Source: an uncultured Acidobacteriota bacterium (GTDB lineage Bacteria; Acidobacteriota; UBA6911). From it: a stretch of DNA of 64,000 nt. Location of the stretch: the NCBI GenBank assembly GCA_963843575.1, contig CAWJKZ010000021.1, positions 32,001 through 96,000 on the forward strand, in the 5' to 3' direction. Under the pieces are notes generated by a model. The model worked only from the letters and a program-made list of their open reading frames with translations. It ran no database searches and was not told the origin of the DNA. Made by a program: the position numbers and the translations under genes. Positions within the stretch are counted from its first letter, which is position 1; each line of letters starts with the position of its first letter. Below, one piece after another: positions 1 to 64,000 of this stretch.

Positions 1-1
1 G

Positions 2-343
2 ATCGATAGCCAGGACGTACTCTTCAAGTTCGGCAGTTCGACGCTCGACGATGCGGGACGCCTGGTGTTGGACGCCGTGGCGAAAACCCTGGCCGGCGAC
101 AGGAACCTCTTACTGGAACTGCAGGGCTACACCGACTCGGTCGGCGACCCTGAATACAACGTCCAGATCAGCAATCGCCGCGTCGAAAGCGTCGTGCGCT
201 ACCTGGTCGGGACCGCGAAGGTCGAACTGTTCCGGATCAGTGCGCTGGGACTCGGCGAGGCCAACCCGGTGGACGACAACAAGACGCGCGAGGGACGCGC
301 GAAAAACCGGCGCGTGGCCGTCCACGTGCTGGGTGTGAAGTAG
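2..343 (+). CDS. OmpA-family peptidoglycan-binding protein, C-terminal part (5' truncated by window edge)
   Basis: Frame is open from base 2: VLFKFGSSTL...LQGYTDSVG...YNVQISNRRVESV...GLGEANPV...GRAKNRRV are OmpA_C motifs. Confidence 0.9.
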   Translation: MDSQDVLFKFGSSTLDDAGRLVLDAVAKTLAGDRNLLLELQGYTDSVGDPEYNVQISNRRVESVVRYLVGTAKVELFRISALGLGEANPVDDNKTREGRAKNRRVAVHVLGVK

Positions 344-375
344 CAGGACCGAGCGCTTTTGTCAGATGTGCTCAG

Positions 376-1086
376 TCAGGGTTTGGTCTTGCCGGAATGC
401 CAGACGGACTTCTTCCGCCGCCTCGTGGGCTGGGATAGCAGCCCCGGGTCCTTCACGATCTCGCGGAGCAGGGCAGGCGGATCGCCGTCGGCGGCCTTGC
501 GCATGTCGCCCCCTTCGTCGCGGGCGATCTCGACGAGCAGGCGGCGCGAGACGATTGAGCGGGGTTCCCGCTCCGCCACATCCTCGGTGCCCGCCCATTC
601 GTCGCGGTGTTTGATGAGCAACCACGAGGCACGCTCCTGGCCCGGGCGAGGGCGGGTGCGCACCAGCACCCAGGATCCCCGGAGCTTCTTGCCGTGCAGC
701 GAGAACTTGAGGTCCCCCTTGTCGAGTGCGGCCTCGACGTCGTCCACCTCGGGCGTCCAGGTCCCCTTGTCCCAGATCATCACTGTGCCCCCACCGTATT
801 CTCCCTCCGGGATGATCCCCTCGAATGCGTTGTATTCGACCGGATGATCCTCGACCTGCACGGCGAGGCGCTTGACGGCGGGGTCACAGGAGGGGCCCTT
901 CGGTACGGCCCAGGAGAGCATCACCCCGTTCCGCTCGAGGCGGAAATCGTAATGCAGCGCGGTCGCTCGATGTTTCTGGACGACGAACGCGAGCTTCTTG
1001 CGGCGTCCGGTCGAGCGCCCTTCCTTCCCCTCGGGCTCCGAGGTGACATCGAACCGGCGCTTCTTCCGGTATTCCTGCAATGACAT
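376..1086 (-). CDS. Stand-alone LigD 3'-phosphoesterase (PE) domain protein
   Basis: YRKKRRFDVTSEP, FVVQKHRATALHYDFRLE, SWAVPKGPS, RLAVQVEDHP, YGGGTVMIWDKG, WLLIKHRD. Confidence 0.9.
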   Translation of the reverse strand: MSLQEYRKKRRFDVTSEPEGKEGRSTGRRKKLAFVVQKHRATALHYDFRLERNGVMLSWAVPKGPSCDPAVKRLAVQVEDHPVEYNAFEGIIPEGEYGGGTVMIWDKGTWTPEVDDVEAALDKGDLKFSLHGKKLRGSWVLVRTRPRPGQERASWLLIKHRDEWAGTEDVAEREPRSIVSRRLLVEIARDEGGDMRKAADGDPPALLREIVKDPGLLSQPTRRRKKSVWHSGKTKP

Positions 1087-1307
1087 CGTCTGCCGTGCCT
1101 CCCCCGCTCAAACCATTTTACCTGACATGCGCCGCCGCTGAAGCCGCCGAGGGAGACTTTTGAACGCCCCGTCCCAGGGTAGGGGATCGGGGTGGGACCG
1201 GTTGCGCCTGGCGCCGCAAGGAAGCCGCTTGGTGACTGGGCAGGGCGGTGCTACAAGTTTTATACGGTCCGCCGACGTGGTCGGAACCGAAGAAACGGAG
1301 GCAGGTC

Positions 1308-3453
1308 ATGGCGGAGTTGGTGTCGCTGCTCGCCCGAGGTGATATCGGCATCATCAGGATTGAGAATCCTCCGGTGAATGCCCTCAGCCCCGGTGTGCCT
1401 GAAGGAATCGTTGCGGCAATCGGGTCGGCGGCGAGCGAGCGGTCTTTGCGCGGCGTGGTTCTAATCGGGGGAGGGAAGACTTTCATTGCGGGCGCAGACA
1501 TCCGTGAGTTCCAGAAGATGACGGCGGGTGCGAGGGAGCGCCGGGTCGGACTGCACCCGCTGCTGTATGAGCTCGAGGACTGCCGCAAACCGGTGGTCTG
1601 CGCGATTCACGGTACTGCGTTCGGAGGGGGCCTGGAAGTGGCAATGGCCTGCCACTATCGCGTGGCTCTTGCCTCCGCCCGACTGGGTCAGCCCGAGGTC
1701 AAGCTGGGCCTGATCCCGGGCGCAGGAGGGACTCAGCGGCTGCCGCGCCTGGCAGGCGTCGCGCAGGCCCTGGAAATGTGCACCGGCGGCGGCGCGATCG
1801 GCGCCGCCGAGGCGCTGGCCTCGGGGATCGTCGATCGAGTCGTCGACGGCGACCTGGAGAGCGGGGCCGTGGCGTTCGCACGCGAAGTGGCCGACGGGGC
1901 GATCCCACGCAAGACGCGCCTCCTTCCCGGTGAAGCCGGGCGACGCCCTGGAAGTCGCGGCGCTCATCGCCGGCGCGCGCGAGCTCGTGCGCGCGCGCGA
2001 CCGCGGCAGGCTCGCCCCCCTGAAGGTGATCGACGCCATAGAGGCCGCCACAAAGCTGGACTTCGAGGCCGGCTGCGCCCGCGAGGCGGAGCTTTTCATG
2101 GAGTGTCTCTTTTCGGAGCAGTCCAAGGCGCTCATCCACGTCTTCTTCGGCGAGCGGGAGGTCTCGAAGGTCCCGGATCTCCCCAAAGGCACTCCCGTGG
2201 CGGATGTCCGTTCGGCCGCGATCGTCGGAGCTGGCACCATGGGAAGCGGGATCGCTATGGTCTACGCCAACGCCGGCATACCAGTACGGTTGGTGGATGC
2301 CGTGCCCGAGGCACTCGACCGGGGGATGGCCACAATCCAGAGCAACTACGCGGCCGCGGTGGCCAAAGGGCGGATCGGGGAGGAGGTGGCGGACGGGCGC
2401 CTGGGCCTCATTCGGGCCCAGACGGGATATGATGGTTTCGAAGCCGTCGACGTGGTAGTCGAAGCCGTGTACGAGTCCCTGGAACTGAAACGCCGGGTCT
2501 TCGGAGAACTCGATTCGGTCTGCCGGGCCGACGCCATCCTCGCCACCAATACCTCCAGCCTCGATATCGACCAGATCGCCGCGGCGACGGCGCGGCCCGA
2601 AAATGTCGTCGGGCACCATTTTTTCGCCCCTGCCGCCGTGATGCGCCTCCTCGAAGTGGTCCGCGGGACGGCTTCTTCCCCTCGGACGATAGCGTCTTCC
2701 ATGGCGCTGGCGAGGCGGCTCGACAAGACCGCCGTGCTCGTCGGGAACGGCCGCGGATTTGTCGGCAACCGGATGTACCACCAGTATCAGCGAGAAGCCC
2801 AGCTCCTCGTCGAGGACGGGGCGTCGGTGCCGCAGGTCGACGCCGCCCTCTACAACTTCGGGATGGCGATGGGGCCGCTGGCCACGGCCGATCTCTCGGG
2901 CCTGGACGTGAGCCGGCGCATCCGAAAGGAACACGCGGACGCGACGGCCACGAGCGGGCGCCAGCCGATGGTTGCAGAGCGCCTCTGCGAGATGGGCCGG
3001 CTCGGCCAGAAGACCGGAGCCGGATGGTATCGGTACGCGCCGGGAAGCAGGAAGCCTCTCGCGGATCCCGAAGTCGACAGGATCATTGCCCAGTGTGTCC
3101 GGGAGGCGGGGATTCCCCAGCGCACGATTCCGGCCGATGAAATCATGGAGCGCACGATCTACGCGCTCGTCAACGAAGGCGCGAAGATCCTCGAGGAGGG
3201 GATCGCGCGGAGGGCCGTGGACATCGACATCATCTACGTGCACGGCTACGCGTTCCCCGCGCACCGCGGCGGCCCCCTGTGGTACGCCGACACCGTGGGG
3301 CTGGACACGGTCTGCTCGAGGGTGCGCGCTTTCCAGGAGCAGTTCGGGGACCATTGGGCGCCGGCGCCGCTGCTTTGCAGGCTCGCCCGCGAGGGCGGCA
3401 CATTCGCCGGGCTCGACGGCGCCAACCCGCGGACCCTGCGCACGTCCGGATGA
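1308..3453 (+). CDS. fadB: Enoyl-CoA hydratase / 3-hydroxyacyl-CoA dehydrogenase (FadB-like), split by a frameshift near 1929
   Basis: NPPVNAL, FIAGADIREF, GGGLEVAMACHYR, PEVKLGLIPGAGGTQRLPR in ORF 1248; GAGTMGSGIA, ATNTSSL, GHHFFAP, GFVGNR in ORF 1930; GGAGG RBS before ATG 1308. Confidence 0.85.
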
Positions 3454-3612
3454 ACCGCTCACGCGCTATTCCAGCCGCCTGCAGGAATAGCTTTGCCCCG
3501 GGCCTCGCCCCTCCCTTATCCTGACCCCAACACGAACGGGGGCGAGGACGCACTAACGGGCCGATCTTGCAAGGGGAGCCGTACGGCCCCGCCACACAGT
3601 CAGGGGAGGGTC

Positions 3613-4086
3613 ATGAGCGAGGCTGCCGGGGGCGTCATCCACGTCGCGCTCGTCCGGCCCGAGATCCACCCGAACACCGGCAATGTCGCACGCCTCTGTG
3701 CCGCCAACCGCCTGCCCCTGCACATCGTGGGCAAGCCAGGTTTCCGAATTGACGAGCGATCCGTGCGGCGGGCCGGGCTGGACTACTGGCCCTATGTCGA
3801 CCTGCGGTGCGAGAGGGGCTTGGCGGAAATGTCGGCGGGCCTGCCGGACTCGAGGCTGTTCTACTTCAGCGCACGCACGGGACGACCCTACACCGAGGTG
3901 ACATACGCGCCAGGAGACTGCCTCGTGTTCGGATCGGAATCGCGCGGCTTGCCCGAAGCCCTCCTGGCCGAACACCGGGAGCACACGCTTACGATTCCCA
4001 TGTGCTCCCCCCACGTGCGCTGCCTCAACCTGGCCACCGCCGTAGCGATCGCCGTGTACGAGGCCCTGCGCCAGTTGCGCAGGTAG
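3613..4086 (+). CDS. trmL: tRNA (cytidine/uridine-34-2'-O)-methyltransferase TrmL (SPOUT)
   Basis: PEIHPNTGNVARLC, RRAGLDYW, VFGSESRGLP, IPM...RCLNLATAV; GGGAGG RBS. Confidence 0.9.
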   Translation: MSEAAGGVIHVALVRPEIHPNTGNVARLCAANRLPLHIVGKPGFRIDERSVRRAGLDYWPYVDLRCERGLAEMSAGLPDSRLFYFSARTGRPYTEVTYAPGDCLVFGSESRGLPEALLAEHREHTLTIPMCSPHVRCLNLATAVAIAVYEALRQLRR

Positions 4087-4139
4087 CACTTGGTTTTCCG
4101 CCGTTTCATGATATCAATCTGGGGGAGCGGAGATCCCCG

Positions 4140-5318
4140 ATGTTACAGACAGCGAAGCCGACAACGGTACCCGATCCGGATCGGGCGCGGGCGAGCACCT
4201 CATCGTCGCCGGCCCGGCAGCGACTCGAATCCCTCGACGCCTTCAGGGGCGCAACCATCGCCGCGATGCTGCTGGTCAACAATCCCGGCACGGGGAGAGC
4301 CGTGTACGCTCCGCTGCGCCACGCCGAGTGGCACGGATGGACCTTCACCGACCTGATCTTCCCGTTTTTCCTGTGGATCGTCGGCGTGGCGATGACGTTG
4401 TCGTTCGAAAAGCGGCTTGGTTCCGGCGACGCACGCGGGATGCTCCTGCGGCATGCCCTGCGCCGCTCCGCCGTAATATTCGCACTGGGACTTCTCCTGG
4501 CCGCCGTCCCACGTTTTGACCTGGGCGGACTCCGCATACCCGGCGTGCTCCAGCGGATCGCGGTCTGTTATCTGGCCGCCACCGTCATCTACCTGTGGAC
4601 CGGGATTCGCGGGCAGATCCTCTGGACTGCGGCGCTGCTGGGCGGGTACTGGGCCCTGATGAGACTCGTTCCTGTGCCAGGATACGGCCGCGGCGTACTC
4701 GACGTCGACGGGAATTTCGCCCATTACGTCGACAGCATCCTGCTGCGCGGTCATATGCTGGCGGCCAGGACTTGGGACCCGGAGGGGGTCGTCAGCACGC
4801 TCCCGTCCATCGCCACGACCCTGTTCGGCATTCTGACCGGACACATCCTGCGCTCACGACGCGGCGCGCCGGAAAGGACAGTCTGGATCTTCCTGTCTGG
4901 CAACGTGCTGATCGTCGCCGGCCTCGTAATGGACGCGTGGCTGCCCATCAACAAGAACCTCTGGACCAGCTCTTTCTCCGTCTTCATGGCCGGTATGGCC
5001 GCGAGCGTCTTCGCCGGCTGCTACTGGCTGATCGACGTTCAGGGCCTCCGGCGCTGGGCGAAGCCGTTCACCATTTACGGGATGAACGCCATAGCCGTTT
5101 ACGTCATGGCTGGGCTGCTGGCCCGGCTCCTCGGATACGCGACGGTCGCGGCCGGCGCAGGCTCGGCGATCACGTTGAAGGAGTACCTCTTCCAACGTGT
5201 ATTCGCCCCGCTGGCCCAGCCGGTGAATGCCTCGTTACTCTTTGCATTTTGCTTTGTGCTGATCTTCTTTGGGATAGCATATCTAATGTATCGCTTTAAG
5301 TGGTTCATAAAGGTTTGA
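4140..5318 (+). CDS. HGSNAT/NagX-like (DUF5009) membrane acyltransferase
   Basis: RLESLDAFRG, MLLVNNPG, HAEWHGWTFTDLIFPFFL, PGVLQRIA, WDPEG, PINKNLWTSSF. Confidence 0.85.
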   Translation: MLQTAKPTTVPDPDRARASTSSSPARQRLESLDAFRGATIAAMLLVNNPGTGRAVYAPLRHAEWHGWTFTDLIFPFFLWIVGVAMTLSFEKRLGSGDARGMLLRHALRRSAVIFALGLLLAAVPRFDLGGLRIPGVLQRIAVCYLAATVIYLWTGIRGQILWTAALLGGYWALMRLVPVPGYGRGVLDVDGNFAHYVDSILLRGHMLAARTWDPEGVVSTLPSIATTLFGILTGHILRSRRGAPERTVWIFLSGNVLIVAGLVMDAWLPINKNLWTSSFSVFMAGMAASVFAGCYWLIDVQGLRRWAKPFTIYGMNAIAVYVMAGLLARLLGYATVAAGAGSAITLKEYLFQRVFAPLAQPVNASLLFAFCFVLIFFGIAYLMYRFKWFIKV

Positions 5319-7115
5319 GCGCGCCGTCGAAGTCTCCCGATCCCCTCGCCGAGTACGGCAGCCGGCGGGAAGCGCGCAAAGCGGCGGCGGGGCGGCAAGA
5401 CCGGCTGCACCGGATGATCGGCAACATGCGGCTGGCGGTGTGCCTGTGTGCCGCCGCGCTCGCCTGGCTCTCGTTCAGTTACGCGGCGGCTCAGTCCGTG
5501 GTGGCTCGCCGCGCCGGCCGTGGCTTTTGCGGTGCTCGTCGTGGTGCACGAGCGGGTGGCGCGGGCGCGCCGCCGCCTCGAGCGGGCCGGCGAATTCTAC
5601 GAGCAGGGGATCGCGAGGGTACAGGACCGCTGGGTCGGGCAGGGGACGACCGGTGCCCGATACTCCGACGCCACCCATCCCTATGTCGACGACCTGGATC
5701 TGTTCGGCAAGGGTTCCCTTTTCGAGCTTCTGTGCACGGCGCGCTCGCGGGCCGGCGAGGACACCCTGGCCGAGTGGTTGCGGTCTCCGGCGGCTCCGGC
5801 CGAGATACGGTCGCGGCAGGAAGCCGTCGAGGAGCTGCGCAACCGGCTTGACCTGCGCGAGGACCTCGCAGTGCTCGGGGGGACCTGCGGACGGGTTTTG
5901 ACCCGGTGGCGCTCGCTGCCTGGGGAAGCGCCCCGCCGCTCTTGTCCTCGGCGCAGCTGCGGGGGGCGGCTGCCGGACTGGCGGTCCTGGGTGCTGCGGG
6001 CTTGACCCTCTGGGGAACGACGGGGGTTGCGGCCTGGTTTGCCGTTGCGGCGGCCGCGGAAGCCGGCTTCGCCTTATGGTTGCGTCCCCGGGTAAGGCGT
6101 GTCATCGAGGCGGTTGAGGAGCCTGGACGCGACCTGGCCCTCCTTGCGCAGTTGTTGAAGCGCCTGGAAGGCGAGCAGTTTCGCTGTCGGCGCCTAGTGG
6201 ATCTGCGCCGGGCTCTCGAGACGGGGGGCCAACCCCCGTCGGTACGCATCGCGCAACTCCATCGGCTTATCGTGCTGCTCGATTCACGCCGCAACCAGCT
6301 GTTTGCATTGATCGCCGGGCTGCTCCTCTGGGGAACGCAGTTGGCGTTCGCCATCGAGGCCTGGAGGCGCTTGTCGGGGCCCGGTGTGAAACGATGGCTC
6401 GAGGCGGCAGGGGAGATGGAGGCGCTGTGCGCCCTGGCCGGGCACGGGTTCGAGCAGCCGCGCGATCCGTTCCCCGAGATCGTGGACGAAGGGCCCTGTT
6501 TCGAGGCCGTTGGGCTCGGGCACCCGTTGCTCGCGGACGGCCGCAACGTCAGGAACGACCTCTCGCTCGGCAGCCGACATGAGAGTCCTGGTCATCAGCG
6601 GATCGAACATGTCGGGGAAGAGCACCCTGCTGCGCAGCGTCGGGACGAATGCGGTATTGGCTCTGTGCGGCGCGCCGGTGCGCGCCCTGCGCCTGCGCAT
6701 TTCGCCTCTGGCAGTGGGGGGCGCAATCAGGATCACCGATTCCCTGCAGGCCGGCAGTTCGCGCTTTTACACCGAGATCACCCGGTTGCGGCAGCTCGTC
6801 GATATCACCCGCGGGCAGCTGCCGCTGTTGTTTCTGCTGGACGAGCTGCTTCAGGGGACCAACTCGCACGACCGGAGAATAGGTGCTGAGGCCGTGATCC
6901 GGGGACTTGTGCAGCGGGGGGCGATCGGTCTGCTGACGACCCACGACCTCGCCCTGGCCCACATCGCCGAGGTGCTCGCGCCCCGTGCAGCGAACGTGCA
7001 TTTCGAGGATCGGCTGACGGACGGCCGGATCGAATTCGACTATCGTCTCCGGCCCGGTGTCGTGCAGCGCAGTAACGCCCTGGAACTGATGCGCTCCGTC
7101 GGGCTCGACGTTTGA
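5315..7115 (+). CDS. Membrane-anchored MutS-related ATPase (MutS domain V), split by three frameshifts (~5478, ~5890, ~6575)
   Basis: TTG start overlaps the upstream stop; N-terminal TM segments; HPYVDDLDLFGKGSLF; GHPLL; ISGSNMSGKSTLLR; DSLQAGSSRFYTE; LLDELLQGTNS; TTHDL. Confidence 0.8.
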
Positions 7116-7121
7116 GGTGTG

Positions 7122-7197
7122 TGGAGTGCGGCGCCTCGGCGCCGCTTTCGACCGCATCCCAGGGCCCAACTCCCCGGCGCCTCGGCGCCACCCCAAA
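7122..7197. repeat. REP-like palindromes (TGGAGTGCGGCGCCTCGGCGCCGCTTT plus a partial second copy)
   Basis: Hairpin GCGGCGCC-TC-GGCGCCGC between convergent genes; related copies at 39901 and 60945. Confidence 0.65.
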
Positions 7198-7248
7198 CCG
7201 CGACATTCCTGGCTGCGCCGCCTCTGCACTCTCGTGCTGCGGCGTCCG

Positions 7249-8427
7249 TCAGCGATCCAGCCTGTGCCGGAATGCGGCGATGCGTGCGAGGGCCGGTTCA
7301 AGGACGCCGCGGTCGGCTGCGTAGCATATGCGGACGGATCCCTCGCCCCCGGACCCAAAGGCCACACCTGGCGCGATGCCGACCTTCTCCTCGACCAGCA
7401 GCCGCCGGCAAAACTCGAAGGTGTCCTCCACTCCATCGATCCTCGGGAACAGGTAGAATGCGCCCTCGGACTGGGGCACCGCGACGCCCGGGATATCGAG
7501 GAGCGCGGCGCGGGCGAAGTCACGGTTCTCCCGCAACCGGTCGACCATGCGGCGCAGTTCGGGTTCGCCTTCGGCCAGGGCGGTCTCGGCGGCTTTCTGA
7601 GCCATCGAGGGTGCGTGGGAGACGATGAACTCGTTCAGCTGCGTAGCCTTGAGCGCAAGATCGGCGCGCGAGGCAAGCCACCCCAGGCGCCACCCGGTCA
7701 TGCAGTAACTCTTGGAAAACGAGTGCACCACGACGACGGCGTCGTTCCGGTCGCACTGGCGGAGGAGCGACGGGGCGACCGGCCCCTCATAGTACAGGCG
7801 CTCATAGACCTCGTCGGCGAGGAGCCAGAGTCCTCGGCTCCGGCAGAGGTCCAGGAGCATCTGCTGGTCTCTCTCTCGCGCCACCCAGCCCAGGGGATTG
7901 GAAGGCGACGTGTAGACGATCAGGCGCGTGCGCTCCGAGATGGCGTCGACGATGGCGTCGAAGTCGATCTCATACCGATCCTCGGTCAAGGGGTGGGGGA
8001 TTTCCACCGGTGTTGCGGAACACATGCGCACGATGGCGCCGCCGTTCGGCCATGCCGGCGTGAGCACGATCGCTTCGTCCCCCGGGTCCAGGACGCACCG
8101 TATCGCGACGTGCAGCGCCTGCACACCCGAGGCGGTCACGACGATTTCCCTGCCGGGGTCCAGTGTCACCGAGTGCAGTTCGCGGTACTTCTCGGCAATC
8201 GCCCGTCGGAGGGTGGGCAGGCCGGCGTTGGCCGTGTAATAGGTGTAGCCCTGTTCCAGGGCCCGGACCGCCGCGTCTTTGATGTACTGGGGCGTGGGCA
8301 GGTTGGATTCGCCGAAGTAGAGCTTGAGGACGCCGTCCATGGACATCGCGATGTCGGCGAGTTCTCGGATGCGGGACTGGGGGACTGCCGCAACGGAGCG
8401 GGCGAGAGAAGGCTGGTTGGAATTCAT
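7249..8427 (-). CDS. PLP-dependent class I/II aminotransferase (aspartate aminotransferase-like)
   Basis: YTANAGLPTLR, SPSNPLG, LLADEVY, SFSKSYCMTGWRLG, GAFYLF, PGVAFG. Confidence 0.9.
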   Translation of the reverse strand: MNSNQPSLARSVAAVPQSRIRELADIAMSMDGVLKLYFGESNLPTPQYIKDAAVRALEQGYTYYTANAGLPTLRRAIAEKYRELHSVTLDPGREIVVTASGVQALHVAIRCVLDPGDEAIVLTPAWPNGGAIVRMCSATPVEIPHPLTEDRYEIDFDAIVDAISERTRLIVYTSPSNPLGWVARERDQQMLLDLCRSRGLWLLADEVYERLYYEGPVAPSLLRQCDRNDAVVVVHSFSKSYCMTGWRLGWLASRADLALKATQLNEFIVSHAPSMAQKAAETALAEGEPELRRMVDRLRENRDFARAALLDIPGVAVPQSEGAFYLFPRIDGVEDTFEFCRRLLVEEKVGIAPGVAFGSGGEGSVRICYAADRGVLEPALARIAAFRHRLDR

Positions 8428-8689
8428 AGGTGTTCCGGTGTCGAGCGCCAGTTCACTCGGACGCCGGCGGCGCGTTCCCGGCGGGTGTTTTCGGCGACCC
8501 TCTGGGGCGGGCCGGCGCGCTCCCAGCCGGCCGCCCGCCAACTGTAGGGGCAGATGGGCAAAGAGGTCAAGCGTGAACCCCCCGGCCAAGGGTTCGCGCA
8601 AGAATAAGTTCACCTTTTGGCGCGAGCGCCGGGCGTGCAGATGCCAGGCGCCGTCAGCAAAATGTGGACATATGCTTGCGCGAACCTAA

Positions 8690-10379
8690 CCCGGATTATT
8701 CATCAGATCGTCGTAAATGGGGATTTGGCTGCCCGAGTGTGAGATGAAGACGGGGTATTCTCACTATGAGCAGTGGTTCATAGCTGGCAATTTGTGCTGG
8801 TGGCTCGATTCGGCGACAGCGGAACGCGCAACCAAGGGTTTCCGTGTGGTCCGTGCGTAGACTTCGTCCAGAGCGTGCGGATTGGCGGTTAACTTGCAGA
8901 ATATTCGGACACTTCATCCGGGCAAAGCGCCGGTCGCTTGTGCAACCCGGCGCCATGTTTTGATCCAGGCAAAGTCGGCGGGAAGATGCAGGACGATGCG
9001 CCGCACGGAGCTCTGAATCCACGCCCCCACTTTCAGCAGGCGTTCTCGGAGAGTGCTGACCTGTGCACTCTCGCAGCAAGTACCTGCCGCCAATCGGCGC
9101 ATCTCCTGCATCAGGACATAAGCAGCAGCCGTCATCAGAACACGCAGCTGGTTGGCCTGGAAGCTCGTGCAGCTGGTGCGGTCCATTTCGAGCCCTTGAT
9201 GAAGCTCCTTGATCCGATTCTCGGCATCGCCCCGTTCCCGGTAAATCTGGTAGACGTTGGCCGGGGTGTGCGGGAGGTTGGTGACAACAAACCGGGCGTT
9301 GTTTTTCGGGTCCCGTCCGGGATGGCGTACAACCTCGGCCTTGATGATGATACGCCGGCGACGGGACCACTTTCTGGCGGCATACCGGGTTTCACCGAAG
9401 ACATGCTCGGTCTGACCGGACTGACGCGACAAGATCCGGGCCCGCCCCATCAACCGCCGCGCCCGCTTCTCGAGCCTGACATTGGAACCCATGGCGACGA
9501 CATAGTCGACAGCTTCTTCGTCGAGGAAGTCGAGCAATCGAGGGTTGGCAAAACCTCCATCGAGCCGCACACGGATGCGGGTTTTCCCGAAGGCCATGCG
9601 CAGCAAACCAAGGATGCGCCGCAGAATGCCGACGGCTCCCAGGGCCGCCGGTGCATTGCCGGGGCGCAGGACGACGGTGAACAGGTACTTTTCAGGTTCG
9701 TCGTTGAACTGAAGCGTACCGACGACCGGCAGATAGCACCAGGTGTCGTAGTGCCCATTGAAGAAGCTCAGTTGCTGCTGCCCGTGAGTGGGATCGTCCG
9801 TAGGGTCGAGATCGATCGTGATCAGGCGAGCCTTGCCCCGGAGCCGGCGGGCATGATGATCGACGACGATGTCGGCGAGCTCGTTCCCCATTCGGACCAG
9901 ATCTCGATTCGACACGGAATTCTCAAAGCGCGAGAGCGTCGGCTGCGATCCGAGAGGATCGCCTTCGATGGGATCACGGTCAAGGATCATCTTGTGGACG
10001 GGGTCATGCCGCAAACGGCCGGCGTCGTTGCAGTCGGCGTAGCCGCAGGCAAGACCGTAGATGCGCTGGCGCAGCAGATCATGCACGGGATGCCAAACTC
10101 GCTCTGCCTCGCGAGTGTCTTCGATACACGAAGCCAGTCTCTCGGACAAACCGAGTCGTTGGTCGATAGCTTTCAAGAGAATGGCACCGCCTTCGGAACT
10201 GCTATTGTCCTGGTCGAAGGTCGCAAGAATGGGCTTGAGGAGCAGGTCGGGAAACAGAACACTCTGTGTGGTAAGATTAGCCATCGAAGAGCCTCTGCTT
10301 GCGTTGAGAATTTGTTTGGCGACAAGTTCTTATACGCATTCAGGGGCTCTTCGTTTCTATACCTCATGAATAATCCGGG
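8690..10379 (-). mobile_element. Complete IS1380-family insertion sequence (1690 bp)
   Basis: Perfect 14-bp terminal inverted repeats CCCGGATTATTCAT (8690-8703; 10366-10379) enclosing one transposase; lower GC than the flanks. Confidence 0.9.
8914..10284 (-). CDS. IS1380-family DDE transposase
   Basis: SSEGGAILL, LLRQRIYGLACGYADCND, SQPTLSRFEN, IDLDPTDDPTHGQQQ, LRPGNA, RLDGGF, YRERGDAENRIKE. Confidence 0.92.
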   Translation of the reverse strand: MANLTTQSVLFPDLLLKPILATFDQDNSSSEGGAILLKAIDQRLGLSERLASCIEDTREAERVWHPVHDLLRQRIYGLACGYADCNDAGRLRHDPVHKMILDRDPIEGDPLGSQPTLSRFENSVSNRDLVRMGNELADIVVDHHARRLRGKARLITIDLDPTDDPTHGQQQLSFFNGHYDTWCYLPVVGTLQFNDEPEKYLFTVVLRPGNAPAALGAVGILRRILGLLRMAFGKTRIRVRLDGGFANPRLLDFLDEEAVDYVVAMGSNVRLEKRARRLMGRARILSRQSGQTEHVFGETRYAARKWSRRRRIIIKAEVVRHPGRDPKNNARFVVTNLPHTPANVYQIYRERGDAENRIKELHQGLEMDRTSCTSFQANQLRVLMTAAAYVLMQEMRRLAAGTCCESAQVSTLRERLLKVGAWIQSSVRRIVLHLPADFAWIKTWRRVAQATGALPG

Positions 10380-10442
10380 TTAAGGTTCTCCGTTCCGATT
10401 TCGCGCGCATTTGCCGGCCGGATCGGCCGATATGTTACCTCG

Positions 10443-10904
10443 ATGAAGCCCCACCCCCACGGAAATCCCGACCCCCGTGTCGTGGAAAGGAGATCGGGCG
10501 CGGACCGGCGCAGGAGACAATCGTTCTTGCCGGAGTTGTCGTCGCGGCGCAGGCGTCACCGCAGCGGCCGGCGGAGGGACGACCGGGGGTACGTCGACCG
10601 CTATGACGCACGCACCTGGGGCGTCGCGCTTTCCGTCCTGGTTCTTTCCGTGATGGATGCCTGGCTCACGGGCATGCAGATCGTCCAGGGGAAGAGCCGC
10701 GAGGCCAATCCTCTGATGGACTGGGTCATCTGCCACGCGGGACTGTGGACGTTTTTTGGCCTGAAAGCGGCGATGACGGCCCTCCCCCTGGCGATCATCG
10801 TCCTGCACAAGGAGTGGCTCATGGCGAGGTACGCCGCCCGCCTGTGTCTGTGGTGCTACGTCGGGGTCTCCGTGTATCACCTCTACCTCGTCCTGATTGT
10901 CTGA
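10443..10904 (+). CDS. DUF5658-like small membrane protein with an Arg-rich N-terminus
   Basis: LSVMDAWLT...REANPLM...FFGLK motif and hydrophobic helices; ERRSGADRR repeats at the N-terminus. Confidence 0.65.
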   Translation: MKPHPHGNPDPRVVERRSGADRRRRQSFLPELSSRRRRHRSGRRRDDRGYVDRYDARTWGVALSVLVLSVMDAWLTGMQIVQGKSREANPLMDWVICHAGLWTFFGLKAAMTALPLAIIVLHKEWLMARYAARLCLWCYVGVSVYHLYLVLIV

Positions 10905-11015
10905 GCCCGGTAGGCCCTTGTTCCCGAGCCGCTTGCAATGTCCTTCGGAACGGAATACCCTTCTCGGTCTGTTGGCATGCCCGAGGCCGATACTCCGCGG
11001 GCGGAAAGGGAAGGC

Positions 11016-11525
11016 ATGGCGAAGCAGTGGAACACCCCTCCCCAGATGGGCATCGATCCGAAAAAGAACTACCAGGCGACCCTGAAGACCGAAAAAGGCG
11101 ACATCGTCATTCAGATGTATGCGGACAAGGTTCCGCAGACGGTGAACAATTTCGTCTTCCTGGCCCGCGAGGGTTTTTACGACGGTGTGACATTCCACCG
11201 GGTTATAGTCGATTTCATGGCGCAGGCCGGGGATCCCACGGGGACGGGCCGTGGCGGGCCCGGTTACCGATTTGCCGATGAGTTCAGCCGCGACCTCAGG
11301 CACGACGCTCCGGGGATGCTCAGCATGGCGAACGCGGGCCCGAACACCAACGGATCGCAGTTTTTCATCACGCACGTCCCGACCCCCTGGCTGGACGGGA
11401 AACACGCGGTTTTCGGCAAGGTCACCTCCGGGCTGGAGGTCCTCATGTCGATCCCGCCGCGTGATCCCGGACGTGCCAGTGAGCCCGGCGTGCGCATCGA
11501 CACGGTCGAGATCCGCGAATCCTGA
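11016..11525 (+). CDS. Cyclophilin-type peptidyl-prolyl cis-trans isomerase
   Basis: [53 protein letters not shown]. Confidence 0.95.
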
Positions 11526-11756
11526 TCGGCTGAAAGACCTGCCGGGTATCGGATTGGCCTCGCGAAGCGGGTGGCCCCGTGCGACCTGCCGCGGGAGCGG
11601 GACGTCGCTGCTCCAGTGAGCCGCGGCGGCCCGACGTGCCTGCCCGTTTCAGACACTCCCCGGGCACGGGGCCGGGCCAACCCCGCCAGCCCGGTTGCGG
11701 GATCCGTGGGCCAAGGCCGGCGCACGAGGCCAGCCGGATTCACTTTCGGACAAGCG

Positions 11757-13217
11757 ATGAAAAAGATCCTCGGTATCGTCCTGTTTCTGGGGTTCGCTTT
11801 CCGGCTGGTCTTCCTCGGGAGGCGGCAACTCTGGACCGATGAGCTGATGCAGGCACTCGCCCTGCGCGCCGATTCGATTCCGGGGCTGCTCGAGAACCTG
11901 AGGAACGGCCTGGCGTGGCCGGCCCCTCTCGACTGCTTAATCCAGAGAGGGTTCGTCGTCCTGTTCGGGGAGGCGGCCTGGGCGTTGCGCCTGCACGCCG
12001 CACTTCTGGGCTCGCTCTCGCTGTGGTTTTTCTACCGCATCGCCTGCACGCTCTTTGGGCCGCGCGTCGCACTATATGCGACGGCGCTTTTCGCGTTCTA
12101 CCCCCTCCACCAACACTACAGCCAGGAAGCGGGTCCATATGCCCTGCTGGTGCTCCTGACGCTCGCGTCCTACGACCTGCTATTCCGGATTCTGTCGGAC
12201 CGGGCGGGGAGTCGCGGAGCCTCGTTGTGGGTCTGGTTATTCGTGGTCCAGACGCTCCTGCTGTACACGAGCATCCTGGGGATCGTGGTGCTCTTCTCGC
12301 AGGCGGCGGGATTGTGTCTGACCTGGTGGACGGGCCGCGGGATCCGCGAGGGTGCCGGGCCCCAGCCCGACGACGCGGTGCCCGATCTGGGCGCCCCTCG
12401 TCCTGCACAGCTGCTCGGGTATGCGGCGTCGGTCGTGTCGGCGTGTGCCCTTTACCTGCCCTGGCTTTGGTATTCCTGGGCGAAGCCGGGGATGGTTGCG
12501 CCGGGTCAGCTCCTGAGCCCGCGCGTGTTGCTGGTGGCCCTCAAAGGTATCGGCGACGACAGTTTCCCGGTTGCCGCACTCATTCTCGTCGGGGCGGCCA
12601 CGGGTATCCACGCTCTCAGACGGCACCGCCGGCGCCGGGCATTGCAGTGGCTGCTCACGTGGGCGCTGGCCGGGATACCCGCCGCCTGGGCCCTGGACCT
12701 GTGGAGCGGGTATTTTTTCTCTACCCGGCAGTTGGTCGCGGCCGCGCCCCCGCTGCTGCTGCTGATCGGATACGGGTTGGGGCATGTGGGCGAGCGGCTG
12801 ACTCTACTCGACGAGTTCCCGTACCGGCTCAGTTCTCCGGCGCAGGTCTATGCCGCTGCATTCTTGGTCCTGGCCCTCGCCCTCAGCGAACTGCACTGGC
12901 GCAAGGTGCCGGCGGACTGGGCGGGAACGGCGCAGTATCTGCGGGAGACGCTGCGCGGCGGCGATGAACTCAGCGCCCCCGCCATCTCCCCGCTACTCGA
13001 GTTCCACGCACCGTCCCTCGGGAAGTTCCGTTCGGCGGACCTGGATCCGGGCCCCGGCGGGCTCGTTCCTGCAGGCGGCCGCCGGCGGGTCGTGGTGTGT
13101 TTCAACGGGATGACGCCCGACCCTTGCCGCGGATTCCGTGCCGCCGTCGCCGGCAACCGGGCGTGGGTTCCGCGCCGGACGACCGGTTTCAGCGTGTTTG
13201 TGCGCGAGGGCAAGTGA
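11757..13217 (+). CDS. GT-C polytopic glycosyltransferase (GT39/ArnT/PMT_2-like)
   Basis: LWTDE after the first TM helix, ALRLHAAL, HYSQEAGPYAL, many TM helices. Confidence 0.75.
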   Translation: MKKILGIVLFLGFAFRLVFLGRRQLWTDELMQALALRADSIPGLLENLRNGLAWPAPLDCLIQRGFVVLFGEAAWALRLHAALLGSLSLWFFYRIACTLFGPRVALYATALFAFYPLHQHYSQEAGPYALLVLLTLASYDLLFRILSDRAGSRGASLWVWLFVVQTLLLYTSILGIVVLFSQAAGLCLTWWTGRGIREGAGPQPDDAVPDLGAPRPAQLLGYAASVVSACALYLPWLWYSWAKPGMVAPGQLLSPRVLLVALKGIGDDSFPVAALILVGAATGIHALRRHRRRRALQWLLTWALAGIPAAWALDLWSGYFFSTRQLVAAAPPLLLLIGYGLGHVGERLTLLDEFPYRLSSPAQVYAAAFLVLALALSELHWRKVPADWAGTAQYLRETLRGGDELSAPAISPLLEFHAPSLGKFRSADLDPGPGGLVPAGGRRRVVVCFNGMTPDPCRGFRAAVAGNRAWVPRRTTGFSVFVREGK

Positions 13218-13233
13218 GGGGGGGGAAGATCCC

Positions 13234-13788
13234 CTATTTCCCCTGGTAGATGTGGCTCTTGAGGATCCCGACAGAGCTCAGGTTGCGGTAGCGCTGGTTG
13301 TAGTCGAGGCCGAATCCCACCACGAATCTGTCCGGTATTTCGAAGCAGCGGTACTTCACCGGTATGTCGACGAGCCTGCGGGTCGATTTGTCGAGGAACG
13401 TGCAGACCGCAAGGCTGTTGGGCTGCCGCCCCGAAAGTACGTTCAGGAGATAACGCAGGGTCAGGCCGGTGTCGACGATGTCCTCGACGACCAGCACGTC
13501 GAGTCCGTGAATGTCCTGGTCGAGGTCCTTTGCGATCCGGACCACTCCCGGCAATGCCCGCCCGGGGGAAAAGCTGGCGATGCCGAGGAAGTCGATCCGT
13601 ACGGGGATATTCAAGGCATGCGCGAGATAGGTGAGGAAGAAGACCGCTCCCTTAAGCACCCCAACCAGCATCAACTCGCGCCCTTCGTAGTCGCGGGAGA
13701 TCTCGTCGGCGAGTTCCTGGATTCTCCGCTCGATGTGCTCGCGGGTGAACAGCACCCGTTCCAGATCGTCCTCGATTCCGGTGGTCAC
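13234..13788 (-). CDS. hpt: Hypoxanthine phosphoribosyltransferase
   Basis: GVLKGAVFF, VLVVEDIVDTGLTL (PRPP motif), FVVGFGLDYNQRYRNL. Confidence 0.92.
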   Translation of the reverse strand: MTTGIEDDLERVLFTREHIERRIQELADEISRDYEGRELMLVGVLKGAVFFLTYLAHALNIPVRIDFLGIASFSPGRALPGVVRIAKDLDQDIHGLDVLVVEDIVDTGLTLRYLLNVLSGRQPNSLAVCTFLDKSTRRLVDIPVKYRCFEIPDRFVVGFGLDYNQRYRNLSSVGILKSHIYQGK

Positions 13789-14771
13789 TGGGTGGTGGGC
13801 TCCTTCGCCGTGTATTTAAAGATAAGGTCCTCGAAGTCCTTCTGGTACAGAAGCCTTATTTTGACGTCGGGATAGAGCTCGAGCAACCGCCGCACCTTCC
13901 GGTTTTTCTTGGTGACCAGGGACTGCTTCATCGTGGTCAGCTCGACGTAGAGGTCACTGTCGGGCAGATAGAAATCTGGTGAAAACGCCTCGACCATGTT
14001 GCCCGCGGAATCGTACCTGAGCGGGAACGTCCGGGGTTCGTACTGCCACCGGATGCCGTAGAAGTCGAGGAGTCGAGCGAACACGAGTTCGCTCGGGTGG
14101 GCGAACTGTGTGAGACTCTGACTGTTTTCGAGCGAGAGCCGCGTCAGCGCGCGCAGCAGTCGGATCTGGTTGCGCAACCGGGCGCGTTCCACGGTTTCGC
14201 TCGACACCATCCCGAAGTCGGTCAGGTTTTTCAGCCTGGCGGCCACCAGAATGAGTTCGACCGTTTTCGACACGTCCAGGGCGCCCGTGTTGATCACGAG
14301 GTCGTAACGTTCTGGGGCGTCCGAAGGGCGGCGGAAGCTGGAGCGGAGAAACCGGGTGTGGCGTCGGTCGTGCTCCTCGAGTTCCGCCAGTGCGGCCTCG
14401 AAGGACGCTCCGGAATCCTGCATGACGTTATGGGCGCGCACGTCCCGTGTGGCGATCACCCGGATGCGGAGTGCGTTCGGGAAGGCCCGGAAGATGAACT
14501 GCCCGCCCCCCTCGAGCACCACGAGGTCGTTCAGTACGGACATGTCGGTCAGGATGGCCGAGATCAGGTTGGCAAACACCTTGCTGGTCTGGCTGTTCGG
14601 GGCCGTCCCCGACAGTTGCCCCGACAGGGAATAATCGAGCCGGTACTTCTCCCGGATGATATCGTCGATCTTAGCGGGTGTGACCAGTGTGAAGCCGAGT
14701 TGGTGGGCGACTTCTCTCGCCACGACGTCTCCGCGGCTCCCATGTTGTTCCGATATCGTGATTATGGACAA
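13785..14771 (-). CDS. Cytidylate-kinase-like domain fused to a PD-(D/E)xK-like domain
   Basis: Probable TTG start; IITISEQHGSRG...YDLVINTG (Cytidylate_kin2-like); FAHPSE...WQYEPRTF...FSPDFYL...YVELTT; stop overlaps the hpt start (GTGA). Confidence 0.7.
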   Translation of the reverse strand: MSIITISEQHGSRGDVVAREVAHQLGFTLVTPAKIDDIIREKYRLDYSLSGQLSGTAPNSQTSKVFANLISAILTDMSVLNDLVVLEGGGQFIFRAFPNALRIRVIATRDVRAHNVMQDSGASFEAALAELEEHDRRHTRFLRSSFRRPSDAPERYDLVINTGALDVSKTVELILVAARLKNLTDFGMVSSETVERARLRNQIRLLRALTRLSLENSQSLTQFAHPSELVFARLLDFYGIRWQYEPRTFPLRYDSAGNMVEAFSPDFYLPDSDLYVELTTMKQSLVTKKNRKVRRLLELYPDVKIRLLYQKDFEDLIFKYTAKEPTTQ

Positions 14772-14983
14772 TCCGTTCGCCGGCTCTCGCTTTCCCGTGC
14801 CCCGCGCGGCACACCGCATTCGCCGGGCGCGATTCCGCCGTCCCCGAGCGGTTGTTTACCACATCGTCCGCGCTTCGACAACACCCCGCATTCGGGAGCC
14901 GCTTCCGGGAATGGGAGCGCGGCCGTGTGGTAGCATGGACTGCGGGGACGGGGGAGGCGTTGTTCGTTGAACGGAGACCTGGT

Positions 14984-15865
14984 ATGGCCGAATGGTTGCG
15001 TCGAAGCGCCCTGTACGTGCCGGGGGACAGTGAGAAGATGCTGCAGCGCGCCGCCAGCGCTGGTGCGGACATGCTCTTGTTAAACCTGGAGGACGGGGTC
15101 GCGTCGTCGCGGAAGGCTGTCGCCCGCGTAAACGTCGCGAGAGCCCTGGACACGGCCGGGTTCGGGGCCGCCGAAGTGGTGGTACGGATCAACCCGCTGC
15201 AGACCGACAACGGGGTGCAGGACCTCGCCGCGGTCGTGCCGTCGCGCCCTCACGGGATCTGCCTGCCGAAGGTGGAGGGCGCCGGGCACCTCAAGGATGC
15301 GGATGCCGCTCTCCGGGAACTCGAAACGGCGCACAACATCCCCGAGGGGAGCCTCCGGCTGCACGCGATGATCGAGTCCGCCGCCGCGGTCCTGCACGCG
15401 CCCGAGATCGCCCGCGCCAGCGCGCGGATGGGCTCGCTCGTTTTTGGTTTGGCCGACTACGCGGCCGACGTCGGCTGCCGCCCAGGCCCGGACCGATCCG
15501 AACTCTCATTTGCCCTGCAGATGATCGTCACCTCCGCGCGTGCCGCAGGGATCGACGCCCTGGACGCCCCCTGCTTCGATCTCGGCAACCTGGAGCGGTT
15601 GCGCGACGAGTCCGAGCGCGCGCGGCGCATCGGGTTCACCGGAAAAAGCGCACTGCACCCGGCTCAGCTTGAGATCATTCACGACGTGTTCCGGGTCAAC
15701 GCGGAGGAGATCGCCTGGGCCGAAAGGGTGCTGGACGAGCTCGACCGGGCGGAGGAGCGAGGTCGAGCCCTGTCCACCATCGACGGGAACCTGATCGACA
15801 ACCCGCATCGGATTGCCGCCGAACGGATCCTACGCCGCAAGCCGCGGGATCCCGCCCGGGAATGA
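14984..15865 (+). CDS. CitE/HpcH-HpaI family CoA ester lyase
   Basis: RRSALYVPG, LEDGVA, VVRIN, LPKVE, MIESA, FGLADY, GFTGKSALHPAQ. Confidence 0.88.
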   Translation: MAEWLRRSALYVPGDSEKMLQRAASAGADMLLLNLEDGVASSRKAVARVNVARALDTAGFGAAEVVVRINPLQTDNGVQDLAAVVPSRPHGICLPKVEGAGHLKDADAALRELETAHNIPEGSLRLHAMIESAAAVLHAPEIARASARMGSLVFGLADYAADVGCRPGPDRSELSFALQMIVTSARAAGIDALDAPCFDLGNLERLRDESERARRIGFTGKSALHPAQLEIIHDVFRVNAEEIAWAERVLDELDRAEERGRALSTIDGNLIDNPHRIAAERILRRKPRDPARE

Positions 15866-16011
15866 ACCGTCTTCATCGGCCGGACCCGCTCCCCGGTTCC
15901 GGGCCTTCGCCGCAGACGTGCGAACGATTAAAGGCATGCAGGCGGCGCCGGGCGTCGGGCGCGAGCCGTGATATCATCCCATGCTATTATCCATAGACTT
16001 AGCCGGGAACA

Positions 16012-19000
16012 ATGGCAGCCAAGATCTGGAGAATCGGTTACCGGGCCCGCCGCACGTGGGTCGCGTACTTCGTCGCGCTGGTCGGTTTGGCGGTCACGGC
16101 CGTCGCCGCGGCCTATGTCGCGCGTGCCACGCGCGACAAGGATCAGGCGCGCTATGAAAGTACGGCCTGGCACATGTCCGACTCCATCCAGCACAGCATC
16201 GACACCTACATCGCCATATTGCAGGGGGGGGCCGGCCTGTTTGCGGCTTACCCCTCGGTAACCCGCGAGGTGTTCCAATCGTACGTCGCGAGGATGGAAC
16301 TCTCGGAGCGGTTCCGCGGGGTGCAGGGTGTGGGGTTTGCGGAGCGGGTCGCAAGGCGTGACCGGCAGGCCTTCGTGGAACGCATGCGGCGGGCCGGGAT
16401 CAAGCGCCTCATCCCAGGGGCAGCGGAACTGCCGTTTGACATCTGGACCCTCGGGGCGGACCAGGAGTTTCCGGAACAATACCCGATCGTCTTTCTCGAG
16501 GAGATGGATCGGCGGAACAAGGCGGCGATCGGCTTCGACATGTTCTCGGATCCCGTGAGACGCGAAGCGATGGAGCGTGCGCGGGACCTTGGTCGCGCGG
16601 CGGCTTCGGGGAAGGTCAGGCTGGTCCAGGAGATCGACGAACCGAAGCAGGCGGGCTTCCTGATCTATGTCCCCGTCTATCGGGGCGGGCGCATTCCGGA
16701 GTCGGTGGCCGAAAGGCGGGCGCTGATTCTGGGCTACGTCTACAGCCCGTTCCGCGCGGACGATCTGCTCCGCAGCGTCTCGCAACCCGAGGGGATGTCG
16801 GGGCTGGATTTTTCCGTCTACGACGGCACCCAGCGCCGGGAGGAAGATCGGATTTACTCCTCGGGTGCTCAGCGGCGGGTGGGTGAGCAGGCGGCGGCCT
16901 TCACGTCGATTTCGACCGTCGACGTCGCGGGGCGGCAGTGGACGGCCCTGTTTGCGTCCAACGCCCGGTTCGAATCCTCGTCGGGACGGAGCTTCATCGG
17001 CTGGGTCGGGTTTTGGGGAGCCCTCATCACCTTTCTCCTGTTCATCGCAACCCGCTCGCAGGCCAGGGCGAGGGCGACGGCCGAGGACGGGGCAGCAGAA
17101 CTGCGCGCCTCGGAGCTCGCCCTGAGGCTGAGCGAGGCGCGTGCCAGGCGGCTGTTCGAGTCGAGCCTGATCGGGATCGTCTACTGGGATGTGTCCGGCC
17201 GGATCGTCGACGCCAACGAAGCATTCCTGGAGCTGGTGCAGTACTCGCCCGAGGACCTCGAGGCTGGAGCGCTGACGTGGTCCGAGCTTACCCCTGGTGA
17301 GTATGTCGAGGCCGACGCGCGCTCGGGTCTGGCGTTGGCCACCGAGGGGATGCACGCGCCTTATGAGAAGGAGTTTTTCCGCAAGGGCGGCGGCCGAGTG
17401 CCGGTCCTGGTGGGGAACGCTCGGGTCGAAGGTTCTGACGGCCTGAACGTGGGGTTCGTCGTCGATTTGAGCGAGAGAAGGCGCGCGGAACAGGCCGAGC
17501 GCGCAAGCGAGGAGCGGCTCCGCCTGACCGCGGACGCGGTCCCCGCGCTGATCTCCTACATAGACGACCAGGCCCGGTACCGGCTGACCAACCGTGCGTT
17601 CGAAGAGTGGTTCGGGTTCTCGCGCGAGCAGGCCTACGGCAAGCCCATGCGCGCGGTACTCGGCGACGACAACTACGCCCGTCTCGAGCCGCACCTCCGG
17701 ATGGCGCTCTCGGGACGGCCGGTCAATTTCGAGGCGAGGCTCGATACGCGGGGCGGGCGGAAGCGCGATATTCAAGGGGCCTACATCCCCGACCTGGAGC
17801 CGAACGGGAGCGTCCGTGGACTGGTGGGGTTCATCAACGACATTACCGACAGGAAGCAGGCCGAGGAGGAGCGCAGCCGGCTACTCGCCCGCGAACGCGA
17901 GGCACGGTCGGAAGCCGAAACCCTGAACCGGATCGGCCGCAGCCTTTCGGCGGAGCTGGACATCGACAAGCTGGTGCAGGGGCTCACCGATGCGGCCACG
18001 ATGCTGACGGGTGCGAGATTCGGGGCGTTCCTTCAGATGTCGCCCTCGGCCGGCGGGGCTCCCGCAGCGCACGCGGTTTCGGGGGATTTCTCCGGCAGCC
18101 GCTCGCCGGAGTGGTGGGGGCGCCTCATCCCGGCCGGCGTGTCCCTCGGCGGCGATCCGGTGCGCATGGACGAACCGGTCGGGCAGGCCGCCGCGGCCGG
18201 GGGCGCCGGCCCGGCGATCCGCAGCCACCTGTCGGTTCCGGTGCGGTCGCGAGCCGGGGAGGTGTTTGGCGCACTGCTGGTGGGTCACACCGAGCCAAGC
18301 CGCTTTACCGAACACCACGAGCGCATCCTGAACGGCATCGCCGCGCAGGCAGCGGTCGCCCTCGACAACGCCCGGCTTTATCGGTCCAACGAGGAAGCGC
18401 GCCAGGAGGCCGTCGCGGCCAACCGGACCAAGGATGAGTTCCTGGCGATTGTCTCGCATGAGTTGCGCACTCCCCTGAACGCGATCCTCGGCTGGGCCCA
18501 CCTGCTGCGTCAAGGGCGGCTGGATCCCGAGCAGTCCGCACGCGGGATCGAGACTATCGAGAGGAACGCCCGGGCGCAGGCGCAGCTGATCGGTGATCTC
18601 CTGGACGTTTCGCGTATCGTGTCGGGGAAGCTGCGGCTGGAGCGGCAGGAGGTGAACCTCTGCTCGGTGGTCGAGGCCGCGATCGAGACCGTCGCCCCGG
18701 AGAGCGCGGCCAAGGGCGTGCGTGTCGAGAGCAATCTGGACCCGGTGGCCGTGGTGGGCGACCCGGGACGATTGCAGCAGGTGGTCTGGAACCTGCTGTC
18801 GAACGCCATCAAATTCACTCCGTCTGGAGGATCGGTACAGGTCACCCTGTCTCGCGGAACGGGAAGCGCCGAAATCCGCGTCGCCGACACCGGGAGCGGA
18901 ATCCCGGCGAACCTGCTGCCGCACATTTTCGACCGGTTTCGGCAGGGGGAGTCCTCGTCGATGCGCAAGCACGGGGGGCTCGGTCTCGGGTTGGCCATCG

Positions 19001-19554
19001 TCCGCAATATCGTCGAACTGCACGAGGGCACCGTGCAGGCTGCGAGTGCCGGCGAGGGGAAAGGATCCGAGTTCACCGTCAATCTCCCGGTGTCCCGCAC
19101 CCAGGCGGCGCCGCCCGATGATGTGCGCGATGCCGCACCCGGCCCGGTTCCGCTCAACGGACTGCGGGCGCTCGTCGTGGAGGATGAGCGGGATGCCCGT
19201 GACCTAGTCTCCGTCGCACTCGAACATGCCGGCGCACGTGTGCTCGCCGTGGACTCGGCCGCCCGGGCGTTTGTGGCGGTCCGGACGTTTCGTCCGGACG
19301 TCGTGATCAGCGACATCGGGATGCCGGGCGAGGATGGGTACGCCCTGCTGGGCAGGATCCGGGCGGCCAGCGAACTTGTCCCGGCCGTGGCCCTGACGGC
19401 CTTTGCCGGCGAAGAAGATCGGCACCGCGCCATGAGCGCCGGCTTTCAGGCGCACATCGCCAAGCCGGTCGATCCCGAACGCCTCATCCTCCTAGTGGCG
19501 CGGCTGACGGGACGGGACGGCCCCGCAGAAGGGGCCCAGGCCCCGCGACGCTGA
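16012..19554 (+). CDS. Hybrid sensor histidine kinase (CHASE-PAS-PAS-GAF-HisKA-HATPase-REC)
   Basis: AIGFDMFSDPVRREAM (CHASE); two PAS domains; FLAIVSHELRTPLNAI; NLLSNAIKFT; GGLGLGL; ISDIGMPGEDG; HIAKP. Confidence 0.93.
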   Translation: MAAKIWRIGYRARRTWVAYFVALVGLAVTAVAAAYVARATRDKDQARYESTAWHMSDSIQHSIDTYIAILQGGAGLFAAYPSVTREVFQSYVARMELSERFRGVQGVGFAERVARRDRQAFVERMRRAGIKRLIPGAAELPFDIWTLGADQEFPEQYPIVFLEEMDRRNKAAIGFDMFSDPVRREAMERARDLGRAAASGKVRLVQEIDEPKQAGFLIYVPVYRGGRIPESVAERRALILGYVYSPFRADDLLRSVSQPEGMSGLDFSVYDGTQRREEDRIYSSGAQRRVGEQAAAFTSISTVDVAGRQWTALFASNARFESSSGRSFIGWVGFWGALITFLLFIATRSQARARATAEDGAAELRASELALRLSEARARRLFESSLIGIVYWDVSGRIVDANEAFLELVQYSPEDLEAGALTWSELTPGEYVEADARSGLALATEGMHAPYEKEFFRKGGGRVPVLVGNARVEGSDGLNVGFVVDLSERRRAEQAERASEERLRLTADAVPALISYIDDQARYRLTNRAFEEWFGFSREQAYGKPMRAVLGDDNYARLEPHLRMALSGRPVNFEARLDTRGGRKRDIQGAYIPDLEPNGSVRGLVGFINDITDRKQAEEERSRLLAREREARSEAETLNRIGRSLSAELDIDKLVQGLTDAATMLTGARFGAFLQMSPSAGGAPAAHAVSGDFSGSRSPEWWGRLIPAGVSLGGDPVRMDEPVGQAAAAGGAGPAIRSHLSVPVRSRAGEVFGALLVGHTEPSRFTEHHERILNGIAAQAAVALDNARLYRSNEEARQEAVAANRTKDEFLAIVSHELRTPLNAILGWAHLLRQGRLDPEQSARGIETIERNARAQAQLIGDLLDVSRIVSGKLRLERQEVNLCSVVEAAIETVAPESAAKGVRVESNLDPVAVVGDPGRLQQVVWNLLSNAIKFTPSGGSVQVTLSRGTGSAEIRVADTGSGIPANLLPHIFDRFRQGESSSMRKHGGLGLGLAIVRNIVELHEGTVQAASAGEGKGSEFTVNLPVSRTQAAPPDDVRDAAPGPVPLNGLRALVVEDERDARDLVSVALEHAGARVLAVDSAARAFVAVRTFRPDVVISDIGMPGEDGYALLGRIRAASELVPAVALTAFAGEEDRHRAMSAGFQAHIAKPVDPERLILLVARLTGRDGPAEGAQAPRR

Positions 19555-19606
19555 AGCTTCGATCCAGCCAGACGGGGTGTGCCCGACCCTGTGATAACAT
19601 TGCATC

Positions 19607-22064
19607 ATGCTCCAAGCTACAGCCCGGAGGTGTTTTCTGCCTCCCCTGTTCCTCTTGCTGTTCCCCGGTCTCGTCGGTGCCCAGGAATTGGCGGGCAGAG
19701 TCATCGACGAGAACGGCGTCGCCGTTCCCGGAGCCCGGCTGGCAATCGAATGTGACGGCTCGGACCTTCCCCTGGTCGCGGTCACGGACGAAGCCGGGCG
19801 CTTCCTCGTGCGCGGCATCCCCGCGGGCCGATCTTCGCTCCGGGTCGATAAGCTCGGTTTCTATGCGTTTGTCTCGGAACTGACGATCACAGGGAACCCG
19901 GCTCCGCTGGAGATCATGTTGAACCATACCCAGGAGTTCGAGGAAACGGTCAACGTCGTCTACTCGGTCCCCAAAGTCGATCCCAAGGAGACGGCGGCGC
20001 AGGATACTCTGACGGCCGAGGTGATCCAGGACCTGCCTTTTTCGTCGACGCATGACTTCCGCAATTCGCTCCCTCTGATACCGGGGGTGTACAAGGATAA
20101 CGCGGGGCGCGTGCATATCGGGGGCGCAGGCGAAGACCAGGCGTACTACAGCCTCGACGGGTTCAACGTCACCAGCCCGGGCTCCGGCACGCTGCAGAAC
20201 CGCATATCGGTGGATGCCCTGCGCTCCGTTACCGTCGAGACCAGTCGCTACTCGGCGGAGTACGGCAAAGGTTCGGCCGGCGTACTCGCGCTGGAGACCG
20301 CCCGGGGAGACGATCACTATCGCTTCTCGGCGACCAATTTTCTGCCGTCCTACGAGTTTCACAACGGCCTGACCCTGAGCAACTGGACACCGCGGGTCAC
20401 GGTCTCGGGGCCGATCGTGCGGGGCCGGGCCTGGTTTTTCAACGCGCTCGACCTCCAGTACGAGATGAACATCGTGGATTCGCTGCCGTCCACCGCCAAC
20501 ACCAACCGCAACTGGCACGGCAGCAACATGAGCGTGTTTCAGGTTCATCTGACCAACACCAACATCCTGACGACCAGTCTGCTCGTCAATTTTCAGAACT
20601 CCCGTCACCTGGGCATCTCCCCGCTCGACCCGGTCGAGACCAGCCGCAACCGCAGGGAGCGGTTCTACTTCTTCAGCGTAAAAGACCAGGCCTACCTCGA
20701 AGGGGGCTGGGTGCTTGAGACCGGGGCCGGGATGAACCGACTTGGACACGCGCGAGAGGCCCCTCGGACAGGCGGTGTATACGATCGCCCCGCAGGGGCG
20801 GTCCGGCAACTACTTCCGGTCAATGGAGGGCGAGGTCGAGCGGCTCCAGGCCCTCGCCAACCTGCTCGCTCCGGTCTGGAACTGGAAAGGGGAGCACCGC
20901 CTCAAGTTCGGCGTCGATGCCAACCGGGTGCATTTCGCACAGGAGTCCTCACGCCATGCCTTTGAGGTGCGGCGCCTCTCGAACGCCCTGTCGCGCAGGG
21001 TGGCTTTCGATGGCGTTCCCGTATATGCCCGCGACAGCTCCGAGTTCAGCGCCTTCGGCCAGGACCGCTGGTCCCCCACGGACAATGTCGAGGTCGAGGC
21101 AGGGATTCGGCTCGACTGGGACCAGGTGCTGCGTCAGCCGCAACTTTCGCCGCGGCTTGCCGTGACGTGGGCACCGGTCGGGATACCCGAGTCCAAGCTC
21201 AGCGCCGGGGTCGGCGTTTTCTACGATGCCGTCAACCTCGGGATGCTCACCCGGCCCCTGGATCAGAGGCGCTCCGACGCCTTTTTCGCCGCCGACGGGA
21301 CGACCCTGATCGGCGGGCCTTTCTGGTCGCGCTACGCCGCGGATGAAAGGCGTCTCAAGGCGCCCTCGTATTTCAACTGGAGTGTCGGCTGGGAGCAGCG
21401 CCTCCCGCGCGCCTTCTACCTGCGGACGAACTACACCCGCAAGCGCGGGCGAAACGGCTGGTCGTACGATCTGCAGCCGACCTTGCCGGGCGTCGTGCCC
21501 GCCGAGAAGGTGTTTGTGCTCGGGAATGCGAGACGGGACAGGTACTCGTACCTGGAGTTCACGCTGTTTCGCGCCTTCTCCCAGCGTTACAGCTGGCTGC
21601 TGTCGTACGCCCGCTCGAGCGCGCACTCTTCGGCCGTGATCGACTACTCGCTCGAGAACCCCGTTTTCGGGCCGCAGGGGAGCGGTCCTCTCGACTGGGA
21701 CACGCCGAACCGGCTGATCACGTGGGGCCTCCTGCCGACGCCGCTGCTGAAGCGATACAGCATCGCCTATTTCGCCGAGTGGCACAGCGGGTTTCCCTAC
21801 AGCGCGGTCAATGATATGCAGGAACTCGTGGGAGCACCGAACGCGCTCCGTTTCCCCGACTATTTCAGCCTCAACCTGCACGTGGAACGGCGGTTTCGAT
21901 TCTGGCGCCATCAATGGGCGCTACGGGCGGGATTCAACAACCTCACCAGTCACCACAATCCCATGGTCGTCAACAACAACACCGGGTCAGCGGAGTTCGG
22001 CCAGTTCGGGGGCGGGCAGGGGAGGGTATTCACGGGCCGGATCCGTTTCCTGGGCAAGAACTGA
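19607..22064 (+). CDS. TonB-dependent-receptor-like outer-membrane protein with a carboxypeptidase-regulatory-like N-terminus, frameshift near 20741
   Basis: Signal peptide; GRVIDENGVAVPGA; YSLDGFNVT; YSAEYG; QDRW; SPRLAVTW; PDYFSLNL; barrel-like C-terminus in the second frame. Confidence 0.8.
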
Positions 22065-22090
22065 TCCTGCAGCTTCCCGCTTGGTGGGCT

Positions 22091-22918
22091 TCATGCGGCG
22101 TGGGGCGCGATTCGGAAGATGACCGTGTGCAGGATGGTCTCCAGGCAACGCCCGTCCGCGAACAGGGCCACGTCGAGCACCACGATGTGGTTCCCCTCGC
22201 TCTCGTACCTGTCGTGCACCCGCGCGCGGGTTTCCACCACGCACTCCTCCCGCTGCGCATGATACTTACGCACCGAACTGGACAGGTTGATCCAAGGGGG
22301 CAGGTCGAAGTTCGCCGCCAGTATGTCGTTGGCACGGCTGACGAGCCAGCCGGGGTGAAGGGCCCGCAGGTACAGCGGGTGATGATCCCTGATCTGTTTC
22401 TGACAGTACTCCCAGTGCGCGATGCGCGTGAATTCCGAGGATATCGGGGTCAGGGGCTGTCCGGGCTCCAGCCGGTCGAGCGCGATGGTGCGCCGCGGAG
22501 TGCTTTTTCGGGCCGGGTAGTCGCCCGGTTGCGGCGCGTGACCCTTCGGGTGATCCGAGAGTGTCGCGGTCCCGGTCCCGCAGTCGATGCCTTGCGGATT
22601 TACCGCGCTATAAGAGACCGTGACTGTTCCCTCGTCGTCGACGCCTGAGACAAGCCCGCCGATCCGTACCTCCTCGCCGTCGTAGACCGGGTGAACCATC
22701 CGGACTTCGGCCGTGCCCCGGGCAAGCCAGTCCTCGCCAAAGAACTCGACGAGGCTGCGAGACATGTAGGCGTAAACAGAGACTCCAGGGACGACGCAGC
22801 CCGCGAAACCGTAACGTCGGGCGTACTCCTCGTTGTGAATGAGGTTCGCCGAATCGGACTCGTGGTTCAGTGCCTTGACGCGATACTCGGGAAGGCGTGA
22901 ACCCACCGCGTACGCCAT
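22091..22918 (-). CDS. Tandem hot-dog fold (MaoC-like) protein
   Basis: ANLIHNEEYARRYGF...VPGV...PVYDGE; second half LHPGW...PWINLSSSV. Confidence 0.6.
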   Translation of the reverse strand: MAYAVGSRLPEYRVKALNHESDSANLIHNEEYARRYGFAGCVVPGVSVYAYMSRSLVEFFGEDWLARGTAEVRMVHPVYDGEEVRIGGLVSGVDDEGTVTVSYSAVNPQGIDCGTGTATLSDHPKGHAPQPGDYPARKSTPRRTIALDRLEPGQPLTPISSEFTRIAHWEYCQKQIRDHHPLYLRALHPGWLVSRANDILAANFDLPPWINLSSSVRKYHAQREECVVETRARVHDRYESEGNHIVVLDVALFADGRCLETILHTVIFRIAPHAA

Positions 22919-23142
22919 TGCATCCGCCCTGCCGGGACTCGCCCGGCTGCCCTACCTGCCTGCTGAAAGTTTAGCCCCGTATCTTATAGGAAGCGAGTAT
23001 CTCGGAACAGCTGAGAATTCCCCCGCCCGCGCGGGAGAGTGAGCCGGTGCGTATTCCGCCATGCCCACCCGCAGCGGTTTGCGGTAATATAATGCGCGCG
23101 TGGCGCGGCTGGCCGCATCGAACTTTCAATGCCGGAGCGAGG

Positions 23143-24105
23143 ATGGAATTCAGAGTCCTGGGAAAGACGAACCTGAAAGTTTCCCGAGTTTCGATGGGCA
23201 CCATGACGTTTGGCGGATCCGTCACGGCGGATGAGTCGGTCCGAATCGTCGATGCGTGCCTCCACAGCGGCATCAACTTCTTCGACACCGCGAACGTCTA
23301 CAACCTCGGGCAGGCGGAGAGCGCACTGGGAAGAGCGCTGCGCGGCCGCCGCCACCAGGTGGTGCTGGCCACGAAGGTGGGGATCAGGATGGGGGACGAG
23401 CCCGACGACGCCGGACTCGGCCGGGCGGCGATTCGGAAGGCCATTCACGGAAGTCTGACCCGGCTGGGCACCGACTGCGTGGACCTCTACTATCTCCACC
23501 GGCCCGATCCCGGCACCCGCATCGACGAAACGCTGGCGGTGATGGACGAGCTGGTCAGGGAGGGGAAGGTGCGGTACCCGGCCATCTCGAACTATCCGGC
23601 GTGGCAGGCCCTGGAAATGCTGTGGAAGTGCGACAACCACGGCTACACGCCGCCCACCGTGTCACAGCCGATGTACAACGTGGTGGCCCGGCGCATCGAA
23701 GACGAATACCTCCCTTTCTGCCGGCAGTACGGGATGGGGGTCGTCGTGTACAACCCGCTCGCGGGCGGCTTGCTTACCGGAAAGCACCATTTCGAACAGG
23801 CCCCGGCTCAGGGCACGCGCTTCGACGGGAACCGCATGTACCAGGACCGCTACTGGCATCGAGAGTACTTCGAAGCGGTCGACAGGCTCGCCGCCATAGC
23901 CCAGGAGCGGGGGCTGCTCCTCCCGGACCTGGCCTTTCGGTGGCTGCTCTCCCAGCCTGCGGTGGACAGCGTGCTCCTGGGTGCCTCGAGCCTGGCTCAG
24001 CTCGAACAGAACCTGGCCGCATGCCGTCAGCCCCCGCTCGAAGCCGACGTCCTGCACGAGTGCGGCGCCGCATGGCCGGCGCTGCGAGGCGTCGCTCCGA
24101 GGTAA
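23143..24105 (+). CDS. Aldo/keto reductase
   Basis: GTMTFG, FFDTANVY, LATKV, DLYYLHRPD, GKVRY, YNPLAGGLLTGK. Confidence 0.92.
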   Translation: MEFRVLGKTNLKVSRVSMGTMTFGGSVTADESVRIVDACLHSGINFFDTANVYNLGQAESALGRALRGRRHQVVLATKVGIRMGDEPDDAGLGRAAIRKAIHGSLTRLGTDCVDLYYLHRPDPGTRIDETLAVMDELVREGKVRYPAISNYPAWQALEMLWKCDNHGYTPPTVSQPMYNVVARRIEDEYLPFCRQYGMGVVVYNPLAGGLLTGKHHFEQAPAQGTRFDGNRMYQDRYWHREYFEAVDRLAAIAQERGLLLPDLAFRWLLSQPAVDSVLLGASSLAQLEQNLAACRQPPLEADVLHECGAAWPALRGVAPR

Positions 24106-24141
24106 TTGCAGCCCCTGCCGTCTTCGCGACCCTGGTGGACG

Positions 24142-25476
24142 ATGAATGATTTCTGGGCGCACGCCGCCGCGTTCGTGTGGGGACCGACAACGATCGTCCT
24201 CCTGATGGGGACCGGTGTCTACCTCTCCTTCCGGCTGCGCTGGAGCCACCTCCGGCGATTCGGTCTGGCCTGGCGCCTAGCCTCGCGTGGCCCTGCGCCG
24301 GAAACGGCGGCCGGAAGCCTGGGCGACATCTCGCCGTGGCAGTCCATGATGACGATGCTGGCCGGGGCCATCGGAAACGGCAACATCGCCGGGGTCGCCA
24401 CCGCAGTCGCGACGGGGGGACCGGGCGCCATCTTCTGGATGTGGGCGAGCGGCCTGCTCGCGATGGCGACGAAATACAGCGAGGCGGTGCTGGGCGGCCT
24501 CTACCGGGAGCGGCTGGACGACGGGACCACGGGGGGCGGGCCGATGTACTACCTCCGGATGGGCGTACGTTCCCCGGCGCTGGCGTGGACATTCGCGCTC
24601 GTGGCCGGGATGGCTGCCATGACGACGGGCCCGCTGGCCCAGACGAACTCGATCGCGCTGGTGCTCAATAGCGAGTTCCACATTCCCCGGTGGCTCTCCG
24701 GTGCCGCGATCGCGGTGGCCGCCTGGCTCGTGGTGATCGGCGGGATCCGCAGCATCGCCCGGTTCGCCGAGCGGCTCGTCCCACTCAAAATCATCCTCTA
24801 TGTCGGCGGTTCCCTTTTCGTCATCGGCGCCAACATTCAGGCGTTGCCCGACGCCATCCGGCTCATCTTCGTCCAGGCCTTCACCCCGACCGCGGCGCTC
24901 GGGGGCTTCGCCGGATCCTCGGTGCTGCTAGCGGCGCGCCTCGGGGCGGCCCGCGGGCTGTATGCCAACGAGGCCGGGCTCGGGACCGCGGCGATGGCTT
25001 ACGGCGCGGCCCGGAGCCGCGACCCGATCCGGCAGGGCCTTATCGCCACCGTGGACGTGTTCGTCATTACGTTTATCACCTGCACGATGACCGCGCTGGT
25101 GGTCACCGTCTCCGGCCGGTGGTCGAGCGGCCTGACCAGCACCGCGCTCGTCGCATCCGCGTTCAACTCCAAGATCCCCGTCCTCGGCGGCTGGATCGTC
25201 GCCCTGAGCTCATTCCTGTTCGGCTACTCGAACCTGGTGGGTTGGTCCTACTACGGCGAGCTCTGCTTCCGCTACATCTTCAGCTCGCGGGTGACACGTC
25301 TCTACTCGTGGATTTACTGCGGGCTGATCTTTGTGGGTGCGGTGTCCGATGTCCGGACCGTGTGGGATTATGCGGACACGATGAACGGGCTGCAGATATT
25401 TCCCAACCTGTTCGGCGTGCTGTTTCTCGCCCCGCAGGTCGCGGCCCTGACCGCCGCACGCACGGGCGCAGACTGA
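24142..25476 (+). CDS. Alanine/glycine:cation symporter (AGCS family)
   Basis: IGNGNIAGVATA, GGPGAIFWMW, GGPMYY, RGLYANEAGLG, WSYYGE. Confidence 0.92.
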   Translation: MNDFWAHAAAFVWGPTTIVLLMGTGVYLSFRLRWSHLRRFGLAWRLASRGPAPETAAGSLGDISPWQSMMTMLAGAIGNGNIAGVATAVATGGPGAIFWMWASGLLAMATKYSEAVLGGLYRERLDDGTTGGGPMYYLRMGVRSPALAWTFALVAGMAAMTTGPLAQTNSIALVLNSEFHIPRWLSGAAIAVAAWLVVIGGIRSIARFAERLVPLKIILYVGGSLFVIGANIQALPDAIRLIFVQAFTPTAALGGFAGSSVLLAARLGAARGLYANEAGLGTAAMAYGAARSRDPIRQGLIATVDVFVITFITCTMTALVVTVSGRWSSGLTSTALVASAFNSKIPVLGGWIVALSSFLFGYSNLVGWSYYGELCFRYIFSSRVTRLYSWIYCGLIFVGAVSDVRTVWDYADTMNGLQIFPNLFGVLFLAPQVAALTAARTGAD

Positions 25477-25502
25477 CGAACGTCCGCGGCACTCCAATTC
25501 CT

Positions 25503-26957
25503 TCAACGCGCCCCGTCCCCGGCTGCGGCCGTCGGGTTCCCGATCAACCTGCTGACGCCGTATCCGACGGCGAAAGTGATCCCGGTGCCGATCAGCACAT
25601 ACCAGGTGAAGGCGATTCCGGTGAAATACCACACCCCCAGCATCGTGATGAGCCCGGCCGCCATCCCGACAATAGCACCGTTCTCGTTCGCCGTGCGCGT
25701 CAGGACTCCCAGCAGGAACACCCCAACCATGCTGCCGTAGGTGATCGAGGCGATCGTCAGCCCCGCTTCCAGCACCGAGCGCACGCCACGGGAGAGGATG
25801 GCGAGCACCACGAGGACGACGCCCCAGACCACGGTCATCCACCGCGAAACCAGCAGCTGGTGCGCGGCGCTCGCGTTCTTCCGGATGAAGGCAAGGTAGA
25901 AGTCGACGACGGTGGTGGAGGCGAGCGAATTGAGGGCGCTGCTCAGATTGGCCATCGCGGCCGCCAGGATCGCGGCGATCATGATTCCGGAAACCCCGTG
26001 CGGCAGGTGGTTAACGACGAAGGTCGGGAAAATCCGGTCGCGGGCCGCCGGGGCCGCCTCTTCCGGGTGGTAGAGGTAAAAGCTGAACAGCATGATGCCG
26101 ACCAACAGGAACAGGGCGAACTGAAAGAAAACAACCAGGCCGCTCGACAGCAGCGAGATCTTGCTCTCCCGCTCGGTGCGGGCCGCCAGCAGCCGCTGCA
26201 CGATCAACTGGTCCACGCCGTGACTCGCCGTGTTGAGGAACGCCCCGCCGATGACGCCGGCCCAGAAGGTGTAGGGAATGCGGTAGTCGAACGCGAAGTT
26301 CCATATGACGAGCTTGTGCCCCGCGTTGGCCAGCACTCCCGACCACCCTCCCGGGATCAACCAGAGAATGACGAAGAACGTGACCAGGGTGCCGCCGATA
26401 TAGATGGCGAGCTGCACGACGTCAGTCCAGATCACCGCCGTCAGACCTCCTTCGAACGTGTACAGGAGGGTCAGGCCGGAAATAATGAGTATCGACCAGA
26501 CATCGCCGGTGCCGAGGACCACGCTGACCACCGTGGCAATTGCCAGGACGCGCACGCCTTCGGCCAGGGCGCGGGTGATGAGGAACATACTCGCGGTGGC
26601 ATGCTTGATCCTCGCCCCGAAGCGCCGCTGCATGAGTTCGTAGGCGGTGTACATCTCCCCCTTGAAGTATGCGGGTATCAGAACGAGGCAGATAAACACG
26701 CGTCCGACCAGGTAGCCCATCACGAGCTGGAGGAATGTCAGGTCCCCACCGAAGGCTATCCCCGGGGTCCCGATGATGGTCAGGGTGCTGGTCTCGGTAG
26801 CGACGATTGACAACGACAGGGCCCAGGGTGGGATCGTCTTGCCCCCTAGGAAATACGTGTGGATCGACTGCTGCTTCTTTCGGAAATGGACGCCGAACAG
26901 CGTGATGGCGATGAGATACGCGACTACAATAGCCCCGTCAAACCAGCCAAAACCCAT
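25503..26957 (-). CDS. Sodium:solute symporter (SSS family)
   Basis: YFLGGK, SIVATETS, GGLTAVIWTDVVQ, HGVDQLIVQRLL, LSSALNSLAS. Confidence 0.92.
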   Translation of the reverse strand: MGFGWFDGAIVVAYLIAITLFGVHFRKKQQSIHTYFLGGKTIPPWALSLSIVATETSTLTIIGTPGIAFGGDLTFLQLVMGYLVGRVFICLVLIPAYFKGEMYTAYELMQRRFGARIKHATASMFLITRALAEGVRVLAIATVVSVVLGTGDVWSILIISGLTLLYTFEGGLTAVIWTDVVQLAIYIGGTLVTFFVILWLIPGGWSGVLANAGHKLVIWNFAFDYRIPYTFWAGVIGGAFLNTASHGVDQLIVQRLLAARTERESKISLLSSGLVVFFQFALFLLVGIMLFSFYLYHPEEAAPAARDRIFPTFVVNHLPHGVSGIMIAAILAAAMANLSSALNSLASTTVVDFYLAFIRKNASAAHQLLVSRWMTVVWGVVLVVLAILSRGVRSVLEAGLTIASITYGSMVGVFLLGVLTRTANENGAIVGMAAGLITMLGVWYFTGIAFTWYVLIGTGITFAVGYGVSRLIGNPTAAAGDGAR

Positions 26958-27112
26958 GCTTCCCCCTGAGATGCCGCCACGTGTACCGCACTTACCGTTC
27001 TGATTTCAATGTTTTTGTCGGTCGGATCCCAAAGGGGGGGCGGTGGATTTCCGGATCCGATGATCGGCGGCAGTGTGTTATCATTGCGGTTTTTCAAGGA
27101 GTGGAATCGGCT

Positions 27113-28950
<1,838 letters not shown>

Positions 28951-29264
28951 ACGTGCTCCTGCGATCGCCACGGGGCGGGCCCGCCCCTCACCGGGTCGAC
29001 TTGTTATATAGTGGGAATTACTTTGGGCACAATGGATATTGTGGGCGCTCGACCGCCCGCGCACATCCGGCCCGCCCGGCGCGGCCGGCCGCAACAAGTC
29101 TTCGACATATGGCGCGGCCGCCGCTATAATCGCCGCCATGCAAAGCCCCGAGCCGTCTGCCGGCATGGAGCAGGTCGCCGGGGCGGTTCACAACGCACGG
29201 GAATACTCCTCGACGTTGCTGTCGCAGTGACGACGGGAAGTCATCATCATTCAAAGAGGTCTAT

Positions 29265-30812
29265 ATGGCGGAGACGACGGGCCGCGTGCTCACAAACACT
29301 CAAAAGGCAATCCTGACGATACTCCGGATTGCGATCGGGTGGCACTTCCTTTACGAGGGGGTTGCCAAGCTGTTCACCCCCGGCTGGAGCGCCGCACCCT
29401 ACCTGCAGACATCCACCTGGATTTTCTCGGATTTCTTCCGCTGGATTGCCTCGACGCCCTGGGCCCTGAAGGCGACGGACCTGTTCAATATCTGGGGCCT
29501 GATGCTGATCGGGGTCGGGCTCATGCTCGGAGTGGCGACCCGGGTTGTGAGCCTGTTCGGAATCGCGCTCCTGATGATGTACTACCTGGCGCACCCGCCC
29601 CTTATCGGCGCGGATTGGCGCCTCCCCGCCGAAGGCCACTACTTCATCGTGAACAAGAACCTGGTCGAGCTCCTCGCCCTCTCCCTTTTTGCCGTGTTTC
29701 CGACGCAGGCTTTCGCCGGCCTGGACCGGCTCTTCGCGGGCCTGCTGCGGCGACCGAAGCCGGCCGGATCCCCGGAATCCGCCTCCGACGCGAGAGCCCT
29801 GTCGCGCCGTGAACTCGTCGGCAACCTTGCCGCCGTGCCGGTGCTGGGGGCCTTCGCGTACGGCGCCTACAAGAAGAGCGATTTCGAAAGAGTCCACGCC
29901 ATCACCGGGGCCACCATCACCCTCCAGGAGGCGGCTCTGAAAGACCTGAAGGGCGAGCTCCCGGCCGGGACGGTCGGCAACCTCCAGATGACTCGGCTCA
30001 TTCTCGGCTGCAACCTGATCGGCGGGTGGGCGCACTCGCGGGATCTCCTGTATGTCTCCTCGCTGTTCAAGGCCTACAACACCGAGCGCAAGGTGTTCGA
30101 GACGATCGAGCTGGCCGAGAAGGCCGGCATCACAATGATGCAGCTCGTGACCGGGCAGTACCCGATGTTTCTGAAGTACACCAAGCTCGTGTCGAACAAG
30201 ATGCAGACGATGTGCCAGGTGTATCCGACCGAAAAGGACATGACGACCGACATAGACAAGGCGATCGACAGCGGGGCGACGACGCTCTATGTGCAGGGCG
30301 CATACGCCGAGCGCTTCGTGAAGGCCGGCAGAATGGATCTGCTCGGCCGCAGCCTGGATTACATGAAGAAGCAGGGTTTTGTCTCCGGCATCGGGGCGCA
30401 TTCGATCGAGGTGCCGATTGCGGTCGAGAAGGCCGGCCTCAACCCGGACTACTACGTGAAGACGATGCACCACGACCGCTACTGGTCCGCGCACCCGCGC
30501 GACAACCGCCAGGAGTGGTCCATCGACGGCAACCGCTCCGAGGATCACAACGGTTTTCACGACAACATGTTCGACCTCTTCCCAGAGCGCACGATCGAGT
30601 TCATGGCCACCGTGCAGAAACCGTGGGTGGCCTTCAAGGTGCTCGCCGGCGGGGCGATCCCCCCCCGCGACGGCTTCCAGTATGCCTTCGACAACGGCGC
30701 CGACTTCATCTGCGTCGGCATGTTCGATTTTCAGATCGTGGAGGATGTCAACATCACGCTCGAGGCGCTGTCGAAGTGCACGGCAAGGCGCACGCGTCCG
30801 TGGCTCGCTTAG
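29265..30812 (+). CDS. DoxX-family membrane domain fused to an oxidoreductase-like (AKR/TIM-barrel-like) domain
   Basis: LRIAIGWHFLYEGVAK, YFIVNKNLVE (DoxX); LSRRELV plus a hydrophobic helix; TRLILGCNLIGG, GIGAHS, PWVAFKVLAGG, GADFICVGMF. Confidence 0.7.
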   Translation: MAETTGRVLTNTQKAILTILRIAIGWHFLYEGVAKLFTPGWSAAPYLQTSTWIFSDFFRWIASTPWALKATDLFNIWGLMLIGVGLMLGVATRVVSLFGIALLMMYYLAHPPLIGADWRLPAEGHYFIVNKNLVELLALSLFAVFPTQAFAGLDRLFAGLLRRPKPAGSPESASDARALSRRELVGNLAAVPVLGAFAYGAYKKSDFERVHAITGATITLQEAALKDLKGELPAGTVGNLQMTRLILGCNLIGGWAHSRDLLYVSSLFKAYNTERKVFETIELAEKAGITMMQLVTGQYPMFLKYTKLVSNKMQTMCQVYPTEKDMTTDIDKAIDSGATTLYVQGAYAERFVKAGRMDLLGRSLDYMKKQGFVSGIGAHSIEVPIAVEKAGLNPDYYVKTMHHDRYWSAHPRDNRQEWSIDGNRSEDHNGFHDNMFDLFPERTIEFMATVQKPWVAFKVLAGGAIPPRDGFQYAFDNGADFICVGMFDFQIVEDVNITLEALSKCTARRTRPWLA

Positions 30813-30855
30813 TACTGATGTTCACAGATACGCTGACATTTTTTTCAGGACGCGG

Positions 30856-31965
30856 ATGAGCGCGGATCCCCACGGATCGACCTGGCGACAGGACGCGGCC
30901 GATCCGGGTGATGCTTTGCAGCGCGCCGTGATGTTGCTGGCCACGGCCTGCGCGCTGGCGACGGCCGCCTGTGCCCTGGGGCCGTCTGCGCCGGTGAGCG
31001 AGTCGTTCACGTCGATGGGGACGATCGCCTCGGTCTCAGTCTCCGCGGAGTACCGGGAAGACCTCGCTTCTCTCACCCAGACCATCAAGCTCGCCTTCCG
31101 GCAGCTCGAGGACCGGTTCACCACCTACCAGCCCGACAGCGAAATCTCGCAGCTTGGACGCTCCGCCGGCGCCCCGGTTGCCGTGTCTGAAGATACGGCG
31201 CGTATCCTCGGGCTGTCGAAACACTTCGGTGACCTGACGGGGGGGGCCTTCGATGTAACGGTCGCCCCGTTGGTGAGGCTCTGGGGCTTCGGGGTGCGTC
31301 CCCCGGCCAACCCGCCCCAGGCCGAGGAAATCCGGGAGCAGCTGCGCCTGGTCGATTACCGACGGATTGCGTTGGGCCCGCGGACGGCCTCCCTGCCCGC
31401 CGGCATGAGCGTCGACCTAGGAGCCATCGGGAAAGGCTACGCCGTCGATCGGGGATTCGAATTGCTCGGCCGTACCCGCGTAAAGGCCGCGATGCTGGAT
31501 CTCGGAGGCAACATCCGGGTCCTCGGCAGGCCCGGGACCGCGGAAGAGTGGACGATCGGGGTGCGCGACCCCTTCGACCGGAGCAGGCTGGTCGGGAAAC
31601 TCCGTTTGCCGGATGGGATGGCAGTGGCTACCTCCGGTAACTACGAGCGCTATGTCGATCTCGGCGGCCGGCGCTACGCGCACATCATCGATCCCCGCAC
31701 CGGCACTCCGGTCGCGGGGATGGCGGGCGTCACCGTAATCGCACCCGACGCCACCACTACCGATGCGCTCTCCACTGGTTTGTTCGTGCTCGGGATCGAG
31801 GTCGGCACGAAGGCACTACGACGCGTCCCGGGGGCTGCGGCCCTGTTCATCCCCGACCGCGAACCCGTTGAGCTCTGGTTGACGCCCGGGATGGAACAGT
31901 TGTTCCAGCCGGTTCCCGACTGCGCGCCGGCGGTGCGGCACACGAGTACGAATGCCTCCAGGTAG
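30856..31965 (+). CDS. apbE: FAD:protein FMN transferase ApbE (start uncertain)
   Basis: SMGT, GAFDVTV, DLGAIGKGY, DLGGNI, ATSGNYERY, HIIDPRTG, DALST. Confidence 0.92.
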   Translation: MSADPHGSTWRQDAADPGDALQRAVMLLATACALATAACALGPSAPVSESFTSMGTIASVSVSAEYREDLASLTQTIKLAFRQLEDRFTTYQPDSEISQLGRSAGAPVAVSEDTARILGLSKHFGDLTGGAFDVTVAPLVRLWGFGVRPPANPPQAEEIREQLRLVDYRRIALGPRTASLPAGMSVDLGAIGKGYAVDRGFELLGRTRVKAAMLDLGGNIRVLGRPGTAEEWTIGVRDPFDRSRLVGKLRLPDGMAVATSGNYERYVDLGGRRYAHIIDPRTGTPVAGMAGVTVIAPDATTTDALSTGLFVLGIEVGTKALRRVPGAAALFIPDREPVELWLTPGMEQLFQPVPDCAPAVRHTSTNASR

Positions 31966-32082
31966 GCGCGAGGCAGCTCGATTCACCGCAGCGCACGACC
32001 CGAGTTCCCCTGGAAGACGTCTCCGGCGCTCCCGTTGAACCGATCGCTCTGAACCGCGACTTCCCGCGGGACTCCCGGTGCG

Positions 32083-32757
32083 TCAGGAGGTCGTGACGAC
32101 AAGCTTCCTGGGACGCGGCCGCCGTTTGACCCCGCTCCTCGGGACGTATCCGAACTGCGCCAAGGCCGCGGCCAGCTTCTTGCGCCCCCGGTGAAGCCGG
32201 TTGACGACGTTCTGGTACGGCACCGGATGCAGCCGGGCGGCAATCTCCCCAGTTGGCATCCCCGCCAGGAGCAACTGCACCGCTTCGCGCTCACCGCAGG
32301 TTAGACCGCCCAGGATGCCGGTGATCAGCGCTCGAAGTTCCGCGTGGTGCAGCCTCGACTCGGGCGTCTGTATTCCCGTCCCGAGGTTGGCGGCGCTCCG
32401 CTCGTGGTGCGAGAAATCGTGCAGCGGGGCGGCGCGCCGCGCCTTTCGGTAGTAGTTGCCCACCTTGTTCCGAAGGATCCCCATGCTCCAGACCAGGAGC
32501 CCCTTCTCGAGCTCGACACCCAGTCCTTTGGATGTCATGGTAAGAAAGGTCTCCTGGACGAGGTCCTCCGCATCTTCCGCGTTCGCCACCCTGAGCTCGC
32601 TCAGCTTCTGCAGCACGACGCGGATGCGGCGCAGTTCGTCGTCCGGCCAATCCTGGAGTTTGGCACTCCTGCGGTAGCCCGCGGCAGCCGTTTCCCCGAT
32701 GTGCAGCGCTTGTGATCCGACGACAATGTAGGAGTAATACACGTTCAGCCCCTCCAA
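32083..32757 (-). CDS. ECF-like sigma-70 factor (start uncertain)
   Basis: DAEDLVQETFL, WSMGILRNKVGNYYRK (region 2); REAVQL...EIAA...VNRLHRGRKKL (region 4). Confidence 0.8.
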   Translation of the reverse strand: MEGLNVYYSYIVVGSQALHIGETAAAGYRRSAKLQDWPDDELRRIRVVLQKLSELRVANAEDAEDLVQETFLTMTSKGLGVELEKGLLVWSMGILRNKVGNYYRKARRAAPLHDFSHHERSAANLGTGIQTPESRLHHAELRALITGILGGLTCGEREAVQLLLAGMPTGEIAARLHPVPYQNVVNRLHRGRKKLAAALAQFGYVPRSGVKRRPRPRKLVVTTS

Positions 32758-32852
32758 ACGAAGTTGTAGCGCGAGCCTTGGATGAGGGCTAACGTGGCGT
32801 CCGAACAGGGCTCAATTGGTCAGCAGAGAGGAGCTGAGGGAGGGGTACCGTC

Positions 32853-32881
32853 AAGGTAGATCCGGACCGGCCGGGTGTCAA
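32853..32881 (-). promoter_or_regulatory. Sigma-70-type promoter upstream of the ECF sigma gene
   Basis: Minus strand reads TTGACA-N17-TACCTT. Confidence 0.55.
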
Positions 32882-33032
32882 GAGCAATGTGGCTGCCTGC
32901 CAGATCGGGGGGATCCGTTTACCTTCTACGGAGGGAGCCACACGGTGGACGGAGTCGCCGGAGAGGGAACGGAGGACGTGAGCAGCCTGCTGCACAAGCA
33001 GGGCCGCGGCGGGCCGCCGCGGCCCACTCCGG

Positions 33033-34662
33033 TTAGGCGTGCGTTTCATCCAACAGGCGGATGAGGGTCTGGTAGCGCGGGTTGCTGCGCACGGGGTCGA
33101 GGTTGCTGTCGTGCTCGAGCCAGCCCTTCTCGGTCAGGCCGCTGCGCACAGCCTTTTCGAGTGTCTCGATGGCCTCGCCGGTGGATCCCGCGAGCGCCTG
33201 GATGCAGGCCACGTTGTAGAGGACCATGGGCTCGTCGGGCTCCAGCGCGAGAGCCTGCCTGGCCCACTCGAGCCCCTTGTCGCATTCGCCGAGCGCGACA
33301 AGGCCGTTGGCCCCCATGTAGACGCGCGCGGACGTCGTCGGGATTCAGCCTGAGCCGGGCCTCGGCGAGCTCGACGCCGCGGCGGCGGGTGGCTTCGGCC
33401 TCCGCCGTGCGCCCAAGGTCGGCCAGGATCTGCGCCGACAGCAGGGGCGCCTGGTGGTCCTGGGGGCGGACCTCGCTCGCCTTGCGGTACAGGTCGATCG
33501 CCTTCTCCGGTTTCCCTTGTGCAAAGCTGAACCGGGCGTAGAAGTAGTAGGCTTCGAACAGGAGCGGGTCGAGCCGGATGGCGGTCTCGAAGAAACGCTC
33601 CGGCTCCTCGCGCAGCCCGTGCAGCGACAGGGCGAGCGCGCGCGACGCGTTGGCTTCCGCCGAGTCCGGGTCGCACTCGACGGCGCGCGCGCTGGCCTGC
33701 GCCGCCCGCTCGCGGTGCTCGTCGTGGCTCCCCGCGTACATGTAGAGGAACGAGCAGCAGTCCGCGATGCCGGCGTAGGCGCGGGCATACCCGGGGTCGA
33801 GCTCGATCGCCTGGGAGAACATGTGCAGCGCGAACTCCATCCCCCGGCTCGTGTATCTGTAGTAATACTGCCGGCCGCGCAGGTAGTAGTCGTAGGCCTC
33901 GACGTGGCTCGTCGGGATCCGCGCAATCGCGTCGCTCTCCTTCGGGCTGAGCGTCACCTTGAGCACGGCCGCGATGCTGAGCGAGATCTCGTTCTGGATC
34001 GCGAAAATGTCCTTGAGCTCGCGCGTGTAACGCTCCGACCAGAGGTGGCAGCCGTCCTCGACGCTGATCAGCTCGGCCGTGATGCGCAGCTGGCCGCCCG
34101 CCTTGCGCACGCTGCCGTCCAGGACCGCCGAGACCCCCAGCTTGCGGCCGACGGCGCGCACGTCCTCGGACTTCCCCTTGAAGGCGAACGAGGAGGTGCG
34201 GGCGGCCACCCGCAGGCCGCGGACGTGCGCCAGGTCGTTGATGATCTCCTCGGCGATGCCGTCGCAGAAGTACTCCTGGTCCTTCTCCACGCTCATGTCC
34301 GCGAAGGCCAGCACCGCCACGGACGGCCTGGCGCGGGGGCCGGGGTCGCGCTCCGCGACGGGCGCAATCAGCCGGTAGCCCTTGCGCGAGATCGTCTGGA
34401 TGAAACGCGGGTTCCGGGCGTCGTCGCCGAACGCCTTCCGGAGCTCCGCGATGGAATACGTCAGGATCCCGTCGCTGACGAACGTGTCGGGCCACACCGC
34501 GCGCAGGATCGTCTCCTTCGAGAGGACCTCGCCGGGAGAATCGGCCAGGCACTCAAGCACCTGGATGACCTTGGGCTCGACCGGGACCGCCACCCCCGCC
34601 CTGGAGATCCGGTTCAGGTCCGGCTCCACGCGCCACTCTCCGACCTGGAATGGTCTGCTCAT
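33033..34662 (-). CDS. Winged-helix (Trans_reg_C)/TolB-like/TPR regulator, frameshift near 33325
   Basis: VEPKVIQVL...VWPDTFVS...IQTISRKGYRL; SVAVLAFADMS...EYFCDG; TPRs; C-terminal YNVAC...WLEHDSNLDPVR in the second frame. Confidence 0.8.
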
Positions 34663-34820
34663 CGCTCCTCCTTCCGGATGCCGTGAACGACAATCCTGCC
34701 GCAGGCAAGCCGTATTGTGCGCCTCACAAATTCCTCGGGGAAACCTGCCCGCCGCCTCGCGGCGCCGTGCCGTCTAATAGAGCGAACGGCAACGATGTTC
34801 CCAGGAACCAGGAGGATGAT

Positions 34821-35249
34821 ATGAAACGGACTCTGATCGCAGCGCTGCTTCTGACCGGCCTCATTCTGGCCCCCGCGGCCGCCGCACCGGCCGCCTCCGC
34901 TGGCGGGATGCGCGTCGACGTCCCGTTCGCCTTTTACGCCGGCGGCTCGAAACTCCCCGCCGGGGAATACCTCATCGAGATGCGCTCGCTCGCCGGCCGC
35001 ACCACCGCCTCAACCATTGTTATACGTCAGCGGGACGGTTTGGGTTCGCGCATCCTGTTCGCGCTGCCCGGCGACCACGACGGGGCTGGCTCCCCCGATG
35101 GGCTCGTATTCCACCGGTATGCGGATTCCTATTTCCTGTCCGAAGTCCGTCACACCGGCCTGCAGTCGAGCCTGGCCGCGTCGAGCCTCGAAAAGGAAAT
35201 GGCCGTGGCGCAGGTGAATCGGCCAGTGTCGATCGCGGCGGTCCGGTGA
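34821..35249 (+). CDS. Secreted hypothetical protein (Acidobacteria-type VPFxF...LPAGxY family)
   Basis: AGGAGG RBS; signal peptide; VDVPFAFYAGGSKLPAGEY; LVFHRYADSYFL. Confidence 0.7.
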   Translation: MKRTLIAALLLTGLILAPAAAAPAASAGGMRVDVPFAFYAGGSKLPAGEYLIEMRSLAGRTTASTIVIRQRDGLGSRILFALPGDHDGAGSPDGLVFHRYADSYFLSEVRHTGLQSSLAASSLEKEMAVAQVNRPVSIAAVR

Positions 35250-35457
35250 ACCGGCCGCACCTCCTTCCCGGGAGCGCCTGAGGCAATCCTAGCAGAATCC
35301 TCGGCCAACCCTCGTGTTCGCGCGGGCGGCCGGCGGCGTCATAGGGATTGTACCGTCGTGGGCATTCTGTCCGCCGCCGCCCCGCAGCTCCGCGTCGCCG
35401 GGGGCGAGGGGCGCGGCCCCGATCCCGGGAGGACAACCGACAATCCGGAGACACGAG

Positions 35458-38400
35458 ATGAACTCAATGACGAAAGTAGGGACCGCGCTGGGGCTGATGA
35501 TGGTGCTGGTTGCCGCCGCCCCACTGGTCGCCCAGCGCCTGGACGGAACCATCGCCGGCACGGTCAAAGACCCGTCCGGCGCCGTGGTGCCGGGCGCTGC
35601 CGTGACCGTCACGAGCGACCAGACCGGGGCCACCCGCACAGTGGTGACTTCGGACGTAGGCAGCTATTCCGTCTCCAACCTGCTGGTGGGAACGTACACC
35701 GTCAGGATCGAGGCGGCGGGCTTCGCCGACTACAAGAGGACGTCGGTGCAGGTCCAGGCGGCGCAGGTGGTGGAGGTCAGCGCGGCCCTGGCGATGGCGC
35801 ACGCGTCGCAGACCATCCAGGTGCAGGCGGGCGCAGACCTCGTCCAGGCGCAGACGTCGCAGCTGACCAAGTCGTTCGACGACAAGATGGTGGCCGAGTT
35901 GCCGACGGTGAGCGGCCAGAACACGTCGGTGCTGAACCTCGCCATCTACCTTCCCAACACCACCACGGCGCTCGGCGGCACCTCCGGTTCCGGAGGGTCC
36001 GTCGGGGGGCTGCGCGGACGGCAGAACAGCTTCAGCGTCGACGGCGTGAACAACAACGACCCGTCGGTCACGACCGTCTCGCAGCAGGTGATCCCCGACG
36101 CCGTCCAGGAGTTCAGCCTGAGCACCAACCAATTCAGCGCGGAGTTCGGCACCGCCGCCGGCGGGCAGTTCAACGTCGTCACCAAGCGCGGCTCCAACGA
36201 GCTGCACGGCGGGGCCTGGCTCTACAACGTCAACCGTCACTACATGGCCAAGAGCAACCTGGCCGACCCCGCCGATCCGAGCCCGAGGTTCGACTTCAAC
36301 CGGGCCGGTGGGAGCCTCGGCGGCCCGCTCGTGCACAACCGCTGGTTCGTCTTCGGGGCCTTCGAGTATCAGACGCAGGGGCGGCAGGGGCTGGGCTCCA
36401 CGGCGACGCTGCCCACGCAGGCCGGCCTGCAGGCCATGAACAGCCTCGCGGCCAACGACGCCGTGCGCGGCATCCTCGCACAGTTCCCGACGGCGCCCTC
36501 CCAATCGGGAACCCTCGCGGCCGTCGTCGGCAGCACGACGGCCCAGATACCGATCGGGGAGGTCTCGCTCAGCGCCCCGGACTACGTCACCCAGTACGAC
36601 TACATCGTCAACACCGACCTCAACGCCGGCAGCCACTCGCTGCGCGGAGGGTACATCAACACCCGCCGCCGGCTGCCCCAGGCGCCGCCCGTTCCGCAGC
36701 TGCAGTTCTTCGGCTCGGTGGAGAACGACTACCAGAAGGTGACGCTCAGCGAGATCTGGGTCGCCAGCAGCACCGTGGTCAACGAGTTCCGCTCCTCCTA
36801 CTCCCGCTTCGTCAACGCCTCGCGCCTCGAGGGGACGGCGGCGGCCTTCCCGAACGTGGAGATCACCGGCGGCCTCGGTGTCCAGATCGGGGCCCCCAGC
36901 TACCTTCCCCAGGGCCGCACGATGAACCAGTACCAGGTCCAGGAGCAGGTCAGCAAGATGGCAGGCCGGCACTCCGTCAAGGCGGGAGCGGAGTACCGCT
37001 GGTATACCGGGACCAGCGATTTCCTGCAGAACTCCCGGGGCATTTATTATTACTCGAACCTCTCGAACCTGCTGATGGACCAGGTCCCCGCCAACGACCA
37101 GCTCCAGGGGATCGGGTCCGGGGCGGTGCCGCTCAACGCCGGCAACATCTCGCTGTTCGTCCAGGACGATTTCAAGGCGACGCCGCGCCTGACCGTCAAT
37201 GCCGGCCTCCGCTACGAGTTCTTCGGCAACCCGGCGGGCGCGCGCAACCAGGAGCGCAACGCCGTGGCCGACCTCCCCGGCTCCCCGCTCGTTTTCCACA
37301 CGCCCGCAACGGACCGGAACAACCTCGCGCCGCGCGCCGGTTTCGCCTGGGACATCTTCGGCACCGGCAAGTGGGCGCTGCGGGGTGGCGCCGGGATTGC
37401 CTACGACGTGGCCCCCTTCAACTTCCACATGAACGGCCAGCCGCCGCAGCAGCAGACCATCCTGAGGGCCTCGTCCGCCTGCGCCGGTCGATTCTCGGCG
37501 GCCCCGTCCTGGTGCGCCAGCTTTCTCGCCGACGGCGTGGGCGCGAATTTCCTCGCCGGCGGCGCCATGAAGCTCGCCTACCGTCCCCCGGCCGACCAGG
37601 CCACCGCACGGTCGATGACCAACCAGCTGATGGTCGACGCCCGCAACCCCAAGGTGTTCAGCTGGTCGCTCGGGCTGCAGCACGAACTCTTCAAGGACGC
37701 CACCCTCGAAGTCCTCTACCTGGGGACCCGCGGCCTGTTCCTGCCCGTGCAGATCCAGCTGAACTCGCAGACGGCGTTCGAGCGGGGCGCCCAGCCGCTT
37801 CCGACCTACTTCTCGACCTCGGAAATCCCTGCGACCGTTGCGGCGGGCTCCCCGACGCTGGCCCAGTTCCTGGCCGCGCGCGGGCGCCCATACGCTGCGC
37901 AGGGTTTTCCGAACGCGATCACGTCCATGCAGCCGGTCGGGGTGAGCGAATACCACGGCGGGGCCGTGGACCTGAACCGGCGGTTCGCCAGGGGACTGCT
38001 ATTCCGGGTCAACTACACGTGGGCGAAGGCGATGGACAACGGCACGAACGATTTGTTCACCTCCGTCGTCAACCCCCGGCGGCCCCAGAACCCGAACAAC
38101 CTGCGGGACGAGTGGTCGCGGTCCACTCTGGACATCCGGCACAAGGCGGCGCTGATGTGGACCTATGACCTGCCGCGACCGGAAACCGGCTCCCGCCTCG
38201 CCAGCGCCCTGCTGGGCGGCTGGCAGTGGAACGGCACCTACCTCTTCCAGTCCGGCCAGCCGATGACGATCCAGTCCGGCATCGATTCCAACGGCAACAG
38301 CGACAGCGCCGGCGACCGCGTCATCCTCAACCCCACCGGTTCCGGCCGGACGGGCACCGCCGTCCGGTTCGTCTGCCGCAACGCCGACGGCAGCAGCCGG

Positions 38401-38796
38401 GTCGCCGCGTCGGCCTCCGCCTGCGGCGGCAACGCCGCCGTCGTGGGCTACGTCGCGGCCAACCCGGGTGCGCGCTACGTCCAGGCCGGCCAGGGGGCCG
38501 TCGCCAACGTCGGCCGCAACACCGTCGACGCGGACCACTTCAACCTGTGGAACATGTCGCTGTTCCGCAAGGTCGGGCTCGGCGAGGGGCGCAGTCTCCA
38601 GTTCCGCTTCGAGGTCTTCAACGCCTTCAACGTGGGACAGTACTCGCTCGGCAATGCGGACGTCGCGCCCGTGCAGGTCAGCACCAACGCGACAAGCCCG
38701 TCCTACGCCAACGTCACCGCCGCGAATTTCCTCAACTCAAGGCAGTTCGACAGGCAGGGCCGTTCCTTGCAGCTCGGGCTCAGGCTCTCCTTCTAA
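35458..38796 (+). CDS. Oar-like TonB-dependent receptor
   Basis: GTVKDPSGAVVPGA; DGVNNND; DAVQEF; FSAEFG; VQDDFK; GLRYE; APRAGFAW; C-terminal RSLQLGLRLSF. Confidence 0.9.
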   Translation: MNSMTKVGTALGLMMVLVAAAPLVAQRLDGTIAGTVKDPSGAVVPGAAVTVTSDQTGATRTVVTSDVGSYSVSNLLVGTYTVRIEAAGFADYKRTSVQVQAAQVVEVSAALAMAHASQTIQVQAGADLVQAQTSQLTKSFDDKMVAELPTVSGQNTSVLNLAIYLPNTTTALGGTSGSGGSVGGLRGRQNSFSVDGVNNNDPSVTTVSQQVIPDAVQEFSLSTNQFSAEFGTAAGGQFNVVTKRGSNELHGGAWLYNVNRHYMAKSNLADPADPSPRFDFNRAGGSLGGPLVHNRWFVFGAFEYQTQGRQGLGSTATLPTQAGLQAMNSLAANDAVRGILAQFPTAPSQSGTLAAVVGSTTAQIPIGEVSLSAPDYVTQYDYIVNTDLNAGSHSLRGGYINTRRRLPQAPPVPQLQFFGSVENDYQKVTLSEIWVASSTVVNEFRSSYSRFVNASRLEGTAAAFPNVEITGGLGVQIGAPSYLPQGRTMNQYQVQEQVSKMAGRHSVKAGAEYRWYTGTSDFLQNSRGIYYYSNLSNLLMDQVPANDQLQGIGSGAVPLNAGNISLFVQDDFKATPRLTVNAGLRYEFFGNPAGARNQERNAVADLPGSPLVFHTPATDRNNLAPRAGFAWDIFGTGKWALRGGAGIAYDVAPFNFHMNGQPPQQQTILRASSACAGRFSAAPSWCASFLADGVGANFLAGGAMKLAYRPPADQATARSMTNQLMVDARNPKVFSWSLGLQHELFKDATLEVLYLGTRGLFLPVQIQLNSQTAFERGAQPLPTYFSTSEIPATVAAGSPTLAQFLAARGRPYAAQGFPNAITSMQPVGVSEYHGGAVDLNRRFARGLLFRVNYTWAKAMDNGTNDLFTSVVNPRRPQNPNNLRDEWSRSTLDIRHKAALMWTYDLPRPETGSRLASALLGGWQWNGTYLFQSGQPMTIQSGIDSNGNSDSAGDRVILNPTGSGRTGTAVRFVCRNADGSSRVAASASACGGNAAVVGYVAANPGARYVQAGQGAVANVGRNTVDADHFNLWNMSLFRKVGLGEGRSLQFRFEVFNAFNVGQYSLGNADVAPVQVSTNATSPSYANVTAANFLNSRQFDRQGRSLQLGLRLSF

Positions 38797-38807
38797 CCCT
38801 CCAGACT

Positions 38808-38848
38808 GCTTCGGGCGCCGGCCCTTTTCCGCCACCGGCGCCCGAAGC
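38808..38848. terminator. Strong hairpin after the receptor gene, between convergent genes
   Basis: GCTTCGGGCGCCGG-N13-CCGGCGCCCGAAGC, perfect 14-bp stem; no clear U-tract. Confidence 0.5.
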
Positions 38849-38955
38849 CCCTCCTCACCTTCTTCGAGGTCCTTCGAGAACCTGGAGTCTTCGAGGTGAG
38901 GCGTGAAACCCGCCTCGAAGACTCGAATGCCTCCAGGAATCTCGAAGGTGTGCCC

Positions 38956-39852
38956 TTATTTCCCCAACATCAATCCCGCACCAACCAGGACCGGTGTGAG
39001 CAGGTTGAGGACCACGTTCATGCCCATGAAGGGTATCAGGCGAGGGATGTCGGCGTTGAACTTCAGCGCCCCGCGCGCGGCCGCGGCGGCCAGCGGGAGG
39101 GTCGCCAGCCCCAGCAACGCGGGCGCGGGCAGGTAACCCGCCAGGACGCCCGCGGCGATCGAGACGTAGCACCCGGCCAGGAACAGCGCGTAGACGACCG
39201 CCCCGGTCTTCCTGCCGTAAACGATGATCAGGTGTTCCCGCCCGGAGACCCGGTCGGCCTCGACGTCGGGGAACTGGTTGAGCAGCAGCAGGTCGATCAC
39301 CAGGAAGAAAGGGACCAGCGAGGCGAAAACCCCGGTGAGAGAATACGACCCGGTCAACGCGAATTCCGTACCGGTGACCATGCAGGTGCCGAATCCGAGG
39401 CCCGGAGCCACGAGGCAGAACAGGGGAGTGCGGGTGAGCAGCGGCGTGTAGGCGACAACGACGGCAAGCCCGGCCAGGCCAGGCAGGAGCATCAGGGGCC
39501 CGCGCAGGACCAGGAAGTAGATCCCGATGGCGGCCACCGCCGCGGCCGATCCGATGCCGGCCGAGAGCGCCCACCACGCGAGGTCCGGCCGTGCCTGCAG
39601 GGTTCCCGACCCCCCGCTGAAGGGGGTGCGGTTCGTCCGCGCGTCCAGCCCGTTACGGAAATCGTGGTACTCGTTGAGCGAGTTCACCCCGATGTGGGCA
39701 AGGACGGCCCCGGCCAGGACGAACGCCGCCTGCAGGGTGTCGACCGCGCCCGTCTTCCAGTAGGCGACGCCCGCCCCCATAAACACGCAGCTGGGATTCA
39801 GCAGCAGGAACGGAACCCGCAGGGGCCCCGCCAGCGACTTGATCGAGGTCAT
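38956..39852 (-). CDS. UbiA/MenA-family prenyltransferase
   Basis: NSLNEYHDFRNGLD, TPFSGGSG, LLNQFPDVEADRVSGR. Confidence 0.85.
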   Translation of the reverse strand: MTSIKSLAGPLRVPFLLLNPSCVFMGAGVAYWKTGAVDTLQAAFVLAGAVLAHIGVNSLNEYHDFRNGLDARTNRTPFSGGSGTLQARPDLAWWALSAGIGSAAAVAAIGIYFLVLRGPLMLLPGLAGLAVVVAYTPLLTRTPLFCLVAPGLGFGTCMVTGTEFALTGSYSLTGVFASLVPFFLVIDLLLLNQFPDVEADRVSGREHLIIVYGRKTGAVVYALFLAGCYVSIAAGVLAGYLPAPALLGLATLPLAAAAARGALKFNADIPRLIPFMGMNVVLNLLTPVLVGAGLMLGK

Positions 39853-39900
39853 AGGGAAGCGATCATCGCACTTCGCAGGAACCGATGCAAAGGAAAGCCC

Positions 39901-39930
39901 TGGAGTGCGGCGCCTCGGCGCCACCCTCCA
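39901..39930. repeat. REP-like palindrome
   Basis: TGGAGTGCGGCGCCTCGGCGCC, identical to 7122-7143. Confidence 0.65.
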
Positions 39931-40016
39931 GGATCAACCGCACCGCAACCTCCATATCCCTAACCCCACTTGAAGGCTTTGGCCGGCGGCGCTTCCCGTG
40001 ATACGTTTCTCCTCTC

Positions 40017-42230
40017 ATGATTGATCCCTCACCCAGACTATTGCGGCGCATTTTCGCCTTCGCCTCGGCCTTGGCGCTCTTATCGAGTGTTTTGCGGGCC
40101 GCGGACGTCGCGGAGGTGGCCGCGCGCCGCACAGGCGAGAAGATCAACGTAGACGGGGTCCTGGACGAACCCGTCTGGCGGGAGAGTCCGGGCATCGGCG
40201 AGCTCGTCCAGGTCGATCCTCTTCCCGGGACGCCGGCGACCGATGGGACGCAGGTCTGGGTGGCCTACAGCCGGGACGCCCTGTATGTCGCCGTGCGGTG
40301 CCACGACCGGGACGCGGGCCGTATCGTGGCCACCGATATGGGCCGAGACGCCCGGCTGGAGGAGAAGGACAGGATCGAGATCGTGCTCGACACGCACCAC
40401 GACCACCGCAACGCCTACTACTTCGCCACGAACCCGGTGGGCGCGCTGGTCGACGGGCGCGTGAGCGAGAACCAGGAGCCCGCGCTGGAGTGGGACGGCG
40501 TGTGGCTGGTCCGTACCCTCGTCGACGCCGCCGGCTGGTCGGCGGAGTTCGAGATCCCCTTCAAGACCGTCGGGTTCAGCCGCGGGCTGCGAGAGTGGGG
40601 CTTCAACGTCTCGCGCTTTGTCGGCCGTAACCGGGAGACGTCCCGCTGGGCCTCGCCGTCGCTCGACGTGAAGCTGAACCACCTGTCCCGGGCCGGCCAG
40701 ATCTCCGGCCTTGAGGGGCTGTCCCAGGGTGTCGGCCTCGACGTGAAACCCTACGGCATCGCGGGTTTCACCCGCGACGTCTCCCGCGTGGACATGGTCG
40801 AGGGGACGGCCAAGGCGGGCGCCGACCTCTTCTACCGGATCACTTCCAATCTGGTTTCCAGCACCACCTTCAACACCGATTTCGCGGAGACGGAGGTCGA
40901 CACCCGCCAGGTGAACCTCACCCGCTTCCCGCTTTTCTTCCCGGAGAAGCGCGCCTTTTTCCTGGAGGACGCAGGCACGTTCGAGTTTGGCCTCCGGGGG
41001 GAGAACCACGGCGGCGTGCAGCAGGCGGGCGACCTGCTGCCGTTCTTCTCGCGCCGTGTCGGGCTCGTGGCCGGCGACGAGGTGCCGCTGCGCGCGGGGG
41101 AGAAGCTCACCGGCAAGGTCGGGCGCTTCGACGTGGGGCTACTGGACGTGCAGACCGGCAGCCTCGAGCGGGACGAAGCCGTGGTCGCCCCCGGCCGCAA
41201 CCTCGCGGTCGGCCGCGTGAAGGCGAATTTCCTGAGCCAGTCCTATGTCGGGGCGCTGTTCACCAACGGCGACCCGACCGGGGCGGGCAGCAACCGGGTC
41301 GGGGGACTCGACCTGAAGCTGGCGACCTCCAATTTCCTCAAAAGCGAAAAGAACCTGAGCCTGATCCTCTTCGGCTCGAAGAGCCGAACCGGCGGCGTCG
41401 CGGGGCGCGACGCCGCGTACGGCGGCGAAATCGGCTTCCCCAACGATTTCGTGGATGCCCGGTACAAGCTGCTGAAGATCGGCGAGAACTACAACCCGGC
41501 GCTCGGTTTCGTCCCGCGCCGCGGCGTCCGGATCTCTTCCCTGAGCATGGACGTGCGCCCGCGCCCAAGATTCTGGAACATCCGCCAGATGTCGTTCGAG
41601 CTCGAGTACAACGACTACTACAACCTGCAGGAGCACTCCACGGAGACGCGGGAGCTGAAGCTGACCCCCGTCCAGTGGAGGTTCAACACCGGGGAAATGA
41701 TCAACTACGAGTACTCGCGCAACATCGAGCGGCTCTACGAACCCTGGGAAATCCAGGACGGCGTGGTATTGCCCGCAGGCGAGTACTCCTTCGATGCGCA
41801 CGTGCTGGAGTTCAACACGTCCGAGGCACGGGCACTCTTCGCGGGCCTGCAGTTCGGCACGGGATCGTTCTTCGGCGGGGCGCGCCGGCAGGCCAAGCTC
41901 GAGGCGGCCTGGAGAAAGAACCGCCACCTGACCACCGCCCTGACGCTCGAACAGAACTGGCTGCGGCTCGAGCAGGGCGACTTCGACACGCGCCTGATGA
42001 TGGGCCGTCTGGACTACTCGTTCACACCCTTGGTCACGCTGGCGAACTTCGTGCAGTACGACACCGAAAGCCGCAACATCGGGCTGCAGAGCCGGCTGAG
42101 ATGGATCCTGACCCCAGGGAGGGAATTCTTCGTCGTGCTCAACCACGCCTGGCAGGAAAACGAACTCGACCGCTTCGAATCGGCGCAGACGCGCTTCAGG
42201 GTCAAGTTCAACTACACGTTCCGATTCTAA
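40017..42230 (+). CDS. CBM9-like plus DUF5916 outer-membrane protein
   Basis: VDGVLDEPVW, WSAEFEIPF, NTDFAETEVD...NLTRFPLFFPEKRAFFLE, FFSRRVG, C-terminal KFNYTFRF. Confidence 0.82.
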   Translation: MIDPSPRLLRRIFAFASALALLSSVLRAADVAEVAARRTGEKINVDGVLDEPVWRESPGIGELVQVDPLPGTPATDGTQVWVAYSRDALYVAVRCHDRDAGRIVATDMGRDARLEEKDRIEIVLDTHHDHRNAYYFATNPVGALVDGRVSENQEPALEWDGVWLVRTLVDAAGWSAEFEIPFKTVGFSRGLREWGFNVSRFVGRNRETSRWASPSLDVKLNHLSRAGQISGLEGLSQGVGLDVKPYGIAGFTRDVSRVDMVEGTAKAGADLFYRITSNLVSSTTFNTDFAETEVDTRQVNLTRFPLFFPEKRAFFLEDAGTFEFGLRGENHGGVQQAGDLLPFFSRRVGLVAGDEVPLRAGEKLTGKVGRFDVGLLDVQTGSLERDEAVVAPGRNLAVGRVKANFLSQSYVGALFTNGDPTGAGSNRVGGLDLKLATSNFLKSEKNLSLILFGSKSRTGGVAGRDAAYGGEIGFPNDFVDARYKLLKIGENYNPALGFVPRRGVRISSLSMDVRPRPRFWNIRQMSFELEYNDYYNLQEHSTETRELKLTPVQWRFNTGEMINYEYSRNIERLYEPWEIQDGVVLPAGEYSFDAHVLEFNTSEARALFAGLQFGTGSFFGGARRQAKLEAAWRKNRHLTTALTLEQNWLRLEQGDFDTRLMMGRLDYSFTPLVTLANFVQYDTESRNIGLQSRLRWILTPGREFFVVLNHAWQENELDRFESAQTRFRVKFNYTFRF

Positions 42231-42296
42231 AACCAGCCTCAAGCGGGTCCGGACTGAAGAGTCTGTCCAACGGTTGGCGCCCGACCCAAACACAAT

Positions 42297-42408
42297 TCAA
42301 GTGGGTCCGGGCTTCAGCCCGGACGTCTTTTGATCTGATCTATGTGGCGACGGGCGCGCGTTATAGCGACCGCAAACAGCGTCCGGGCTGAAGCCCGGAC
42401 CCACTTGA
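42297..42408. repeat. REPIN-like doublet: perfect 29-bp inverted repeat
   Basis: TCAAGTGGGTCCGGGCTTCAGCCCGGACG (42297-42325) and its exact reverse complement (42380-42408); each arm is itself a hairpin. Confidence 0.8.
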
Positions 42409-42431
42409 CCCACTCGAGGATTGTCCAAGCT

Positions 42432-42908
42432 TCAGAACTCAGGAGGGGCCATCTGCTCCTTCATCATTTTCATCATTTCGCGCGGCGTGGGCTCGGCGAT
42501 GTGGCTGCCGATCGACCACGAGTAGCCTTCCGGGTCGATCAGGTTGCCGCAGCGGTCTCCCCAGAACATGTCGGTGACGGGCATCCTCTGGGTGGCGCCC
42601 AGCTTCAGGGCGCGGGCGAAGACCTTGTCGACGTCCTCGACGTACAGGTACAGGGTCGACGGGGAGCCCCCTAACGACTTGGCGCTCCGGTTCCACCCGG
42701 GCATCTCCGGTCCCAGCATCAGGACGGTGTCGCGCACGGTGAGTTCGGCGTGCATCGGCTTGCCGTCCGGCCCCTTCATGAGGCCGCGCTTCTTGAAGCC
42801 GAACGCTTTCTGGTAGAAGTTCATCGCCGCCTTCACGTCCGTCACGGTGAGGGCGACGGTCACGGCGCTGTAGTTTTTTTTGTTGAGCGGATCGATTTTC
42901 TTTGCCAT
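42432..42908 (-). CDS. VOC/glyoxalase (PhnB-like) protein
   Basis: FYQKAFG, MHAEL, LYLYVEDVD, DMFWGDR...DPEGYSW; GGGAGG RBS. Confidence 0.88.
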   Translation of the reverse strand: MAKKIDPLNKKNYSAVTVALTVTDVKAAMNFYQKAFGFKKRGLMKGPDGKPMHAELTVRDTVLMLGPEMPGWNRSAKSLGGSPSTLYLYVEDVDKVFARALKLGATQRMPVTDMFWGDRCGNLIDPEGYSWSIGSHIAEPTPREMMKMMKEQMAPPEF

Positions 42909-43063
42909 GCGAGACCTCCCTCAGAAATGTACAACCTGAGGCCCCCGATGGCAAAGGCGGCAGTCGCCGCGGCCGACGGTGCGCGTTGTCCAGGTACGGA
43001 GGAGCACCGCGTTTTTTGTCGATTTTCCCCACCCAAAAGCCGGATCCGACCGTCTAACACCTT

Positions 43064-45571
43064 ATGACCACTCTCCTGGCAGACCTTCGCTACTCGTTGC
43101 GGACCCTGCGGCGCAGTCCCCTGTTTGCCGTCGTCGCGATTTTTTCGCTGGCGCTGGGCATCGGGGCAAACACGGCGATCTTCACCCTGATCGACCAGGT
43201 CGTCCTGCGCCGGCTCCCGGTAAAAGACCCGGGAAGCCTCGTGATGCTGTACCAGCGGGGCACACACAACGGCAGCAACATGGGCACCCGGATGCACTCC
43301 TACCCGATCTATCAGGATTACCAGCAGAAGGCCGCCCCGCTCGCCGAGGTCTTGTGCCGCCGGCTCTTTACCGCCTCGCTCAGCGTCGACAACCAGACCG
43401 AGCGCGTCGACGCGGAAATGGTCTCGGGAAATTTCTTCACGATGCTGGGGGTCCGGGCGGCGGTCGGGCGCGTTTTCAGCTCGGAGGAAGACGACCGCGT
43501 CTACCAGGGTCATCCCGTGGTCGTGCTGAGCCACGATTACTGGACCACTCGTTTCGCCCTCGATCCGCAGGTCGTCGGCAAGAAGGTCCTGGTCAACAAT
43601 TACCCCATGACGGTCGTGGGCGTGTCCGCGGCGGGATTTGCTGGGCTGGATCCGGCGCAGTCGCCCCAGGTTCGCGTCCCCATCCTGATGAAGCCGCTTA
43701 TGCTGCCGGAGTGGTCCTGGCTGCAGGCGGACGATCGCCGGGCGCGCTGGGTGCAGGTGTTTGCGCGTCTGAAGCCGGGTTACACCCCGGAGTCGGCGCA
43801 GGCGGCGCTGCAGGTGCTGTTTCACCAGGTCCGCGAGTACGAGTCGACCCTGCCGGCGGCGGCGAAGTGGTCGGCCTACTCCCGCGAGCAGTTCCTGAAA
43901 GGCACGCTGCACGTCGAGAAAGCCGCCACCGGGTACTCCGAGCTGCGCAACGATTTTTCGAAGGCGCTCATGGTGCTGATGGGGATGGTGGGGCTGGTGC
44001 TGCTCATCGCCTGCGCCAACGTCGCCAACCTTTTGATCGCGAGGGCATTCGCGAGACAGAGGGAGATCTCCATCCGGTTGTCGCTCGGTGCATCCCGCGG
44101 GCGCCTCGTGCGCCAGTTGCTCGTCGAGAGCACCGTGCTGTCGCTGGCGGGCGGCGCCGCAGGCGTCGCCCTCGCCTTCGCCATGACGCGCGGGTTGCTG
44201 GCGCTCGTCCCGATGGAAGGGAATCCGCTGCTGATCCGCCCGGAACCGGATGGGCGCATCCTGCTGTTCACCCTTGGGGTCACTGTGCTCACAGGCCTGG
44301 TCTTCGGCCTGATCCCCGCGCTCCGTGCCAGCCGTCCGGATCTCTGGACCTCCCTGAAAGACACCGTGGGTTCGATCGCGGGATCGGCCGGCGGCTCGCT
44401 GTTCCTCCGCAAGGGCCTGATTGCCGCCCAGGTGGCGTTGAGCTTCCTGCTGCTGTTCGGCGCCGGGCTGTTTGTGCGGAGCCTGCAGAACCTGAAAACC
44501 ACCGACACGGGCTTCCGCGAAATGAGCAACCTGGTCACGTTTCAGTTGTCGCCGGCGTTGATCGGGTACGACGCGCCGCGCGTGATGAACTTCTATCAGC
44601 GTCTTCTGGGCAACATCCGCGCGCTTCCGGGCGTCAAGTCCGCAGCCTGGGCTACCGTGCCGCTGTTGCACGGCTGGGAGTGGGACAGCACCACGTCGGT
44701 CGAAGGGCATCAGTCAAAGGACGGCGAGGACATGCAGGCGTTCATGAACTCGATCTCCCCCGGCTATTTCCAGACCATGGGGATTCCCGTCCTGGAGGGG
44801 CGCGATTTCGACGCCCGCGACATAAAGGAGAACTCGAAGGTAGCCATCGTAAACCGCAATTTTGCTCGACATTTCTTCGGCCAGAAGAGCGCGGTCGGAC
44901 GCCATCTCGGGTCCGGGAGCGGACCGGACACCAAACTCGACATCACCATCGTGGGGGTGGCCGCGGACAGCCTGTACGAAGGCCCCCGCGAAGGGGTGCG
45001 CAGGCAGGTGTTCGTACCCAACTGGGGGAACAACTCGGCGGCGTTCTACGTGCGCACCTCCCTGGGCTCCACGTCGGCCTACGGCGCGCTGCGGAGCGAG
45101 GTGAAAAAGCTGGACGCGTCCCTGCCCGTGTACGAGCTGAAGACGCTTGAAGCGCAGCTGGACGAAATCCTGCTCACGGAACGGCTGATCGCGCTTCTCT
45201 CGGCGGGCTTTGGCTTCCTGGCCACGGTGCTTGCCGCCATCGGGCTCTACGGGGTCATGGCGTTTGTGGTCGCGAGACGCACCAAGGAGCTGGGCGTGCG
45301 GCTCGCCCTGGGAGCGCAGCGGCGCTCCGTCATCTGGCTGGTCATGAAGGAAGTCCTGCTGCTCCTGGCGGTCGGGATTGCGGTCGGGGTCCCTTCGGGG
45401 CTGATGCTGGGGCGCTTCGTGGCCGCCCAGCTCTATGGCATCCAGCCCAATGATCCTTCGATCGCCGGCACGACGATCGCGCTGCTCGCAGTCGTTTCCA
45501 CGGCCGCCGGGATAATCCCCGCGCACCGCGCCAGCCGCATCGACCCGCTCATGGCGCTCCGCTACGAGTGA
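43064..45571 (+). CDS. ADOP-type duplicated MacB/FtsX ABC permease
   Basis: DLRYSLRTLRRSP, LALGIGANTAIF, LLIACANVANLL, RRTKELGVRLALGA, IDPLMALRYE. Confidence 0.9.
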   Translation: MTTLLADLRYSLRTLRRSPLFAVVAIFSLALGIGANTAIFTLIDQVVLRRLPVKDPGSLVMLYQRGTHNGSNMGTRMHSYPIYQDYQQKAAPLAEVLCRRLFTASLSVDNQTERVDAEMVSGNFFTMLGVRAAVGRVFSSEEDDRVYQGHPVVVLSHDYWTTRFALDPQVVGKKVLVNNYPMTVVGVSAAGFAGLDPAQSPQVRVPILMKPLMLPEWSWLQADDRRARWVQVFARLKPGYTPESAQAALQVLFHQVREYESTLPAAAKWSAYSREQFLKGTLHVEKAATGYSELRNDFSKALMVLMGMVGLVLLIACANVANLLIARAFARQREISIRLSLGASRGRLVRQLLVESTVLSLAGGAAGVALAFAMTRGLLALVPMEGNPLLIRPEPDGRILLFTLGVTVLTGLVFGLIPALRASRPDLWTSLKDTVGSIAGSAGGSLFLRKGLIAAQVALSFLLLFGAGLFVRSLQNLKTTDTGFREMSNLVTFQLSPALIGYDAPRVMNFYQRLLGNIRALPGVKSAAWATVPLLHGWEWDSTTSVEGHQSKDGEDMQAFMNSISPGYFQTMGIPVLEGRDFDARDIKENSKVAIVNRNFARHFFGQKSAVGRHLGSGSGPDTKLDITIVGVAADSLYEGPREGVRRQVFVPNWGNNSAAFYVRTSLGSTSAYGALRSEVKKLDASLPVYELKTLEAQLDEILLTERLIALLSAGFGFLATVLAAIGLYGVMAFVVARRTKELGVRLALGAQRRSVIWLVMKEVLLLLAVGIAVGVPSGLMLGRFVAAQLYGIQPNDPSIAGTTIALLAVVSTAAGIIPAHRASRIDPLMALRYE

Positions 45572-45606
45572 ACCGGCACGGTCCCGCCCCGATGGGCAAG
45601 GGCGCA

Positions 45607-47280
45607 CTACTTGCCCAGCTTGGCGATCTGGGTCTCGATGACGTCGTCCTCGATCTTCTGGAAGAGGATCTCCCGGGCGCCGAGCGGGTGCCCGTCGGGG
45701 AGGCGCAGGCCGGGCACCTCGTGCCAGTGCCGGTCGCGGTGGCAGCCCGGGGCGCCGAGCATCTTCCAGAGCCTTTCGGCCGAAAACGGCAGGATCGGCT
45801 CCATCAGGACCGCCAGCGCGGCCTGGAGCTGAACCGTGGTGTTGAGGGTGGCGGCGCACCGCTGCCGGTCCGTCTTGAGGGAGGCCCACGGCGCCGTGTC
45901 GTTGAAGTACCGGTTGCCCGTGCGCGCCAGGTCCATAAGTTCGCCGACGGCGCGGCGGACCTGGAACTCGTCGAGCGACTTCCCGATACGTTCCGTGTAT
46001 TCCGCGACTGAGGCCAGGACGGCGCGGTCGGCGTCGCCGGGGACGCCGGCCGGGGGAACGCGCGCCTCGAAGTGCTTCTCAATGAAGCTGAGGCTGCGGT
46101 TGACGAGGTTGCCCAGGACGTCGGCCAGCTCTCCGTTGTTGCGGGCCTGGAAGTCCTTCCAGGCGAAGTCGGCGTCCTTGCTCTCGGGCGCGTTGGCGGC
46201 GAGGTAGTAGCGCAGGGGGTCGGGAGGGAACACGTCGAGGTAATCGTCCGCCCAGATCGCCCAGTTGCGGCTGGTCGACAGCTTCTCCCCCTCAATGTTC
46301 AGGAACTCGTTGGCCGGGATCTGGTCGGGGAGGACGTAGCCGCCGTGCGCCATCAGGACGGCGGGCCAGACGATCGCGTGGAAGACGATGTTGTCCTTGC
46401 CGATGAAGTGCACCAGGCGAGTCGCCGGGTCGAGCCAGTAGTCGCGCCAGCGCTCCGGCTTCCCCTGGTTGCGCGACCACTCTACGGTGGACGAGATGTA
46501 GCCGATCGGGGCGTCGAACCAGACGTAGAGCACCTTCCCCTCGGCCCCCGCGAGGGGGACGGGGATGCCCCAGTCGATGTCGCGGGTGATCGGTCGGTCG
46601 GTCAGCCCCTCCTTGAACCAGCCGGCGCAGAACTCGCGCACGTTGCTCTTCCAGTCGGGCTTGGAATCCTGCCACTGCTGCAGGCGCTCCTGGAATTCCG
46701 AGAGTCGGAAGTACCAGTGGCGCGTGGTGCGCATCTCCGGCTTGGAGCCGCAGATCTTGCACCGCGGCTCGATCAGCAGTTCCGGTTCAAGCCAGCGGCC
46801 GCATCCCTCGCACTGGTCGCCGCGCGCGCCGCCGCGGTGGCAGTGCGGGCACTCTCCCTCGATGTAGCGGTCGGGCAGGAAGCGCCGGCAGGTCGGGCAG
46901 TAGTACTGGTTGACGTCGTGCTCGACGATGTGCCCCTTGCGGTACAGGTCGAGGAAGAAGCCCTGCGCGATCTCGTAGTGCAGCGGCAGGGAAGTGCGCG
47001 AGTAGTTGTCGAACGAGATCCCGAGCCGCCGGAAGCTCTCCTTCATCATCAGGTGGTACCGGTCCACGATCTCCTGCGGCGTGGTCTGCTCGCGGTCCGC
47101 GCGGATCGTGATCGGGACCCCGTGTTCGTCGGAGCCGCAGATGTAGATGACGTCGGCCCCCTTGAGCCGCTGGTAGCGCACGTAGACGTCCGCCGGGAGA
47201 TAGGCGCCCGCGAGGTGCCCGAGGTGCAGCGGGCCGTTGGCGTAGGGGAGCGCGGATGTGACGAGCACTTTGTCGGCCAA
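45607..47280 (-). CDS. metG: Methionyl-tRNA synthetase, short form without the C-terminal tRNA-binding appendix
   Basis: TSALPYANGPLHLGH, GSDEHG, four CxxC knuckles, YVWFDA, IGKDNIVFH, KLSTSR; TTG start with RBS. Confidence 0.95.
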   Translation of the reverse strand: MADKVLVTSALPYANGPLHLGHLAGAYLPADVYVRYQRLKGADVIYICGSDEHGVPITIRADREQTTPQEIVDRYHLMMKESFRRLGISFDNYSRTSLPLHYEIAQGFFLDLYRKGHIVEHDVNQYYCPTCRRFLPDRYIEGECPHCHRGGARGDQCEGCGRWLEPELLIEPRCKICGSKPEMRTTRHWYFRLSEFQERLQQWQDSKPDWKSNVREFCAGWFKEGLTDRPITRDIDWGIPVPLAGAEGKVLYVWFDAPIGYISSTVEWSRNQGKPERWRDYWLDPATRLVHFIGKDNIVFHAIVWPAVLMAHGGYVLPDQIPANEFLNIEGEKLSTSRNWAIWADDYLDVFPPDPLRYYLAANAPESKDADFAWKDFQARNNGELADVLGNLVNRSLSFIEKHFEARVPPAGVPGDADRAVLASVAEYTERIGKSLDEFQVRRAVGELMDLARTGNRYFNDTAPWASLKTDRQRCAATLNTTVQLQAALAVLMEPILPFSAERLWKMLGAPGCHRDRHWHEVPGLRLPDGHPLGAREILFQKIEDDVIETQIAKLGK

Positions 47281-47312
47281 GGAGATCCCTCCTGAAAGGA
47301 AGGAATACTATC

Positions 47313-47380
47313 ACAGAAGCCGGAAGCTGGAAGTCGCGGCGCCGGAAGCCACTAAGACAGAAGCCCGGGAGCCGGAAGCG
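47313..47380. repeat. Degenerate heptamer tandem repeats (CAGAAGC/CGGAAGC)
   Basis: About six imperfect copies upstream of metG. Confidence 0.5.
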
Positions 47381-47489
47381 ATCGGATGGCGGTGGCGATC
47401 CCGGACGCTGAGGGCGAGCTCGAGAGGGGGCTGATGCCCGGCGACCGGCAGTGCCGGGACCGGGCATCAACCTCTCAATGGCCGTGTCG

Positions 47490-47969
47490 TCAGTTGCGCT
47501 GCTCTTCCTGGAGCAGGAGTTGGCCACGAATCTCCCCTCCCGGCGCGAGCGTAGTGTGAATGTTGATGTAGGTCCGGCCGCCCAGGATGGCGTTCTGGAC
47601 ATCCGCGAACGTCGTGACTCCCCTGTCCTGGACCGCAACGAAGTCGGTTTCGGTCAGGGTTCCGGTCAACCGCCCCGGAAACGCTCCGTTACCGCCCCCG
47701 AACAGTGGGACGATCACTGGCCCATTGACGCCGGGGAACCCGAGGTGGATGTGGGCTGCCTGGACCTCCGTCCCGAAGCCCTCCCCGGTGAAAGTGTAGT
47801 CGATCCTGTCTGGGTATATGACGAACACCGCCCGTCCGGAGGCGTTCGAAGGAACGGGCGGCACTTCGTGCTCACCCGTCATCGTCGCCCGAACCGCGGT
47901 TTGAGCCATGAGCGGCGAACCGCCCATCAGCAGGAAAAGCGTTCCAAAGACCACTCGGCTGTTTCTCAT
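47490..47969 (-). CDS. Secreted CHRD-domain protein
   Basis: Signal peptide; GEHEVPPV, AAHIH...NGPVIVPL, YINIHT...PGGEIRGQ. Confidence 0.88.
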   Translation of the reverse strand: MRNSRVVFGTLFLLMGGSPLMAQTAVRATMTGEHEVPPVPSNASGRAVFVIYPDRIDYTFTGEGFGTEVQAAHIHLGFPGVNGPVIVPLFGGGNGAFPGRLTGTLTETDFVAVQDRGVTTFADVQNAILGGRTYINIHTTLAPGGEIRGQLLLQEEQRN

Positions 47970-48441
47970 GGTGCTCGCTCCCGATGCTGGTGTGTTCCGT
48001 GGCGCCAGGGTGAATAAAAGGATATGCGAATCAGAATAACTGTTCAATAGGATTAGTGTCCGTAATAGGACGCGTCCCGCCCCGCCATTGTGCCCGCCGG
48101 CATTCTCCAAGAACCGGACGGAGACCCCGGGTCCGCCGCGGGTGGGACGATGTATGGCGCTCGGCTCGTGAGGAGGCAGCCATGACAGAAGCGCAGCCCT
48201 CCGGAGTTCTGCGCTTGCCTTGCACAAGCCGAGGTGAGCAATTTTGTCCACAGGGGTGAGCAGTACTGTACTGACATTCGAATCGCGGCAGGGTACAAGC
48301 AATAGGTGTTCGGCATCTCGTGGGAGAAGTCATCGCGCGAAGTGCAGGAACCCGCACAGGGCCGAGCCAGCTCGCACAAGAACACCATTACGTTCCCAGC
48401 ACAACGCGGGGAGACCAGGCTCAGACCAGGAGGTGAGAGTT

Positions 48442-48776
48442 ATGGACATCAACACACGTAGAATCGGGGATGTCCATGTTCACTCAACGGCAAGATCGTC
48501 CTTGGCGAAGCCACCAGGACCATCCGACACACCGTCAACGACCTTCTGGTGAACGGTGGGCACAAGATCGTTCTCAACATGATGGAGGTCAGCTATGTCG
48601 ACAGCTCAGGAATCGGTGAGTTGGGGAAGACGTATACCACCGTCACCAACGAGGGAAGGCAACTGAGACTCCTGAACCTGACCAAGAGGGTCAGGGAAGT
48701 TCTGGTGATCACGAAGCTCTTGACGGTGTTCCAGGTATTCGAGAGCGAGCGGGATGCGGTGGCCAGCTTCGCGTGA
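48442..48776 (+). pseudogene. STAS anti-sigma-factor antagonist, frameshifted near 48481
   Basis: AGGAGG RBS; MDINTRRIGDVHV then other frame LNGKIVLG...VSYVDSSGIGEL...VLVITKLLTVF. Confidence 0.75.
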
Positions 48777-48789
48777 CCGGGAGGACACG

Positions 48790-50022
48790 TTGAATGTTGT
48801 CAAAGTTGTCAAAGACACCCTGACCATAATCCTGGCCGGAGGGCAGGGGGAACGGCTCTACCCATTGACCAGAGATCGAGCCAAGCCCGCAGTCCCTTTT
48901 GCCGGGCATTACCGGATCATCGACTTCACCCTGTCGAACTGCATCAACTCAGGGCTCAAGCGCATCTACGTTCTCACTCAGTACAAGAGCCAATCGCTCG
49001 ACGACCACCTCAGGTTGGGCTGGAACATTTTCGCCAGTGCTTTTGATGAGTTCTTGTTTTCGGTTCCTCCCCAACTCAGGACGGGAAGTTCGTGGTATCG
49101 GGGAACGGCGGATGCTGTGTTTCAGAATCTCTACATCCTGCGGGAACGGCTCCCGCGCCGAGTTCTCATCCTCTCCGGCGACCACATTTACAGGATGGAT
49201 TACAGCGAGATGATTGCAGCCCACGTGCGCACGGGCGCCGCGGTCACGGTTGCCGCGGTGGAGTGCGACACGAAATGCGCGAGCGGGATGGGCGTTCTGG
49301 AGATTGACGAACAGAATCGCGTCGTGTCCTTCGAAGAGAAACCGGACAATCCCAAACCCATCCCTCGTCGGTTCGGCCTTTCCCTGGTCAACATGGGCGT
49401 GTATCTGTTCGAAACCGATGCTTTGGTTGAGGGGACTTCCATAGACAGCCGCGGCGAGAGTGTGGAGGATTTCGGCCGGGACATCCTGCCTCGTTTCGTT
49501 CACAGCAAGCCGGTTTATGCCTATCCCTTCAGCGAGGCGAACGAAAACTACTGGCGGGACGTCGGCACTCTGGATTCCTATTACGAGGCCAGCATGGATT
49601 TGCTGAAGGCCGATCCGCCATTCAATCTCTACGACACCTCTTTCCCTATCCACTCTTCCACCCGCCCGCGTCCGCCCGCCAGGATGACCTTTGCCGGCGG
49701 AGGGACGGATCTCATGGGGGTTGCCTTGGATTCGCTCCTCTGCAATGGCTGCGTCATCAGAGGCGGGCGGGCGGAGCGCTCGATCCTGTCCCCGGACGTG
49801 CACGTGGATTCTGGCGCGCTGGTTGAGGATTCGATCCTTTTCGACCGGGTGGAAGTGGGGAGCCGGGCAAAGATCCGCCGGGCCATCATCGACAAGGCCG
49901 TGAGGATTCCTCCGGGATTCGAGGTCGGCTACAACCCCGAGCAGGATGCGAAGCGCTTCACCGTAAGCGAATCGGGTGTCGTGGTAATCCCCAAGGCGGC
50001 TCAGATCAGGGAGGGAAGCTGA
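48790..50022 (+). CDS. glgC: Glucose-1-phosphate adenylyltransferase
   Basis: LAGGQGERLYPLTRDRAKPAVPF, YRGTADAVFQN, LSGDHIYRMDY, FEEKP, DFGRD, YWRDVGT. Confidence 0.93.
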   Translation: MNVVKVVKDTLTIILAGGQGERLYPLTRDRAKPAVPFAGHYRIIDFTLSNCINSGLKRIYVLTQYKSQSLDDHLRLGWNIFASAFDEFLFSVPPQLRTGSSWYRGTADAVFQNLYILRERLPRRVLILSGDHIYRMDYSEMIAAHVRTGAAVTVAAVECDTKCASGMGVLEIDEQNRVVSFEEKPDNPKPIPRRFGLSLVNMGVYLFETDALVEGTSIDSRGESVEDFGRDILPRFVHSKPVYAYPFSEANENYWRDVGTLDSYYEASMDLLKADPPFNLYDTSFPIHSSTRPRPPARMTFAGGGTDLMGVALDSLLCNGCVIRGGRAERSILSPDVHVDSGALVEDSILFDRVEVGSRAKIRRAIIDKAVRIPPGFEVGYNPEQDAKRFTVSESGVVVIPKAAQIREGS

Positions 50023-50059
50023 TGCGCGCAAAACGACACCGGAGCCAAGAGGAGGCCTG

Positions 50060-50377
50060 ATGATGACCGCAAGGGTTAGCGTGGCGTGCCTTTGGGGAGC
50101 GAGCGCGCTCTTCGCGCTCTACCACGGCATTGCCCATGGTTCCGCGGCTGCTTGGTGGATCCTGGTCGATCTCGTTCCCCCGCTCGTCGTGTTCGTTTGG
50201 TGGATGGTTGACCGCTCCGCGCTCGAGCGAAGAATCAAGCGTCTCGAAGTGCGATATGAGATCGGGGATAAGAGACGCATCGATGCGCATGCGGATCTTT
50301 CGAGGGTAGAGCACCACATGCATGAGATGGAACGAGAGTCGCACAGATCGAGGGCAATCGGTTCGGTGACAGAATAA
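50060..50377 (+). CDS. Small hypothetical membrane protein
   Basis: GAGGAGG RBS; two hydrophobic segments; follows glgC on the same strand. Confidence 0.5.
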   Translation: MMTARVSVACLWGASALFALYHGIAHGSAAAWWILVDLVPPLVVFVWWMVDRSALERRIKRLEVRYEIGDKRRIDAHADLSRVEHHMHEMERESHRSRAIGSVTE

Positions 50378-50470
50378 TTCCCACAGGCAGGAGAACGTGG
50401 CGGTGTAGCGCGACGCCTCTCCCCTTGCTCGAATGCCCGGACATCTCGGGGTCTGGAGCGGACCCGGGGT

Positions 50471-51535
50471 CTACGGTCTGCCGGACGGCCTGGAAAGGGC
50501 AAATAGCGCGCGCAGTTCATCGAGGTAGCCAAGCTTGGAGTACCGGGGGGAAAAGAGGCTCTGGTAATTGAAGATGGCCACTCCCGCGGCTCCAGCTTCC
50601 AGGAGTTGCGGAACGATTCTTGTCAGATCCCCTTGGGGCATCCGGCATGCCTTCCAGGGTTCCTCGATAGTCAAGGCAATGCCGGGAACGATGGCCGTCT
50701 TCCCCCCCGCGTTCTTGACTGCCAGACGGGTCATCTCCACGATCCAATCGGAGTTTTGGCCCAACATGCACGCGTAGAGCATTGGCCGCAGAAAATCCAC
50801 GCGTTCCCGCAACTGGATGAAACTCTGACCCTGGCGCCAGCCATAGCCTTCCCCTTCGGGCGTCAGGTTGGTCTTGCGCTGGCCGGTTCCAACCGTCCAG
50901 GTCGAACAGGAAAACAGTATTCCGGGCCGGTCGCGCTTGACATTCTCCCGCACCTCGGTCGCCAGGGAGGTGATGACGCTGTCACGCCAGTCCTCCCAGC
51001 TCCCGCCGGGATTGTCCCGGAGCCAGCGCTGGGAATCGCGCCGGCAGTCCTCGCAATGGCACAGGGTCGGAGGGCCAAACCGGATGTAGTCGAGCTGCAG
51101 GCCGTCGACCCGCAGCCGGGACAATTGACGAGAAAAGGTCAGGACCTGCTGCCTGACCGCGGGCTTATTCGGGCAAAGCCACCCCGACGCCGGCTGTCCG
51201 GAGGAGTCCACGGCGTGCATGCCCGGAGCAGGCGTTGACGCCGGGGAAACTGCCCCCGCGACGATGGTGCTGAGCACCACGTGGACCGCGATTCCTTGCT
51301 CGTGTGCTGCCGTCAGCAATTCCGCAAACCGGCGGTCCTGGAGCACCGATGGATGGACCGTGCAAAGGATCGCATTGAGGTTGGCCGAGGCCACGTTGTC
51401 GACGATCTGGCGGGGAGTCGCCTCTTCAAACAGACCGGGCAGTTCCATTCGAACCCCGCGCATGTTCGTCAAGGCCTGCGACTCCGACACGGCGAGGACG
51501 ATCGCAATCAGAACCGATACGAAGCGGCAGGTCAT
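50471..51535 (-). CDS. Secreted GHL10/DUF187-like glycoside hydrolase
   Basis: Signal peptide; WLCPNKPAVR, VDGLQLDYIRF, WEDWR, DFLRPMLY; GGAGG RBS. Confidence 0.75.
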   Translation of the reverse strand: MTCRFVSVLIAIVLAVSESQALTNMRGVRMELPGLFEEATPRQIVDNVASANLNAILCTVHPSVLQDRRFAELLTAAHEQGIAVHVVLSTIVAGAVSPASTPAPGMHAVDSSGQPASGWLCPNKPAVRQQVLTFSRQLSRLRVDGLQLDYIRFGPPTLCHCEDCRRDSQRWLRDNPGGSWEDWRDSVITSLATEVRENVKRDRPGILFSCSTWTVGTGQRKTNLTPEGEGYGWRQGQSFIQLRERVDFLRPMLYACMLGQNSDWIVEMTRLAVKNAGGKTAIVPGIALTIEEPWKACRMPQGDLTRIVPQLLEAGAAGVAIFNYQSLFSPRYSKLGYLDELRALFALSRPSGRP

Positions 51536-51829
51536 GTGGTCCTCCAGGACGCGTGTTCGTGCAGGCGCCAGGATACTTCATCCGGTCGACAGACGAAACA
51601 TCGCGAGGGAGAAGCGGATTCTAACACGAGCGGATGAGGGCGGAACCAGTTGGGCGGCCAAACCGGGGGGGCACCCCGCCGGTTGCGGGCCCCGAGGACA
51701 GGGCTGTCCGCTGTCACGGTTTTATTCAACACATGAGTGCCGCGCATTCACCTATCCCGGGCTGCATCGGCCGATTATAATGGCGGCGAATCTTGGTGGC
51801 AGTGGTTGCAGCGCAGCGAGGCATGCCCC

Positions 51830-54145
51830 GTGATCGGCGACACCCTCTCACACTACCGTATCATCGAAAAGCTGGGCCAGGGCGGAATGGGTGAGGTGTA
51901 CCTTGCCCACGATGAACACCTGGACCGCAGGGTCGCCATCAAAGTCCTTCCTCCCGGTTCGCTTTCCGACGACTCCGCCCGCAAGAGGTTTCGAAGAGAA
52001 GCCCTGGCGCTCGCGAAACTGAATCACCCGAACATCGCCACCAGTCACGACTTTGATTCTGCCGGAGGCGTCGACTTCCTGGTGATGGAGTACGTGGCGG
52101 GCCCCACCCTAGGCAGCCGTCTCGCTGCCGGACCACTGCCGGAAAAACAGATCGCGCAGCTCGGGGAGCAGCTGGCCGAAGGACTGGCGGCCGCACACGC
52201 GGCAGGAGTCGTCCACACAGACCTCAAGCCGGACAACCTCAGGGTCACGGACGATGGCAGGCTGAAGATCCTGGATTTTGGGCTTGCCAGGCTGCTGAAG
52301 ACACCGGGCGTGGACGTGTCCACGATGACCGCTGCGTCCGGGACGGTCTGCGGTACCTTGCCCTACATGGCGCCGGAACAGTTGCGCGGAGACCGGCTGG
52401 ATGCGCGGACCGATATCTGGGCGGCCGGGGCGGTGCTCTATGAGCTTTCCACCGGTAAGCGCCCTTTCGAGGAGACGCTCGGTACGAAGCTGGTGGATGA
52501 CATTCTGCACTCGATGCCGCCGCTGCCGAGTGCATCCAACCGGCGCCTTTCCCCGGCGCTCGAGGCCATCATCGTCAAGTGCCTGGAGAAGAACCCGGAG
52601 AATCGGTACCAGTCCGCGAACGAACTCGCAGTTGACCTGCGTCGGCTGGCATCGCCGACCCAGCTGCCGACCGTCGCGAGGCGGCGGAAATGGCCCATCC
52701 CGGCTGCGGTCGCGGCCGCAGCCGCGGTCATCGCCGCCCTTTTCGCGTTCGATGCGGGACATCTGCGCAGCCGTGTTTGGGGCGGGGGTGTGATCGACTC
52801 GATCGCCGTGCTGCCTTTCCAGAACATCTCGCAGGATCCTCAACAGGAGTACTTTTCAGACGGGATGACGGAGGCCCTGATCGCCGAGCTTTCCCGCATC
52901 CACGCCCTGAAGGTGATTTCGAGCACCTCCGTGATGCGGCTCAGGAATACGAAGAAGACGATGCCGCAGGTCGCGCAGGAACTGGACGTCGAGGGAGTGG
53001 TGGAGGGTTCGGTGCTCCATGCGGGCGACAAGGTGCGGGTGACCGCTCAGCTCATCCGCGCACGGGAAGACCGCCCGCTTTGGACCGAGAGCTACGAGCG
53101 TGATTTGAAGGATATCATCAGTCTCCAGACGGAGTTGGCCCGCGCCATCGCCGGCGAGATCCGGATCACCGTCACGGCGCAGGAAGAGCGCTCCCTTGCC
53201 AGAAGCCACACGGTCCTTCCGGAGGCACACGAGGCGTACCTGAAGGGGCGCTACTACGCCAACCGGACGGCCAATGCACGTGCAATCGAGGCCTTTCAGC
53301 AAGCGATAAGCAAGGATCCTCAATATGCCGAGGCCTACGCGAGTCTCGCCCAGCAATACGCCTTCGCGCTGCCCGCCCATGAAGTCATGCCCAAGGCGAA
53401 GGCGATGGCTTTGAAGGCGGTCGAACTGGACGACTCGCTCGCGGAAGCGCACGCGGCGTTGGCCACGGTGGCCTACCTATACGAGTGGCAGTGGGCCGAA
53501 GCCGAGAAGGAACTCAAACGGGCGCTCGAGCTCGATCCCAATTCGACGTCGGTTCACACCCAGTACGCGTATTTTCTCATCGCACTGGGCCGGCTTGACG
53601 AAGCCTTGAAGCAGGCTGAAATCGCGCAGAGGCTGGACCCCCTCTCACTCTCGAATAACCTGAATTACGGGCGGGCCCTGTACTTCGCCAGGCGCTTCGA
53701 CGAAGCGATCGCCCAGTACAACAGGACGCTGGAACTCGACGGCAACTACGCGGCGGCTCACTTATTCCTCTGCTTCGCGCTGGAGCAAAAGGGGCGACTC
53801 GACGAGGCGATGGCCCACATGATCAAAGCACGAACGCTGGTCTCAGACAATGCCCTGGCCGGCCTCATCGCGGACACCTACGCTCGCATCGGCTACATAG
53901 GAACGTTGAAAGCGTGGGCGGCGTACTGGGAATCGGGGATTCGCGACGGGAGCGTACAACCGACCAGCGTGGCTATGCTCTACGCGCGTGCCGGAGATAA
54001 AGACAAAGCCATGCAGTACCTCGAACAGGGCTTTCGAGAGCACACGCGCGCCATCGTCACCCTGAAGGTGGAGCCGCAGCTGGACAACCTCCGGACCGAC
54101 CCGCGTTTCACAGGCCTGATCAAACGAATGGGCCTGCCCGAATAG
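51830..54145 (+). CDS. Hanks-type Ser/Thr kinase with TM, TolB-like and TPR domains
   Basis: LGQGGMGEVY, VAIK, HTDLKPDN, DFG, GTLPYMAPE; SIAVLPFQN...EYFSDG; TPRs. Confidence 0.92.
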   Translation: MIGDTLSHYRIIEKLGQGGMGEVYLAHDEHLDRRVAIKVLPPGSLSDDSARKRFRREALALAKLNHPNIATSHDFDSAGGVDFLVMEYVAGPTLGSRLAAGPLPEKQIAQLGEQLAEGLAAAHAAGVVHTDLKPDNLRVTDDGRLKILDFGLARLLKTPGVDVSTMTAASGTVCGTLPYMAPEQLRGDRLDARTDIWAAGAVLYELSTGKRPFEETLGTKLVDDILHSMPPLPSASNRRLSPALEAIIVKCLEKNPENRYQSANELAVDLRRLASPTQLPTVARRRKWPIPAAVAAAAAVIAALFAFDAGHLRSRVWGGGVIDSIAVLPFQNISQDPQQEYFSDGMTEALIAELSRIHALKVISSTSVMRLRNTKKTMPQVAQELDVEGVVEGSVLHAGDKVRVTAQLIRAREDRPLWTESYERDLKDIISLQTELARAIAGEIRITVTAQEERSLARSHTVLPEAHEAYLKGRYYANRTANARAIEAFQQAISKDPQYAEAYASLAQQYAFALPAHEVMPKAKAMALKAVELDDSLAEAHAALATVAYLYEWQWAEAEKELKRALELDPNSTSVHTQYAYFLIALGRLDEALKQAEIAQRLDPLSLSNNLNYGRALYFARRFDEAIAQYNRTLELDGNYAAAHLFLCFALEQKGRLDEAMAHMIKARTLVSDNALAGLIADTYARIGYIGTLKAWAAYWESGIRDGSVQPTSVAMLYARAGDKDKAMQYLEQGFREHTRAIVTLKVEPQLDNLRTDPRFTGLIKRMGLPE

Positions 54146-54156
54146 GCGTCAGGGCC

Positions 54157-55509
54157 TCACGTCAGCTTCGCCAACGCCGCGCTGTGGGTCCGAAGTTTGC
54201 GGACCGCAGCGATGATGTGGTCGATGTCGGTTCGATCAGCCAACAGCATGTTCTGGCCGATTCCCACAGTCGTGGCGCACACCTGCTTGTTGCCCTTCAG
54301 CTCCGCGAAGCTCTCCCGGTAGGCGCGCAACCTCTGAGCGCTCCAGAGGCGCTTGAAGCCGCGTGAGGCGATGGCTTCGTCCAGCAGACCGTCGTAGTAC
54401 TGCTCCCCGTACACGCTCGAGCAGGGGACCCCTTCGGCGGAAAGCGCCTGCAAAAACTTGCCGTGGGAGAGGCCGTTGAACTGCGCCGGGTCGTAGCGGA
54501 ATGCATAGAGATGCCACACCGCCCGGCTGTTCGCCGGCAGCCGAACGGGTGTAATGCCCGGGATCTGGGCCAGGTTGGCGCTGAGGTAGTCGGCGCTTTC
54601 GCGCCGCACGGCCGTTTCCTTCTGCAGCTTCTCGAACTGCTGCAGCAGCAGCACGGCCTGCGCCTGCGTCATGCGATAGTTGTTGCCGCGGGTGAAACTG
54701 CCGGTGCCTTTGAAGTTCCCGCTGGTGCGGCCGCAGTTGTGGAAGGCGTTGCAGCGATCGATCAGGTCCTCGCTCATGCTCGTGATCGCGCCGCCTTCGC
54801 CCGACGGGATGTGCTTGGATTCCTGGAAGCTGAAGCAGCCCAGGTCGCCAATGGTGCCGCACTTGCGGCCCTTGTACTCGGCCAGCCACGCCTGGCATGC
54901 GTCCTCGATGACGGCCAGCTTGTGTTTTTGGGCAATCGCGACGATCGGGTCCATATCGCACGGCATGCCGAAGATGTGCACCGGCATGATGGCGCGGGTG
55001 CGCTCGGTGATCCGGCTCTCGATGGACGCGGGATCCATCGTGAGCGTCGCCGGATCGGTGTCGGCGAACACGGGGAGCGCCTTCGTCGTGAGGATCGAGT
55101 TGTACGTGGCTATGAACGTGTAGGGCGAGGTGATGACCTCATCGCCCGCGTCCACGTTCATGACGTGCAAACTCACGATGAGGGCGGTGGTGCCGCTGGC
55201 GGTAGCTAGGCATTTGCCGGCGCCGAGCAGCTGCGCGTAAGCCTTTTCGAAATCGGTCACGTTGGTGCCGGATCCCCGGAACCACTTGCCGCTGCGGTAG
55301 ACTTCGAGAATCTTCGGTTCCCAGGCTTCGCGCCACTGCGGCCACGGCATCCATCCGCCCTTGTGGACGGGCGCGCCGCCCATCAGTGCCGGTTTGTCGC
55401 CGTCGGCGGCGAAGGTGATCGGACCCCGGCGGGCACTCAGCCACGAGAAAGCGGCGGCGCCCGCCGCACCGGTTCGGATGAAGCCACGTCGTGTCAGATC
55501 TTCTTTCAT
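54157..55509 (-). CDS. DegT/DnrJ/EryC1/StrS aminotransferase with a Tat signal
   Basis: LTRRGFI; ASGTTAL; PVHIFG; IEDACQA; FSFQESKHIPSGEGG; NYRM. Confidence 0.88.
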   Translation of the reverse strand: MKEDLTRRGFIRTGAAGAAAFSWLSARRGPITFAADGDKPALMGGAPVHKGGWMPWPQWREAWEPKILEVYRSGKWFRGSGTNVTDFEKAYAQLLGAGKCLATASGTTALIVSLHVMNVDAGDEVITSPYTFIATYNSILTTKALPVFADTDPATLTMDPASIESRITERTRAIMPVHIFGMPCDMDPIVAIAQKHKLAVIEDACQAWLAEYKGRKCGTIGDLGCFSFQESKHIPSGEGGAITSMSEDLIDRCNAFHNCGRTSGNFKGTGSFTRGNNYRMTQAQAVLLLQQFEKLQKETAVRRESADYLSANLAQIPGITPVRLPANSRAVWHLYAFRYDPAQFNGLSHGKFLQALSAEGVPCSSVYGEQYYDGLLDEAIASRGFKRLWSAQRLRAYRESFAELKGNKQVCATTVGIGQNMLLADRTDIDHIIAAVRKLRTHSAALAKLT

Positions 55510-55946
55510 GGGATTACCCCCCTACAATCAGGCCATTGACGCGTTGCAGGTCATGAATCCACTGGGCCTCGTTGATGATGGGCCCACACTCTACGGCCGC
55601 CCCTCCTGCCAGACCGGAAGTTTGCAGGCACACGCATTATACCTTCAGATCCTTCGACGGGTGCTCGTCGAAATGGTCCGCGAGCCGGCCTGGAAGGGCA
55701 AAAGCAAAAACGGAACGTGGGTGTTCGCGGATTTGGCGGATTCACGAACCGTGAAACCTTCACGGAACGGGCTGGGGGGAGGGCTGAATCCTATAAGGGC
55801 TCGCATCAACCGACTCCACGTCTCTTTCATATGCCATGCTTGTTTCCTTTCACGGGGTCGCAGACCAAGGCAGCATGATCCGGTCCGGCGTGCAGAGTGC
55901 GAGCCTGACCCTCTGATGGGGTGGCCTGCTACCGCGGTTCCCCGGC

Positions 55947-56453
55947 CTATCGATTTGCGGCCTTGACAGCCCTGTCCGTGGCAACCGAGCCGTGCATCTG
56001 GACGATGAGCCACCTCCCGCCCCTTTTCTCGAGCACGCCCGTCCAGCGGATGTCTCTCGCGCCCGCAGGCTTGCCGTCCCACTCCCCGAGATCGTCGAGC
56101 GTAGCCGAGTACCATGCGACGTCGCCTGACCGGGAGAGGTGGACCTGTAGGTCACGGACCTCCGTCGCCGTAACCTTGAACCTCGAATCCATCCAAATAT
56201 CGAACAGCTTCACGTAGTTGCCCCACCCGGTCACGGCCGATTTCGAGTTGGTCCAAACAACGAACAAGTCGTCGTCGTGAGCCATGGTGCTTTCCTGAAG
56301 CGCCCGGTCCTTGGTCAAGGCCCAGCAGATCGAGTCGTTGATTATCCGTGCGATTGCAGCCTTGTCGGTTTCCCTGTCCCCGGCGGTCCCTCGAGCCTCC
56401 GGCCCGCTGATTGCGGATAAAATGAGCAATAGAACACTCGTCGTGACGGCCAC
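55947..56453 (-). CDS. Exported NTF2/SnoaL-like protein
   Basis: Signal peptide; GDVAW, RWTGVLEKRGGRWLIVQMHGS; GGGAGG RBS. Confidence 0.78.
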   Translation of the reverse strand: MAVTTSVLLLILSAISGPEARGTAGDRETDKAAIARIINDSICWALTKDRALQESTMAHDDDLFVVWTNSKSAVTGWGNYVKLFDIWMDSRFKVTATEVRDLQVHLSRSGDVAWYSATLDDLGEWDGKPAGARDIRWTGVLEKRGGRWLIVQMHGSVATDRAVKAANR

Positions 56454-56816
56454 TTTGTCCTCCCTGAATTCTTAAGCCTTCGATCCCAGATTCTGAAAGC
56501 GAAGGTACGACGGGCAGATCGCAGGGAGTTGTTAGGTTTTTGCGAGGATTTGTTTTGTTCGGGCGAACGCCGGGTCGAATGGGCGTGTAGGGTGCGGCCC
56601 GAAGTCGGAATACCCGGCTTGAGCCTTACGATCCAGTGAGATGGACTGGATATTATGGTTAGTTACCTATGATTAACCCCCACCAATTATTAGCGGCGTT
56701 GGCCCCGCAGTGTTGCGAGATTCGAACCCGTGTGCTTGGCCATAGCATTCTGGCAGGGCGCGCGTATTCTATTAGGAGAGCCTGTGGCCGGGTGCGAGCG
56801 GGTGGCGGTGGACGGG

Positions 56817-57710
56817 ATGAAACGGTTGGGAATCGTTTTGGGTGTTGTGCTGGGAGCCGTGCCGGCGCTGCGCTGCTCCTGCCCGGTGCATGCGAGTCAC
56901 GCCGCGGTCCCGCGGTCGGAATGGCGAGGCTCCCTGACCCTCTATCGGCGGCCGCTGGAGATCCGTTGCTCCCGCGCGGGCGGGCCGGACCCTTCCTGCC
57001 TGGTTGTCTATGCGACGGGCGACGGCGGGTGGCGCGGGCTCGACGAGCAGCTCTACGAATGGTTCTCGGAGGAGGGGTACGCGGTCGCGGGTTTCAGCTC
57101 GCGCAGCTATCTGAAGAACCTCGGGTATGTCTCCGACACGACGACCCCCGAGCGCCTCGTCGAGGACTTCCGGCTGATCATCGACTTTGCCGAGGGGCGG
57201 CTCGGGTTGCCCGCTTCGACGCCGGTCATCCTGGCGGGCCTCTCGCGGGGTGCTGGGCTGTCGGTGGTCGCCGCGGGGGAGGGGGAGCTGAAGCCGCGGC
57301 TCGCGGGACTGCTGGCGGTCGCGCTGACGCGCGAGGAGGAGTACGTGCGCCACTACGGGTGGCGGGACCGCCGCGGATCGGCCGGCACGCCGAAGAGGGA
57401 GCTGGTCGAGATTAAGACCTACGACTATCTTTCCCGCCTGTCGGGCTTCCCAGTGATGGTGATCCAGTCCACCGGGGACAACTACGTTACCGCCGATGCG
57501 GCGCGCGAATTGTTCGGGCCCGACACCCCGCTGCGCAGGCTGAGGGCTGTCGACGCGCGCAACCATCGTTTCAGCGGCGGGTGCGAAGCCCTGCACAGCG
57601 AAGCGCTGGCCGGGCTGGCATGGATCCGGGAGACCGCTGACCGGACCGGCAAGGCTGGTCCCGGGCCGAGTCCGACCGTGTCCTCCGGCTTTTTTTCGTG
57701 TCCTCCGTGA
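56817..57710 (+). CDS. AcvB/VirJ-family alpha/beta hydrolase (copy 1)
   Basis: YATGDGGWRGLD, SRSY, LAGLSRGAG, NHRFSG. Confidence 0.78.
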   Translation: MKRLGIVLGVVLGAVPALRCSCPVHASHAAVPRSEWRGSLTLYRRPLEIRCSRAGGPDPSCLVVYATGDGGWRGLDEQLYEWFSEEGYAVAGFSSRSYLKNLGYVSDTTTPERLVEDFRLIIDFAEGRLGLPASTPVILAGLSRGAGLSVVAAGEGELKPRLAGLLAVALTREEEYVRHYGWRDRRGSAGTPKRELVEIKTYDYLSRLSGFPVMVIQSTGDNYVTADAARELFGPDTPLRRLRAVDARNHRFSGGCEALHSEALAGLAWIRETADRTGKAGPGPSPTVSSGFFSCPP

Positions 57711-57820
57711 CGAGTTGTTTTGATTTTCGGGGCGCAGCAATCCTCTGTCGCATCCACGCCGAGGATGTAGGACTCGTTCAGGGCGTCGAGCTGGCGCACC
57801 CCGGATTGCGGCCGCGCCGC

Positions 57821-58576
57821 TCACCTGCCTTTGATCCAGTCCAGCGCTTCGAGTAGGCGACGGTCCAGCTCGTCGCGCCGGTCGCTGAAACGGTGGTTTG
57901 CGGCGTCGATCACCCACATCCTCTTCGGATCGCCCGCGCGCGCGAGCATGGACTTGGCGAGTTCGAGCGAGACAAACTCGTCGTGGGTGGAGTGGACTTC
58001 GGCGAGCGGGACCGGGCTGACCTTCCCGATGACGTCCTCGACCATGAAGCTCGGCTCGCTGGGGGCCTTCTTGGTGATCCAGATCGTGAAATCCTGCCAC
58101 TTCCATCCCAGTTCGTTCTGGTCCGGCAGGCCCAGCCCGAGTACGCCCTGGATCTGTGGTTTCAGTGCGGGGTCGGCCGCTGCCAGCACCGACAGGCCGG
58201 CGCCTTCGGAGATGCCGGCCAGGACAGGCCGCTCTGTGTTCCCGCGGCGGGCATAGTCGATGAGGGCCCTGAAGTCGCGCGGCACGTCGGCCGGGTCGAG
58301 CGCGGCGTCCTTCGAGGTGAAGCTGGCCAGGTATGCGCGGCTATTGAAGCCCACGACGCGGTAGCCCCGGGAGGAGAGAAACTCCGCGACGTGGACCGCC
58401 AGCCCCGCCCACCCGAGATCGCCGCTGGAGAGTATCACGGGCGGGCCGCCCGGGTTTCCGTACAGGTGGAGTTCCTGGCTCTTTCCGCGAAGGTCGATGC
58501 TCGCCGGCGCCTGCGCCGGCTCGAACGCCCAGGCGGCGAGCAGGGCGGGGAGGAGCAAAAGGGCGACCAGTCGCAC
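57821..58576 (-). CDS. AcvB/VirJ-family alpha/beta hydrolase (copy 2)
   Basis: Signal peptide; SSGDLGWAG, NSRAY, LAGISEGAG, NHRFSD; starts 1 bp after the synthase stop. Confidence 0.78.
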   Translation of the reverse strand: MRLVALLLLPALLAAWAFEPAQAPASIDLRGKSQELHLYGNPGGPPVILSSGDLGWAGLAVHVAEFLSSRGYRVVGFNSRAYLASFTSKDAALDPADVPRDFRALIDYARRGNTERPVLAGISEGAGLSVLAAADPALKPQIQGVLGLGLPDQNELGWKWQDFTIWITKKAPSEPSFMVEDVIGKVSPVPLAEVHSTHDEFVSLELAKSMLARAGDPKRMWVIDAANHRFSDRRDELDRRLLEALDWIKGR

Positions 58577-58577
58577 G

Positions 58578-60779
58578 TTACCTCCTCAACAGCTGCAGCA
58601 GTCCGCCGGAGCTGTGGACGGCGGTGAGGGCATAGGCCACGCGCGGCAGGTCCGCCCCTTTCGGGTAGATCAGGAAGCGGCCTTCCCATGCGGGGGCGAA
58701 CTTTTTTTTGAACATGAAAAGGTTCTTGTACCCGTAAAAGGCGTTCATGTGCTCGAACAGGAGCGCCACGCCGCGCTCGAGCGTACCCCGGGGTTCGGCG
58801 GAGTTGGCGAGGGGTGCGTTGGCCAGGCTCGCGGTGGCGACGCCGTTCTCCTTCAGGGCGAGGAGCGAGTGGGCGATGAGGATGTCCATTGTCCCGGCCG
58901 GCGCGTCGCGACGCTTGCGCATGAGGTCGAGCACGCAGGCGTTCCCCTGACGGTAGGGGAGCCAGGAGCAGAAAGCCTCGATCCTGGTGCCGATCCGGGC
59001 GACGAACAGCGGCTTGCCGCGAAGGGAATCCAGGGAAAAGCGGCCCAGGGTGAAGCCCAGCTCCCCCATGTGCTTCTCGGAGAGCCACTCCTGGGAGATC
59101 TCCTCGAGCTGCTCGTCGGTCGCGGGCGCTGGCTTGGCCGCGCGATCGTATGGCTCCACTGTCATCCCGGTCTTGAGGGCTTTGTTGACCATCGCGCGCA
59201 CGTTCGCCCGCTTCCCGCCGGAGAGCGAGAACTCCTTCAGATCCAGGACGGCCTCTTCGGCGATCTTCAGGGAGCGGAGTCCCAACGCCTGATAGACGGG
59301 AAGCCGCTCTTCGGCCGCTTCGTAGATGCAGGGCGTCCAGCCGTTCCTGCCGCAATGCTCCAGGAAGTCGCGGACGCCCGTCTCGAAGTCCGCGTCGGGG
59401 ACGAGCGGGTCGCCGCAGGCCAGCGCCACGGCGCCGCGCACCGCGTAGGCCGCCAGTCCGCGGCCGCCGGCCACGAGGAGGTGGTGTTTGTCCTCCTGGA
59501 TCGCGAAGGCCGACAGCGCGTGCCGGCTGTGCTCCCGGAAGATCGTTTCGACGGTCTCGGGCGAGGCCTCGAGCCTGCGGCGCAGAACCACGGGCCGGAG
59601 GAACATCAGGAGAAGGTAGAAGCGCCCCAGCCACCCGGCGATCTGCAGCGATCCGAGGAAGCGGGCCGCCTGGGGCGTCAGAGGGTCGACTTGCGGCTCG
59701 ATCACGAGGATCCCGGAGCGCACGGCCTCGGTCGCCGGCGTCGCTCCGGCGAACCAGGTGAAGTGCTCCCGGCGATGGTTCAGCCCGGTGTGCCCATAGG
59801 TGAATATGGCGAGGGCGAGCAGCGGGGCCATGAACGCCGCGGTCCTCAGCGACGCCGGATCGCTGCGCGCATAGTAGCGGCGCCGATAGACGACGAGGTA
59901 GGCGAGCAGGAGGGATGCCACCAGCGAGTGGTGCAGATCCAGGGCCCTCGTGATGTGTGTCAGGAGGGAAACCGCCAGCGCCGTGACCGCCACGTACCAG
60001 GCCAGCTCCTTGCGCCGGGACAGGTTTCTCATCACCTGGAGCAGGGCGATGCCGGCGAACAGCATCAGGGGCCGGCTGCGCTGGGTGACCTCGAGGGGCA
60101 GCCAGGAATCGACGAAACGCAGCGAGGCGGCCGAACGCGGCCAGATCGCCGACACCAGGTTAATGGCGCCCATCGCCCCGATCAGGACGGGAACGAGCCT
60201 GTGGAGGTCGCCGACGCGCAGGTCCTCCACCCACTCCGCGTGCCGCAGGTGCCGCAGCAGCAGGATCAGCAGGCCCGCGACGAGCAGGCCGCCCACCACC
60301 CAAACCTCGTATTTCTTGATACCGGACAGGACCCTCTCGGCGGCGTGCCCCGAATAGTACCCGATCAGCGCCGTGGGCACGGCCCAGATGGCACCCGCGA
60401 CGAGGTTCAGGAGAAAGAAGCGCAGCGGCGGCATTCTCAGCGCGCCGCACGCGGCCGGTATGATGATCCTGAACCCGAAGGCGTAACGGCTGGCCAGCAG
60501 CAGCCAGTCGGCATAGCGGCCCATGTGAGCCATGAGCCGCTTGTAGCGCGGGTTGTCGCCGAAGCGTCTCTCGAGCCACGCGTAGCCGCGCGTGCGCGCC
60601 AGCCCGTAATAGATCTGGTCCGCGGCGCAGTTGGATGCCACGGCGACCAGGATCACGAGCGGCAAGTGCAGGATGCCGCGGTGGGCCAGGAAGGCGCCCG
60701 CCAGCAGGAAAGCCTCACCCTCGACCGCCACCCCCACAAACAGCAAGGCGTACCCGTACTTGACGAGCAATGCGTCCAT
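58578..60779 (-). CDS. DedA domain fused to an MprF/LpiA-type aminoacyl-phosphatidylglycerol synthase (DUF2156)
   Basis: KYGYALLFVGVAVEGE...SRYAFGFR (DedA); TM region LSRRKELAW; GDPL, KIAEEA, ELGFTLG, DLMRK, YKNLFMFKKKFAPAWEGRFL. Confidence 0.85.
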   Translation of the reverse strand: MDALLVKYGYALLFVGVAVEGEAFLLAGAFLAHRGILHLPLVILVAVASNCAADQIYYGLARTRGYAWLERRFGDNPRYKRLMAHMGRYADWLLLASRYAFGFRIIIPAACGALRMPPLRFFLLNLVAGAIWAVPTALIGYYSGHAAERVLSGIKKYEVWVVGGLLVAGLLILLLRHLRHAEWVEDLRVGDLHRLVPVLIGAMGAINLVSAIWPRSAASLRFVDSWLPLEVTQRSRPLMLFAGIALLQVMRNLSRRKELAWYVAVTALAVSLLTHITRALDLHHSLVASLLLAYLVVYRRRYYARSDPASLRTAAFMAPLLALAIFTYGHTGLNHRREHFTWFAGATPATEAVRSGILVIEPQVDPLTPQAARFLGSLQIAGWLGRFYLLLMFLRPVVLRRRLEASPETVETIFREHSRHALSAFAIQEDKHHLLVAGGRGLAAYAVRGAVALACGDPLVPDADFETGVRDFLEHCGRNGWTPCIYEAAEERLPVYQALGLRSLKIAEEAVLDLKEFSLSGGKRANVRAMVNKALKTGMTVEPYDRAAKPAPATDEQLEEISQEWLSEKHMGELGFTLGRFSLDSLRGKPLFVARIGTRIEAFCSWLPYRQGNACVLDLMRKRRDAPAGTMDILIAHSLLALKENGVATASLANAPLANSAEPRGTLERGVALLFEHMNAFYGYKNLFMFKKKFAPAWEGRFLIYPKGADLPRVAYALTAVHSSGGLLQLLRR

Positions 60780-60944
60780 CGGCCCCTATTGTATTGCCGG
60801 GCGAGGCCGAGGACGCAGCTAAATTCTGCAAAGTGCTCCGGGTCTCCGTCTTCCGCGTCCGGCCGTCTGCCGATGAGGAGCGCGGGTACGAACAATCCCG
60901 GGAAACAGTGAATCTGGAAGTACCTCCGCTGCGGTATGGGCGGG

Positions 60945-60968
60945 GCGGCGTCGAGCCGCCGCACTCCA
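60945..60968. repeat. REP-like palindrome (inverted copy)
   Basis: Reverse complement TGGAGTGCGGCGGCTCGACGCCGC, a variant of the 7122/39901 motif. Confidence 0.6.
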
Positions 60969-60970
60969 GA

Positions 60971-62617
60971 TTAGACGCCGGGGAGGCACAGGCAGGGGGA
61001 TTTGATCCGGATGTCGGCTTGCTTCCAGGCCGCGTCGAATCTCTTTTCGACGGCGGACGCCTCCGGCTCCTTTTTCTGGACCTGCAGCGAGCGCATGAGC
61101 CCGTAGAGCCCCCATCCGTTCTCCGGCTGTCTGGCGAGGTCCTCGCGAAAGACGGCCTCCGCCTCGGCGGATCGGCCCGCCTGTAGGAGCGCGGCGCCGA
61201 GCGCATGACGCACCGGCTGAATCCACGACGGCGGCTCGTCGTATCGGAGCTTGTCCTCGCGTGCGGCCGCTTCGCGCAGGGCGGCGAGGCCTTTTTCCGT
61301 CTCGCCGGAACGGAAGAGGACCTCCCCTCGCATGAAGCTCTCGGCCACGTCGAGGACGTCGGAGCCCGAGTTGTTACCGAAGAACGCGTCCTCCGGCACC
61401 CGGGTGCGCGCCTCGAGGAACGCGGCCTGCTCGCGCAGGGCGGAGGGCAAGTCGTCCTTGGCCGCGTACGCCACGGACCGGGCGTAGTGCTGGAGCGCGC
61501 GTGAGATCGGCACGAAATCCGGGAAAGCGGGTTCGGCCAGGATGTCGTCCCACCTGCCGAAGCGCATCATCACCTCGAGCGGCATGGCCATGAAACCGTC
61601 CGCGAAGGGGTTTTCCCGGAAGAACTCCCGCGGGATGGCCGCGACCATCTCCCTCATCGTCGAGAGCGCGCGGGCGCCCTGGCCCGTCATCATGGCCGCG
61701 TAGGCCAGCATGTGGTGGTTGTGGGCCATGTAGAGGCGGTAGAAACCCTGTTCCGGCACCCGCGCGGTGTACCGGCGGTCGGCGTCGATGGCCTTGGTGT
61801 TTGCTGTGATCGCCTGCTGCCAGCGCCCGCGCCGCACGTCGATGTGAGACGGCATGTGGACCAGGTGCCCCAGGCCGGGTTGCAGGTCGCGCAGCGTGTC
61901 GGCTGCCCGGTCGGCCTTCCCGGGTTGAGGGGAAGCCTCCAGCGCATGGATCACCAGGTGATTGCCCAGCGGGTGCTTCGGATCGATGGCGAGGACGGAT
62001 TCGAGCACCCCGATGAGCTCCCCGGTGCCGGGCTGCGGCTTGCCGTCCGGCGTCCAGAGATCCCACGGTCGAAGATCCGCGAGCGATTCGGCGAAGAGCG
62101 CGCCGACGTCGGGGTCCCCAGGAAACGCTTTCCAGACCTGCCGCATCGCGTCGGCGTAAGCCTTGTCGAGCGCGGCCCTGTCCTTGGGCCGGGGATCCGC
62201 ATAGCGGTGCTCCAGTGCACCGATCAAGGCGCGTTCGATGGCGTTTGCCCGGGGAGCGAGACCCCGAGCCCGGGCGAGGGCCTCCCATGCCTCCCTGGCG
62301 CGGTCATCGGGAACCACCGGGTTGTTGATGTGCGGGCCGTTTGCGATTGAGATGCCCCAGAAAGCCATCGCACACTCCGGGTCGATCTCGCCCGCGTGCC
62401 GGAAAGCACGGATCGCCTCGTCGTGGTTGAAGGCGTACATTAAGGCGAGCCCCTGGTTGAAATAGCGCTGCGCTTCGGGCGAACTGCTGGTGACCTCGCG
62501 CCCGAAACCGCCCAGCCCCTCGAAAAGGGGCGGTGGGCCCACCTCGGCGGCGAACTCGACGCCAAGCGAAACGAGCGACAGAAGAAGAACGGGCAGGGCT
62601 GCGCGCAGTTTTCCCAT
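60971..62617 (-). CDS. Conserved exported TPR-like protein
   Basis: AQRYFNQGL...FNHDEAIRAF...CAMAFWG...GPHIN; HLVHMPSHI; YDEPP; ENGWGLYGL. Confidence 0.78.
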   Translation of the reverse strand: MGKLRAALPVLLLSLVSLGVEFAAEVGPPPLFEGLGGFGREVTSSSPEAQRYFNQGLALMYAFNHDEAIRAFRHAGEIDPECAMAFWGISIANGPHINNPVVPDDRAREAWEALARARGLAPRANAIERALIGALEHRYADPRPKDRAALDKAYADAMRQVWKAFPGDPDVGALFAESLADLRPWDLWTPDGKPQPGTGELIGVLESVLAIDPKHPLGNHLVIHALEASPQPGKADRAADTLRDLQPGLGHLVHMPSHIDVRRGRWQQAITANTKAIDADRRYTARVPEQGFYRLYMAHNHHMLAYAAMMTGQGARALSTMREMVAAIPREFFRENPFADGFMAMPLEVMMRFGRWDDILAEPAFPDFVPISRALQHYARSVAYAAKDDLPSALREQAAFLEARTRVPEDAFFGNNSGSDVLDVAESFMRGEVLFRSGETEKGLAALREAAAREDKLRYDEPPSWIQPVRHALGAALLQAGRSAEAEAVFREDLARQPENGWGLYGLMRSLQVQKKEPEASAVEKRFDAAWKQADIRIKSPCLCLPGV

Positions 62618-62896
62618 GGATGCCTCCGGATTCGGTGATGTCTCACGGACGCCGCGCTCCCCGAGACCGCGGGCGTCTGCTTTCCCCTTCGCGGGATGTT
62701 GACTCCCATCAGGATAACCCGCCGGCCGCGCCGCGACCACCCCCTATCGACGACCGCGATTTCCCGCCGGGGGCGGTCGGCGGTCCCGGTGTGGCCCCCT
62801 TTTCGTTCGATTTTCGTGGTGTCGGCGCCTGCGGTTCTGATCTATGCTCGGCGTCGCGAGGGCGGTTCGACCGATCACCATGATGGGAGGCGGGTC

Positions 62897-64000
62897 ATGA
62901 TTTCCAGACGGGGGGTTCTGAAAGGTGCCGCGCTGACCGCGCTGTCGTACGGACGCGTGCTGGGCGCGAACGAAAAGGTCGGGTTGGGATTGATCGGCGC
63001 GGGCGGTCGCGGCAGGTCGGTCCTCGGCACGTTCCTGCGCAACCCCGAGGTGGACCTCCGGGCCGTATGCGACGTCTACGGCGCGCGCAACGAAGAGGTG
63101 CGGGCCAAGGTTCCCGCGGCAAGGCCTTTCCAACAGCACGAGAAACTGCTCGAGATGAAGGACGTCGACGCCGTGCTGATCGGATCGCCCGACCACTGGC
63201 ACAAAGTCCACGCGGTCGACGCGATGAGTTCCGGGAAGGACGTGTACGTCGAGAAGCCCCTCTGCCGCACGCTCGACGAGGCTCCGGAGATGGTCCGGGC
63301 CGCGCGTCGCCACAACCGGATCTGCCAGGTCGGCGTGCAGCAGCGCTCGGGACCGGTCTACATCGAAGCGCGCGACCGGTTCGTCAGATCGGGCCTCATC
63401 GGCACCGTCAGGTGGGTGGAGTGTGTCTGGAACGACGGTCCGTCGCGGCCATACGCGCCGCCCGCGGGTGGGAAGCCGGCGGACCTCGACTGGGTGCGCT
63501 TCCTCGGCCCTGCGCGCTACCGGGATTGGAACGCGAGGATGTACTTTAACTTTCGCGCCTACCTGGACCTCAACGGCGGGCGCATGACCGATTTCGGCCA
63601 CCACTGGCTCGACGTCGTCCACATGTACCTTGGGGAGAGGGCCCCGGATTCGGCCGTCGCCGCGGGGACGATCTTCGATACGCAGGATGGGAAGGATGCG
63701 CCGGACGTCGTATCGGCGTTGTTCGAGTACCCGGGGTGCACCGTCTCGTTCCAGTCCGCGATCGTGGGCAACCCCCTGCCTTACGGCGTCACCTTTTATG
63801 GCGACAGGGGCAAACTGTACGTCAACCGCAACCGCTACGTGTTCACGCCGGCGGAGAAGGGGGCGGAGCCGGTCCAGCAGGATTTCCCGGGCGACATCAC
63901 CGCCGATCACGTGCGCAATTTCCTCGACTGCTGCGGTTCACGGAAGTTGCCGAACGGCGACGTGGCGCTCGCGGCCGTCTCCATACAGCCGCCGCTGCTA
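62897..64000 (+). CDS. Tat-exported Gfo/Idh/MocA oxidoreductase (3' truncated by window edge)
   Basis: My translation from ATG 62897: MISRRGVLK...GLIGAGGRG, AVCDVY, SPDHWH, KDVYVEKP, QVGVQQRS, TDFGHHWLD; open to the window end. Confidence 0.88.
   Translation, partial: MISRRGVLKGAALTALSYGRVLGANEKVGLGLIGAGGRGRSVLGTFLRNPEVDLRAVCDVYGARNEEVRAKVPAARPFQQHEKLLEMKDVDAVLIGSPDHWHKVHAVDAMSSGKDVYVEKPLCRTLDEAPEMVRAARRHNRICQVGVQQRSGPVYIEARDRFVRSGLIGTVRWVECVWNDGPSRPYAPPAGGKPADLDWVRFLGPARYRDWNARMYFNFRAYLDLNGGRMTDFGHHWLDVVHMYLGERAPDSAVAAGTIFDTQDGKDAPDVVSALFEYPGCTVSFQSAIVGNPLPYGVTFYGDRGKLYVNRNRYVFTPAEKGAEPVQQDFPGDITADHVRNFLDCCGSRKLPNGDVALAAVSIQPPLL

Follow-up and report, generated by a model that had tools for sequence, protein, structure and literature searches.

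A DoxX-barrel fusion with an internal RR motif and a predicted ApbE flavinylation site, encoded upstream of apbE in an uncultured Acidobacteriota bacterium

Results

Layout of the locus

The DNA analysed here, the window, is a stretch of 64,000 nt from an uncultured Acidobacteriota bacterium (UBA6911; GCA_963843575.1, contig CAWJKZ010000021.1, positions 32,001-96,000 of the forward strand). An open reading frame at 29265..30812 on the plus strand, with an ATG start and the stop codon 30810-30812, encodes a protein of 515 aa. It consists, in order, of a DoxX domain, a basic loop with a pair of arginines (RR), a fifth helix, a heptad in a disordered linker and a C-terminal barrel (Table 1). The translation of 29793-29960 gave RALSRRELV, a hydrophobic stretch, KK and HAITGAT in sequence, which places R181-R182 at 29805-29810. 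LSRRELV, the further hydrophobic helix and HAITGAT ending in Thr217 had been read in exactly this way in an earlier note on this DNA. The promoter-like site upstream of the gene is a consensus match only, from a scan that returned 2 sites in the scanned region versus 0.3 expected from shuffles.

The stop codon is separated by 43 nt from the ATG of apbE, where the earlier note had estimated about 44 bp. The downstream gene matched Pfam ApbE with an E-value of 3.9e-81, and scored 163.5 bits against NCBIfam PRK10461, under the equivalog cut-off of 498. AGGA precedes the ATG, and no terminator-like site was found in the 43-nt gap. The window apbE was aligned with the four apbE genes adjoining homologues; its ATG at 30856 is a candidate start because the reading frame is open back to 30682.

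Table 1. Features of the DoxX-barrel gene and the adjoining apbE in window coordinates.
Feature	Positions	Strand	Basis and remarks
Promoter-like site TCGACA-17-TATAAT	29102..29130	+	Upstream of the DoxX-barrel gene; consensus scan, 11/12 matches
Shine-Dalgarno-like AAAGAGG	29253..29259	+	5 nt before ATG 29265; direct sequence reading
DoxX membrane domain, residues 1-150, 4 TM helices, N-terminus predicted inside	29265..29714	+	Pfam, AF2, charges
Basic loop, predicted cytoplasmic, residues 151-183, ending in R181-R182	29715..29813	+	RR conservation
Helix 5, residues 184-202, predicted Tat-dependent signal-anchor	29814..29870	+	Hydropathy, AF2
Heptad HAITGAT, residues 211-217, Thr217 the predicted FMN attachment site	29895..29915	+	Translation, conservation
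C-terminal (beta/alpha)8 barrel with AKR-like fold, residues 225-515 plus stop	29937..30812	+	AF2, Foldseek
apbE (FAD:protein FMN transferase), hydrophobic N-terminus	30856..31965	+	Pfam; start codon a candidate

The DoxX domain and predicted export of the C-terminal domain

Pfam DoxX (PF07681) matched residues 17-105 with an E-value of 2.8e-7 and 31.5 bits, above the curated cut-off of 23.6. Four helices were present in the AF2 model (residues 11-37, 55-88, 92-109 and 131-144) and in a hydropathy scan, in agreement with the about four proposed before. Residues 1-150 thus combine a match above the cut-off with the expected number of TM helices and can be assigned to DoxX. Positive charges were counted over 38 homologues. 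The predicted-inside segments had mean K+R values of 1.84 (N-terminus), 1.0 (loop 2) and 7.66 (loop 4), and the predicted-outside segments 1.18 (loop 1) and 0.5 (loop 3), a distribution that fits an N-in topology.

The RR columns were invariant in 18/18 fused homologues and in 38/38 of a larger set, and RR was followed by hydrophobic residues in 31/31 fused ORFs (79 genome loci plus the window). Judging from the alignments, the RR and heptad pattern exceeds chance, given that both motifs keep fixed columns among homologues of 30-91% identity. A weakly hydrophobic last helix with trailing positive charges has been described as a signature of joint Sec/Tat insertion (Tooke et al. 2017, PMC5449189). 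Helix 5 of the window protein had a hydropathy peak of 1.42 at residues 184-202, the AF2 helix for this segment spanning 190-212, and the 10 residues after helix 5 contained 3.13 K+R on average in the 38 homologues. The best 15-residue hydropathy, as the mean of the same homologues, was 1.85 for helix 5 and 2.48, 2.02 and 2.29 for TM2-4, but the low hydrophobicity of helix 5 holds only in part, because TM1 was lower still at 1.68. These are Kyte-Doolittle values, whereas Tooke et al. 2017 used insertion free energies.

Homologues of the barrel also occur as stand-alone proteins, and 55/57 of their complete ORFs had N-terminal Tat-type signals. Those that start near the RR position carry the same RR within the signal, and two (P0128 and P0142) start at RR itself. 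The barrel is predicted to lie outside the cytoplasm because its stand-alone homologues begin with such signals; together with the charge distribution, this suggests an extracytoplasmic, Tat-exported C-terminal domain. No Tat components are encoded within the 64-kb window.

A flavinylation-like heptad in a disordered linker

HAITGAT fits 6/7 positions of the ApbE motif D-x-x-[S/T]-G-A-[S/T], with His in place of Asp at position one, as the earlier note had pointed out. The canonical D-x-x-[ST]-G-A-[TS] was found in the same column of distant Bacteroidota, Planctomycetota and KSB1 members, and the His is a feature of the clade. A212, G215, A216 and T217 were invariant in 18/18 fused homologues, and the final residue was Thr or Ser in 37/38. 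RR plus heptad recurred in 136/142 long homologues examined, 129 of the 136 having TGAT, TGAS or SGAT. In a small number of fused homologues (P0024, P0163, L074 and the second L072 copy), either the acceptor Thr/Ser or the Gly is no longer present. By the strict pattern, the heptad was present in 27/31 DoxX-fused ORFs, the other four being near-matches, versus 1/57 stand-alone ORFs: the heptad goes with the DoxX fusion.

The FMN_bind profile (PF04205) gave an 18-residue match over the motif (profile positions 49-66) that was sub-threshold, with an E-value of 0.19 and 12.8 bits versus a cut-off of 22. An FMN_bind domain of ~77 positions was rejected since the motif part alone matches, and there is no space for one because the heptad begins 9 residues past helix 5. 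Residues 211-219 had AF2 pLDDT values below 50, so the linker is modelled as disordered and the position of the tether is undefined; a site in a short linker rather than in an FMN_bind domain is what had been suggested. From the charges, RR with helix 5 and the stand-alone Tat-type signals, the heptad is predicted to be extracytoplasmic and within reach of ApbE. According to a 2025 ApbE review (PMC12052999), seven residues suffice for ApbE and Asp-to-Ala changes have only minor effects, and the same review terms the Asp 'strictly conserved'.

The barrel resembles aldo-keto reductases in fold

The barrel (residues 225-515) was modelled by AF2 with a pLDDT of 91.9 and a pTM of 0.92; the pTM for the overall domain arrangement was only 0.61. 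The best Foldseek matches in the PDB were aldo-keto reductases, led by the putative AKR PA4992 (4exa/4exb; E 1.6e-9, TMq 0.59-0.61), and FMN-dependent hydroxy-acid oxidases were also among the matches (TMq 0.49-0.54). No Pfam or NCBIfam family matched the barrel. Membership of the AKR family (PF00248) was rejected, as Pfam gave no match when E-values of up to 10 were allowed. An hhalign comparison with AKR gave a probability of 94%, which fell to 34% after shared signal regions were trimmed; the weak match covers strands 4-8. In the AKR alignment the catalytic tetrad Asp-Tyr-Lys-His is not found in the barrel: its Asp-Tyr region meets a gap, and its His stands opposite Gln/Gly. The family has invariant or near-invariant residues of its own (His, Asp, Lys and Tyr). 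On the strength of these models, the AKR likeness appears to be one of fold only: the earlier description of an AKR/TIM-barrel-like domain stands for the fold but not for the family.

FMN-dependent alpha-hydroxy-acid dehydrogenase (PF01070) was likewise rejected (no Pfam match, hhalign 4%). Locally, the segment GGAI...NGADF.CVGM at strands 7-8 matched barrels of the IMPDH/GMP-reductase type weakly (E 0.007-0.016). A 16-residue resemblance over the hairpin and strand 1 to the window's own AKR was not significant (E 0.52).

Adjacency of apbE is limited by clade

apbE lies directly downstream on the same strand in 4/4 Acidobacteriota sources (the window, L005, L006 and L007). Elsewhere it was found in 1/25 motif-bearing sources, L029, where it is convergent. 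It is therefore adjacent in 5/29 motif-bearing sources and absent beside 24/29, and none of the 51 heptad-less sources yielded an apbE. The four Acidobacteriota cases are not independent events because they are mutually related. Adjacency is thus limited by clade and not general. The earlier note had proposed the conservation of RR and [ST]GA[ST] and the linkage to apbE as checks; both motifs proved conserved, and the linkage held in Acidobacteriota but not beyond. A scan of the 39 other window ORFs for FMN_bind, Nqr/Rnf, NosR and DUF2271 families returned no match.

The same cassette precedes a second barrel family

We found 23 proteins of 564-611 aa in which the same DoxX-RR-helix cassette precedes a true FMN_dh domain (for P0235, Pfam FMN_dh E 6.4e-110). 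Their heptads comprise 6 canonical D[AG][VL]SGAT and 13 variant [DN]xxxAGA[TS] forms, and their stand-alone relatives have Tat-type N-termini and no heptad. The FMN_dh barrel has no detectable profile similarity to the window barrel (hhalign 4%). When 95 barrel domains were placed in a tree, the DoxX-fused forms fell into two separate supported clades. Over 6 independent contrasts between fused and stand-alone forms, the motif shifted in one and the same direction in a mean of 5.3 and in the opposite direction in none, the sign test being borderline (median p 0.0625, range 0.031-0.125).

Discussion

Comparison with known systems

An unstructured extension carries the ApbE motif in FMN_red and also in Flavodoxin_4 (Huang, Meheust, Barquera & Light 2024 preprint). 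Like FMN_red in that account, the window protein has a [S/T]GA[S/T]-type heptad outside FMN_bind, in a flexible segment beside a redox domain, as well as heptad-less relatives and an apbE gene nearby. In contrast to FMN_red, its heptad is flanked by a TM helix and by an AKR-like TIM barrel that belongs to no described family, and the protein, whose flavinylation is predicted, is polytopic and has DoxX together with an internal RR. DoxX-barrel fusions are found mainly in Acidobacteriota and Bacteroidota, unlike the FMN_red proteins of Firmicutes.

The membrane modules associated with flavinylation include NapH-like, MsrQ-like, PepSY-like, DsbD and Nqr/Rnf-like types (Meheust et al. 2021, PMC8238504). 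As in these systems, ApbE is encoded in the cluster and, as for the FMN_bind systems of NqrC, RnfG and PplA, an extracytoplasmic covalent FMN is proposed to relay electrons between the membrane part and an outward-facing redox partner. Unlike them, the window protein has no FMN_bind fold and carries all parts in one polypeptide. Its membrane partner is DoxX, a term with 0 occurrences in the main text of that paper.

Polytopic proteins that use Sec and Tat jointly include actinobacterial Rieske proteins, the heme-MoCo protein Sco3746, polyferredoxin and YkuE-type proteins (PMC5449189). The window protein shares with them Sec-type helices first, a conserved RR directly before the last helix, positive charges after that helix and a C-terminal globular domain, here predicted to be extracytoplasmic, and in part the weak hydrophobicity of the last helix; its five-helix layout is that of Sco3746 and polyferredoxin. 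It differs in its DoxX membrane domain, its AKR-like cargo and the added heptad, and its Tat dependence is predicted. The DoxX-barrel family is not among the Sec/Tat families in the available text of Tooke et al. 2017, where 'DoxX' has 0 occurrences.

DoxD- and DoxX-type proteins have been described as small membrane subunits of quinone-linked dehydrogenases, namely the thiosulfate:quinone oxidoreductase DoxDA and the hydroxyhydroquinone dehydrogenase BtdLS (PMC10084136). The window protein resembles these in having a four-helix DoxX/DoxD-type domain as the membrane part of what would, by analogy, be a quinone-linked oxidoreductase. DoxDA and BtdLS have a separate catalytic subunit and, as described there, no RR helix, heptad or ApbE, whereas the catalytic domain of the window protein is fused to DoxX and predicted to be Tat-exported. 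With the AKR superfamily (PF00248), the barrel shares the (beta/alpha)8 architecture and an N-terminal beta-hairpin, but it is predicted to be exported.

Proposed mechanism and alternatives

Taken together, we consider it somewhat probable that the window protein is a quinone-coupled periplasmic oxidoreductase in a single, membrane-anchored chain, whose insertion involves both Sec and Tat and whose flexible tether carries an FMN attached by ApbE. The four DoxX helices would insert via Sec with the N-terminus inside, and the long basic loop would remain cytoplasmic. The barrel would fold in the cytoplasm, probably around a non-covalent nucleotide-type cofactor, before RR and the weakly hydrophobic helix 5 are passed to Tat and the folded barrel is carried across, leaving helix 5 behind as a signal-anchor. 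The heptad would then sit on the flexible segment that joins helix 5 to the barrel, where its FMN could relay electrons between the barrel active site and a quinone/quinol site in DoxX. We infer the quinone interaction from the precedent of the DoxX family. The likeliest direction, by analogy with the sister FMN-dependent dehydrogenase fusions, would be oxidation of a substrate by the barrel with reduction of quinone. The earlier note had named loss of TGAT or RR in homologues and a cytoplasmic C-terminal domain as findings that would count against such a protein; in silico neither was obtained, and its interpretation is supported.

It is unlikely, in our view, that the FMN on Thr217 is not a relay but folds back as the barrel's own catalytic flavin, which the stand-alone relatives would hold non-covalently. 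Existing flavin sites can acquire flavinylation in evolution, even on an unstructured extension (Huang et al. 2024), and the heptad-less stand-alone forms use Tat-type signals, which fits a non-covalent cofactor. The weak IMPDH/GMP-reductase matches at strands 7-8 and the hydroxy-acid oxidases among the Foldseek matches also lean towards a flavin in the barrel, but the best folds and the sole profile signal are those of NAD(P)-dependent AKRs, not of FMN barrels. AF2 did not dock the tether on the barrel, and an RR that is invariant in the fused forms would be needless were the sole cofactor added outside the cell. The barrel of the DoxX-FMN_dh fusions already has an FMN site of its own, which would make a tethered flavin the second one in those proteins.

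The suggestion that the heptad is conserved as a structural or linker element and is not flavinylated, with ApbE serving substrates encoded elsewhere and its adjacency reflecting synteny in one clade, seems to us distinctly improbable. The few apbE neighbours, four of five in related Acidobacteriota, would suit it. However, many bacteria keep apbE away from its substrate genes, as at Nqr/Rnf loci, so missing adjacency is weak evidence. The tolerated loss of the acceptor in some fused homologues, the sub-threshold FMN_bind match and the His in place of a 'strictly conserved' Asp also favour a linker; yet distant homologues have the full canonical motif in the same column, and the review that uses this term reports that loss of the Asp matters little and that ApbE needs no more than a seven-residue tag in flexible surroundings (PMC12052999). 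The heptad moreover tracks the DoxX fusion and recurs in the profile-unrelated DoxX-FMN_dh fusions, and known ApbE substrate families were not found among the other window ORFs scanned. We give very little credence to a barrel that stays in the cytoplasm, with RR as a mere positive-inside loop, helix 5 re-entrant or peripheral and the heptad beyond the extracytoplasmic ApbE. Three positive charges after helix 5 would tend to hold a Sec-inserted end inside, and the window has no Tat genes; but charges that follow a last helix of weak hydrophobicity have been described as the mark of a hand-over from Sec to Tat (PMC5449189). The Tat-type signals of the stand-alone homologues, including the two that start at RR, an RR conserved beyond what a generic basic loop requires and the hydrophobic N-terminus of the window ApbE argue against a cytoplasmic barrel as well.

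Returning to the tethered relay, the sister fusions invite a broader proposal, which we put forward tentatively and which falls a little short of probable. DoxX, RR-helix and heptad may form a portable 'quinone-coupling cassette', placed before at least two TIM-barrel families that are without detectable profile similarity to each other and are otherwise Tat-exported alone. It would unite a Sec-inserted quinone domain, an internal Tat signal-anchor and a seven-residue ApbE tag on a flexible arm, with the covalent FMN as a swinging arm between the periplasmic active site and the quinone pool.

Significance

To our knowledge, few protein classes are known to undergo ApbE flavinylation, and few to be inserted co-operatively by Sec and Tat. 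The separate ingredients of the window protein are known; the combination appears uncharacterised, and no description of a DoxX-RR-heptad-barrel design was found in the literature searched. If the proposed reading is true, one very large family would be a new protein class for both processes. The portable cassette, if real, would define a further family using Sec and Tat jointly, a new class of ApbE substrate in which the tag is a bare tether without a flavin-binding fold, and a sixth type of membrane electron-transfer module associated with flavinylation. From engineered flavin tags, a bare tag of seven residues already seems feasible, and confirmation would show its natural use. It would also provide the poorly understood DoxX with a role open to testing, that of the quinone end in a periplasmic dehydrogenase, point to a largely uncharted periplasmic redox metabolism in Acidobacteriota, Bacteroidota and Planctomycetota, and explain some of the 'orphan' apbE genes reported by Meheust et al. 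(PMC8238504). Such a design would link extracellular chemistry with the respiratory chain of a soil-type bacterium.

Members of the family number in the thousands and come from phyla of soil and gut. A word-index search gave 6602 matches at E <= 0.001 among 8000 candidates scored. Members of the DoxX-barrel family carry the database label 'DoxX family protein' and nothing more specific.

A DoxX-barrel fusion with a conserved arginine pair and heptad

The target protein consists of an N-terminal DoxX domain, a basic loop (loop 4) with a twin-arginine pair, a fifth hydrophobic helix, the ApbE flavinylation-type heptad HAITGAT and a C-terminal barrel. The ORF call and translation confirmed the coordinates that the earlier note had assigned to the finding and to its heptad. 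Pfam detected nothing in the target besides DoxX, and NCBIfam returned no family for it. A sequence scan revealed no terminator-like site in the gap between the target and apbE. The apbE reading frame is open from 30682, so the ATG at 30856 is a candidate start only; a hydrophobic N-terminal segment follows later Met codons (ORF call and alignment).

Coordinates of the target gene, its parts and genes around it in the window
Feature	Position	Strand	Basis or remark
Target ORF	29265..30812	+	ATG start, 515 aa
Shine-Dalgarno-like AAAGAGG	5 nt upstream of target ATG	+	sequence reading
Promoter-like site	29102-29130	+	near-consensus, 11/12 matches
DoxX domain	residues 17-105 of target	+	Pfam E 2.8e-7, over curated cut-off
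LSRRELV with R181-R182, then hydrophobic stretch, KK and HAITGAT	within 29793-29960	+	translation
Heptad HAITGAT	residues 211-217 = 29895-29915	+	translation
apbE	candidate ATG 30856, 43 nt past target stop, AGGA before it	+	Pfam ApbE E 3.9e-81
Short-chain dehydrogenase gene	28224-29166	-	divergent from target
ECF-type sigma factor and the large ORF beside it	32083-32757; 33046-34662	-	
DDE transposase	8917-10284	-	DDE_Tnp_1_4, E 3.5e-124; ~19 kb from target
Canonical aldo-keto reductase	23047-24102	+	PF00248, E 2.6e-75

The target belongs to a very large family. A word-index search gave 6602 matches at E <= 0.001 among 8000 candidates scored, and an exhaustive search of 50%-identity representatives gave 2493 matches at E <= 0.001, 244 of them at E <= 1e-30. 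Among the 120 word-index matches listed, 119 were at least 470 aa long; where the source gives a name it is 'DoxX family protein', and the organisms given are Acidobacteria/Acidobacteriota. R181, R182, A212, G215, A216 and T217 were invariant in 18 close homologues. Conservation of the arginine pair and of the TGAT end, which the earlier note had proposed as a check, holds over a wider range: across 38 fused homologues (30-91% identity) RR was present in all 38 and the last heptad residue was Thr or Ser in 37, and RR followed by a heptad was found in 136 of the 142 proteins with a length of 470 aa or more. The last four residues in those 136 were TGAT in 107, TGAS in 13 and SGAT in 9. The six exceptions are a protein whose heptad starts with Tyr but keeps TGAT; P0024 and P0163, in which the heptad is degraded; P0263, which has a heptad-like DATTSAT but lacks RR at the expected position; P0232, whose architecture differs; and P0235, a fusion to another barrel. 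The same note had remarked that the usual Asp is His here, and this too holds beyond the target: of the 136 heptads, 92 begin with H, 20 with N, another 20 with D and two each with Q and E, and the canonical D-x-x-[ST]-G-A-[TS] predominates in the Bacteroidota, Planctomycetota and KSB1 members. Judged from these alignments, His at the first position is a feature of the clade.

The arginine pair and helix 5 resemble an internal Tat signal-anchor

The representatives search also recovered proteins of ~330-360 aa made up of nothing but the barrel. Many of these stand-alone barrels begin with textbook twin-arginine signals, and two of them, P0128 and P0142, start at the RR itself. Among 675 relatives found by a one-genome-per-species scan, 79 loci were retained, which together with the window gave 97 barrel ORFs: 31 fused to DoxX, 57 complete and stand-alone, 4 with an unclear start and 5 cut by contig ends or N runs. 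RR followed by hydrophobic residues was present in 31/31 fused and 55/57 stand-alone ORFs. The mean number of Lys and Arg residues over the 38 fused homologues was 1.84 at the N-terminus, 1.18 in loop 1, 1.0 in loop 2, 0.5 in loop 3 and 7.66 in loop 4, consistent with an N-in four-helix DoxX domain and a strongly basic loop 4. The hydropathy of helix 5 was 1.85, compared with 2.02-2.48 for TM2-4, but TM1 was lower still at 1.68, and about three positive charges lie within 10 residues past helix 5. A weakly hydrophobic last helix with positive charges after it is described by Tooke et al. 2017 (PMC5449189) as the signal for Sec-to-Tat hand-over in Rieske, Sco3746, polyferredoxin and YkuE-type proteins; the term DoxX is absent from that paper. 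Collectively, the Tat-type signals of the stand-alone forms, the charge distribution and the features of helix 5 lead us to predict that RR and helix 5 act together as a Tat signal-anchor inside the chain, with the barrel, very probably, in the periplasm.

Many stand-alone barrels (P0144, P0146, P0156, those of loci L012, L013, L030 and L043, and others) carry a conserved S-L-E-E-[KQ]-x-L-L-A right after the Tat-type hydrophobic region, at the same place as the heptad of the fused forms. Two to three tandem stand-alone paralogues occur at L030, L033, L038, L042, L043, L044, L052, L056, L058, L064 and L068, which are Planctomycetota-type with a few others.

The heptad accompanies the DoxX fusion

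The ApbE motif is D-x-x-[S/T]-G-A-[S/T]; according to a 2025 ApbE review (PMC12052999), seven residues suffice, tags work best at terminal or flexible positions, and changing Asp to Ala has minor effects only. His211 should thus be no bar to flavinylation. The Pfam FMN_bind profile matched the motif part of the target only (18 residues, E 0.19), and since 9 residues separate helix 5 from the heptad there is no room for an FMN_bind domain, in agreement with the short-linker site proposed in the earlier note.

By strict pattern the heptad was present in 27/31 fused ORFs and in 1/57 stand-alone ORFs (locus L003); at the same position the remaining four show DAFSGST (two ORFs), DAVASAT and DAISRAT. 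As kinship alone could give this pattern, we built a tree of 95 barrel domains. The fused forms fell into two separately supported clades, one of 29 rows with the window, Acidobacteriota and Bacteroidota and one of 9 rows with Planctomycetota, Bacteroidota and KSB1, and the larger clade contains several Bacteroidales members that have neither DoxX nor the heptad. After three rows cut by contig ends were dropped, leaving 92, six independent contrasts between fused and stand-alone forms were available; the heptad changed in the same direction in 5.3 of them on average and in the opposite direction in none (sign test, median p 0.0625, range 0.031-0.125). This is suggestive, not conclusive, of a heptad that goes with DoxX fusion beyond kinship. 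From the motif and its distribution, Thr217 is predicted to be flavinylated, and we regard this as likely.

The same cassette precedes a second barrel family

P0235 resembles the target in the N-terminal 200 residues only (49% identity), and its C-terminal part is a genuine FMN_dh domain (PF01070, Pfam E 6.4e-110). A search with P0235 recovered 23 proteins that share this layout (564-611 aa), all with RR and a hydrophobic helix; past this helix, six have D[AG][VL]SGAT, 13 a variant [DN]xxxAGA[TS] and four a degraded sequence. Among the matches listed were 60 shorter proteins, in which stand-alone FMN_dh relatives of ~380-395 aa mostly have a twin-arginine-type start; no heptad was seen by eye in their N-termini. 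The cassette of DoxX, RR and helix thus stands before two barrels without detectable profile similarity (hhalign 4%), and the unfused relatives of both look Tat-exported. This recurrence is the strongest argument that the cassette would tie a periplasmic redox domain to the membrane. The DoxX-FMN_dh proteins (P0235, P0210 and P0271-P0296) all lie outside the window.

The barrel is AKR-like in fold but not placed in the AKR family by sequence

A whole-chain AF2 model of the target, with an input alignment of 38 homologues, had a pLDDT of 85.6 and a pTM of 0.61. In it the four membrane helices are followed by a helix that covers the RR (181-187), a long fifth helix (190-212) and a beta/alpha barrel with eight strands; residues 211-219, which include the heptad, had pLDDT <50. 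The barrel alone (residues 225-515) reached a pLDDT of 91.9 and a pTM of 0.92. Foldseek against the PDB placed the putative aldo-keto reductase PA4992 at the top (E 1.6e-9, TMq 0.59-0.61, 14-16% identity), followed by other AKRs (TMq 0.5-0.58) and then by IMPDH catalytic domains and FMN-dependent hydroxy-acid oxidases (TMq 0.48-0.54).

Sequence-based comparison did not assign the barrel to any family. Pfam gave no match for the barrel at E up to 10, and 26 family members scanned singly showed no recurring family except a weak TAT_signal in 4/26. Searches of PDB sequences with phmmer and with the family profile returned solely an IMPDH/GMP-reductase-like stretch of ~27 residues (E 0.72 and 0.007), and the ESM Atlas returned nothing but 'DoxX family' clusters for the homologue P0083. 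Comparison by hhalign with the AKR-Fer4 proteins of neighbouring loci gave 94% probability untrimmed; AKR membership on this basis was rejected, as trimming the Tat-type N-termini common to both alignments lowered the value to 34% (E 4e-4, 143 columns over strands 4-8). Reversed-sequence controls gave 0.1%. Before trimming, the alignment leaves the AKR Asp-Tyr segment opposite a gap and pairs the AKR His with Gln/Gly. BLASTP of the target barrel against the aldo-keto reductase of the window found nothing significant, with E 0.52 for a 16-residue hairpin/strand-1 stretch. The barrel family shows a set of invariant or nearly invariant residues of its own (His, Asp, Lys and Tyr). The 'AKR/TIM-barrel-like' label in the earlier note therefore stands as a resemblance in fold, and AKR membership is not supported: there is no Pfam match, the trimmed profile falls to 34% and the AKR Asp-Tyr and His are unmatched.

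apbE linkage and gene neighbourhoods

We sought apbE by jackhmmer with the window ApbE across 3856 ORFs of all loci. It was found in five sources (the window, L005, L006, L007 and L029), three of them confirmed by Pfam. In the window, L005, L006 and L007, all from Acidobacteriota, apbE directly follows on the same strand; in L029, a Bacteroidales locus, it is convergent. apbE was near in 5/29 sources with the heptad and in 0/51 without it. The four Acidobacteriota cases are related and so count roughly as one event. The linkage to apbE seen at the target thus extends to other Acidobacteriota and is not general in the family. Scanning the 39 other ORFs of the window revealed no known ApbE substrate family, leaving the target as the sole candidate substrate nearby. 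About 4% of genomes keep an 'orphan' apbE, which implies unrecognised substrates, according to Meheust et al. 2021 (PMC8238504). At L007:5374-9760 (Acidobacteriota), two tandem fused paralogues, both with HAVTGAT, are directly followed by apbE.

Neighbours were scanned at 12 of the 28 fused loci listed (L001-L037; 68 ORFs) and at 29 stand-alone loci (130 ORFs, after seven above ~900 aa were dropped, including the only neighbour at L003). No partner gene conserved across clades was found in these 12 fused and 29 stand-alone loci, and no separate DoxX gene was found near the stand-alone forms. Subsets had DUF6599 and AKR-Fer4 (one Bacteroidales subclade), GFO_IDH_MocA (5/29 loci), sulfatases, ADP-ribosylglycohydrolase or HAD. 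In the Bacteroidales subclade (L001, L002, L008, L009, L011, L014, L024 and L037) an AKR(+4Fe-4S) gene lies downstream on the opposite strand, with DUF6599 between it and the barrel gene in 7/8 loci (not seen in L024); this neighbourhood may be mere synteny. Eight AKR-type neighbours, in seven of those loci and in L015, have twin-arginine-type N-termini. Stand-alone barrels at L016, L042, L044, L067, L078 and L069 are sometimes beside GFO/IDH/MocA oxidoreductases, sulfatases or a 3-keto-disaccharide hydrolase, a weak hint of periplasmic carbohydrate redox chemistry.

A possible membrane-bound flavin relay

The DoxX family is poorly characterised, and two of its members described in PMC10084136 have links to quinone chemistry. 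One, DoxD, is the small subunit of the thiosulfate:quinone oxidoreductase of archaea; the other, BtdS, serves hydroxyhydroquinone dehydrogenase as its small membrane subunit. Invariant residues in the DoxX part of the target's family include R21, W26, H27, E31 and K35. Quinone binding by the DoxX part of the target is inferred from this precedent only, and we consider quinone coupling somewhat probable. In the model that we favour, and hold as a whole to be somewhat more likely than not, Sec would insert the four DoxX helices, Tat would translocate the folded barrel and leave helix 5 as signal-anchor, ApbE would flavinylate Thr217 outside the cytoplasm, and the tethered FMN would pass electrons between the barrel and a DoxX quinone site.

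The main rival, to which we give a low but real probability, keeps the flavinylation, but makes the FMN the catalytic flavin of the barrel itself, for which FMN_red and Flavodoxin_4 provide precedent in a preprint (Huang et al. 2024). The fold of the barrel, which is AKR-like and not FMN-barrel-like, argues against it, as do the invariance of RR and the fusions of the cassette to FMN_dh; as FMN_dh enzymes already hold a flavin of their own, these fusions also speak for the tethered FMN as a relay. Two other readings, that the heptad is left unmodified and that the barrel is cytoplasmic, are less likely; the heptad's conservation and its association with DoxX bear on the former, and the export features of stand-alone and fused forms on the latter.

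The target joins elements of known kinds, namely ApbE flavinylation, Sec/Tat dual insertion and DoxX-anchored dehydrogenases. DoxX was mentioned in none of the best 20 of 41 papers on ApbE or flavinylation, and no description of the architecture was found in literature on Sec/Tat dual targeting, DoxX, DoxD/quinone or flavin/Acidobacteria, a coverage mostly outside subscription journals; by 'not in print' we mean not found in this literature. DoxX/PF07681 is absent from three small supplementary files of PMC8238504, whose large gene-cluster table may list such genes.

Surroundings of the target gene

The promoter-like site lies in a ~300-nt intergenic region between the target and the short-chain dehydrogenase gene. 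An ECF-type sigma factor is encoded on the opposite strand shortly past apbE, and the large ORF beside it looks by eye regulator-like with TPR-like repeats.
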